Assembly (NCBI GenBank): GCA_964578525.1
Contig: CAZODG010000003.1
Span: forward strand, 1-36,101
Reading direction: 5' to 3'
Length of the DNA stretch: 36,101 nucleotides
From: an uncultured Actinomycetota bacterium
GTDB taxonomy: Bacteria; Actinomycetota; Humimicrobiia; Humimicrobiales; Humimicrobiaceae
Shown here: piece after piece, positions 1-36,101 of the stretch
Numbering within the stretch: position 1 is the stretch's first letter
Layout: each line of letters starts with the position of its first letter
Notes under the pieces: model-generated
What the model was told of the DNA's origin: nothing
Databases searched by the model: none
What the model saw: the letters and a program-made list of their open reading frames with translations, nothing else
Position numbers and translations under genes: made by a program

Positions 1-77
1 GTCTGAAGATGTTAAAAACGCCGGAAAAGATTGTAAGGAAAAACAAAACAGAACCTGAAGTTAGCCAGTTGCAGTGA
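1..77 (+). CDS. rpsE: 30S ribosomal protein S5, 3' end (partial)
   Basis: Frame from position 3 reads LKMLKTPEKIVRKNKTEPEVSQLQ* (TGA 75-77). It resembles the S5 C-terminal 'L..L.tPe.v' helix and lies directly upstream of rplO. Confidence 0.7.
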   Translation, partial: LKMLKTPEKIVRKNKTEPEVSQLQ

Positions 78-101
78 TTTGGATAACATTGAAAGGAGAA
101 A

Positions 102-545
102 ATGGTGAAGCTTGGTGATTTAGGATCTCCTAAGTCTATAAAAAAAAGAAAAAGAGTGGGTAGGGGGAATGGTTCCGGGCACGGGACCACCAGCGGCAGA
201 GGCACCAAAGGACAGCTTTCCCGATCAGGCGGCAATACCAGGCCGGGTTTCGAAGGCGGACAGATGCCCCTGCAGAGGAGACTGCCGTATCTTAAAGGTT
301 TTAAAAATACAAGAAAGAAAATAAATAATTTAATTAACGTGGGACAGCTGGAAAAGTTTAAAGAAAACAGCGTTATTGATTATGATGTCCTGGTAAAGAG
401 TGGTTTTATCACAAATAAATCAAATCCCGTGAAGATACTGGGCAATGGTGAACTTACTAAAAAATTAACAATTAAAGCCAATTATTTTAGTAAGAATGCC
501 GCGGCTAAAATTGAAAAAGCTGGTGGGAAAATGGAGGTAATTTAG
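102..545 (+). CDS. rplO: 50S ribosomal protein L15
   Basis: Motifs RVGRGNGSGHGTTSGRGTKGQ and GFEGGQMPLQRRLP; SD AAAGGAG upstream. Confidence 0.99.
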   Translation: MVKLGDLGSPKSIKKRKRVGRGNGSGHGTTSGRGTKGQLSRSGGNTRPGFEGGQMPLQRRLPYLKGFKNTRKKINNLINVGQLEKFKENSVIDYDVLVKSGFITNKSNPVKILGNGELTKKLTIKANYFSKNAAAKIEKAGGKMEVI

Positions 546-1807
546 TGTTTCGCGCCATAATAAATGCTTTCAGAATCAAAGAAATCAGGAACAAGATACT
601 TTTTACTATTGCTATCCTGGCTCTCTACAGATTTGGTGCCAATATTACGATACCAGGAATTGATGCATCTAAAATCCTGGAACAGGTCCAGACCGGAATA
701 ATGGGTATGATGGATCTGTTTTCGGGAGGAGCGCTTGAGAGATTTGCCGTGTTCTCTCTCGGAATCATGCCATATATTACTGCGACCATCGTAATGCAGC
801 TTCTCCAGGTAGTGATCCCCAAATTGGACCAGCTTGCAAAGGAAGGAGAAACAGGCAGAAGAAAGATTAATCAGATAGCCAGATATATGACCGTTGGACT
901 CGCACTTATGCAATCAGTAGCAATGGTCTTTTTCTTTAAAAATTCCGGTGCCATAATTAATTTTGATTTTGCGCATGTCGCAATGATCATAACTACACTT
1001 ACAGCCGGGACCACTCTTATTATGTGGCTCGGGGAAATCATAAATATTCACGGAATAGGAAATGGTATTTCCCTTATAATATTTGCAAATATAGTTTCAA
1101 GGATACCCGGTCAATTTATAAGTCTGTTCAGGTTGAGAGGCCAAAATTATTTCTTACTTGTTGTTTTTGTAATCATATTTATTGCAGTGGTCATGGCTGT
1201 CATATTGATCCAGCAGGGTGAAAGAAAAATCCCGGTCCAGTATGCAAAGAGAATCGTAGGGAGGAAAGTCTTTGGAGGGCAGAGCACCTATATACCGCTT
1301 AAAGTCAATCAATCCGGAGTAATGCCAATAATACTTGCAGTTTCCATAGTGCTTTTCCCTACAACGATAGCACAATTTATAAATGTTTCTTGGATCCAGA
1401 AAATAGCCGATGCACTGAGTCCAACAATAGAGGGTAGAATCAATCCTATTTATGCCATTACTTATGCTGTATTTATTATCATATTTGCTTATTTTTATAC
1501 TGCTATTACCTTTAATCCTCTGGATACTGCGGATAATTTAAGAAGATACGGAGGATTTATACCCGGACTGCGGCCAGGGAAAACTACTGCAGATTACCTG
1601 ACAAGTGTTTTAAACAGGATAACACTGCCGGGGGCCATATTTTTGGCAATAATTGCACTTTTGCCGGAAATATTGATTGATTATCTGGGAATACCTTTTA
1701 AATTTGGCGGGACGTCTATACTTATAGCAGTAGGTGTTGCGTTGGATACTATGAGACAGCTGGAATCCCATTTGACAATGAGGGATTACGAAGGATTTTT
1801 GAAATGA
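545..1807 (+). CDS. secY: Preprotein translocase subunit SecY
   Basis: Motifs FSLGIMPYITATIVMQLL, GIGNGISLIIF, GGFIPGLRPG and FGGTSILIAVGV; GTG start overlaps the rplO stop. Confidence 0.99.
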   Translation: MFRAIINAFRIKEIRNKILFTIAILALYRFGANITIPGIDASKILEQVQTGIMGMMDLFSGGALERFAVFSLGIMPYITATIVMQLLQVVIPKLDQLAKEGETGRRKINQIARYMTVGLALMQSVAMVFFFKNSGAIINFDFAHVAMIITTLTAGTTLIMWLGEIINIHGIGNGISLIIFANIVSRIPGQFISLFRLRGQNYFLLVVFVIIFIAVVMAVILIQQGERKIPVQYAKRIVGRKVFGGQSTYIPLKVNQSGVMPIILAVSIVLFPTTIAQFINVSWIQKIADALSPTIEGRINPIYAITYAVFIIIFAYFYTAITFNPLDTADNLRRYGGFIPGLRPGKTTADYLTSVLNRITLPGAIFLAIIALLPEILIDYLGIPFKFGGTSILIAVGVALDTMRQLESHLTMRDYEGFLK

Positions 1808-2439
1808 GGTTAGTTCTACTCGGATCTCCCGGTGCCGGAAAGGGGACACAGGCAAAAATAATTTCTGAGAAATTCGACATACCCCATATTTCAACAGGAG
1901 ATATCCTGAGACATGAAATAAAAAGGGGATCTGAGTTAGGAAAAGAAGCAGCCGGATTTGTCGAGAGCGGGAAGCTGGTACCGGACAGAATAATAATAGA
2001 AATAATAAAGAATGAAATAAGCCCGGGTAAATCAAAGAATGGATTTTTAATGGATGGTTTCCCGAGGAATTTGAAACAGGCAAAAATGTTTTCAGATTTA
2101 CTGGACAAGCTTGGAATCGGGCTGGATAAAGTGATCAATATAAATGTGAGTAAAGACGAGATTATAGACAGACTCGGCAAGAGAAGGTCATGCAGTGTTT
2201 GTAAAAGTATATTCAGTATCGGCAATAACGATAAAGATCCTAAAAAGTGTCCAAAGTGTAATGGCGATTTGATAGTGAGAGAAGATGATAAAAAAGAAGT
2301 CATAAAAAACAGGCTGGATGTATATGAATCAGAAACCAGGCCGCTTATTGATTTTTATGCTGATAAAGGAATGCTTGTAAATATTGATGGTTTCGGTGAA
2401 GAAAAAGAAATAACTAAGAGGATTTTAGAAGTTTTATGA
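1804..2439 (+). CDS. adk: Adenylate kinase with 4-Cys zinc lid
   Basis: P-loop GSPGAGKGT, HISTGDILR, DGFPR; lid CSVC...CPKC. Confidence 0.99.
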   Translation: MRLVLLGSPGAGKGTQAKIISEKFDIPHISTGDILRHEIKRGSELGKEAAGFVESGKLVPDRIIIEIIKNEISPGKSKNGFLMDGFPRNLKQAKMFSDLLDKLGIGLDKVININVSKDEIIDRLGKRRSCSVCKSIFSIGNNDKDPKKCPKCNGDLIVREDDKKEVIKNRLDVYESETRPLIDFYADKGMLVNIDGFGEEKEITKRILEVL

Positions 2440-3203
2440 TAATATGCAAATCAGCAGATGAAATCGGAATAATGCGTAAAGCTGGTAAAATTGTAGCTAA
2501 AGTTTTTTTGAAAATAGAGGAAATCTTAAAACCCGGTATAACTACCGATTATATAGATAGGATTGCAGAAGAGACCATAATAAGCGAAAGGGCTGTTCCT
2601 GCTTTTAAGGGTTACAGGGGGAAACTCAGTAAGAAGCCTTTTCCAAGCACTATCTGTATATCGATCAACGAAGAAGTGGTCCACGGTATTCCGGGCAGAA
2701 GAGTTATAAAAGACGGAGAACTGGTTTCTATTGATGTCGGTGTAAAAATTGACGGTTTCTACGGCGATGCCGCCCGGACCTATAAAGTAGGGAACATCAG
2801 CAATACGGCCGAAAGGTTATGGAATGCTACCAGGGAAGCACTGGACATGGCAATAGGAAAATGCATCTCCGGAAATAGATTATCGGATATTTCGAACGTT
2901 ATTGAAAATAGAGCTGAAGCAGAAGGATTTTCGGTAGTTAAAGATTTTGTTGGTCACGGTATAGGAAGGGATATGCACGAAGATCCCCAGATACTGAATT
3001 ACGGACCTCCCGGACAGGGCCCGATTCTAAAACAGGGTATGGTTCTGGCTATAGAGCCCATGTTTAATCAGGGCACCAGTGATGTCGAAATATCGGGTGA
3101 TCTGTGGACCGTCGTGACTATGGATAGGAAGCTTTCCTGTCACTTTGAGGATACAGTGGCGATATGGGAAGATGGTCCTTTGATATTGACCAGGTTGACA
3201 TGA
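2436..3203 (+). CDS. map: Methionine aminopeptidase type I
   Basis: Motifs CISINEEVVHGIP, IDVG, GDAART, GHGIG..MHEDP and AIEPM; canonical position after adk. Confidence 0.99.
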   Translation: MIICKSADEIGIMRKAGKIVAKVFLKIEEILKPGITTDYIDRIAEETIISERAVPAFKGYRGKLSKKPFPSTICISINEEVVHGIPGRRVIKDGELVSIDVGVKIDGFYGDAARTYKVGNISNTAERLWNATREALDMAIGKCISGNRLSDISNVIENRAEAEGFSVVKDFVGHGIGRDMHEDPQILNYGPPGQGPILKQGMVLAIEPMFNQGTSDVEISGDLWTVVTMDRKLSCHFEDTVAIWEDGPLILTRLT

Positions 3204-3222
3204 GTTTTTTAAAAGAAATTTA

Positions 3223-3251
3223 TGGACATACCGGGGGTTTTTTGATAACCT
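3223..3251 (+). promoter_or_regulatory. Putative housekeeping-sigma promoter for the infA-alpha operon
   Basis: TGGACA (3223-3228), 17-bp spacer, TAACCT (3246-3251) with extended TG at 3243-3244. Confidence 0.5.
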
Positions 3252-3300
3252 ACGTATTTGCGCTATTTTTACATTGAAATATTAGCATGGGGGTTCAATA

Positions 3301-3522
3301 ATTTCTAAAAAAGAAGAAATAATAGAAGCCGAAGGAACTATTTTAGAAGCGCTTCCAAATGCTATGTTCAGAGTGGAGCTTGATAATGGCCACAGGGTAC
3401 TGGCACATATTTCAGGTAAAATGAGGATGCATTATATAAAGATTCTACCCGGTGATAAAGTTAAAGTTGAGATATCGCCATACGATTTAAGCAGAGGAAG
3501 GATCACTTTTAGAAAAAAGTGA
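3301..3522 (+). CDS. infA: Translation initiation factor IF-1 (ATT start; missed by the ORF track)
   Basis: Translates as (M)[72 protein letters not shown]. In-frame TAG at 3283-3285 upstream, with no ATG/GTG/TTG between it and the conserved N-terminus. SD-like GGGGGT at 3289-3294. Confidence 0.97.
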
Positions 3523-3590
3523 TTTATGATTGAAATCCGGATTTAAGGTTTTATTAGATGGGAAGAAGATTTTAAAAAGAAGGAATAAAA

Positions 3591-3704
3591 ATGAAAGTTA
3601 AACCATCGGTTAAAAAAATATGCAAGAGTTGCAAAGTTATAAAAAGGGAAGGGAAAGTCATTATTATTTGTAAAAATCCCCGCCATAAACAGAGACAGGG
3701 TTAA
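3591..3704 (+). CDS. rpmJ: 50S ribosomal protein L36, zinc-binding type (missed by the ORF track)
   Basis: [37 protein letters not shown], with CxxC...C....H ligands. Confidence 0.99.
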
Positions 3705-3716
3705 GGAGGTTTTTAA

Positions 3717-4091
3717 TTGGTAAGAATTTCGGGTATTGATGTACCAAACGATAAACATATATGTATAGCTTTGACTTATATTTTTGGTATCGGCAGGTCA
3801 AGAGCAGAAGAGATTCTGGAAAAACTAAATATTGGCAACAGTATAAAAGCCAAAGATCTCAGTGAAGAGGAAATAGTAAAAATAAGGGAATATATAGAAA
3901 ATAATTATACAATCGAAGGAGATCTTAGAAGAGAAATTAGCCAGAATATAAAAAGGTTGATTGAAATTAACTCTTATAAAGGGATCAGGCATAAAAGAGG
4001 TCTGCCGGTCAGAGGTCAGAGAACCCATACTAATGCCAGGACAAGAAAAGGGAAGAGAAGAAGCGTCGGCATTAAAAAAAGTCAGGCTTAA
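3717..4091 (+). CDS. rpsM: 30S ribosomal protein S13
   Basis: Motifs ALTYIFGIG and RHKRGLPVRGQRTHTNARTRKG; TTG start after SD AAGGAGGT. Confidence 0.99.
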   Translation: MVRISGIDVPNDKHICIALTYIFGIGRSRAEEILEKLNIGNSIKAKDLSEEEIVKIREYIENNYTIEGDLRREISQNIKRLIEINSYKGIRHKRGLPVRGQRTHTNARTRKGKRRSVGIKKSQA

Positions 4092-4113
4092 GTAAAAGTT
4101 TCAGGAGGTAAAT

Positions 4114-4512
4114 TTGGCAAAAAAAACCAGTGGTAAAAGAAAAACAAAAAGCAAAGAAAGAAAAAACGTACCTTACGGGATTGCTCATATTCAATCTACT
4201 TTTAATAATACTATTGTTAATATAACCGACTTGAATGGCAACACTATTGCATGGGGCAGTGCCGGAGGGCATGGTTTTAAAGGTTCCAGAAAAAGTACTC
4301 CGTTTGCTGCGCAAATAACGGCAAATGCAGTAGCAAGAAACGCCCAGGAACATGGAGTCACGAGAGTAGATGTAAGAGTAAAAGGTGTAGGTTCCGGCAG
4401 GGAAACTGCTGTGAGGTCCCTTCAGGCAGCCGGACTGGAAATCGGAAGTATAATAGACGTAACCCCTGTACCTCATAATGGCTGTAGACAGTCAAAAAGA
4501 AGAAGGGTGTAA
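4114..4512 (+). CDS. rpsK: 30S ribosomal protein S11
   Basis: Motifs [22 protein letters not shown] and [11 protein letters not shown]; TTG start. Confidence 0.99.
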
Positions 4513-4538
4513 AAATCAAAGACAAGGAGTTATTATAA

Positions 4539-5165
4539 ATGGCAACAGCTAAAATGTCTGCCTGCAAACAGTGCAGAAGAGAAAAAGAAAAATTATTTTT
4601 AAAAGGACAGAGATGTTTTTCCAATAAATGTGTCATAGAAAAAAAACCATATGTTCCGGGCCAGAAGGCCAAAAGAAGACTGATAGAAACCGAATATTAT
4701 GGACAGTTGAGGGAAAAACAAAAAGCTAAAAGATATTACGGGGTATTGGAGCGACAATTTAGGAATTATTATAATAAAGCGGTAAAAAGAAAAGGAGTAA
4801 CCGGAGAGATACTACTTCAATTTCTGGAAACCAGACTCGATAATATTGTTTATACAATGGGATTTGCCACTTCCAGAGTTCAGGCAAAACAGTTGATTTG
4901 CCATGGACATATTCAGGTGAATGGCAAAAAAGCCGATAAACCCTCTTACCAATTAAAAGAGGGCGATGAAATAAGTGTTGCCGAGTCCAGTAAGGAAATA
5001 GTTCCAATAATGGAAGCAAAAGAGAGCGGTGGAAGCCTGACCATGCCTGAATGGCTTGAAGTCGATCTGGATAAGCTGAAAGGAAAACTTGTAAGGTACC
5101 CCGAACGGGATGAAATAAAAGTTCCCTGTAATGAACAGATAATAGTGGAGCTTTATTCTAAGTAA
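4539..5165 (+). CDS. rpsD: 30S ribosomal protein S4 (Cys-containing, zinc-type N-terminus)
   Basis: Motifs CKQCRRE..KLFLKG..C...KC, QLREKQK, LETRLDNIVY and EQIIVELYSK. Confidence 0.99.
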   Translation: MATAKMSACKQCRREKEKLFLKGQRCFSNKCVIEKKPYVPGQKAKRRLIETEYYGQLREKQKAKRYYGVLERQFRNYYNKAVKRKGVTGEILLQFLETRLDNIVYTMGFATSRVQAKQLICHGHIQVNGKKADKPSYQLKEGDEISVAESSKEIVPIMEAKESGGSLTMPEWLEVDLDKLKGKLVRYPERDEIKVPCNEQIIVELYSK

Positions 5166-5212
5166 TTTGAGTATTCGTTTGAATATTATTTTCTTTAGGA
5201 GGTAGATGCAAA

Positions 5213-6148
5213 TTGCTAAAAATGCATAAACCCAATGTGAGCATTAAGCATAAAGACGATTTTTCCGGTGAATTTGTTATTGAACCGCTGGAAAGAGGAT
5301 TTGGGCACACTCTGGGTAATTCAATAAGAAGGGTCCTGCTTTCGTCCATAGAGGGAGCGGGAGTCACAAGGATCAGAATAGAAAATATCATGCATGAATT
5401 TTCGACTCTGGATGGGATGAAAGAAGATATAATAGAATTTATTGCCAATCTTAAAGGGATTGTTTTTAAGATGGAAAGCGAGGAACCTGTACTGTTGAAA
5501 CTTGAAAAAAAAGGTCCCGGAACCGTAACGGCTTCGGATATAAAACTTTCCTCAGATGTAGAAGTAGTAAATCCTGACCAGTATATTTGTACACTGACCA
5601 AAAAAGGGAAATTGAATGCAGAAATAAGATTGGAGAAAAATAAAGGTTATAAGAATGCGGAAGAAAATGCAGTAGAGGATGAGCCTCTGGGAGTAATACC
5701 TATCGATACAATATTTTCACCGGTAAGACTTGTTCAATTCAAAGTCGAAAATACAAGAGTAGGCCAGGTGACTAATTTTGACAAGCTCTCAATAAGCATC
5801 AAGACAAATGGCAGTGTCAAACCGGAAGATGTTTTGAGTCAGGCGTCTAAGATTATTAATGATTATATGGCACTTATGATAGATTTATCCGACAGAGAAA
5901 GCAAAGACGAACCGATATTCGAAGAAATCGAACAGGAAGATAAGAAACAGGTATACCCTTCGATAGAAGAACTTGAACTTTCTGTAAGGGCATATAACTG
6001 TCTCAAGAGAGAGGGAATCGATTCAGTAGAAAAGTTGCTGGAATACAGCGAAGACGAACTTCTTGATATAAGAAATTTTGGTCAAAAGTCTATTCAGGAA
6101 GTAAAAGATAAAATAAAAGAACTGGGACTATCCTTTAAGCAAAAATAA
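5213..6148 (+). CDS. rpoA: RNA polymerase subunit alpha
   Basis: Motifs EPLERGFGHTLGNSIRRVLLSS, IPIDTIFSPV and LSVRAYNCLKREGI; TTG start after SD GGAGGT. Confidence 0.99.
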   Translation: MLKMHKPNVSIKHKDDFSGEFVIEPLERGFGHTLGNSIRRVLLSSIEGAGVTRIRIENIMHEFSTLDGMKEDIIEFIANLKGIVFKMESEEPVLLKLEKKGPGTVTASDIKLSSDVEVVNPDQYICTLTKKGKLNAEIRLEKNKGYKNAEENAVEDEPLGVIPIDTIFSPVRLVQFKVENTRVGQVTNFDKLSISIKTNGSVKPEDVLSQASKIINDYMALMIDLSDRESKDEPIFEEIEQEDKKQVYPSIEELELSVRAYNCLKREGIDSVEKLLEYSEDELLDIRNFGQKSIQEVKDKIKELGLSFKQK

Positions 6149-6168
6149 CAACCGGGGAGAAGCGGGAT

Positions 6169-6525
6169 ATGGTAATACCTAAAAAAGGTAGAAGATTTGG
6201 CGGAGACAGCAGCCATCAAAAAGCAATTATGAGAAATTTAGCCATTTCATTATTCGAAAATAAAAAAATTAAAACTACTGTGCCAAAGGCCAAGTTTTTA
6301 CGGAGTTTCGTAGATAAGCTTATAACCACGGCTAAAAAGGATAACCTGGCTGCCAGAAGGCGGTGCATTAAATTACTGGGTAATGCCAGTGCGGTACAGA
6401 AATTGTTTAATGAAATAGCTCCCGGTATGTATGAGAGATCCAGTGGATTTACAAGGATCGTCAAATATAAGAACAGAGTGGGAGATGGTGCCGAGCTGGC
6501 GATAATGGAGCTGCTGATAAAATAA
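6169..6525 (+). CDS. rplQ: 50S ribosomal protein L17
   Basis: Motifs IKTTVPKAK, LITTAK and RSSGFTRI...RVGDGA; follows rpoA. Confidence 0.98.
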   Translation: MVIPKKGRRFGGDSSHQKAIMRNLAISLFENKKIKTTVPKAKFLRSFVDKLITTAKKDNLAARRRCIKLLGNASAVQKLFNEIAPGMYERSSGFTRIVKYKNRVGDGAELAIMELLIK

Positions 6526-6571
6526 AGCGGAATCGATGTTGTTTTGAAAATCGTAACTTAAAAGTCGTAAG

Positions 6572-7321
6572 ATGATAAATAACTACATGGCTGTCCTGGA
6601 ATATGATGGGACTAATTACAGCGGATTTCAAATACAGCCAGGTGGAGTTAATACTATTCAGGGAGAACTGGTACCTGTTCTTTCCAGGGTCTTGAACGAG
6701 AAAATAGATATTCAGTATGCCGGAAGAACTGATGCAGGGGTCCATGCAAGATATCAGGTAATTAATTTTAAAACTAAAAAAGAACCTGATATTTACAGGA
6801 TATTATGGTCAATAAATAGTTTGCTTCCTGATGATATAGTTATTAAAAAAATTGAAAGAGTAAGCCCTTCTTTTGATGCCAGAAGGGATGCAAGCTTAAG
6901 AGAGTACAGCTATTTTGTTGTAAACAAAGGGTATCAAAGTGTTTTTTTGAAAAAGTACAGTATTCTTATAACAAGGAAACTGGAGATAAAGGCGATAAAA
7001 AAAGCCGCTCGGATGTTTTTGGGAGCAAAAGATTTCGCATCTTTTTGCAATGTGGAATGTCTAAGTGGAAACACAGTCAGGAAAGTATACAGGTTTACGG
7101 TAGAAAGAACCAGGGATGATCTGGTGATTTTTAAAATAGCGGCGAATTCGTTTTTATATAACATGACAAGGGTTATAGTCGGTACTGTGCTTGAAGTAGG
7201 AAACGGGCAGAGAGCAATCTCAAGTATAAGCGAAGCTCTGAAGAATAGAGATAGAAAATTTGCCGGGGGAATAGTGCCGGCGAAGGGCCTTTTTCTTACG
7301 AGGGTGGAATATTTTAGGTAA
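6572..7321 (+). CDS. truA: tRNA pseudouridine(38-40) synthase
   Basis: Motifs YDGTNYSGFQIQ, AGRTDAGVHA and FLYNMTR. Confidence 0.97.
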   Translation: MINNYMAVLEYDGTNYSGFQIQPGGVNTIQGELVPVLSRVLNEKIDIQYAGRTDAGVHARYQVINFKTKKEPDIYRILWSINSLLPDDIVIKKIERVSPSFDARRDASLREYSYFVVNKGYQSVFLKKYSILITRKLEIKAIKKAARMFLGAKDFASFCNVECLSGNTVRKVYRFTVERTRDDLVIFKIAANSFLYNMTRVIVGTVLEVGNGQRAISSISEALKNRDRKFAGGIVPAKGLFLTRVEYFR

Positions 7322-7333
7322 CTGGAGGAATCT

Positions 7334-7777
7334 ATGGTAAATGTAGGGCTCAAAACATTTAACTTAAAAAAAGAAGAAATCAAGAAAAAGTGGTTTCTGG
7401 TTGATGCGAAAGATAAAACTCTGGGACGTCTATGCACGGGAATAGCCAGAATTTTAAGAGGCAAGAATAAACCGACTTTCACGCCGCATCTGGATTGTGG
7501 TGATTTTGTCATAGTCATAAATGCAGATAAGATAAAAGTTACTGGAAATAAGTTAAAACATAAGAATTATTACAGACATTCCGGATATGTAGGGAACCTG
7601 AAGGTTACCAGCATGGAAAAAATGATGGAGAAATCACCCGAATTTGTTATAAGGAATGCAGTAAAGGGAATGCTTCCCCATAACATTCTGGGTAAGAAAA
7701 TAATTAAGAAATTAAAAATATATAAGGGTGAAAATAATCCGCACAATGTGCAAAAACCTGAAAAAATTGATTTGTAA
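7334..7777 (+). CDS. rplM: 50S ribosomal protein L13
   Basis: Motifs [24 protein letters not shown] and AVKGMLP. Confidence 0.99.
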
Positions 7778-7791
7778 GAAGGAGAATTAAT

Positions 7792-8187
7792 TTGGCAAAT
7801 GAGGTAGTTTATAGTTCAACTGGTAAAAGAAAGCGGTCCGTTGCAACAGTAAGGCTGGTGCCCGGGGAAGGAAAAATTACTGTTAATTCAAGGGACTTCA
7901 AGGAATATTTTAGAAGAGACTCTCTTGTAACAGTTATTTTAGAGCCTTTCAAAGTTACCAATACTGAGAATGCTTATGATGTTATTGCAAATTTGTCCGG
8001 AGGGGGAATCTCCGGTCAGGCAGGAGCATTACGCAACAGTATTTCGAAAGCATTGCTTGAAATCAATGAAGAATACCGACCGTTGCTAAAAAGAGAAGGT
8101 TTTTTAACCAGAGATTCAAGAATAAAGGAAAGAAAGAAATACGGTCTCAAAAAAGCCAGAAAAAGACCCCAGTTCTCCAAAAGATAA
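7792..8187 (+). CDS. rpsI: 30S ribosomal protein S9
   Basis: Motifs [22 protein letters not shown] and QFSKR; TTG start. Confidence 0.99.
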
Positions 8188-8200
8188 TTATCTTTTCTTA

Positions 8201-9241
8201 ATGAGTTATCCTTGCTTAAAAATATACCTGGATAAAATTTCTTATAATAGTGAGATCATCAATACACGATGTGCGCATCTTGGAATATCTGTAGTCGGTG
8301 TTACCAAGTGTGTACTGGGAGACATTAAAATCGCGGAGGCAATGAGAAAATCCGGTATTTCTGTTTTTGGAGACAGCCGGCTGGAAAATCTCAAGAAGTT
8401 AAGGAATTTTTACGGTGAAGATCAGAAGCTTCTAATGCTGAGGAGCCCCATGACCGGCGAAGTTGAAGATCTACTCGGGATTTGTGATATCAGCTTTAAT
8501 ACTCAGTTAAAAACCCTGGAAATAATAGAAAAAATCTGCCGCAGGAAGAAGATAAAGCATCGAATAATAGTCATGGTGGAAACAGATGACCGGAGAGAAG
8601 GGCTGCTTCCGGGGGAAGTAGTGAATTTCTGTCAGCGGATAGTAAATAATTTCGGATCTATCGAATTATATGGTTTGGGGACAAATGCAAGGTGTGTCAC
8701 CAAAAATGGCCCGAACCCTGAAAGTCTAAAAATGCTTGTAGATCTAAGGGAAGATGTTATGAAGGTCACAGGAATAAACATGCCGGTAATCTCGGGTGGA
8801 AATTCAAGTGTCTGGAATTTAATAGAAGAGGGTACGATTTCCAGAGGAATAAATCAGGTAAGAATAGGGGAAGCTATACTCCTGGGGCATGATACTGTAA
8901 ATTACAAAACCATCAAAGGCGCATATACTGACTCGTTTATTCTTGAAGCCGAAATAATAGAGGTTAAAAAAAGAAATAATGATGTGTGTAAAGTAATACT
9001 GGCCCTCGGGCTCCAGGATGTAGACAGTAAGAATATCCATTGCCGCAGCGATTATTTGAGTGTTTTGAACCAGAGCAGCGACCACACTATTTTAAGTGTA
9101 AAGGAAGAAAAACTAAAAAAACACGGAGAAAATGCTTTAAATCTGGAAGCAGGCGAAATAATCTCTTTTAATCTTGATTATTTTGGTTTATTATCCTGTA
9201 TGAGCTCCCCATTTATCAAGAGAAATTATATAGAGGGATAA
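8201..9241 (+). CDS. Alanine/ornithine racemase-family PLP enzyme (Orr/YhfX-like)
   Basis: Motifs GVTK (PLP Lys), GDSRLENL, MVETDDRREG, ISGGNSS, INQVRIGEAILLG, ALGLQD and SSDH. Confidence 0.85.
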   Translation: MSYPCLKIYLDKISYNSEIINTRCAHLGISVVGVTKCVLGDIKIAEAMRKSGISVFGDSRLENLKKLRNFYGEDQKLLMLRSPMTGEVEDLLGICDISFNTQLKTLEIIEKICRRKKIKHRIIVMVETDDRREGLLPGEVVNFCQRIVNNFGSIELYGLGTNARCVTKNGPNPESLKMLVDLREDVMKVTGINMPVISGGNSSVWNLIEEGTISRGINQVRIGEAILLGHDTVNYKTIKGAYTDSFILEAEIIEVKKRNNDVCKVILALGLQDVDSKNIHCRSDYLSVLNQSSDHTILSVKEEKLKKHGENALNLEAGEIISFNLDYFGLLSCMSSPFIKRNYIEG

Positions 9242-9259
9242 TTTATAAAAGGAGTATGT

Positions 9260-10075
9260 ATGCTTAATTCAGAAGATTTATTTGATCTTTCCCAAACAAG
9301 GTTCAAAGGCCTTTTTGAAGATACTGAATATGTATGGGATGCCCTTAAAAAACTAAAGAAATATATCGGGGATAACCTCAGGCCTAATGTTTCCGGTTTA
9401 AGGAAGAAAGGCGAAATACTTTTAAACCAAACCCTGGTCCTATATGATGATGAAGTCATTGAAGCAGGATTCGATGTCAGCATATCTAAAAAGAAATTAA
9501 TCATAAAAAAAGACGGCGAGTTTCTCGATGGTGCAAGCGTGATTTATGCAGGAGCTGTCCTTATGGATAATGAAATATATATCGGGAAAGGTACGATTGT
9601 AGAGCCGGGCGTATTGATAAAAGGACCGGCCATTATTGGCGATAATACCGAACTGCGCCAGGGAGCATATCTAAGAGGCGATACACTGGTCGGAAACGGA
9701 TGCGTAGTCGGACATACAACTGAATTAAAATCCTGCGCAATGCTTGGTGAAAGCAAAGCGGGACATTTTGCATATATCGGAGACAGTATTCTCGGTAAAG
9801 TTAATCTGGGTGCGGGAACAAAACTGGCAAATTTAAAGATAGTCGAATCAGATGTCGTGATCAGCATAGAAGGTAAAAAATACGAAACGGGTTTAAGGAA
9901 ATTTGGAGCAATACTTGCAGATGGCGTAGAGACGGGATGTAATAGCGTTACATCTCCGGGGACCATACTCGGGAAGGATGTGCTCTTATACCCGAATACG
10001 ACTGCAAGAGGTTACTGTCCTCCAAAAACCATAATAAAGCTGGAACAGACACAAATACTAAAACAAAGGATATAG
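9260..10075 (+). CDS. GlmU-like left-handed beta-helix acetyltransferase (no nucleotidyltransferase domain); probable GlcN-1-P N-acetyltransferase
   Basis: Hexapeptide repeats with AGHFAYIGDSILG.VNLGAGT.LAN and GLRKFGAILAD...TGCNSV..PG. No N-terminal LAAGxGxR motif; only 271 aa. Confidence 0.8.
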   Translation: MLNSEDLFDLSQTRFKGLFEDTEYVWDALKKLKKYIGDNLRPNVSGLRKKGEILLNQTLVLYDDEVIEAGFDVSISKKKLIIKKDGEFLDGASVIYAGAVLMDNEIYIGKGTIVEPGVLIKGPAIIGDNTELRQGAYLRGDTLVGNGCVVGHTTELKSCAMLGESKAGHFAYIGDSILGKVNLGAGTKLANLKIVESDVVISIEGKKYETGLRKFGAILADGVETGCNSVTSPGTILGKDVLLYPNTTARGYCPPKTIIKLEQTQILKQRI

Positions 10076-10133
10076 CTTCGTAAGCGCTGAGAACAGGAAG
10101 ATAAGTCAGTGACTAAAAAAAGGAGATAAAGAT

Positions 10134-11483
10134 ATGAGTAAGTTATTCGGAACAGATGGGATCAGAGGAGTTGCGAATCAATATCCGATAACTCCTGACA
10201 TGATTGCGCAAATCGGGCAGGCAACTGCTTATATATTAAAAAAAAGAAAACACCGTTTGAGGATTGTCATAGGAAAGGATACCAGACTATCCGGTTATAT
10301 GATAGAAAGCGCTCTTGTATCAGGCATATGCTCGATGGGAACGGATGTAATACTTGTTGGTCCCGTACCGACACCCGGCATAGCTTTTTTGACCATTAAT
10401 CTCGATGCCGACGCGGGGATAGTGATTTCAGCTTCGCATAATCCCTATCAGGATAATGGAATTAAAATATTTTCAAATAGCGGATACAAACTGAACGATG
10501 AAGCAGAATTGAAAATCGAAGAGCTGATACTATCACAGAAACTTCCGACTCTTCTTACAAATGCCGAAAACCTTGGTCATGTTTATAGAGAAGAAGACGC
10601 CAGCGGAAGGTATATCGTATTTCTCAAAAATTCTTTTCCCGCCAGTCTTGATCTCGAAGGAATGAAGATCGTACTTGATTGTGCAAATGGAGCCACTTAT
10701 AAAGTCGCCCCCACGTTGTTAAAAGAAATGAGGGCCGATATCATTGCTCTGAATATAAGCCCGAATGGACAGAATATTAATCTGGATTGCGGTTCCCTGT
10801 ATCCCGAAACCCTTGCAAAGAAAGTGGTCGAGTCCGGAGCAGATATTGGGCTCGCTTTTGATGGTGACGGAGACAGGCTGATAGCAATAGATGAAAAAGG
10901 CAATATAGTCAATGGCGATAAGATAATTGCAATTTGCGCAAAGAAATTGAAGGAAGAAGGCAAGCTTAAAAATAACACGGTAGTTACGACCGTGATGAGC
11001 AATCTGGGTCTTTCCGTAGCATTCAAGGAGATGGATATAAAAAATGTGACAACAAAAGTCGGCGACAGATATGTTTTAGAAGAAATGATAAAAAACGACA
11101 GCATTATAGGGGGAGAGGATTCGGGCCATATCATTTTCAAGGAGTATCATACTACGGGAGATGGTATTTTGACCGCGCTGCAGCTTTTATCTGTTATGAA
11201 AAAAGATAAAAAAACGCTTTCTGAGCTGACAAAGGTAATGAAGACATTCCCCCAGGTTTTAATAAATATAAAGGTTAAAAGAAAAGCCCCGCTTGAAGAA
11301 ATACCTGAACTTAAGAGTGTAATCGCAGAAGTCGAAAGAGAACTCGCTGACAGAGGCAGGGTTCTTGTAAGATATTCCGGCACCCAGTCTGTTTGCAGGG
11401 TAATGCTGGAAGGTCCCAATAAAAGCGATACAGAAAGACTTGCAGATAAAATAGTAAAAGTGGTGGAAGATAAATTGAATTAA
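10134..11483 (+). CDS. glmM: Phosphoglucosamine mutase
   Basis: Motifs FGTDGIRG, GIVISASHNP (phospho-Ser), DGDGDR, GGEDSGH and RYSGT. Confidence 0.97.
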   Translation: MSKLFGTDGIRGVANQYPITPDMIAQIGQATAYILKKRKHRLRIVIGKDTRLSGYMIESALVSGICSMGTDVILVGPVPTPGIAFLTINLDADAGIVISASHNPYQDNGIKIFSNSGYKLNDEAELKIEELILSQKLPTLLTNAENLGHVYREEDASGRYIVFLKNSFPASLDLEGMKIVLDCANGATYKVAPTLLKEMRADIIALNISPNGQNINLDCGSLYPETLAKKVVESGADIGLAFDGDGDRLIAIDEKGNIVNGDKIIAICAKKLKEEGKLKNNTVVTTVMSNLGLSVAFKEMDIKNVTTKVGDRYVLEEMIKNDSIIGGEDSGHIIFKEYHTTGDGILTALQLLSVMKKDKKTLSELTKVMKTFPQVLINIKVKRKAPLEEIPELKSVIAEVERELADRGRVLVRYSGTQSVCRVMLEGPNKSDTERLADKIVKVVEDKLN

Positions 11484-11599
11484 CGAACCGGTCATTATAA
11501 CCTGGCATCGGCTGATCCTCCGGGATTTCTTTTGGATAATATACAAAGAGATCAAACATTTTATTGCTTTCATCATACTGTCATCCAGGTTTGTGGTTT

Positions 11600-12502
11600 A
11601 TGATAAATAAAATTACCGAACTTCTAACAGAACACGGTCCCTTAACCGGGAAGGAACTCTGCGGCAAGACTATGCTGGATGAACTCTCTTTATGGCGCCT
11701 TTGCAGCAGTTCCGATAAAATCATTTTAAAAACATTCGGAAAAAGATTTTTGAGGCTCGATGCGAGAGTCGAGGGATACGCAAGACTTTCCCCTTCCATA
11801 AAAAGGGAATTCCTGACTTATACCGTTATAGGGCTGGAGAAAGATTCCGGGAAAATCGATAAGATAGCAGATTCGCTTTATAATAAAATAAGAAATATAA
11901 GCAGGCAAAAATTTGAACTTGCCCGGGAAATAATAAAAAAAATAACAGAAGGTCAGGCAGAACCGGAGATTATAACCAGCGGTGCCTGCTTTATTATTGC
12001 CGGCGATATAGTTTATGAAATGGCGCACTCGGAACCAAGACCCGAGAAATCGACAGGGAAACTCGTAAGAGGTTCCGATATTGATATTGTGGTAGTTACC
12101 GAAAATCTGCCTGAGAGTACAATAAAAAATATCGACAGCTCGATATATCAGGAAAAATATTACCTTATTAAGAATCCCGGTTACAGGGAAGAGATAGACT
12201 ATATCGTAAAAGATATACAAAAAGTACGGGAACAATTAAAATTCGATACTTTTAAATCTATGATTGCATCAAAGATCCTGAGTGAGGGAGAATTCCTCTA
12301 CGGAAGCCGTAATATTTTTGAGAAGATCAAAGAGATGCTTTTAAAATCTAAAATTCCGGAAAAATTACTCGCTATAGAAGAAAAAGCGGCAGTTAACAGA
12401 GAGAAAGCAATATCTTGCCTTCTTAATAGTACGGAGCTGCTTCCCGAAGAGCAGTACATGAAACTATTCTATACAAAACAGGAAAAAGAAGAAATCTTTT
12501 AA
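11600..12502 (+). CDS. Uncharacterised protein: N-terminal HTH-like segment plus Pol-beta-like nucleotidyltransferase motifs
   Basis: N-terminal ELLTEHGPLTGKEL (winged-helix-like), FIIAGDIV...SDIDIVVV and a downstream EEIDYIV. ATG 11600 preferred over the track's TTG 11564. Confidence 0.6.
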   Translation: MINKITELLTEHGPLTGKELCGKTMLDELSLWRLCSSSDKIILKTFGKRFLRLDARVEGYARLSPSIKREFLTYTVIGLEKDSGKIDKIADSLYNKIRNISRQKFELAREIIKKITEGQAEPEIITSGACFIIAGDIVYEMAHSEPRPEKSTGKLVRGSDIDIVVVTENLPESTIKNIDSSIYQEKYYLIKNPGYREEIDYIVKDIQKVREQLKFDTFKSMIASKILSEGEFLYGSRNIFEKIKEMLLKSKIPEKLLAIEEKAAVNREKAISCLLNSTELLPEEQYMKLFYTKQEKEEIF

Positions 12503-13329
12503 GACTGAGATATCGAGCCTGACCTGTGATCCGACTTTAATTTTTCAACATGTCTGTAATGGTCAGTATTTTGTAGTTCCGAGGCGGCATCTTCGTCAAG
12601 GACAACAGTTGCCTCTCCACCGTAAAGCTGTATTGCCGATGCTGTGATCTGCGATGTTACGGGTCCTTCAAGCGCTTTTGCTATGACTTTTGCTTTTTTC
12701 TTTCCGCTGGCAAGCATGATCAGCTGCCTTGCTTCGAGAATCGTTCCGATCCCCATCGTGATTGCAAAATACGGCATATCTTCTCTTCCTATGTTTGCTT
12801 TCTTATAGAAACTCTCATAATTATCATCCAGGGTCTGTTTTGTCAATGGTTCGACTCTGGTTCTGGAAGACAGAGAGGAACCGGGTTCATTGAATGCCCA
12901 GTGGCCGTCGCCGCCTATCCCGAGAAGCTGCAGGTCTATTCCTCCTGCTTTTTTTATCTCATCTTCATACCACTTACAAAACTTATCAGGTTCTCTTGAA
13001 AACCCGTCAGGAACATGAGTGTTATCCTTTTTGATATTTATATGTCTGAAAAACTCTTCGTACATAAACCTCGCATAACTCTGGTCCAGATGATACGGCT
13101 TATCAAGATCGATTCCGACACCAAGATACTCATCAAGATTAAAAGTTTTGACTTCCGAAAAATCAAGCCCACGACTGTGCATCTTTATTAGTTCTCTGTA
13201 TGTCCCTATCGGGGTACCTCCTGTTGCAAGTCCGAGGACACAATCAGGCTTCGATTTTATGCATTTTGCTATGATCCCGTCGGCATATTTGCTCATCAGA
13301 TCATAATTTTCTCTTATAATGACATCCAT
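12499..13329 (-). CDS. nagB: Glucosamine-6-phosphate deaminase
   Basis: Motifs LGLATGGTP, TFNLDEY, IDLQLLGIG.DGH.AFNEPGS and AITMGIGTI. Likely start MDVIIREN at 13329 with AGAAGGT upstream. Its stop overlaps the convergent gene's stop at TTAA 12499-12502. Confidence 0.96.
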   Translation of the reverse strand: MDVIIRENYDLMSKYADGIIAKCIKSKPDCVLGLATGGTPIGTYRELIKMHSRGLDFSEVKTFNLDEYLGVGIDLDKPYHLDQSYARFMYEEFFRHINIKKDNTHVPDGFSREPDKFCKWYEDEIKKAGGIDLQLLGIGGDGHWAFNEPGSSLSSRTRVEPLTKQTLDDNYESFYKKANIGREDMPYFAITMGIGTILEARQLIMLASGKKKAKVIAKALEGPVTSQITASAIQLYGGEATVVLDEDAASELQNTDHYRHVEKLKSDHRSGSISQS

Positions 13330-13623
13330 AAGTACCTTCTTTGAAATCAGTTTAAAAAATACTTGATTATTATCTCTGTTTTTTAATATTCTGTATAGAA
13401 AAATTTTCTCCAAAAAATGGTTGTGGTAAATAAGGCAATAAGCAAAGCAGGTGCTTTTATAAGAGGCAGTAGAATTTTATTCCTTTTCAATGGTATCTAC
13501 TGGAATGATGATCATCAATATTATATAAATATTAAAGATACGATATTTTAGCAGGCTATAGAAATTGTAAACTTATTTACAATTTACAAATAACCTGCTC
13601 TTGGTTAAATAAGAATTATTTTT

Positions 13624-13897
13624 TTATGCTTTTGGCTCAGTATTATTCTTGATTTCAGTAAGAGTTTCGTTCATACGGAAGAATAAGATCAATATCTCAC
13701 AATATATTCTTACACCAATAGGTCCTAATAAAATATATGCCAGCCCGATTAAGATTGAGGTTCCACCACCCCATGGCAAACTTGCACCTATACCAATCAT
13801 AACGAAACCAAGAATAACGAATCCCACTACACCAATCCAAAATATAACCTGAATAATTACCGGAGTTATCATTCTACGAAACGAGAAAATCCTTCAT
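13624..13897 (-). CDS. DUF4282-family membrane protein with an apparent 2-nt frameshift near its 5' end
   Basis: MITPVIIQVIFWIG...RIYCEILILFFRMNETL is the DUF4282 pattern. The strong SD AAGGAGGAG precedes an out-of-frame ATG at 13897; the intact frame spans 13624-13872. Confidence 0.7.
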
Positions 13898-14269
13898 TTT
13901 TCTCCTCCTTTTTGAATAGTTTAAGATTGTTTTTGTAAGATATATTTTGATTTTACGATTTTATAATAACATATAATTAATGTATTATAAATGTATGTTA
14001 CTTTACTAAAATATATTTCAAAGATTTGTTTAATTATCATGAATTACCTGATTTTTCATAGCTTTTATCATAGTACTAAATTAATATTTTTTCACCGGGT
14101 TGTATTAATTTTGAATAAAAGAAACAGGAAAAATTAGAATACTGGAAAAGTTTAAATTCAAAATAGATTATAATCGTGGAGTCGTACATACATCGAAGTT
14201 TTAAATATCACCTGGTTTGTTATATAATCACTCTGAATTATTCATATGTGAATGGAAAAAGGAGAAAGA

Positions 14270-15055
14270 ATGAAAAATAAAATTATAAGAATATCATTGT
14301 TTTTTATAGTCTCATTAATTTCAGTCTTCGCGGCAGTAGCACTTTCAGGATGCCTGGATGGGGAAATAGCTCCCTATAGTACCGAAAGTGAAAGTTTAAC
14401 CGGGGACCTTCAGAATACGATATCCGTAACAGGTTCGGGCACGGTTAAAGTCATTCCGGATGAAGTTTTTATAGATATATCGGTAGTAACGGAAAAATCT
14501 TCAACTAAGAGCGCAGTAGATGAGAATAGCCGGGTCTCCGAAGAAATAATTTCTGCAATAGAAGCTTTAAATGCTGAAAATCTTACAATAGAAACAACCG
14601 GTTTCAACCTCAATCCTTTATATGATTATTCGCAGAAAAACAAACCGCCGAGGATCTATGCATATCAGGTCGTGAGCACCCTGAAGGTAACAACAACCGA
14701 TCTGGAAATAATCGGGGAGATAATTGCCACTGCAACGGAGTCCGGCGCAAATGATATATCATCGATAGGTTTTGACTTTACTGATGAATCAAAGAAGACG
14801 GCGGTAAATGATGCGCTTGCAGAGGCGTCAAAAGATGCGGACAATAAGGCACATGCTATCGCAAATTCAGCAGGTCTGGTCATAAGCCGGATTCTTTATA
14901 TATCCGAAAGTGGAACGTCATATCCGGGGCCGCTTTATTCGATATCGAAATTAGATGAAGGCATAGAAGCCTTAGACGGGATTACAACCCCTACGATTCT
15001 GCCTCAGGAAATAGAAATCACGGCAAACATAAATATTGTATATTTATTTGAATAA
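14270..15055 (+). CDS. SIMPL/DUF541-domain lipoprotein
   Basis: Signal peptide with LSGC lipobox; motifs TISVTGSGTVKVIPD and A..KA.AIA...G. ATG 14270 follows SD AAGGAG. Confidence 0.88.
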   Translation: MKNKIIRISLFFIVSLISVFAAVALSGCLDGEIAPYSTESESLTGDLQNTISVTGSGTVKVIPDEVFIDISVVTEKSSTKSAVDENSRVSEEIISAIEALNAENLTIETTGFNLNPLYDYSQKNKPPRIYAYQVVSTLKVTTTDLEIIGEIIATATESGANDISSIGFDFTDESKKTAVNDALAEASKDADNKAHAIANSAGLVISRILYISESGTSYPGPLYSISKLDEGIEALDGITTPTILPQEIEITANINIVYLFE

Positions 15056-15129
15056 CCACAGGAATTTTTACGGGTTGGAAATATAGATAACTTTTAAAAA
15101 ATTGTTAATAAATACTGCGGGAGATCTTA

Positions 15130-16995
15130 ATGTGTGGAATAGTTGCATGTGTGGGAAATGAAAAATGTAAAGATATATTGATAAACGGGCTCAAACGGTT
15201 GGAATACAGAGGTTATGATTCGGCCGGTATTGCCATGATAGGGAGAAATCAAGATGAAGTCACAGATTTGACGGCGGGTTCGACGAATTTAAAGATAAAT
15301 GTCGTCAAAGAAGCAGGAAAAATCAGTATACTGGAAAAAGAAGTAAATGATTCAAAAATAGATGGAAACTGCGGGATCGGGCATACCAGATGGGCAACTC
15401 ACGGAGAACCGACTAAAATAAACGCCCATCCCCACCTGGATGAAAGCGGCGGTATTGCGGTTGTCCACAATGGAATAATAGAAAACTATGCTGAGCTAAA
15501 AGAGAAACTTAAAAAAGAGGGACATAAATTTATTTCACAAACCGATTCCGAAGTATTGCCCCATCTGCTTGAGAAATACTATGACGGAGATTTGCTTTCA
15601 GCAATGCAGAAGGTCATAAAGAAAATAAAAGGATCCGGGACCATTGTGGCAATTTCTGTAAATAATCCTGGTGAAATAATCGGGGCAAGGATCACCAGCC
15701 CTCTGGTCGTGGGAATTTCGGGAAATGGAAACTTTCTTGCTTCGGATATACCTGCAGTGCTTGAATATACAAAAAATTTTATCGTAATAAATGATTTCGA
15801 GACCGTAAGGCTGACCGCGGATAAAGTGGAAATTTTTAATAGTGATGGGAAGCCGGTCAGGAGAGAATCCTTCAAAGTCGACTGGGATATCATAAGTGCC
15901 GAAAAAGGCGGATACGAAGATTTCATGTTAAAAGAAATATTCGAACAGCCTTATGGAGTCAAAGAAACTATGAGAGGAAGACTGGTAGACGGAAAGCTGA
16001 ATTTCGATGAACTTGGCATGATGCCCGAAGAGATCAAAAGCCTGAAGAAAATCCGGATAATCGCATGCGGGACATCTTATCATACGGCTTTGATCGGAAA
16101 ACAGGTCATAGAGAAATGGGCAAGAATTCCGGTTGAAGTGGATTTTTCATCGGAATATAGATACAGGGATAAACTTGCCGAAGATAATTGTTTATTTATT
16201 GCCATAACCCAATCGGGAGAAACTATTGATACTCTTGCAGCAATCAGAGAAGCAAAATCCGGTGGAGCAAGAATAGTGGCCATTACAAATGTAGTGGGGA
16301 GTACCGTAGCAAGAGAATCAAATGCAGTGATCTATACATATGCCGGTCCTGAAATAGGCGTGTGTGCCACAAAAACATATACGGCGCAGATCATGGTCAT
16401 GTATCTTATGGCTTTATATTTTGCCAGAGTCAAGAGGCTTGTCGATAAAAACAAATTTGAAAGAATAATCGGACAATTGAAAACCATACCAGATAAAATA
16501 CAAAATATACTCAAGCGCGCAGATGAAATAAAGAAAATTGCCGATAAAACTTATAAATATACATGTTTTCTCTTTCTGGGAAGGATTTTCGGGCTGCCGA
16601 CCGCACTGGAAGGAGCATTGAAACTTAAAGAAATTTCTTATATCCATGCAGAGGGATATCCGGCAGGCGAAATGAAACATGGTCCGATAGCCCTTACGGA
16701 TTCAAAAACAATAGTGGTAGGAATTATGCCTCATGATTCGGTTTACGAAAAGATATTGAGCAATATTCAGGAAGTAAAAGCAAGAAAAGCAACTATATTT
16801 TCCATAATCAGTGAAAGTGATAAAAATACGCAAAAATATTCGGATTATGTTTTCCGGATACCCGAAATACAGGAGGAATTATACGCTATCTTAACCATTA
16901 TCCCTGTCCAATTATATTCTTATTATATTGCTAAAAACCTGGATAGAAACGTGGATCAGCCAAGAAATCTTGCAAAGAGCGTCACAGTGGAGTAA
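15130..16995 (+). CDS. glmS: Glutamine--fructose-6-phosphate aminotransferase
   Basis: Motifs MCGIV, LEYRGYDSAG, GHTRWATHG, EGALKLKEISY and PRNLAKSVTVE. Confidence 0.99.
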   Translation: MCGIVACVGNEKCKDILINGLKRLEYRGYDSAGIAMIGRNQDEVTDLTAGSTNLKINVVKEAGKISILEKEVNDSKIDGNCGIGHTRWATHGEPTKINAHPHLDESGGIAVVHNGIIENYAELKEKLKKEGHKFISQTDSEVLPHLLEKYYDGDLLSAMQKVIKKIKGSGTIVAISVNNPGEIIGARITSPLVVGISGNGNFLASDIPAVLEYTKNFIVINDFETVRLTADKVEIFNSDGKPVRRESFKVDWDIISAEKGGYEDFMLKEIFEQPYGVKETMRGRLVDGKLNFDELGMMPEEIKSLKKIRIIACGTSYHTALIGKQVIEKWARIPVEVDFSSEYRYRDKLAEDNCLFIAITQSGETIDTLAAIREAKSGGARIVAITNVVGSTVARESNAVIYTYAGPEIGVCATKTYTAQIMVMYLMALYFARVKRLVDKNKFERIIGQLKTIPDKIQNILKRADEIKKIADKTYKYTCFLFLGRIFGLPTALEGALKLKEISYIHAEGYPAGEMKHGPIALTDSKTIVVGIMPHDSVYEKILSNIQEVKARKATIFSIISESDKNTQKYSDYVFRIPEIQEELYAILTIIPVQLYSYYIAKNLDRNVDQPRNLAKSVTVE

Positions 16996-17001
16996 ATATT
17001 T

Positions 17002-17382
17002 ATGGAAATATTCGGGATCGGCACAGATATAATAGAGGTAAAAAGAATTAAATCTGCCATCAAGGATAATTCAGGATTTTTACGCAGGGTATATACCGGA
17101 AATGAAATAGAATATTGTGACAGGAAAAATAAAGGTATGTATCAGAGTCTTGCGGCACGTTTCGCGGCAAAAGAGGCAGTTTCCAAATCACTTGCCGAAG
17201 GGATAAGCAGAAACGTATCGCTAAATGAGATCGAACTTATGAATATGGAAAGCGGGGCCCCCTATATTAAGCTATACGGGAAAACCTTTGAATTTGTAAA
17301 GAGCCTCAAAATAAAAGAGATAAAAATATCGGTTTCGACAACAGAAAATTTTGCCGTTGCATATGCAGTTGCAATTATATGA
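17002..17382 (+). CDS. acpS: Holo-[acyl-carrier-protein] synthase
   Basis: Motifs GIGTDIIEV.RI and LAARFAAKEA. Confidence 0.95.
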   Translation: MEIFGIGTDIIEVKRIKSAIKDNSGFLRRVYTGNEIEYCDRKNKGMYQSLAARFAAKEAVSKSLAEGISRNVSLNEIELMNMESGAPYIKLYGKTFEFVKSLKIKEIKISVSTTENFAVAYAVAII

Positions 17383-17414
17383 TTTATGAGGAAGAATAAT
17401 TGTTTAGTATCAGG

Positions 17415-17423
17415 TGATATAAT
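17415..17423 (+). promoter_or_regulatory. Extended -10 element upstream of nnr
   Basis: TGATATAAT ends 9 nt before the nnr ATG. Confidence 0.4.
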
Positions 17424-17432
17424 TTTTATAAA

Positions 17433-19061
17433 ATGAAATTAATAAGAATTCTAAAAGGCAGCAGAATAGCTGAGATCGATGCAAAAGCCATAGCGGACGG
17501 AATAAATTCAAAACTGCTTATGAAAAATGCGGGCAGCGGAGTTTCTAAAAAGATTTTAAGCGATTTTGAAAATACGAATCTAAAGAGAACAGCCAGAGGC
17601 ATTGTTATTTGCGGAAGCGGGAACAATGGCGGAGATGGGTTTGTGACTGCCGGCGATTTGCTTGATTATGGAATGAAGGTAAACATATTTTATCTGTCCC
17701 CTGTAAGTAAATTCAGTCCCGACAGTTTGTTTTATTTCGAAAAGCTCCGGTCAGCCAGAGGCAATGAATTATATTATTTGGATCTCAAAGATAAGAAAAT
17801 ATTTTCTTTATTCGAAGAAGAGATCAGGAAAGCAGATTTCATCGTAGATGCATTATTTGGCACAGGCCTTCATGGCGATGATATCCGCGGACCTTCTAAA
17901 GAGGTTATCGGAATCATAAATTCAGCCAGAAAACAAAACAGCGATCTTGCGATTTATTCCGTAGATATTCCTTCGGGTATTGATTCCGACTCAGGAAAAG
18001 TTCTAGGAACGGCAGTAAGGGCGGATAAAACCATAACCTTTGGCTGCAAGAAGATAGGACTGGTAAATTATCCGGGAGCGGATTTTACAGGAGAGATCGA
18101 AATTATCGATATAGGTATTCCGGAAAAATATTACGGCATATATGAACAGGTTTTCGAGCCCGATTTCAGGTGGGTGGCCGAAAATATTCCTGTAAAAGAA
18201 TCATGGACATACAAGCATAAAGTAGGAAATCTGCTGGTGATAGCAGGCTCGATTGGATTTACCGGTGCTGCAGCAATGACCTGCATGGGTGCCCTGAGAT
18301 CGGGTGCCGGAATGGTATCGCTTGTCTGCCCCCGTGAGTTAAATGATATTTATGAGGAGAAGTTGACGGAAGTCATTACGTATCCCGTGGAACAAACGGA
18401 AGATATTTCCATACATCCGGATAGCCTGAATAAAATTTTGGAACTTGCCGACAGATCCGACGCCCTGGCCGTGGGACCTGGACTGTCGAGGAACCCCGAC
18501 ACGATGCACCTTGTAAGGGAACTGCTTAAGAAAATAAAAAAACCGCTGGTGCTGGACGCCGATGGTCTTTCTGTATTTTATGGACAGGAAGATGTTAAGA
18601 AAAATAGCGAATATGATATAGGAAATTTGGACCTCAAAAACGTTGTGATAACACCTCATGCCGGAGAAATGTCATCGATAAAGGGTGTGGATAGAATTAA
18701 TCCGGAAGACAGGATCAAAATAAATATGGAAATTGCCAAAAAATATAAATTGATATCTGTGCTTAAAGGCGCAGGGACAGTGATTTCGGATTATAATGAT
18801 ACCACTTTTATCAATCCTACCGGAAACTGGGGCCTGGCATCGGCAGGTACCGGTGATATTTTGACCGGTATCATTGGTTCACTGCTCTGCCAGGGAATGG
18901 GACCGCTGGAGGGTGCGGTTTGCGGGGCTTATATCCATGGTATGGCAGCGGATATCATGATAAAAGAAACCAGCAGGGCCTCGCTGATTGCAACAGATCT
19001 TTCAGAGGGGCTGAAGAGAGTTTTTTTAGAAATAGAGAAAGTCAAATACAAAGATATTTGA
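17433..19061 (+). CDS. nnr: Bifunctional NAD(P)HX epimerase/dehydratase (YjeF)
   Basis: Motifs GSGNNGGDG, VDALFGTG, VDIPSG, GALRSGAG, VLDADG, TPHAGE and GTGDILTG. Confidence 0.95.
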   Translation: MKLIRILKGSRIAEIDAKAIADGINSKLLMKNAGSGVSKKILSDFENTNLKRTARGIVICGSGNNGGDGFVTAGDLLDYGMKVNIFYLSPVSKFSPDSLFYFEKLRSARGNELYYLDLKDKKIFSLFEEEIRKADFIVDALFGTGLHGDDIRGPSKEVIGIINSARKQNSDLAIYSVDIPSGIDSDSGKVLGTAVRADKTITFGCKKIGLVNYPGADFTGEIEIIDIGIPEKYYGIYEQVFEPDFRWVAENIPVKESWTYKHKVGNLLVIAGSIGFTGAAAMTCMGALRSGAGMVSLVCPRELNDIYEEKLTEVITYPVEQTEDISIHPDSLNKILELADRSDALAVGPGLSRNPDTMHLVRELLKKIKKPLVLDADGLSVFYGQEDVKKNSEYDIGNLDLKNVVITPHAGEMSSIKGVDRINPEDRIKINMEIAKKYKLISVLKGAGTVISDYNDTTFINPTGNWGLASAGTGDILTGIIGSLLCQGMGPLEGAVCGAYIHGMAADIMIKETSRASLIATDLSEGLKRVFLEIEKVKYKDI

Positions 19062-19090
19062 TTAAAAAATATAAGTGAAGGAGATTAAAG

Positions 19091-19546
19091 ATGTCAGAGC
19101 TTTTAGCAAAGAATATCATGACAAAAAAAGTCATAACTATAAATAAAAATGCTTCGGTAGAAAAATTATCGGAACTGCTTTTAAAAAATAAAATAAGCGG
19201 CGTACCGGTAGTCGATGATGACGGCAAGCTGGTAGGGGTAGCCACGGAAGGGGATTTGATCGTAAAGGATTCCGACCTGCATTTTCCAAGATATTTCAAA
19301 TTGCTTGACAGCATAATATATCTTGAAAGCCTGAATAAATTTAAAAGAAATCTTAAAAAATATCTGGGGACAAAGGTAGAGGATATCATGACCGAAAAGG
19401 TCAGAACAGTCAGCGAGGATACTCCTGTCAGCGAGGTCGCTAATATAATGATAAGAAACAATGTAAACAGGGTACCCGTCCTGAACAGTAAAGGTGATCT
19501 CGCCGGTATAATTACAAGGGCGGATATAGTTAAATCAATGGTTTAA
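19091..19546 (+). CDS. CBS-pair protein
   Basis: Two CBS repeats (ISGVPVVD..GKLVG; VNRVPV...G.LAGIITRADI). Confidence 0.93.
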   Translation: MSELLAKNIMTKKVITINKNASVEKLSELLLKNKISGVPVVDDDGKLVGVATEGDLIVKDSDLHFPRYFKLLDSIIYLESLNKFKRNLKKYLGTKVEDIMTEKVRTVSEDTPVSEVANIMIRNNVNRVPVLNSKGDLAGIITRADIVKSMV

Positions 19547-19571
19547 AAACAATTATTTTAATCAAGATTAA

Positions 19572-20750
19572 GTGAATAAAGATCCAATAATAGATAAAAG
19601 ATTTGCATGGGCCGAGATAAATCTCTCCCATTTGTGCCATAATTTAAAAATAATCCAATCATTTGCCAATTCCAAAAATACAAAAGTAATGGCAGCCGTC
19701 AAAGCCGATGCATATGGTCACGGCGCGGTCGAAGTCTCAAGGCAGGCCATAAAATGCGGTGTGTATGCGCTGGGAGTGGCAATAGCCGAAGAAGGCATAG
19801 AATTAAGGACATCGGGAATAACGGCGCCCATTTATATTTTAGGTGAAAGTCCTCCTGAAGCAGTAGAAGAGGCCATAAAATATGATCTGATCCTTAATAT
19901 AAATTCATATAAAGCGGCACAGTTTGTTTCGGAAGAATGCGTAAGAATCGGAAAAAAAGTAATAGTAAGTATAAATATAGATACAGGCATGAACAGGATA
20001 GGAATAAACTTCAATGATGCCGTTAGTGAGATTTTAAGGATATCTTCACTTCCCAATTTAAAATTAGAAGCTGTCTCCACTCATTTTTCATGCGCCGGCG
20101 GCAAGGATGACTATTATACGGAACAACAGTGGAAAAGATTCAATGAGATTATCGGTAAGGTGAAGGATAAAAAGATAGCTGTAAAGATTTTTCACTGTGC
20201 GAACAGCGCAGTATTTTTCAGACACAGAAACATGCACCTTGATATGGTCAGGACCGGGATTTCAATATATGGGCTTAATCCTTATGATGAAGATTATACA
20301 GAATGGCTGGATCCCGGAGTGAGCAGTGCGGTATCCGGACTGAAACCCGTCTTCAGCCTCAAAACAAGAATAACCTTTATTAAAGAGGTTCCTTCAGGTG
20401 AAATGATTTCATATTGCGGAACTTTTAAAACGAAAAGAAATAGTATCATAGCTACCGTACCTGTAGGATATGCGGATGGATATCCAAGATCGCTTGCGAA
20501 TAAAGCTGCGGTTTTGATTAAAGGAAAGTCCGCACCTGTAGTAGGAAATATCACAATGGATCAGTTTATGATAGATATCACCGATATTGCAAAAGAAAGC
20601 CATATAAATGCTGGTGATGAAGTTATCCTTATAGGTGATTCCGGAGATAAGAAAATAACTGCAGATGATATTGCCAGGTTAATGAATACCATAAACTATG
20701 AAGTCGTATGTATGTTCAAAAAGAGGATCCCCAGGGTATATATAAGATAA
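19572..20750 (+). CDS. alr: Alanine racemase
   Basis: Motifs AAVKADAYGHG, IDTGMNRIG, HCANSA, GYADG and VGNITMDQ; GTG start. Confidence 0.97.
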   Translation: MNKDPIIDKRFAWAEINLSHLCHNLKIIQSFANSKNTKVMAAVKADAYGHGAVEVSRQAIKCGVYALGVAIAEEGIELRTSGITAPIYILGESPPEAVEEAIKYDLILNINSYKAAQFVSEECVRIGKKVIVSINIDTGMNRIGINFNDAVSEILRISSLPNLKLEAVSTHFSCAGGKDDYYTEQQWKRFNEIIGKVKDKKIAVKIFHCANSAVFFRHRNMHLDMVRTGISIYGLNPYDEDYTEWLDPGVSSAVSGLKPVFSLKTRITFIKEVPSGEMISYCGTFKTKRNSIIATVPVGYADGYPRSLANKAAVLIKGKSAPVVGNITMDQFMIDITDIAKESHINAGDEVILIGDSGDKKITADDIARLMNTINYEVVCMFKKRIPRVYIR

Positions 20751-20834
20751 GAATGGTCCGCATTTAAGTATTTTACAATTTCTCTATACTGTGCATAATA
20801 AATGTTACTATTATTAATTGGAAGGGCGTTTGCG

Positions 20835-21413
20835 ATGAAAGCAAAAAGAAATATAAAATCAAAATTACTGTTTACCGCTATATTTTTATTTATGATTATT
20901 ACCGTTATCAGTACATCATGCGCATGTCCTTTGTTTTCATATATTGAAAGGATTACCGGATTGGAAATAAAAACCGGTAAGGAAATCGATAAAAATCTGG
21001 TTAATGAAGAGTTGATCTATCCCGATTCTCTGGCCCTTGTACAGGTAGAAGGCGATATGAATGAGATTATGGATTTAATTGATAAGTATGGCGGAAGTTT
21101 AGCCGGAGAAGATCTTGCGATCCTTGAAAACCTGCCGGAGAATATAAGAGACGAGGAGTTCACGGCAACAATATATTCTACCCCTGATAATAAAACGGAA
21201 GTCCTTGATCATTACGGGACACTTCACAGCAAAGGATGGTTGATACTGAAAATACAGGATATAGCTGAAGAAGGAAATAATGAGCAGGGTACGATGCTTC
21301 TTGCCTCGAAAGGAACAGTTGAGCAAGCTTTTGTGCTGGCTGAAACACGGAAAAATACTTTCATAATATTTATTGATATCGATCTGGAAGCATTACTGGA
21401 AATGCAGAAATAA
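20835..21413 (+). CDS. Hypothetical exported protein, possible lipoprotein
   Basis: Basic N-terminus and hydrophobic stretch ending STSCAC. ATG 20835 preferred because TTTACA-16-CATAAT (20772-20799) ends just before the track's ATG 20802. Confidence 0.65.
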   Translation: MKAKRNIKSKLLFTAIFLFMIITVISTSCACPLFSYIERITGLEIKTGKEIDKNLVNEELIYPDSLALVQVEGDMNEIMDLIDKYGGSLAGEDLAILENLPENIRDEEFTATIYSTPDNKTEVLDHYGTLHSKGWLILKIQDIAEEGNNEQGTMLLASKGTVEQAFVLAETRKNTFIIFIDIDLEALLEMQK

Positions 21414-21491
21414 ATTAATTTCAGAGAGATCTAATAAATTAAAATAATTAAGAATATTCGATATGTTAAAATTCAGGTGCGGAGATCTTAA

Positions 21492-21938
21492 ATGAAAAGA
21501 AAAAATTTAATATTATTGATTTTATCAGTATTTATCCTGATGCAGCTTGTTATGGGATGCAGGCCTATAGATGAGCAGGCGCTTACTTTTACCGATCAGG
21601 CAACGGAAAAATATCTGGCTGCATTGAATGATCAGGATTACTCTGGTTATAAAGAAGATATGGATGCCGGTATGCTTGAAGCAGTTACGGAAGAAGAATT
21701 TTTAAAATTTTCATCATATTTAAAGGAAAATGCCGGAGAATATATGCCGGATTCGAAGAAGTATTCCGGCTATACAACTAAAAATGGAAATATTCTGGTA
21801 GTTTACAGAGCTGGCTATACGTTGGAAGAAGCAGGAGTCGTAGTGACTACCGTGATCTCTAAATCAATTGAAGGAACTTATAAAATATCGGGTTCCTGGT
21901 TCGACTCCCCTAAATTAAGGGAAACAGGATATGAATGA
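21492..21938 (+). CDS. Lipoprotein, DUF3887-like
   Basis: VMGC lipobox; pattern 'YLAALND.DY...MD..M.EA' and C-terminal KISGSWF. Confidence 0.65.
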   Translation: MKRKNLILLILSVFILMQLVMGCRPIDEQALTFTDQATEKYLAALNDQDYSGYKEDMDAGMLEAVTEEEFLKFSSYLKENAGEYMPDSKKYSGYTTKNGNILVVYRAGYTLEEAGVVVTTVISKSIEGTYKISGSWFDSPKLRETGYE

Positions 21939-22023
21939 TTTTTGAAGTTTGAATGGATATTTTATTAATGTTAGAATAATAAAAATTCTTAATAATATTA
22001 TTTATAAACTGACTGGAGGCATA

Positions 22024-22395
22024 ATGAAAAGAATATTACTACCGGCTTCACTCTTGTTAATTGCCGTGATGTCGCTTCTTGGAACCGGCTGCAAGTATGG
22101 ATGGCAGGCAGGAGAGGTTTGGAAAGGGATGGCCATCAGCGGATTATCGGGTGTGCTTATCTGCTTTGCGGTAATCGCAGGCCTGATAGGGCTTTTCTTC
22201 TTTGTTGTATGGATCATTGCCCTTGTGGATTGCGCAAAAAGGAAACCAAATGAGTTCCCGGTCGGAACCGGTGGAGAGAATGCTAAAACCATGTGGCTCG
22301 TTATTCTAATCGTGACCTTTTTTGTAAGTCAACTAAATGGCATAGCAGCAATCGTTTATTATTTTATGGTAATGAGAAAAAAGCCCAGAAAGTAA
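22024..22395 (+). CDS. PLDc N-terminal-like membrane protein with lipobox-like N-terminus
   Basis: Pattern WIIALVDCAKR...K.MWLVIL...IVYYF; start MKRILL...LGTGC after SD GGAGG. Confidence 0.7.
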   Translation: MKRILLPASLLLIAVMSLLGTGCKYGWQAGEVWKGMAISGLSGVLICFAVIAGLIGLFFFVVWIIALVDCAKRKPNEFPVGTGGENAKTMWLVILIVTFFVSQLNGIAAIVYYFMVMRKKPRK

Positions 22396-22446
22396 CTGAC
22401 AAAAAAATAAAGAAACTACAAAAATAATTCTAAAGTATTATATTTG

Positions 22447-22483
22447 ACTCCCTGTTAAATTAATTTTTAATCTGACAGGGAGT
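22447..22483. terminator. Hairpin between convergent genes (probable bidirectional terminator)
   Basis: Perfect 9-bp arms ACTCCCTGT (22447-22455) and ACAGGGAGT (22475-22483), extendable inward. Confidence 0.6.
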
Positions 22484-22683
22484 TATTCTTCCGATTCTCT
22501 ACCTGATGTAAATTCATTCAGTAAATTTGAAATTGAGGAAGGAATGATTTCTTTCTTTTTTAACAAACTCATCAAGTTTTTTAGACCTACCCTCTTTACG
22601 ATATAACCGGCGATTGCTCCAATTATTGCGCCTCCTACTATGTAGCTTATATCTTTCTTATCAAATTTATTCTTTTCGTTCAT
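22483..22683 (-). CDS. Small single-TM protein (66 aa)
   Basis: TM segment YIVGGAIIGAIAGYIV; SD-like GGGGGT upstream; ends at the hairpin. Confidence 0.7.
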   Translation of the reverse strand: MNEKNKFDKKDISYIVGGAIIGAIAGYIVKRVGLKNLMSLLKKKEIIPSSISNLLNEFTSGRESEE

Positions 22684-22876
22684 CTTTAAAACCCCCGGTT
22701 TATAAAAATTGATTAAATATCATTTAAATCATTATAACCCAATATATACCATTATTTCAAAATTATAATCAAGGGAATATCCGTTAAGGTTCATTTGAGT
22801 ACAACAGATATTTTTTGTTGTATAATATAAAATTCATGGATTTTGATTATTGGAAATATAATAGAGCCATAAAAAA

Positions 22877-23584
22877 ATGAAAATCGATTTCAATAACCCG
22901 GTTAGCAGCCTCAATCCTGAAAGATTCAGGTATCTGGATCTTATAACCGGTCTTTTTGTCGCGGTGCTTCTCATTTCCAATATAGCTTCATCTAAAATCG
23001 TGGAAATCTGGAAATTTACTTTTGACGGCGGAACAATTCTCTTTCCGCTATCCTATATTTTTGGGGATATACTGACAGAAGTCTATGGATTCAGACGAAG
23101 CAGGAGGGTAATATGGATAGGATTTTTCTGTGCGGCTCTTATGTCTTTGACTCTGGGACTAATAGGTTTGATCAGACCCGCCAGCGGCTGGGAATATCAG
23201 GAAGCTTATATGAGAATACTTGGACAGACGCCGAGAATAGTCACTGCTTCTCTTATTGCTTATTTTGCAGGAGAATTTTCGAATTCCTTTATTCTGGCAA
23301 AAATGAAGATCCTTACGAAAGGAAAATGGCTTTTTACAAGGACAATTGGTTCTACCATTGTCGGTGAGGGAATTGACACAATAATTTTTGTACTTATAGC
23401 TTTTCTGGGAGTATATCCAAACGATCTGGTGCTCCTTATTATTATTTCCAATTATATTTTTAAGGTTTCTCTTGAGATTGTCTTTACTCCGCTTACTTAT
23501 AAAATTGTTGGATTTTTGAAAAGAGTTGAAAAAGTGGATTGGTTTGATTACAGGACCAACTTCAATCCTTTTATTTTTCCGTAG
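22877..23584 (+). CDS. yhhQ: Queuosine precursor transporter (YhhQ/VUT family)
   Basis: Motifs SNIASSK, FPLSYIFGDILTEVYG, PRIVTASLIAY and RTIGSTIVGEGIDT. Confidence 0.92.
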   Translation: MKIDFNNPVSSLNPERFRYLDLITGLFVAVLLISNIASSKIVEIWKFTFDGGTILFPLSYIFGDILTEVYGFRRSRRVIWIGFFCAALMSLTLGLIGLIRPASGWEYQEAYMRILGQTPRIVTASLIAYFAGEFSNSFILAKMKILTKGKWLFTRTIGSTIVGEGIDTIIFVLIAFLGVYPNDLVLLIIISNYIFKVSLEIVFTPLTYKIVGFLKRVEKVDWFDYRTNFNPFIFP

Positions 23585-23599
23585 CAGATCCGGTAAAGT

Positions 23600-24469
23600 T
23601 TAATCGACTTCCGGCGGCGGGTAGCGGTAGTGTCCCACAATTTCGTATTCCTGAAGTACATCGACCTCTTCCAGTTCATTATTTTCAGGTGAGATCATTA
23701 TAACCAGATTGATCCCATTGTCATTTGTATGAGTAGAAATAAATCCTCCGCGGTCCTTATCGACATTGTTTTCATCAAAACGAAAATAAACTATGTCTCC
23801 TGGCTGCCAGAAGAAATCACTGTTTTCATCTTCAAGGTCATATTCATGGGGAAGCGTAGTCAGGGCATTGCGGCTAAAAAATTTTTCCTGGAAAACTACG
23901 TCTCGTGAATCGATATGCTTTATCGGCGTCTTTCTGCCTGTCTTATCCATGGGGTAATCTTCTTTATGTTCGACCATATCCTGATATATCAGTTCCAGAA
24001 GATCGACTCCGCATTCATTATATGTCATAGAAATTACATCAGTGGAGACCCATACATTAGTGTTGGGGTAACCTGTATCGGGATAAAGCTGATATCCGTA
24101 TTCTATGTCTCTATCAAGCATTTCCAATGACTTTAAGACAATATTCTTCTGGATATCGGTAAGATTCTGGGTTCCTGTTTCGACCCCGTTTTCTTCTGTC
24201 TCTGCTTCCGGAATCTCTTCGGTCACGGCAGTATCTTCACTTTCGGTAAATCCGGGTTCCGAATCCCCGGAAGTTATATCAAGGGTCAATTCGGAAATAG
24301 GGAAATCTACTGAAGAAGAAAATAATTTTTCAGGCAGAATGGATACTTCTTCCGTGTGGCACGCTCTCAGGGCGAGTAACTGTATTATGGCTATGACTGC
24401 AATTATATAAATCAAATACCTGTAGCTTATGCTTCTAATATATTGTTTCTTTCTGATTCTTTCTTCCAT
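23600..24469 (-). CDS. Membrane-anchored DUF1287 (YijF)-like protein with degenerate catalytic motif
   Basis: TM anchor and acidic linker, then GYP...VSTDVI...G.DL.ELIYQDM...ID.R.V...FF.R...WQPGDIV...IVGHYRYP. Confidence 0.75.
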   Translation of the reverse strand: MEERIRKKQYIRSISYRYLIYIIAVIAIIQLLALRACHTEEVSILPEKLFSSSVDFPISELTLDITSGDSEPGFTESEDTAVTEEIPEAETEENGVETGTQNLTDIQKNIVLKSLEMLDRDIEYGYQLYPDTGYPNTNVWVSTDVISMTYNECGVDLLELIYQDMVEHKEDYPMDKTGRKTPIKHIDSRDVVFQEKFFSRNALTTLPHEYDLEDENSDFFWQPGDIVYFRFDENNVDKDRGGFISTHTNDNGINLVIMISPENNELEEVDVLQEYEIVGHYRYPPPEVD

Positions 24470-24613
24470 ACTCTGATATATTATATTAAAAGACGAATAA
24501 AATTAAGAGGGTAAACATATTTTTAAAGTGGAAAGTATCGCAAAATTATTGTAATATGGTAAAAATTAGAAATTCCCGGTTTAAATATCAATAAATATGA
24601 GATTGGGGGGAAA

Positions 24614-25021
24614 ATGCCTATAAAACAATTGACAGTCTTTCTGGAAAATCAAACGGGCCGGCTGGCAGAGGTTGCAAAAATTTTAAAGGACCGTGATATA
24701 AATTTACAGGGATTTTCTACAACCGAGGCAAGAGATTATGCAATCCTCCGGTTGATGGTATCGAATGTAGAATCAGCGCGAAAATTACTCAAAGAATCCG
24801 GCTACACTACTCACCAGGCCGACGTAATCTGTGTTGAGATCCAGGACAGGCCGGGCGCACTTTATGAAATCCTTGATATTCTGGCAAAGGAAGGTATAAA
24901 TATAGATTACATATATGTTATTTCAGGGTCAAGGATTATTTTAAGTGTTGCCGATATTTCAAGAACAGAAGAGATCTTGATTGAAAACAATATAAAAGTA
25001 TGCACCAGTCAAACTAAATAA
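24614..25021 (+). CDS. Tandem ACT-domain protein
   Basis: Motifs QLTVFLENQTGRLAEV...IN and DRPGAL..IL..L...GINIDYIY. Confidence 0.9.
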   Translation: MPIKQLTVFLENQTGRLAEVAKILKDRDINLQGFSTTEARDYAILRLMVSNVESARKLLKESGYTTHQADVICVEIQDRPGALYEILDILAKEGINIDYIYVISGSRIILSVADISRTEEILIENNIKVCTSQTK

Positions 25022-25078
25022 TCAGTAAAATAAAAAAGATTTCCTCCCCCTAAAAAATTCTTACTTCTTATTTTGTTC

Positions 25079-25106
25079 TTGATATTAATTTTTTTATCAA
25101 TATAAT
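25079..25106 (+). promoter_or_regulatory. Putative promoter of the Rrf2-met/cys cluster with overlapping palindrome
   Basis: TTGATA-16-TATAAT; inverted repeat TTGATA-N10-TATCAA at 25079-25100. Confidence 0.5.
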
Positions 25107-25165
25107 GCTACTTATTAAATAATATTAATAGTATTTATAAATCATAAATAAAGTAGAAGAGTGAG

Positions 25166-25606
25166 ATGAGAATATCTACCAGAGCAAGATACGGATTAAG
25201 ATTAATGGTGGAGATAGCCTTAAACTATAAAAAAGGTCCGATACTGCTTAAAGATATTTCTAAGAATATAGATGTTTCTGAGAAATATTTGAGTCAGATC
25301 ATGATACCTCTGAAAGGCAAAGGCCTGGTAAATACCTACAGCGGAGCACACAGCGGGTATATCTTAAGCAGACCACCTTCCGAAATCAAACTTAAGGAAA
25401 TCGTGGAGATCCTGGAAGGAGATCTGAGCCTGATCGACTGTGTTAATAATCCCTCTGTCTGTGACAGAGTATCTACCTGTGTGACCAGGGATATCTGGAC
25501 AGAAATAGGAGACAAAATATCGAAAGTTTTATGTTCATATACTCTGGGTGATCTTGTAAAAATGTGCATGGAAAGAAAAGATGATAGGATAATGTACAGT
25601 ATTTGA
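25166..25606 (+). CDS. Rrf2-family transcriptional regulator (three Cys)
   Basis: Motifs ISTRARYGLR, SEKYLSQI..PL...GLV and C-x6-C-x5-C. Confidence 0.93.
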   Translation: MRISTRARYGLRLMVEIALNYKKGPILLKDISKNIDVSEKYLSQIMIPLKGKGLVNTYSGAHSGYILSRPPSEIKLKEIVEILEGDLSLIDCVNNPSVCDRVSTCVTRDIWTEIGDKISKVLCSYTLGDLVKMCMERKDDRIMYSI

Positions 25607-25711
25607 ACTATACCCATATCAGCCTGATCTTTTTATAAATATTTATTTTAGAAAATTTAAAAATATTTTTAAGGATTACGAATGTGAAATTTATAGGAAA
25701 GGGGAAATATA

Positions 25712-27010
25712 ATGAGTAGAATTGATTCAAAATTAAAACCGGAAACGCTGGCGCTCCACGGAGGCCAGGAATCAGATCCCACTACGGGAGCCAGAGCTGT
25801 TCCCATATATCAAACCACTTCTTTTCAGTTCAAGAATTCGGAACACGCTGCAAATCTTTTTGCCCTGAAGGAATTTGGTAATATTTACAGCAGGATAATG
25901 AATCCCACAAATGATGTTCTGGAAAAAAGAATTGCACTTCTTGATGGCGGAGCCGGAGCTCTGGCGGTTGCAAGCGGACAGGCAGCGGAAACACTGGCAA
26001 TTCTCAATATAGCTCAAGCCGGAGATGAAATAGTCTCTGCCAATAATCTGTATGGCGGGACTTACAATCTTTTCCATAACACATTTAAAAGGCTTGGCAT
26101 AAAAGTCAATTTTGTAAAATCTTCCGATCTTGATGCTTTTAGGAATGCCGTTAATGAAAAGACAAAAGCAATTTATGCGGAGTCCCTGGGAAATCCAAAG
26201 CTCGATGTAACGGATCTGGAAAAACTTTCTGCAGTAGCGCATGATAATGGTATACCATTGATATTGGATAATACTGTTTCCCCTTATATCTTAAGACCAT
26301 TTGATTTCGGAGTGGATATAATAGTATATTCTGCGACAAAATTTATCGGAGGCCACGGGACGTCGATTGGCGGTATCATTGTGGACTCCGGTAAATTCAA
26401 CTGGGAAAATGGGAAATTTCCTCTAATAACTGATCCGGAACCTGCTTATCATGGGCTGAAATTTGTTGAGGCATTCAAGACCGTTGGAAATATTGCTTAT
26501 ATTTTAAAAGCAAGAGTCATTTTACTCAGGGATCTTGGACCGGCTCTCTCACCATTTAATTCATTCTTATTTTTGCAGGGTCTTGAAACCCTGCCTCTTA
26601 GGATGATAAAACATAGTGAGAATGCTCTGGGGGTAGCGGAATTTCTTGAATCAAATCCGCTGGTTAACTGGGTCAGTTATCCCGGCCTTAAATCAAGTCC
26701 GGAAAAATCAAAAGCTGAAAAGTATTTGAAAAAAGGTGCAGGAGCTATTATAGGATTTGGAATAAAAGGCGGAGCAGAATCAGGTAAAAAATTTATAGAT
26801 TCGCTGGAACTGGTTTCCCATCTTGCCAATATCGGTGATGCAAAAACACTTGCCATACATCCCGCGACAACCACACATCAGCAGCTTTCTGAAGAAGAAC
26901 AAATCGCTACCGGTGTAACAGCGGATTTTATAAGGCTATCAATAGGTCTTGAACATATTGATGATATTATTACCGATATCGGGCAGGCACTAAAGAAATC
27001 CCAGGAATAA
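25712..27010 (+). CDS. metY: O-acetylhomoserine sulfhydrylase
   Basis: Motifs [29 protein letters not shown] and [23 protein letters not shown]. Confidence 0.95.
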
Positions 27011-27079
27011 CAGGGATGTCCTTTTTATCGATGTTTTAAGGGTAAAATATCTTATTTATTAATTGGGAGGAGAACTAAA

Positions 27080-28006
27080 ATGTCAAAAATATATGAAGAT
27101 ATCACGAAAACTATTGGGAGCACCCCGCTCGTAAGAATAAATAACCTGACAAAAGGCTTAAATGCGACTGTTCTGGTAAAACTGGAATCGTTCAATCCTC
27201 TTTCAAGCGTCAAGGATAGGATTGGGGTCTCCATGATCGATGCTGCAGAAAATGAAGGTTTGATAAATAAAGATACGGTTATTGTAGAACCCACGAGTGG
27301 GAATACCGGTATTTCGCTGGCTTTTGTGTGCGCTGCAAGGGGATATAAATTGATTCTGACCATGCCGGATACGATGAGCCTGGAACGAAGGCAGCTTCTC
27401 AAGATATTCGGAGCCGAACTCGTCCTGACGGACGGAGCAAAGGGAATGAAAGGAGCGGTGGAAGAAGCGGAGAAAATTCAGAGAGAGACTAAAAATAGTT
27501 TTATGCCCCAGCAATTTGAGAACGCTGCAAATCCTGAAATACACAGGAAAACAACAGCAGAAGAAGTATGGGCCGATACCGATGGAAGCGTGGATATTTT
27601 TGTTTCCGGGATAGGTACCGGAGGAACTATTACCGGCGTAGGGGAAGCATTAAAAAAGAAAAAACCATCCATCAGAATAGTTGCAGTGGAACCGGCAGAT
27701 TCCCCTGTTCTTTCAGGTGGAAGTCCGGGTCCCCATAAAATACAGGGAATCGGAGCAGGATTTGTCCCTGAAGTATTGAATAAAAATATAATTGATGAAA
27801 TCATAAAAGTTTCTAATGAAAATGCAGGAATTGCAGCCCGAAGAATTGCAAAAGAGGAAGGAATTCTGGTGGGTATATCCAGCGGAGCTGCTTTGTGGGC
27901 AGCAATAGAGGTTGCCAGAAGACCGGAATCCGATAAAAAATTTATTGTGGTCCTTTTACCCGATACGGGTGAAAGATATCTTTCTACGTGGCTGTTTCAG
28001 GAATGA
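27080..28006 (+). CDS. cysK: Cysteine synthase A
   Basis: Motifs [29 protein letters not shown] and GERYLST. Confidence 0.97.
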
Positions 28007-28049
28007 TATTTTTATAATTATCAATTATATGTAAAATAATTACAGGCGG

Positions 28050-29189
28050 ATGAATATGAAAAATGCAGCAGAAATAATCGAAACAAAATATTTTAATTTT
28101 GCCGGACCTCCGGATGAGATGCTGCTGGAATCGGGGGAAAAATTGGGCCCGATCACAATTGTATATGAGACATATGGCAGGTTGAATGAAAACAGAAACA
28201 ATGCGGTCATGGTCCTGCATGCACTGTCCGGAGATGCTCATGCTGCCGGATTTCATAAAGGAGATAAAAAACCGGGTTGGTGGAACGATATGATAGGTCC
28301 GGGTAAAGCTTTTGATACCGAAAAGTATTTCATTATATGTTCCAATGTTATCGGAGGATGCAAAGGAAGCACGGGCCCGTCTTCATTGAACGAAAAGACA
28401 GGCAAGCCTTACGGACTGGACTTTCCGCATATTACAATATCCGATATGGTCAATGCTCAAAAATATTTGCTCGACTATCTGGGAATAGAAAGGCTGCTAT
28501 GTGTAGTAGGAGGTTCGATGGGAGGAATGCAGGTCCTGCAGTGGGTTTCTTCTTACCCGGAGAGGATTTTATCTGCTATCCCAATGGCCACGACATTAAA
28601 ACATTCACCGCAGCAGATTGCGCTTAATGAAGTTGGAAGACAGGCAGTGATGTCCGATCCCGATTGGAAGGGCGGCGATTATTACGGCAGCAATCAGCCT
28701 GAAAGGGGGCTGGCTCTGGCGCGTATGATCGGGCACATAACCTATATGAGCGATGAGTCGATGGAAAACAAATTTTCAAGGAAGCTTAAAAACGGCAGTT
28801 ATAATTTTTCATTCAAACCTGAATTTGAAGTAGAGGGCTATTTGCATTACAGGGGAGACAGTTTTGTAAAGAGATTTGACGCAAACTCTTATCTCTATAT
28901 AACCAAAGCGCTGGATTATTTTGACCTGTCGTCAGCAGATAAGTTTTTACCGGCTGGCAGAAAAATCGATACCAGGTTTCTGGTCATAGCTTTTAAATCC
29001 GATTGGCTGTATCCTTCATACCAATCCAGAGAGATTGTCAGAATGCTTAAGACAAGACGTCTGGATGTTACTTATTGTGAAATAAATTCAACTTATGGCC
29101 ATGATGCCTTTCTTCTGGAGTTTGTGGAAGAGACCCGTTTGGTCAGTCATTTTTTAAACAGGGTGCATGATAATGCAAAAAATAAATAA
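28050..29189 (+). CDS. metX: Homoserine O-acyltransferase (MetX family)
   Basis: Motifs [37 protein letters not shown] and GHDAFL. Confidence 0.95.
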
Positions 29190-29784
29190 TAAGATAATAA
29201 AACCGGATCACCGGATCATATTTGATATTGTGGAAACAGGTTCAAGTGTACTCGATCTCGGATGCGGCGGCGGGGAACTTTTAAATCTTCTTGTTAGGGA
29301 GAAAAAAATAAAGGCACAGGGTATAGAGTTAAGAGAAAAAGCTATTTATGAATGTGTCGAGAAAGGATTGAGCGTATTCCACGGAGACATAGAAGGCGGT
29401 CTGGGGGAATACCCGGATGATTCTTTTGATTATGTCATATTGAATCAGTGCATGCAGGAAACCAGAAAAATAGAGTTTGTGCTCAGGGAATCGTTAAGAG
29501 TGGGAAAAAAAGTAATAGTGGGATTTCCAAATTTTGCATATATCCGGTCACGTTTTAGCCTTTTTTTTGGGGGGAGGGCGCCGGTTACCCCATCTCTTCC
29601 GTATAAATGGTATGAATCACCGAATGTGCATTTCTTAAGCATAAAAGATTTTAAGGGTTATTGTAAGGAAAAGGGAATAAATATAATAAAGACATACTAC
29701 ATCGGAAGCAAGGGTCTTATAAGGTGCTTTCCCAATCTGCTTGCTCTAAATGCAGTTTTTGTTTTAGGTAAATCGCCGAGGTAA
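29167..29784 (+). CDS. metW: Methionine biosynthesis protein MetW
   Basis: Motifs [22 protein letters not shown] and GRAPVT..LPY.WY..PN; overlaps the metX end. Confidence 0.93.
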
Positions 29785-29846
29785 GCAGCTGCTCAGAATC
29801 GAAAATGAATATTTAAAAAAAGGAATGATCCTTTAATTATCTTTTT

Positions 29847-32156
29847 TTATTCATATAACATCTGATAGAAATAATAATTCCCCATTACTATTTTTACATA
29901 TTCCCTGGATTGTTCGTAAGTGATACTTTCTATGAATTCATCGATATCCATATTGCCTCTATCGGCAACCCAGCCGCTCATTCTTCCAGGACCGCCGTTA
30001 TAGGCTCCCGCACAGTAGAACTCATTCTGCCCGAAGTTATCAAGCTGTTGTCTTAGATAAAATGTACCCATCCTTATATTCGTATCAGGATCGAGAAGCA
30101 TATTAACATTGTAGTTTGAAATACCGATCTGGCTGGCAATACTTTTTCCAGTTGCCGGCATGATCTGCATTAACCCCTGCGCTCCTGCGTAAGAGCCGGC
30201 ATCAGGCTGAAACAGACTTTCCTGCCTTATTACGGCCAGAGTAAAAAGCGGGTTAAGGTTATACTGGCTGCTGTATTTCTGGACGATCTCTTTAAAGCCA
30301 TAGGGATAATAAAGATAATATAGATAATCGCTGCGGGATTCATCTAATCCGGATTTTAACTGCTTAAAATTCTTATAGATAATCCTGATAGAACTTGAAT
30401 AATCTTTTGATTTCAAAAATAGTGTGGCTATTTCCAGAGTTCTGGCGGGATTTGCTTCTATCTCGCCGCTTCCTGCTTCTATTTCAAGCGACGCGCTGTT
30501 AAAAAATTCGAGTTTAAGAAATTCTATAGCTTTATTTATATGATCTACCTCGCCGTTTTCAATGTGGCTGTCTCCCTCCAGTATAGAATATATGTCGGGG
30601 AGTATATATGCGATCCCGGGATTTTCGGGATTTAGTCCAGTGTTTATTCCTTCGATCTGTACCTCTTTATTCATTTCCTCAAGCATTCTTGCTGAAGCAA
30701 AGGTATAATAAGAATAAGACTTTAAATCTACGATTTTTTTATATAAAACTGCTGCCGTATTGTTATCACCAAGCTTCTGATGGCATTTGGCCTGCCAGAA
30801 AAGCCCCTTTTCCTCCAGCGGAGTGTTTTTATAGGAGGAAGCGTAGCCGGAAAAGGTGTTTTTAGCAGAATTGTAATTTGCCGACCTGTACTGTATCAAA
30901 CCGAGTTCCCATAATGCATCTGGCAGTTTATCTCCATTTGGATATTCATTCGGTACTCTCTGGAAATAAATGGCGGCATTGGTAAAATCATCCTTCAATG
31001 AGTATATCCTGCCTGTCCTGTAAAGCGCATCATCGCTGTAATTGCTTGCCGGGAAGGTCTGTATAAGTTTCTGGTAATATGAAATGGCATCTGTGTCCTG
31101 GTTCAGATTGGTAAGGGCTCTCCCCAGAAAATAGAGATTGTCGTCTGCCACAGAACCTGATGAGTACTTTTGATAGGATTGAAGCAGGAAGTCTCTTGCT
31201 TTGCTGTATTCCCCCATATTGAAATAGCACATTCCTTTTTTATATAATGCCTTGCTGTAAAGATCCTGTGACAGGCTGTTCAGGTAATCTCCCTGCAGTA
31301 TCCTGTTAAATTCATCAAGAGCACTGCTGTAATGATATATGCCTAAAAAAATCTCTCCCCTTGAGTAAATTTCGAATGCTGTGGGGACAAATGGTTCGAT
31401 AGAGCCTTCTTCCGCAAGCCGGTTCAGATTCTCCAGGGCAATTTCTGAATAATTGCCAAGCGGGTATTTTAGCCATATTTTTTTGTAATTCCCGGCAGCA
31501 AGATCTTTTTTCCCGTTCCTTTCCTGGCAGTAGGCCAGCTGGTATAGAGAGTAAGGCACATACGAGGAATCAGGGAAGCCGGCAAGAAAATTCGTATACT
31601 CGCTTTCGGCAGTTATGTAATCTTCCTTGATATAGAATACATCAGCATATTCCAGATTGGCGGTTTCTGCCCAGATACTTTCAGGATAATTTTTTATTAT
31701 TTTCAGATAATATTCTTCTGCCTGATAATACTTTTCCTGTGAAAGGAGAATTTTTGCCATATAATAATAAATATGGTCCTGCAGCAGCTTATAGTCGTCT
31801 TTTATTTTATTTAAATAATATTCTGCAATGAGGTAAGAACCTTTATCAAAATAGTCCATGGCCTGGGTAAAAAACAACCTTAGTTCTGTAATATCCATAG
31901 CATCCGTACCTGTACCAGCGATGCCTGTTTTTTGTTTATCGGTTTCGGTGCCTTCCTGAGGAGAAATACCGCTTTCCTTATCTTCGTTTTCGGTTCCATC
32001 GATATTATTTATATCCTGCTCTGCTGTTTCTTCTGCGGATTCTGTTTCGGAAGTCTCAGTGTCCCTGTCTTCGCATCCCTGTACGGCAAAAATAACCGGG
32101 AAAACCAGAACCACGGATATAAAGAATATAATAATTTTTACAATTTTACTTTTCAT
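29847..32156 (-). CDS. TPR-repeat soluble lytic transglycosylase (Slt-like) lipoprotein
   Basis: VQGC lipobox, acidic linker, many TPRs, and C-terminal IRQES, AQGLMQIM and AYNGG motifs. Start ATG 32156 (or TTG 32159). Confidence 0.92.
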   Translation of the reverse strand: MKSKIVKIIIFFISVVLVFPVIFAVQGCEDRDTETSETESAEETAEQDINNIDGTENEDKESGISPQEGTETDKQKTGIAGTGTDAMDITELRLFFTQAMDYFDKGSYLIAEYYLNKIKDDYKLLQDHIYYYMAKILLSQEKYYQAEEYYLKIIKNYPESIWAETANLEYADVFYIKEDYITAESEYTNFLAGFPDSSYVPYSLYQLAYCQERNGKKDLAAGNYKKIWLKYPLGNYSEIALENLNRLAEEGSIEPFVPTAFEIYSRGEIFLGIYHYSSALDEFNRILQGDYLNSLSQDLYSKALYKKGMCYFNMGEYSKARDFLLQSYQKYSSGSVADDNLYFLGRALTNLNQDTDAISYYQKLIQTFPASNYSDDALYRTGRIYSLKDDFTNAAIYFQRVPNEYPNGDKLPDALWELGLIQYRSANYNSAKNTFSGYASSYKNTPLEEKGLFWQAKCHQKLGDNNTAAVLYKKIVDLKSYSYYTFASARMLEEMNKEVQIEGINTGLNPENPGIAYILPDIYSILEGDSHIENGEVDHINKAIEFLKLEFFNSASLEIEAGSGEIEANPARTLEIATLFLKSKDYSSSIRIIYKNFKQLKSGLDESRSDYLYYLYYPYGFKEIVQKYSSQYNLNPLFTLAVIRQESLFQPDAGSYAGAQGLMQIMPATGKSIASQIGISNYNVNMLLDPDTNIRMGTFYLRQQLDNFGQNEFYCAGAYNGGPGRMSGWVADRGNMDIDEFIESITYEQSREYVKIVMGNYYFYQMLYE

Positions 32157-32186
32157 CAAATTAGATGATGGTTAAAAACTAAGGAG

Positions 32187-32215
32187 ATTTTACCCTACAA
32201 TGTTCTTATTGTAAA
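32187..32215 (-). promoter_or_regulatory. Putative promoter for the slt-like gene
   Basis: Minus strand reads TTTACA-17-TAAAAT. Confidence 0.55.
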
Positions 32216-32342
32216 TCAGGCAGACAGCCGGGTCATGGTGATAAGGATACTAAAATAGTATAATTTATAACAAATACTGATTTTAAAAATAGGTAATTAT
32301 AAAACTACTTTTATCCTCAGATAGCATGAAAGGAGGATTATT

Positions 32343-33281
32343 TTGAATATTCTTAGAAGAAAAAGAAAAGTCGGCATAGCATTAAGCGGTGGAGCAGCAA
32401 GGGCACTTTCCCATATCGGAGTTCTGGAAGTGCTGGAGACACTCGGAGTCAAACTTGATGCAGTGGCCGGTACAAGTATGGGGGCTATAATCGGCGCATT
32501 TTATTGTTCCGGGATAAGTCTTGAAGAGATTAAATCATTCGTAAAATCCATGAACTGGAGGAGCTTCATGCTTTTCTCCGATCTTGCAGTGTCCCAAAAC
32601 GGCATTATCAATGGCCGCAGAGTCGAGAACGTACTGAAAAAATTCCTTGGGGATAAAACATTCAATGACTGCAGGATACCTTTTTGCTGTGTTGCAGCGG
32701 ATCTGATTAAAGGAGAAAAAGTGATATTATCCAAAGGAAAATTAGTCGATGCGGTCAGGGCCTCTATTTCTATCCCCGGCTTTTTTTCTGCCGTATGTAT
32801 GGACAACCGCATTCTTGTAGACGGAGGGTTGATAGAACCGCTGCCCACTGAATCCATAAGAACAAAGGATGTTAATTTCATAATAGCCTCATCTATCAGG
32901 TTTGATAAAGACAGGGAAAAATATAATAAATTTTTCTTAGAGAATAAAGGAGATTTCAGAACAACCGGGGAAATTCCACCCATTGAAATAAAGAATGATG
33001 CTGAAACCGGAAGACGAAGATTTCGTGATCAAAAAAAGACACCCCGGTTAAAGAGGAGAGGTGCGGTAAGACTAACGGTCAACAACATAATAGATACCAG
33101 TTTCAATATCATGAGTCATGAAATCACCAAAAACTATCTTAAACTCGCAGATCTGGTAATAGAATCCGAAGTGGGAGATTTTGGTTTTTTTGACCTGATG
33201 CATGGAAGCCAGATTATTCAAAGAGGGGTGGAAGCTGCCAGGGCGAAGATTCCCGAAATCAAGAGAAGATTGCGTCTATAA
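32343..33281 (+). CDS. Patatin-like phospholipase (RssA-like)
   Basis: Motifs LSGGAAR, GTSMG, RASISIPG and VDGG; TTG start after SD AAGGAGG. Confidence 0.92.
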   Translation: MNILRRKRKVGIALSGGAARALSHIGVLEVLETLGVKLDAVAGTSMGAIIGAFYCSGISLEEIKSFVKSMNWRSFMLFSDLAVSQNGIINGRRVENVLKKFLGDKTFNDCRIPFCCVAADLIKGEKVILSKGKLVDAVRASISIPGFFSAVCMDNRILVDGGLIEPLPTESIRTKDVNFIIASSIRFDKDREKYNKFFLENKGDFRTTGEIPPIEIKNDAETGRRRFRDQKKTPRLKRRGAVRLTVNNIIDTSFNIMSHEITKNYLKLADLVIESEVGDFGFFDLMHGSQIIQRGVEAARAKIPEIKRRLRL

Positions 33282-33483
33282 TAATTTAGTCAGAAAAGTC
33301 AGTCAGATTCTCTCTTATTGTCGAACACATTAATACAGTTCCTCATTTCTACTGCCTTGAAATGTCAGCTGAAATCTGTTAGGGTAAAAAGAGCTTTTGC
33401 TTAAATAGGCAATTTGTCGATAAATTCTTATTTATAAATATTAAATATTGTTAAAAATAAACACTATTGGAGTTGATTAAAAA

Positions 33484-34965
33484 ATGAGCGGGCTGGCAGG
33501 CATTATCAGTTTAGAAAAAGACAGAAAGAACAAAGAAAAAATAAATATTCTTCTTGATAAAATATCACATAGGGGTAGAAAAAGAAGAGTTTATAATATT
33601 TGTGGAAATTATATCGGGATTAATGCCGATTATAAACAGAAGAACCGGATTGGTAGAAGAGTAATTTTACTGGATGGAAAAATTTATAATCTGGATAATC
33701 TGTTTTTAAAATATAATCTACAGGGAAATTCTGAATTAATTTCTGATGTAAATAAAATAAACATTATGTTTAACACTATAGGGAAAAAGATATTCAGAGA
33801 ATTTAAGGGCTCCTTTATTATAATCCTGGCAGATGCGAACGGTAATATTTATATGAGTAGGGATGTTATTGGTAAAAAACCTCTTTATTATTTTAAAGCC
33901 GATGGAGTTTTAATGTTTGCTTCCGAAATTAAATCATTGATTGGTTTCAGTAAAGATATTTACGAACTGCTTCCGGGATCATGTATGTTGAATTTTGAGA
34001 GTCCAAAAACAATAAAAACAATTGATACCGATGATTTTTCTTTATTTGAAAATCAGGAGGAAGAAGAATTGGAAAATAGGTTGGAGAATTACCTCCTGGA
34101 AGCAGTGGATAGAAGGATATCCAACAGTAGTTTAAATTTTGGGGTGTGGTTAAGCGGTGGACTTGATTCAAGCATAGTTACAGCTCTTTTGAGAGAATTT
34201 ACTGACAATGTATATACATATTCGGTTGGATTTGAAAATTCACCGGACCTTATATCGGCAAGAGAAGTTGCAAAATATCTTGGAACCATACATACCGAGT
34301 GCAAGCTGACCATAGATGAGCTTTTTTTAGATATCCCCAGAGTCATATATTGTTTAGAGTCTTTTGATGCTCCGCTGGTCAGAAGTTCACTGGGTAATAT
34401 AATTGTTTCAAAAATTTCAGCTTCTTCCGATATTATCTTTTCAGGTGAAGGCGGAGATGAGCTCTTTGGCGGATATAATTACTTTTTAGAGTTTAATTCC
34501 TCAAAGTTGATTCAGCAAGAAATAATAAAAGCTATAGGCGCACTTCATAATACTGCATTACAAAGGGTTGACAGAGTGGCAAATGCTTATGGTGTTAATA
34601 TAAAGCTCCCCATGTTAGATGAAAGGTTGCTTGATTTTGTCTTAAGGATACATCCCGATAAAAAGGTAAGAAAAGATAAAAATACAGGAAAATATATACT
34701 GCGGAAATTAGCCGCTAAATATTTACCTGAAAATATTGCCTGGAGGGGAAAAGACAAATTCTGGGAGGGTTCCGGAATAGAGAATAACATGGAAAGTAAA
34801 ATTAACACTATAATAACGGATCAAGAATTCATAAAAAAAAGAAGACTGCCTGGTAATGTAAAATTAAGAAACAAAGAAGAAGTTTATTACTATAAGGTAT
34901 TTAAAGACTGCTATTCTGATGTAGATTTTAATAACTTCATATCCCTTACCCAGGATTTTAGTTAG
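33484..34965 (+). CDS. Asparagine synthetase-like ATP-dependent amide ligase lacking the glutaminase Cys
   Basis: N-terminus MSGLAGII; motifs HRG, DGKIYN, RD.IG.KPLYY, LSGGLDSS, SGEGGDELFGGY and KYILR. Confidence 0.85.
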   Translation: MSGLAGIISLEKDRKNKEKINILLDKISHRGRKRRVYNICGNYIGINADYKQKNRIGRRVILLDGKIYNLDNLFLKYNLQGNSELISDVNKINIMFNTIGKKIFREFKGSFIIILADANGNIYMSRDVIGKKPLYYFKADGVLMFASEIKSLIGFSKDIYELLPGSCMLNFESPKTIKTIDTDDFSLFENQEEEELENRLENYLLEAVDRRISNSSLNFGVWLSGGLDSSIVTALLREFTDNVYTYSVGFENSPDLISAREVAKYLGTIHTECKLTIDELFLDIPRVIYCLESFDAPLVRSSLGNIIVSKISASSDIIFSGEGGDELFGGYNYFLEFNSSKLIQQEIIKAIGALHNTALQRVDRVANAYGVNIKLPMLDERLLDFVLRIHPDKKVRKDKNTGKYILRKLAAKYLPENIAWRGKDKFWEGSGIENNMESKINTIITDQEFIKKRRLPGNVKLRNKEEVYYYKVFKDCYSDVDFNNFISLTQDFS

Positions 34966-35095
34966 ACCTCTTTGAAGGGTAAAAATGCTCTGGTATTCAT
35001 TTTATGACTATGTATTGTTTTGCCGCTTATTATATAATAAAAAGGTGAAAATCTTTATGCTGGATTAATATATTTATTTATAAAGGAGCGGTAAT

Positions 35096-36101
35096 ATGAA
35101 TAAAATTCGCCTTGGAATAATAGGACCCGGTTTGATTTGGGAATGGGCGCATAAGCCTGTTTTAAAAAAATTAGAAGATAAATTTGAAATAGCCGCATTC
35201 TGTGCCACAAGCGAAAAAAACAAAAACAAGATAAACCAGGAATACCCGGTGATGCCCTTTTATAAGGATTATAAAGCACTGCTCAGGGAACCGTTTATAG
35301 ATGCCGTGGTAATACTTACTCCCATACCGTTAAATCCGGTAATTGCCAATGCTGCTTTAGAGGCGGGTAAAGATGTAATAATGGAAAAGCCTATGGCTAC
35401 AAATGTAAAAGACGCAGAAGAGCTGGTCAGGAGAGAAAAAAAGACAGGGAAACGGATTTTCATTCTGGAACAGTTCGTCTATAAAAACTTTACGGATGAA
35501 ATAATGAAAGTAATAAATTCAGGCAGACTTGGAGATATCCTTGTATTTGAAAAAGTCCACCATGAATACATAGGGTACAAAGAAGGCACAGAGGATTACG
35601 GGAACACAGAGTGGAGGATCAATCCAAAATATCCTCTGGGAATGCTCATGGACGGTGGTATCCATGAAATCGCAGCACTTTCTAAAATTTTTGGTAAGCC
35701 CCGGAGCGTTTATGCGGCAGGAGTCAAATACAGGCAGGATGGGTATGGGGATTATGATTACCAGTCCATGGTTTTTGGATATGGGAATAATTCAATAGGT
35801 GTTTTCAGTAATTCGTATTACCTTGACGGGCAAAGGAACTATTTTATTATAAGAGGGACAAAGGGCCTGGCATTCTTTGAAAATGGATTGGAAATCACAG
35901 TAGAAGAAAATAACGGCAGGCGAGATATCATTAAATTAAAGAATGAAGATCCTACTTATAAAATGTGGGAAGATTTCAGTAATTGCCTGGAATCAAACTC
36001 AAAACCCTATTATACAACGGAGAAAGCTCTGGATGACCTTCAGATCCTCGAGGCAATCAAGAAATCTCTGGAAAATGGGACCAGAATAAATGTCGATTTC
36101 A
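35096..36101 (+). CDS. Gfo/Idh/MocA-family oxidoreductase (3' end beyond window; missed by the ORF track)
   Basis: MNKIRLGIIGPG...IDAVVILTP...GKDVIMEKPMA...GMLMDGGIHEI; SD AAAGGAG; open to the window end. Confidence 0.92.
   Translation, partial: MNKIRLGIIGPGLIWEWAHKPVLKKLEDKFEIAAFCATSEKNKNKINQEYPVMPFYKDYKALLREPFIDAVVILTPIPLNPVIANAALEAGKDVIMEKPMATNVKDAEELVRREKKTGKRIFILEQFVYKNFTDEIMKVINSGRLGDILVFEKVHHEYIGYKEGTEDYGNTEWRINPKYPLGMLMDGGIHEIAALSKIFGKPRSVYAAGVKYRQDGYGDYDYQSMVFGYGNNSIGVFSNSYYLDGQRNYFIIRGTKGLAFFENGLEITVEENNGRRDIIKLKNEDPTYKMWEDFSNCLESNSKPYYTTEKALDDLQILEAIKKSLENGTRINVDF

Follow-up and report, generated by a model that had tools for sequence, protein, structure and literature searches.

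A class-wide AUU, AUC or AUA start of infA in the Humimicrobiia: a probable brake on IF-1 synthesis and a possible link to IF-3 activity

The window analysed here is a 36,101-nucleotide stretch of DNA (contig CAZODG010000003.1 of assembly GCA_964578525.1) from an uncultured bacterium of the actinomycetotal class Humimicrobiia, whose genome is represented by a 1.2-Mb, 82%-complete assembly of 115 contigs with 37% G+C. It carries infA, the gene for initiation factor IF-1, as a single copy (one match in the genome) within the usual map-infA-rpmJ-rpsM neighbourhood, where rpmJ and rpsM were recognised by motif and the neighbours were named from a reading of their translations (Table 1). The open frame of infA comprises 78 codons, and the only ATG, GTG or TTG in it is the ATG at residue 22. 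Between the TAG that closes the frame upstream and the ATT with which, as we argue below, the gene very probably starts, there are only the codons CAT GGG GGT TCA ATA; the ATT is followed by TCT AAA AAA GAA and the frame ends with TGA at 3520-3522. The distance from the Shine-Dalgarno (SD)-like run to the ATT is 6 nt if counted from GGGGGT and 7 nt if counted from GGGGG. The product scores 130.1 bits against NCBIfam TIGR00008 (cut-off 61.15), with residues 4-72 aligned to profile positions 1-69 of 69 and hence to its full length, and PF01176 is precomputed for all of the listed IF-1 relatives. A start at the internal ATG, which would give an ORF of 52 residues, was rejected because 21 conserved, profile-covered residues would be lost. 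With 97 nt between the map stop and the ATT, the two genes are not translationally coupled.

Table 1. Features of the infA locus, with positions counted along the window
Feature	Position	Strand	Basis or remark
Methionine aminopeptidase-like gene (map), upstream neighbour	2436..3203	+	ORF list; named from reading of the translation
-35-like hexamer TGGACA	3223..3228	+	Alignment of map-infA spacers
Extended -10: TG 3243-3244, one base, TAACCT 3246-3251	3243..3251	+	Alignment; promoter function inferred
Putative 5' leader, about 42-44 nt if the transcript starts 6-8 nt after the -10	3258..3300	+	From the position of the -10
In-frame TAG, upstream closure of the infA frame	3283-3285	+	Direct reading
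Mini-ORF ATG GGG GTT CAA TAA, spans the SD, judged incidental	3287..3301	+	Direct reading
SD-like GGGGGT	3289..3294	+	Five G's at 3289-3293, T at 3294
Probable infA start codon ATT	3301..3303	+	ATH at the aligned position in 82/82 class loci
infA coding sequence, 73 codons and TGA	3301..3522	+	TIGR00008 profile match
First canonical in-frame codon, ATG at residue 22; rejected as start	3364..3366	+	ORF list; inside the conserved domain
rpmJ (L36), next gene, ATG start, internal control	3591..3704	+	70 nt downstream of infA

Read letter by letter, the locus bears out the first-pass annotation of this DNA, which had described an infA frame closed by this TAG and lacking any ATG, GTG or TTG up to the conserved N-terminus, with the ATT placed 6 nt from GGGGGT. 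Contigs from four public lake-water runs cover positions 3277-3344 at a depth of 3-5 and match them letter for letter, without indels; these runs belong to four studies, one of which is possibly the source of the window itself, and the comparison is one of independently assembled contigs rather than of raw reads. The base at 3303, singled out for confirmation in the same annotation, is T in the contigs of all four runs (again contigs, not raw reads). A sequencing error at the ATT or in the G run was therefore rejected, as the contigs of the four runs agree and relatives keep the codon.

The class was sampled through 87 species genomes, 80 from family f1 (to which the window's genome belongs), two from f2 and five from f3. 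infA was found in 84 of them and could be read at its 5' end in 82, the two others (G021 and G062) running into a contig end at residue 21. The aligned start codon is ATT in 69 loci (f1 and both f2 genomes), ATC in 8 (genera g5, g10 and g28) and ATA in 5 (all of f3), while ATG, GTG or TTG stand there in none; T, C and A interchange at the third base in several genera and G never appears. An SD-like motif precedes this ATH codon (H being A, C or T) by 5-9 nt in all 82 loci, with spacings of 5, 6, 7, 8 and 9 nt in 1, 19, 40, 17 and 5 of them. In 72 loci no in-frame ATG, GTG or TTG occurs between ATH and the nearest upstream in-frame stop, and in the remaining 10 there are 14 in-frame TTG or GTG codons upstream, none of them with an SD. 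The stop can be very close: TAG immediately precedes the ATT in L136 and a stop sits one codon further up in L012, L131 and L139. Downstream of the ATH, codons 2-20 evolve as protein, with synonymous variation in the Lys, Glu and Ala codons and with Ser2 encoded by TCT, TCA, TCG or AGT depending on the genus; upstream of it neither length nor frame is kept among the loci.

Taken together, the ATH and SD in every locus, the close upstream stops, the protein-like codons 2-20 and the profile match beginning at residue 4 strongly support the initial proposal that infA starts at AUU, and on these comparative grounds AUU is very probably the true start. The alignment of relatives' 5' regions for ATT or ATA starts, by which that proposal was to be judged, came out in its favour, with ATG at the position of 3301 in 0 of 82 loci. 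Other genes of the same cluster behave differently: wherever rpmJ was found (73 loci) it starts with ATG, and rpsM has TTG (22) or GTG (2) in 24 of 24 class loci. As ATH for infA, ATG for rpmJ and TTG or GTG for rpsM are each constant, every gene holds to its own type of start codon, and ATG is not being lost across the board. Judged by its distribution, the ATT start of infA is old and class-wide and its conservation is beyond chance; it is quite likely that selection has kept this rare start. Apparent non-ATG starts are also seen in the window at secY (GTG 545), rpsM (TTG 3717), rpsK (TTG 4114) and rpoA (TTG 5213), all of them highly expressed genes.

Outside the class, 166 infA loci were compared (4 phylum relatives, 78 named genome records, 4 further loci and 80 metagenome contigs, the last taken from the matches listed for protein P0059 as query at 72-92% identity; L028 was left out), and an ATH start was found in 0 of these 166. 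In 155 of them a script located a canonical codon within the expected distance (ATG 112, TTG 31, GTG 12). The other 11 comprise two with ATG just beyond the distance window (L047 and L059), one that runs off the locus, one with an apparent homopolymer frameshift (L079) and seven metagenome loci with CTG behind an SD (L251, L291, L303, L304, L310, L312 and L319). In L079 (CP091729.1, a named Clostridiales MAG) ATG GCA AAA opens one base out of frame in an A run, and the missing start is probably an assembly homopolymer error. The closest named records among the genome matches are 'Actinomycetota bacterium' MAGs with 96% and 93% identity.

The CTG loci were followed up with the IF-1 of one of them as query against 401 phylum genomes. 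Among the best 30 loci (L355-L384, none from unpublished genomes) CTG stands at the aligned infA start in 17 of the 29 that could be read, in families f70, f26, f34, f75, f77 and f78. All 17 are preceded at 5-9 nt by an SD-like motif, and in 10 of them the frame holds no canonical codon between CTG and the preceding stop. The sister loci L359 and L360 have GTG where CTG stands in relatives. In E. coli, CUG belongs together with AUU, AUC and AUA to the codons against which IF-3 discriminates. A second lineage with such a start, at 17 of 29 readable loci among the best 30, supports the notion of a general pressure.

Alignment of the map-infA spacers revealed a conserved element of the form T[AG]GAC[AT], exactly 17 nt and TAnnnT in 71 of the 82 class loci, every one of which also has TG at a fixed place within the 17 nt. 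We infer that this element is an extended -10 promoter; its -10 ends 49 nt before the ATT, and it is followed by a conserved CTACNTATTTGCGCT stretch. With a promoter in this spacer, infA would head a transcript running into rpmJ, rpsM, rpsK, rpsD and rpoA. A consensus promoter scan gave three promoter-like sites against 2.2 expected, the 3223/3243 pair not being among them, and a terminator scan found none. Words resembling CTAC..TTTG.CGCT also occur upstream of infA in some Coriobacteriia records (L040 and L050). For the leader itself, Rfam at E values up to 10 returned only two chance-level matches in 2900-4200 and none in the leader. A conserved fold hiding the SD was considered and rejected, since alifold gave an energy of 0.0 on 67 distinct leaders, that is, no conserved structure; single-sequence folds are close to the means of shuffled sequences except for that of the window (-14.6 against -9.5, sd 2.6).

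Is infA alone in this genome in its choice of start? We scanned for an SD and ATH without a canonical codon for at least 12 codons, aligned the products to NCBIfam and read the genes in loci L232-L241. In seven products the match to the family profile sets in within the first seven residues counted from ATH: L21 (ATT, with the next canonical codon 21 codons downstream), YchF (ATT, 41 codons), RsmI (ATC, 86), NadE (ATA, 39), a dTDP-glucose-dehydratase-like enzyme (ATT, 71), an ABC transporter (ATT, 38) and a PIN protein (ATA, 63). Their genes lie in the genome (G000) at C5:7125 (+), C60:6346 (-), C85:3680 (+), C1:46299 (-), C34:10900 (-), C16:12561 (-) and C81:4591 (-). RtcB, a MATE transporter and an acetyltransferase were ambiguous in this check. 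At least eight genes besides infA, several of them serving translation, need an AUH start in this genome, which amounts to roughly 1% of its genes. Cruder genome scans are noisy: over all frames the ratio for ATH behind an SD is 1.2, and in a crude scan of 903 long ORFs 9 ATH starts were observed against 4.2 expected, about twofold.

Two of these genes were followed through the class. For rplU, all 29 loci that could be read, from five genera, start with ATT (30 were fetched and one was not matched); for ychF, 25 loci could be read, of which 21 have ATH and 4 have ATG or GTG. Two general causes of relaxed start choice were examined and rejected. An unusual initiator tRNA is not at hand, as it has the normal three G-C pairs in the anticodon stem (the incomplete genome yielded only 23 tRNAs). 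Loss of RsmH, which raises AUU initiation 1.8-fold in E. coli (PMC2831307), does not apply either, as rsmH is present in 83 of 87 genomes. infC, too, uses AUH starts in the class: of 30 loci, many have ATT, ATC or ATA immediately behind an in-frame stop. In the window's genus (G000:C56, locus L121; also the relatives L182, L184, L193, L198 and L199) a strong SD, AAGGAGGTG, is followed at the usual spacing by TTC or TTT; there is no ATG, GTG or TTG, and the first ATT and ATA are met only some 24-30 nt past the SD. In other genera of the class the ATT, ATC or ATA of infC sits at normal SD distance.

What could such a start mean for the cell? Descriptions of how IF-1 levels are controlled deal mainly with transcription. 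The features of the locus suggest that translation of infA would begin at AUU 3301, positioned by the GGGGG(T) SD 6-7 nt upstream, and that the mRNA is probably transcribed from the conserved extended -10 promoter in the map-infA spacer; the initiator tRNA would read AUU and the product would begin Met-Ser-Lys-Lys-Glu. Selection across this whole class of Actinomycetota would have maintained the rare start. As AUU, AUC and AUA are disfavoured by IF-3 with the help of IF-1, synthesis of IF-1 would be held below that of the co-transcribed ribosomal proteins, so that the AUU start, as far as can be read from sequence, probably throttles it. By analogy with infC it may also tie IF-1 synthesis to IF-3 activity: synthesis would most likely go up when IF-3/IF-1 activity per ribosome drops and down when this activity climbs, and infA output would move in step with that of infC, which is AUH-started in the same genomes. 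The four-codon uORF would play no role. As a whole, this explanation (an AUU start, a limit set by its weakness, and IF-1 synthesis responsive to IF-3 and IF-1) appears to us moderately likely; for its most specific element, a real factor-dependent feedback on infA, we put the chances slightly below even.

The closest known system is infC itself, in E. coli and many other bacteria. There and at infA here, an initiation-factor gene has AUH behind an SD as its sole possible start, and this start is phylogenetically conserved, here while other genes keep canonical ones. The infC case differs in being one of autoregulation, while infA here is known from sequence alone, and also in the factor concerned, as IF-3 is the discriminator and IF-1 a helper. 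Discrimination against AUH codons is exerted by IF-3 supported by IF-1 according to PMC5499595 and PMC2831307, the former wording it as 'with the support of IF1'. As IF-1 only helps in discrimination, any loop on infA would run mainly through IF-3. The loop is made plausible by the results of He et al. 2017 (PMC5499595), in which AUU or AUA was put into the naturally AUG-started infA of E. coli: the engineered AUU-infA mRNA was translated, with lower activity and competitiveness than the AUG form had, and in E. coli extracts its translation was almost halved or more than 60% lower with excess IF-3. In the infA of this class AUH is natural and conserved, in contrast to that construct. In the same work (PMC5499595) AUA functioned almost like AUG in rich-medium E. 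coli extracts, so that family f3, with its ATA, may have no weak start. The presence of AUH at eight or more other genes means that the codon alone is no sign of feedback and weakens the case for a device specific to infA.

A natural non-AUG start that lowers translation is also found at chloroplast infA, where UUG is functional and where, in Chlorella, replacing UUG by AUG is reported to give a 300-fold gain (PMC9845219, citing Hirose et al. 1999); this much would be shared with the present case. The chloroplast UUG is, however, a canonical bacterial start accepted by IF-3, which AUH is not. A more distant parallel may lie in eukaryotes. There, eIF1 is autoregulated through the poor start context of its own mRNA. 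Both eIF1 and the infA product are start-fidelity factors with a poor initiation signal of their own, although the factors and the domains of life are different. With these likenesses in hand we would describe infA here as an infC-type weak-start design placed on a second initiation factor; of the elements first proposed, the start stands up, the uORF falls and the loop is plausible.

That the uORF does not hold follows from comparison of the region around the SD. The mini-ORF exists just as the first-pass annotation had it, with the SD-like run inside, its ATG at 3287-3289 and its TAA at 3299-3301 sharing its last A with the first base of the ATT (TAATT). The annotation had gone further and made reinitiation from it part of the design, and this proposal failed. 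A functional uORF would imply a start at ATG 3287 and then either reinitiation at the AUU, to which the shared stop/start base seems well suited, or a -1 slip on GGGGG, which would bring the ATG into frame with infA; a second genus (g25; L150, L151 and L153) has similar mini-ORFs that end 1-2 nt ahead of ATH, which speaks in the same sense. Yet the exact form is present in 2 of 82 class loci (L001 and L003) and a similar ATG mini-ORF spanning the SD and ending no more than 2 nt from ATH in 9, namely the three of g25 and L001-L005 and L013 of the window's own genus, about what chance would give, so that the alignment check for conservation of the uORF turned out negative. An ATG lies within 30 nt upstream of ATH in 21 of the 82 loci and is missing from that range in 61. 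It is fused to the SD in 6 of 82, which is close to base composition, as this needs only 'AT' before the G run, an event with a frequency of ~0.1 at 37% G+C. Sister genomes within the window's genus have ACG in place of the mini-ORF ATG, and in most relatives it is replaced by ACG, GCG, CTG or CCG, with the G run often being GGAGG. The ATG, which overlaps the infA SD, has no SD of its own either: the 20 nt before 3287 contain no purine-rich SD-like run. A programmed -1 frameshift on the G run was rejected for its part because the combination of upstream ATG and slippery run is not conserved. Given the near-chance frequency, the ACG in sister genomes and the missing SD, the four-codon uORF is most likely incidental, a by-product of ACG/ATG polymorphism beside the SD, and we hold a role for it to be very improbable. 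A comparable layout occurs at rplU, where ATG is fused to the SD (ATGGAGG) before the ATT in 16 of 29 loci (L204-L229, genera g1 and g3), about 10 of the 16 having a 3-codon mini-ORF that ends 1-2 nt before the ATT; the likeness between rplU and infA may come from shared ancestry and an A/T-rich spacer.

The main rival to the explanation that we favour is a fixed tuning, in which AUH merely sets a low, constant efficiency and keeps IF-1 below the ribosomal proteins of the same transcript, with no feedback through IF-3 or IF-1. The position of infA right behind the conserved promoter and ahead of rpmJ, rpsM, rpsK, rpsD and rpoA would fit this well, as would the AUH starts of many unrelated genes in the genome, and a start type that is constant gene by gene (ATH for infA, ATG for rpmJ, TTG or GTG for rpsM) is what fixed tuning predicts. 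It runs into difficulty with IF-3: if the factor resembles that of E. coli, any AUH start is IF-3-responsive, going by PMC5499595, so that fixed tuning needs an IF-3 that does not discriminate, while AUH starts of infC are kept in the same genomes. We consider it unlikely, even as the strongest of the alternatives. A weaker one is neutral tolerance, whereby the lineage would accept AUH readily at any gene, such codons would drift in and out and infA would be just one neutral instance. At least nine genes of this 1.2-Mb, 82%-complete genome do need AUH, and ychF, with ATH in 21 of 25 loci against ATG or GTG in 4, attests to some turnover. Drift of this kind is hard to reconcile with the constancy of infA (ATH in 82/82), rplU (ATT in 29/29) and rpmJ (ATG in 73/73), with a crude scan in which ATH is only about twofold above expectation (9 against 4.2), or with a normal initiator tRNA and RsmH in 83 of 87 genomes, and we regard it as improbable.

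If the favoured explanation, with selected AUH starts and factor-responsive IF-1 synthesis, is true, the class-wide AUH and the separate CUG lineage would extend factor homeostasis through the start codon, of which infC is the one textbook case, to a second initiation factor. A still broader picture may be drawn, speculative and on the unlikely side in our own estimate: Actinomycetota would at least twice have put infA under codons rejected by IF-3 (AUH here and CUG in at least six other families), and infC and, in this class, rplU, ychF and rsmI would join it in an IF-3-titrated set of genes that reports and corrects the ratio of initiation factors to ribosomes, as a counterpart to autoregulation of the eIF1 type.

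Part of what is described here is already implicit in databases. Proteins that are 88-95% identical to the IF-1 of the window carry NCBI names including Candidatus Hydromicrobium sp. and Candidatus Humimicrobiaceae bacterium, and 23 of the best 120 database matches are 73-residue proteins named IF-1 by NCBI; the 73-residue product flagged as the window's own (P0003) is also in the database. P0013, P0019 and P0096, with 73 residues each, begin M-S-K-K-E and must therefore have been called from ATH, so that with the 73-residue NCBI entries of relatives an AUH start was implicit in the annotation. In the literature that we searched the class-wide AUH start of infA is undescribed: no report came up of a bacterial infA that naturally starts at AUU/AUH or CUG, and nothing on start codons in Humimicrobiia or Hydromicrobium. 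Another 12 of the best 120 matches (among them P0004 and P0059) are 75-residue calls starting M-D/N-I-S-K-K, here compared as proteins, and a canonical codon two positions further up may therefore exist in some relatives beyond the 82 class loci; among those 82 only L021 has one there, a TTG 1-2 nt after the SD. Other gene callers give IF-1 lengths of 67-122 residues among the same 120 matches. Callers confined to ATG, GTG and TTG mis-call the essential infA, and likewise about 1% of the genes of this genome.

Follow-up and report, generated by a model that had tools for sequence, protein, structure and literature searches.

Which protein would transfer the nucleotide in UDP-GlcNAc synthesis at a locus where GlmU is represented by a stand-alone acetyltransferase? 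The question is raised by five genes in the window (the whole stretch of DNA analysed here, 36,101 nucleotides) from an uncultured Actinomycetota bacterium. A sequence-only reading had named an acetyltransferase-only GlmU-like protein of 271 aa (LbH), glmM, an uncharacterised protein with nucleotidyltransferase motifs (NT), a convergent nagB and, 1.8 kb further on, glmS, and profile matches agreed with the placement of all five genes:

9260 to 10075, plus strand: LbH, stand-alone GlmU-type acetyltransferase, 271 aa
10134 to 11483, plus strand: glmM, phosphoglucosamine mutase, 449 aa (TIGR01455 equivalog, 616.9 bits, cutoff 447.55)
11600 to 12502, plus strand: NT, uncharacterised protein, putative Pol-beta-type nucleotidyltransferase, 300 aa from ATG
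12499 to 12502: 4 bases shared by the stop codons of the convergent genes NT and nagB, which overlap tail to tail
12499 to 13329, minus strand: nagB, glucosamine-6-phosphate deaminase, 276 aa (TIGR00502, 256.6 bits, cutoff 236.9)
15130 to 16995, plus strand: glmS, glutamine--fructose-6-phosphate transaminase, 621 aa (TIGR01135, 778.3 bits, cutoff 418.05)

GlmM matched four PGM_PMM domains, and its translation contains the active-site motif SASHNP. The nagB gene was taken from the ATG at 13329, its ORF being open from a TTG at 13413. The NagB residues aligned with D72, H143 and E148 of E. coli NagB, which we take to be catalytic, are invariant over the three NT-linked NagB subfamilies. The glmS gene, belonging to the same pathway, starts 1801 bases past the nagB start in window coordinates. 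A search of the 36-kb window for Rfam families, the glmS ribozyme among them, gave no hit, and cdaA, cdaR and YvcK are absent from the window.

In the profile search LbH matched GlmU-type models over the left-handed beta-helix part only. It is divided into two parts:

9260 to 9556, plus strand: arm/linker segment with a counterpart in GlmU, residues 1-99
9557 to 10009, plus strand: left-handed beta-helix, residues about 100-250

The model Arch_glmU (TIGR03992) aligned by its positions 243-391 of 393 with residues 100-247 (143.5 bits, cutoff 292.1), and the canonical glmU model TIGR01173 gave 48.8 bits (cutoff 366.85). By BLASTP, LbH aligned with residues 208-426 of E. coli GlmU, LbH 20-74 pairing with GlmU 208-262, and LbH R133, K157, H169, Y172, N182 and N191 paired with GlmU R333, K351, H363, Y366, N377 and N386, which presumably have catalytic roles. 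These six LbH residues are invariant across 26 homologues. Three of them, H169, Y172 and N191, also align to H308, Y311 and N331 of S. tokodaii ST0452, which we take to be residues with a role in that enzyme. The C-terminal domain of ST0452 (2ggo/5z09, chain residues 243-388) is the best solved relative of LbH (E 5e-24). In comparison with ST0452 and the archaeal and alternative bacterial GlmU models (TIGR03992, TIGR03991), LbH differs in its N-terminal part: the 401 aa of ST0452 include a GT-A sugar-1-phosphate nucleotidyltransferase fused at the N-terminus, whereas LbH has only the 99-residue arm there. The model matches, all to the C-terminal part, indicate that LbH lacks a GT-A nucleotidyltransferase domain. 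Because the best 120 LbH homologues are 249-312 aa long, this is not a truncation.

Uridylyl transfer had been proposed as the only missing step, and the searches for GT-A domains agreed with it. No GT-A nucleotidyltransferase is encoded in the 36-kb window, and a phmmer search of all ORFs of 70 aa or more, in the window and in 80 loci with NT relatives, revealed no GT-A domain with E. coli GlmU 1-230 or RfbA as query. The full-length GlmU query matched 34 of these loci and the window solely through the LbH part. Compared with bifunctional GlmU of the E. coli/B. subtilis type (TIGR01173), the acetyltransferase half is kept in LbH, and GlmS/NagB and GlmM supply substrates, but neither LbH nor the window nor any of the 80 NT neighbourhoods contains the GT-A half. 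The sole step missing among the neighbouring genes is nucleotidyl transfer. NT has no sequence relation to the GT-A uridylyltransferase half.

NT has 2261 homologues, which form 192 clusters at 50% identity. A precomputed Pfam domain was present on none of the 120 homologues listed, no NCBIfam model matched NT, and a profile search at E<=10 gave no PDB sequence match. Judged from these sequence comparisons, NT belongs to no curated family and founds its own uncurated one. A start at the TTG at 11564 would make NT 12 residues longer, but the homologues begin at the ATG. The features of NT, all on the plus strand, are as follows:

11600 to 11770: predicted winged-helix-like N-terminal segment, residues 1-57 (GPLTGKEL ... 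W32 ... RFLRLD)
11783 to 11812: RLSPSIKREF motif, residues 62-71, the most conserved of the family, with P65, R69 and F71 invariant
11981 to 12214: predicted nucleotidyltransferase core, residues 128-205, with invariant acidic motifs
12002 to 12007: G135-D136
12074 to 12085: S159-D160-I-D162
12191 to 12199: E198-I-D200
12464 to 12499: conserved acidic C-terminal tail LFYTKQEKEEIF, residues 289-300

The Pol-beta motif pattern is G[GS] ... DxD ... third carboxylate. Pfam NTP_transf_2 covered residues 152-224 of NT at a borderline score (21.7 bits, cutoff 21), and 37 of 49 diverse members gave weak matches to it. In these 49 homologues, down to 29% identity, G135-D136, S159-D160-x-D162, E198 and D200 are invariant, and so are the basic residues R52, R69, K104, R147, K186 and K225. 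The nucleotidyltransferase motifs noticed earlier are thus a family-wide set, and together with the borderline Pfam match they make NT a putative Pol-beta-type nucleotidyltransferase. With the Pol-beta superfamily (NTP_transf_2/Polbeta; kanamycin nucleotidyltransferase, MNT, GlnE, GlnD) NT shares G-[SD] ... S-D-x-D ... E-x-D, the NTP_transf_2 match and a helical region after the core, but it adds the winged-helix-like segment, the RLSPSxREF motif and a conserved 22-residue insert between G-D and D-x-D. Profile comparison of NT with E. coli GlnE and Cca detected no similarity. In the tail, F290, T292, E295 and E298 are invariant in 26 sequences, and the consensus LFYTxEExEE is kept in 49.

To our knowledge, the known Pol-beta superfamily members use hydroxyl acceptors. 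By analogy with aminoglycoside/lincosamide nucleotidyltransferases, NT might nucleotidylylate a hydroxyl of an amino sugar for detoxification or metabolite marking. The amino-sugar context of the locus would suit this, as would the order of core and helical C-terminal region, which resembles that of kanamycin nucleotidyltransferase-type enzymes, and these act on amino sugars. We regard it as improbable, since solved aminoglycoside nucleotidyltransferases gave no match in a profile search at E<=10, NT had no match in 72,556 plasmids, where resistance enzymes are common, and it sits in core, ribosomal-protein-linked chromosome regions. We also know of no nucleotidylylated hexosamine metabolite of that type in the pathway.

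The N-terminal segment of NT matched HTH_11 weakly in 6 of the 49 members, PF0610-like_N in 2 and other winged-helix models in single members, and G17 and R52 are invariant in the 49 sequences. Such an N-terminus is unusual in a plain metabolic enzyme, which counts against an enzyme reading. With the conserved position of NT beside potential target genes, these weak matches could fit a role of NT as a transcription factor or, like BirA and NadR, as an enzyme that is also a repressor; its winged helix would bind amino-sugar operators while the nucleotidyltransferase-like part would bind or make the effector. This role is unlikely, though less so than transfer to a hydroxyl. Crude tests revealed no common palindrome or 8-mer beyond RBS-like words upstream of either nagB (52 loci) or LbH (20 loci); nagB usually lies tail-to-tail with NT, in contrast to the divergent layout typical of regulators. 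The invariant acidic residues would not be needed in a mere sensor domain, and the identity between phyla is unusually high for a regulator.

Related loci were found with two peptide patterns, one of them from the RLSPSIKREF motif, and the best 80 of 298 confirmed relatives, from at least 8 phyla, were compared. Linkage of homologues to amino-sugar genes had been set beforehand as a test, and it was observed across phyla with nagB, LbH-type, glmM, glmS and YvcK/GlmR genes. An amino-sugar gene lay within 4 genes of NT in 63 of these best 80 loci, which are not independent (42 are from Bacillota), and in 32 of the 38 loci that had 3 kb or more of sequence on each side. Close to NT were NagB in 52 of the 80 loci (53 by BLAST labels), a GlmU-type acetyltransferase in 38, GlmM in 22, YvcK/GlmR in 10-11 (TIGR01826, 371.5 bits, cutoff 196) and GlmS in 4. 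By the depositor's phylum, linked loci were 39/42 in Bacillota, 11/13 in Actinomycetota, 6/7 in Acidobacteriota, 2/2 in Elusimicrobiota, 2/2 in Verrucomicrobiota, 1/1 in Planctomycetota and 1/2 in Myxococcota. Nine deltaproteobacterial-type homologues, forming one clade, are almost unlinked to amino-sugar genes, with glmM nearby in one locus (L078). Because the same neighbours recur in 63/80 loci of other genomes, the arrangement is more than chance.

This recurrence across phyla also bears on the idea that the linkage is incidental and NT is a minimal nucleotidyltransferase of toxin-antitoxin/defence type. Minimal Pol-beta nucleotidyltransferases fused to or paired with winged-helix antitoxins exist, and an archaeal NTP_transf_2 cluster with AbiEi_4 in 12% of members came up in an Atlas search, at a score of only 0.81. 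Against it, PADLOC searches with 6 members stayed empty at E<=0.05, the NT loci share no recurrent gene resembling a toxin-antitoxin partner, and the 72,556 plasmids yielded no copy, so that we consider it very unlikely.

In other genomes the stop codons of convergent NT/nagB pairs lie less than 100 bases apart in 37 of 38 cases, 7 of the 38 having the identical 4-base overlap. In 18 loci LbH immediately precedes NT, and in 15 of them the gap is -8 to +11 bases, as in an operon. NT-linked NagB proteins are about 70-76%, 40% or 30% identical to that of the window, and the linked acetyltransferase is a long form, a short form of 225-239 aa or a GlmU-type form of 417 aa. NT is 45-67% identical throughout, while these partner subfamilies vary by lineage. 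Since the partners switch subfamily and NT stays constant, a shared pathway is suggested rather than one fixed protein contact.

Many Bacillota loci have NT with nagB alone, without a stand-alone acetyltransferase (e.g. L004-L008). In Sporotomaculum (L008), cdaA-cdaR-nagB converges on yvcK-NT with glmM-glmS nearby, and another locus (L022) has the order cdaA-glmM-glmS-LbH-NT. In the Bacillota cdaA-cdaR-glmM-glmS operon, too, an enzyme that handles nucleotides is genetically linked to GlmM and GlmS, and in these two loci the NT module is embedded in this operon or appended to it, but CdaA is a cyclase with a DAC domain and no relative of NT.

Such loci are compatible with a regulatory nucleotidyltransferase which would sense a hexosamine metabolite and set the balance of GlmS and NagB, either by adenylylating or uridylylating NagB, GlmS or GlmM, or by making a signalling nucleotide. 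Protein modification is the role of many Pol-beta enzymes, and GlnE and GlnD are such enzymes in nitrogen metabolism. NagB as the most frequent neighbour (52-53/80), the known hub regulator YvcK/GlmR in 10-11 loci, the two cdaA-containing arrangements and the retention of NT where no stand-alone acetyltransferase is nearby all agree with regulation, and the acidic C-terminal tail could serve as a docking peptide. In addition, GlmM is reported to bind and inhibit the c-di-AMP cyclase CdaA/DacA (PMC6368335; 10.1101/2021.05.26.445777). However, the variable NagB, acetyltransferase and GlmM subfamilies beside a constant NT speak against a single neighbouring protein as the specific target, and the 45-67% cross-phylum identity and the tight coupling to LbH look more like a pathway enzyme. 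A regulatory role is possible, and nearly as likely as that of a small-molecule enzyme.

The best explanation of the sequence data is that NT would be a catalytically competent Pol-beta superfamily member with a job in hexosamine-phosphate metabolism. We tentatively lean to a nucleotidyltransferase with a small-molecule substrate, a hexosamine phosphate, in the simplest case GlcNAc-1-P + NTP -> NDP-GlcNAc; its fold, acceptor and nucleotide, and any dispensability of GlmU, are what we infer. GlcN-6-P from NagB or GlmS would be converted by GlmM to GlcN-1-P, which the stand-alone LbH would acetylate to GlcNAc-1-P, and NT would then move NMP from an NTP (UTP is the simplest guess) onto the phosphate of this hexosamine-1-phosphate to give NDP-GlcNAc. 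The neighbours and NT would thus make a complete route. In one NT representative (P0333, 753 aa) a phosphohexomutase is fused in frame to NT, as expected if NT uses a sugar-1-phosphate; this is a single record ending inside NT, and a search for longer NT homologues found no further fusion of this kind.

Counting against a sugar-1-phosphate acceptor, we know of no Pol-beta-fold enzyme that uses one, and NT-bearing cultured Bacillota presumably carry canonical GlmU too. NagB, the commonest neighbour, is dispensable for making UDP-GlcNAc wherever GlmS is present, which also counts against this reading, as does the weak assignment of NT to the Pol-beta fold. The sequence-only reading had offered two possibilities, a Pol-beta replacement of the GlmU uridylyltransferase or regulation of flux between GlmS and NagB: the linkage is compatible with both and does not separate them, and the nagB-only partner in many Bacillota (e.g. 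L006 and L008) is easier to reconcile with an accessory or regulatory function than with strict replacement. NT may stand in for the GT-A half of GlmU or work beside it, like CofD-like GlmR/YvcK. GlmR, which is not a GT-A protein, is reported to make UDP-GlcNAc from GlcNAc-1-P and UTP as an accessory uridyltransferase coexisting with GlmU (PMC10128056), and it is a precedent and functional model for a possible role of NT, although it belongs to a different family with no sequence similarity to NT. NT is a candidate for an enzyme or regulator missing from the essential pathway to UDP-GlcNAc, a cell-wall precursor.

The window is a core chromosomal region. It carries upstream the block rplO-secY-adk-map-rpsM-rpsK-rpsD-rpoA-rplQ-truA-rplM-rpsI, and the genes that follow rpsI are these:

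Genes of the window downstream of rpsI
8201-9241, forward strand: PLP racemase-like gene, between rpsI and LbH, with an Ala_racemase_N domain only
9260-10075, forward strand: LbH, the stand-alone GlmU-type acetyltransferase relative, with GlmU-type beta-helix matches
10134-11483, forward strand: glmM (TIGR01455, 616.9 bits, cutoff 447.55)
11600-12502, forward strand: NT, the putative Pol-beta-type nucleotidyltransferase, with ATG at 11600
12499-13329, reverse strand: nagB, convergent with NT (TIGR00502, 256.6 bits, cutoff 236.9)
13624-13872, reverse strand: small DUF4282 gene
14252-15055: SIMPL-family gene
15130-16995, forward strand: glmS
After glmS: acpS, an NAD(P)HX repair fusion, a CBS protein and alr

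GlmM, NagB and GlmS each scored above the respective NCBIfam equivalog cutoff, and the NagB positions aligned with E. coli D72, H143 and E148, which we take to be the catalytic Asp, His and Glu, were invariant. The sequence-only reading had described an acetyltransferase-only GlmU relative, glmM, an uncharacterised protein and a convergent nagB, with glmS further on, and its factual claims on this module all hold by gene positions and model matches. The closest relatives of the window proteins come from uncultured genomes labelled Actinomycetota by their depositors, and the order rplM-rpsI-glmM ... glmS ... alr presumably resembles the actinobacterial order. An Rfam search of the whole window returned no family and hence no glmS ribozyme, and the fold of the glmM-NT spacer RNA gave no structure signal (z = -0.36).

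Other genes of the window were also observed. The PLP racemase-like gene had ornithine racemase Orr as its best NCBIfam model, far under the cutoff (271.8 bits, cutoff 480); it was whole in locus L009, in two ORF pieces in L001, and lies outside the conserved module. A 203-aa ORF after alr (20802-21413, forward strand) had no Pfam match even at E<=1. The sulfur amino-acid cluster at 25166-29784, which encodes an Rrf2 regulator, a Cys/Met PLP enzyme, a PALP (CysK-like) protein, an alpha/beta hydrolase (MetX-like) and MetW, is unrelated to the NT finding.

The alignment of LbH with GlmU-type models was confined to the hexapeptide beta-helix (Hexapep E 7.8e-13), and positions 243-391 of the Arch_glmU model corresponded to LbH residues 100-247. 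A bifunctional GlmU joins an N-terminal uridylyltransferase to a C-terminal beta-helix and scores above the equivalog cutoff; LbH reached only 48.8 bits against the cutoff of 366.85 for canonical glmU (TIGR01173), with only model positions 260-384 aligned, and is not such a protein. It belongs to the acetyltransferase-domain family common to GlmU and ST0452, and its best solved relative was the ST0452 C-terminal domain (E 5e-24). At 271 aa LbH is not a broken gene, because its best 120 homologues are 249-312 aa long. In a BLASTP comparison with E. coli GlmU, LbH 20-74 fell on residues 208-262, the arm region, and LbH R133, K157, H169, Y172, N182 and N191 corresponded to GlmU R333, K351, H363, Y366, N377 and N386, which we take to be the catalytic base and the GlcN-1-P and acetyl-CoA contacts. 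All six were invariant among 26 homologues, and therefore LbH is very probably an active GlcN-1-P acetyltransferase.

The public names of LbH and NT homologues look wrong. Acetyltransferase-only LbH homologues are widely labelled "glucose-1-phosphate thymidylyltransferase" or "NDP-sugar pyrophosphorylase family protein" despite having no such domain, and some NT homologues are labelled "vacuolar-type H+-ATPase subunit F/Vma7". The thymidylyltransferase annotation needs correction, since these LbH homologues have no nucleotidyltransferase domain.

The finding on NT is real, and the protein stands outside every curated family. It has 300 aa counted from the ATG at 11600, the point where its homologues also begin. 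NCBIfam gave no match to NT, and Pfam NTP_transf_2 only just passed its threshold (21.7 bits, cutoff 21, E 2.8e-4). Among 49 family members weak matches (E<=1) to NTP_transf_2 occurred in 37 and to Polbeta in seven; precomputed Pfam domains were absent from the 120 listed homologues. The family is nevertheless large and highly conserved: it contains at least 2261 homologues in a clustered protein set and 192 clusters at 50% identity in a representative library, with 45-67% identity across phyla.

Eighteen positions were invariant among the 49 members, down to 29% identity. They include an acidic set of five (G135-D136, S159-D160-I-D162, E198 and D200) and six basic residues (R52, R69, K104, R147, K186 and K225). 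A Pol-beta active site combines a G-[GS] turn with D-x-[DE] in the strand that follows it and one more carboxylate. The acidic residues of NT follow this pattern, with a spacing of 22 residues between G-D and D-x-D that is above the usual. Conservation peaks in RLSPSxREF (residues 62-71), a stretch outside the nucleotidyltransferase core. From these residues we read NT as an enzyme rather than a decayed domain, and it would be no more than a new family of the Pol-beta superfamily.

Similarity to GT-A enzymes was not found, as neither Pfam NTP_transferase nor NTP_transf_3 matched NT. The NT profile had no match in a PDB sequence search at E<=10, and profile comparison with E. coli GlnE and Cca gave uninformative probabilities of 1.8 and 0.1. 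ESM Atlas returned only the NT family itself plus NTP_transf_2/Polbeta clusters at 0.81-0.82, and tblastn of NT against plasmids gave no match. An incidental defence or toxin-antitoxin element is a very improbable identity for NT, since six members tested with PADLOC matched no model (best E 0.061, a CARF model).

A scan of species-representative genomes with the NT alignment yielded 298 confirmed relatives, of which the best 80 loci were analysed. ORFs were labelled by BLAST with the window proteins, and four genes on each side of NT were clustered.

Amino-sugar genes near NT in the best 80 of 298 loci
NagB, by gene clusters: 52/80
NagB, by BLAST labels: 53/80 (38 convergent, 15 co-directional)
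GlmU-type acetyltransferase: 38/80 (32 of the window type or a 225-239-aa short form; six a 417-aa GlmU-like form with helical extension)
GlmM: 22/80
YvcK/GlmR: 10/80, 11 by BLAST (TIGR01826, 371.5 bits, cutoff 196)
GlmS: 4/80
At least one of these: 63/80

The linkage of NT homologues to amino-sugar genes, which the sequence-only reading had named as a check on its proposal, is present in several phyla. The 63 of 80 loci are a raw count that overstates the independent observations, since the loci are related by phylogeny. Contig ends cut many loci short; where 3 kb or more were available to either side of NT (38 loci), 32 had at least one amino-sugar gene. By the depositors' phyla, linked loci were 39/42 in Bacillota, 11/13 in Actinomycetota, 6/7 in Acidobacteriota, 2/2 in Elusimicrobiota, 2/2 in Verrucomicrobiota, 1/1 in Planctomycetota, 1/2 in Myxococcota, 0/4 in Thermodesulfobacteriota and 0/1 in Chloroflexota. 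One Lentisphaerota locus was overlooked by the gene caller and had nagB and glmM by BLAST.

In a tree of 81 NT sequences, amino-sugar-linked forms stood on most branches. A well supported clade of nine deltaproteobacterial-type NTs had almost no amino-sugar neighbours (only L078 had glmM nearby), and its neighbours were instead a Cys-rich protein, a CNNM/CBS protein, MobA and thiolase. The Cys-rich protein (CFACCPPIRP ... CWALGY ... GCLLHP; about 280 aa) is conserved in L063 (7168-8025), L066 (7168-8001), L071 (6688-7686) and L078 (5926-6765), directly upstream of NT and overlapping it in L063, and had no Pfam or NCBIfam match. The MobA-like neighbour was considered as a split uridylyltransferase and rejected: by NCBIfam it is genuinely MobA-like, below cutoffs (best 184.9 bits).

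The lineages arrange these genes in different orders, and this speaks for selection acting on the association of NT with amino-sugar genes as such. It is LbH-glmM-NT facing nagB in the group of the window, LbH-NT-nagB as one operon in Syntrophomonadaceae, and NT facing an LbH2-glmM-nagB-like operon in Acidobacteriota and Verrucomicrobiota. Locus L022 (2147-9870) has a cdaA-like gene, glmM, glmS, a short LbH and NT, then convergent nagB. LbH stood directly upstream of NT in 18 loci, and the gap of -8 to +11 bases in 15 of them suggests that the two are translationally coupled.

The partners also vary in subfamily, whereas NT does not. NagB was about 70-76%, about 40% or about 30% identical to that of the window, and NT loci contained three acetyltransferase forms and several GlmM types. 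Such change of partners around a constant NT is expected of enzymes of one pathway, and less of a fixed protein-protein pair. In one 753-aa protein, P0333, a phosphohexomutase with four PGM_PMM domains is fused in frame with NT; this is one record only, and it breaks off within NT.

Other composite records were seen. NT is embedded between unknown domains in P0296 (816 aa) and P0373 (1040 aa); PDB sequence searches with both gave no match, and relaxed Pfam thresholds on the long NT-containing proteins gave only weak P-loop matches, in P0373. P0384 (296 aa) joins a NagB fragment to an NT fragment via a low-complexity stretch, an apparent frame error. A search for longer (fused) relatives of NT found none, which is weak evidence.

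The sequence-only reading had also named uridylyl transfer as the only step missing here, and for these neighbourhoods this is borne out: NagB/GlmS, GlmM and LbH are present, and no GT-A domain was found in the window or the 80 loci. When E. coli GlmU 1-230 and RfbA were compared by phmmer with every ORF of 70 aa or more, neither matched anything in these loci or the window, and the full-length GlmU query matched 34 loci and the window only via the LbH half. Taking together this missing step, the change of partners, the apparent LbH coupling and the P0333 fusion, we favour a role of NT inside the amino-sugar pathway.

What that role would be is a more tentative matter. NT may possibly be a small-molecule nucleotidyltransferase whose substrate is a hexosamine phosphate; in the simplest case it would form NDP-GlcNAc from GlcNAc-1-P, either standing in for the GT-A half of GlmU or assisting it. 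The sequence-only reading had offered replacement of the GlmU uridylyltransferase as one of two possibilities, and for this NT is no more than a candidate. A narrower proposal, that NT is a Pol-beta-fold GlcNAc-1-P (or GlcN-1-P) nucleotidylyltransferase and would make with LbH a split, half non-homologous "GlmU", is rather doubtful. No Pol-beta enzyme is known to use a sugar phosphate as acceptor. That NT would instead be an O-nucleotidylylation enzyme of the aminoglycoside type is quite improbable. For a non-GT-A enzyme at this step GlmR is a precedent; it is reported to convert GlcNAc-1-P and UTP to UDP-GlcNAc and to coexist with GlmU (PMC10128056; PMC12637504). The literature search found no paper linking a Pol-beta nucleotidyltransferase to GlmU, NagB or GlmM, and it gave nothing of use on the catalytic residues of ST0452.

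Many Bacillota loci have NT with nagB alone, which counts against the enzyme reading; these bacteria probably have a normal GlmU. NagB, whose reaction opposes GlmS, is the most faithful neighbour of NT, and NT adjoins the hub regulators YvcK/GlmR and CdaA/CdaR. In Sporotomaculum syntrophicum (L008, 1-11902) yvcK-NT faces nagB-cdaR-cdaA, with glmM-glmS 5 kb off, and nagB stands in the place of glmM behind cdaA-cdaR. GlmM itself is reported to inhibit CdaA/DacA (PMC6368335; 10.1101/2021.05.26.445777). The first 55 or so residues of NT resemble a winged helix, for which six of the 49 members gave a weak HTH_11 match (best E 0.0026), and its last 12 residues form a conserved acidic tail; both would suit a regulator. 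NT as a regulatory nucleotidyltransferase is somewhat unlikely, though these neighbours and termini speak for it.

An enzyme/repressor hybrid or a transcription factor is improbable. Against a plain transcription factor, the catalytic residues of NT are invariant, the usual NT/nagB layout is tail-to-tail, and crude tests on the DNA upstream of nagB in 52 loci and of LbH in 20 revealed no shared operator or palindrome. In the window itself a perfect palindrome, AATTGTAAA-TAAG-TTTACAATT, separates the DUF4282 gene from nagB at 13563-13584, with an AGCAGG/CCTGCT pair on its flanks. It occurs once in the window, where chance would give 0.00-0.01 copies, and the other loci do not conserve it upstream of nagB. 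The palindrome may act as an operator specific to this lineage, or form a terminator-like hairpin.

The tail-to-tail arrangement itself is tight. At 12499-12502 of the window the NT and nagB stop codons lie within 4 shared bases, an overlap that recurs in 7 of the 38 convergent pairs (L002, L005, L011, L013, L024, L039 and L054). The stop codons were less than 100 bases apart in 37 of the 38 pairs, and the genes overlapped by 34 bases in two. The transcripts must therefore overlap at their 3' ends, with little or no room left for separate terminators. Being transcribed towards each other, the LbH-glmM-NT side and nagB could be expressed at each other's expense.

Compared with known systems, the window module is a variant gene layout of the GlmS/NagB-GlmM-GlmU pathway. 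Functionally, GlmU plus GlmR is the closest situation, and genetically the cdaA-cdaR-glmM-glmS hub is similar.

Peptidoglycan, teichoic acids and lipid A all have UDP-GlcNAc as their essential precursor, and GlmU is a target for antibiotics. According to a survey of 12,939 genomes, the UDP-GlcNAc pathway seems incomplete in about 10% of non-endosymbiont genomes, often with GlmS or GlmU missing (PMC7725333), and the report of GlmR as an accessory uridyltransferase is recent (PMC10128056). NT is a concrete candidate for a missing enzyme or a flux controller of this pathway, because it has at least 2261 homologues, invariant residues of catalytic type and a conserved place among GlmS/NagB, GlmM and the GlmU acetyltransferase half. 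If the split "GlmU" were true, it would add, after GT-A GlmU/UAP1 and CofD-like GlmR, another independent way of carrying out the last step of UDP-GlcNAc synthesis. NT would then be the first Pol-beta enzyme known with a sugar phosphate acceptor, and LbH-NT would be the main or only route to UDP-GlcNAc in the lineages with an LbH-NT operon.
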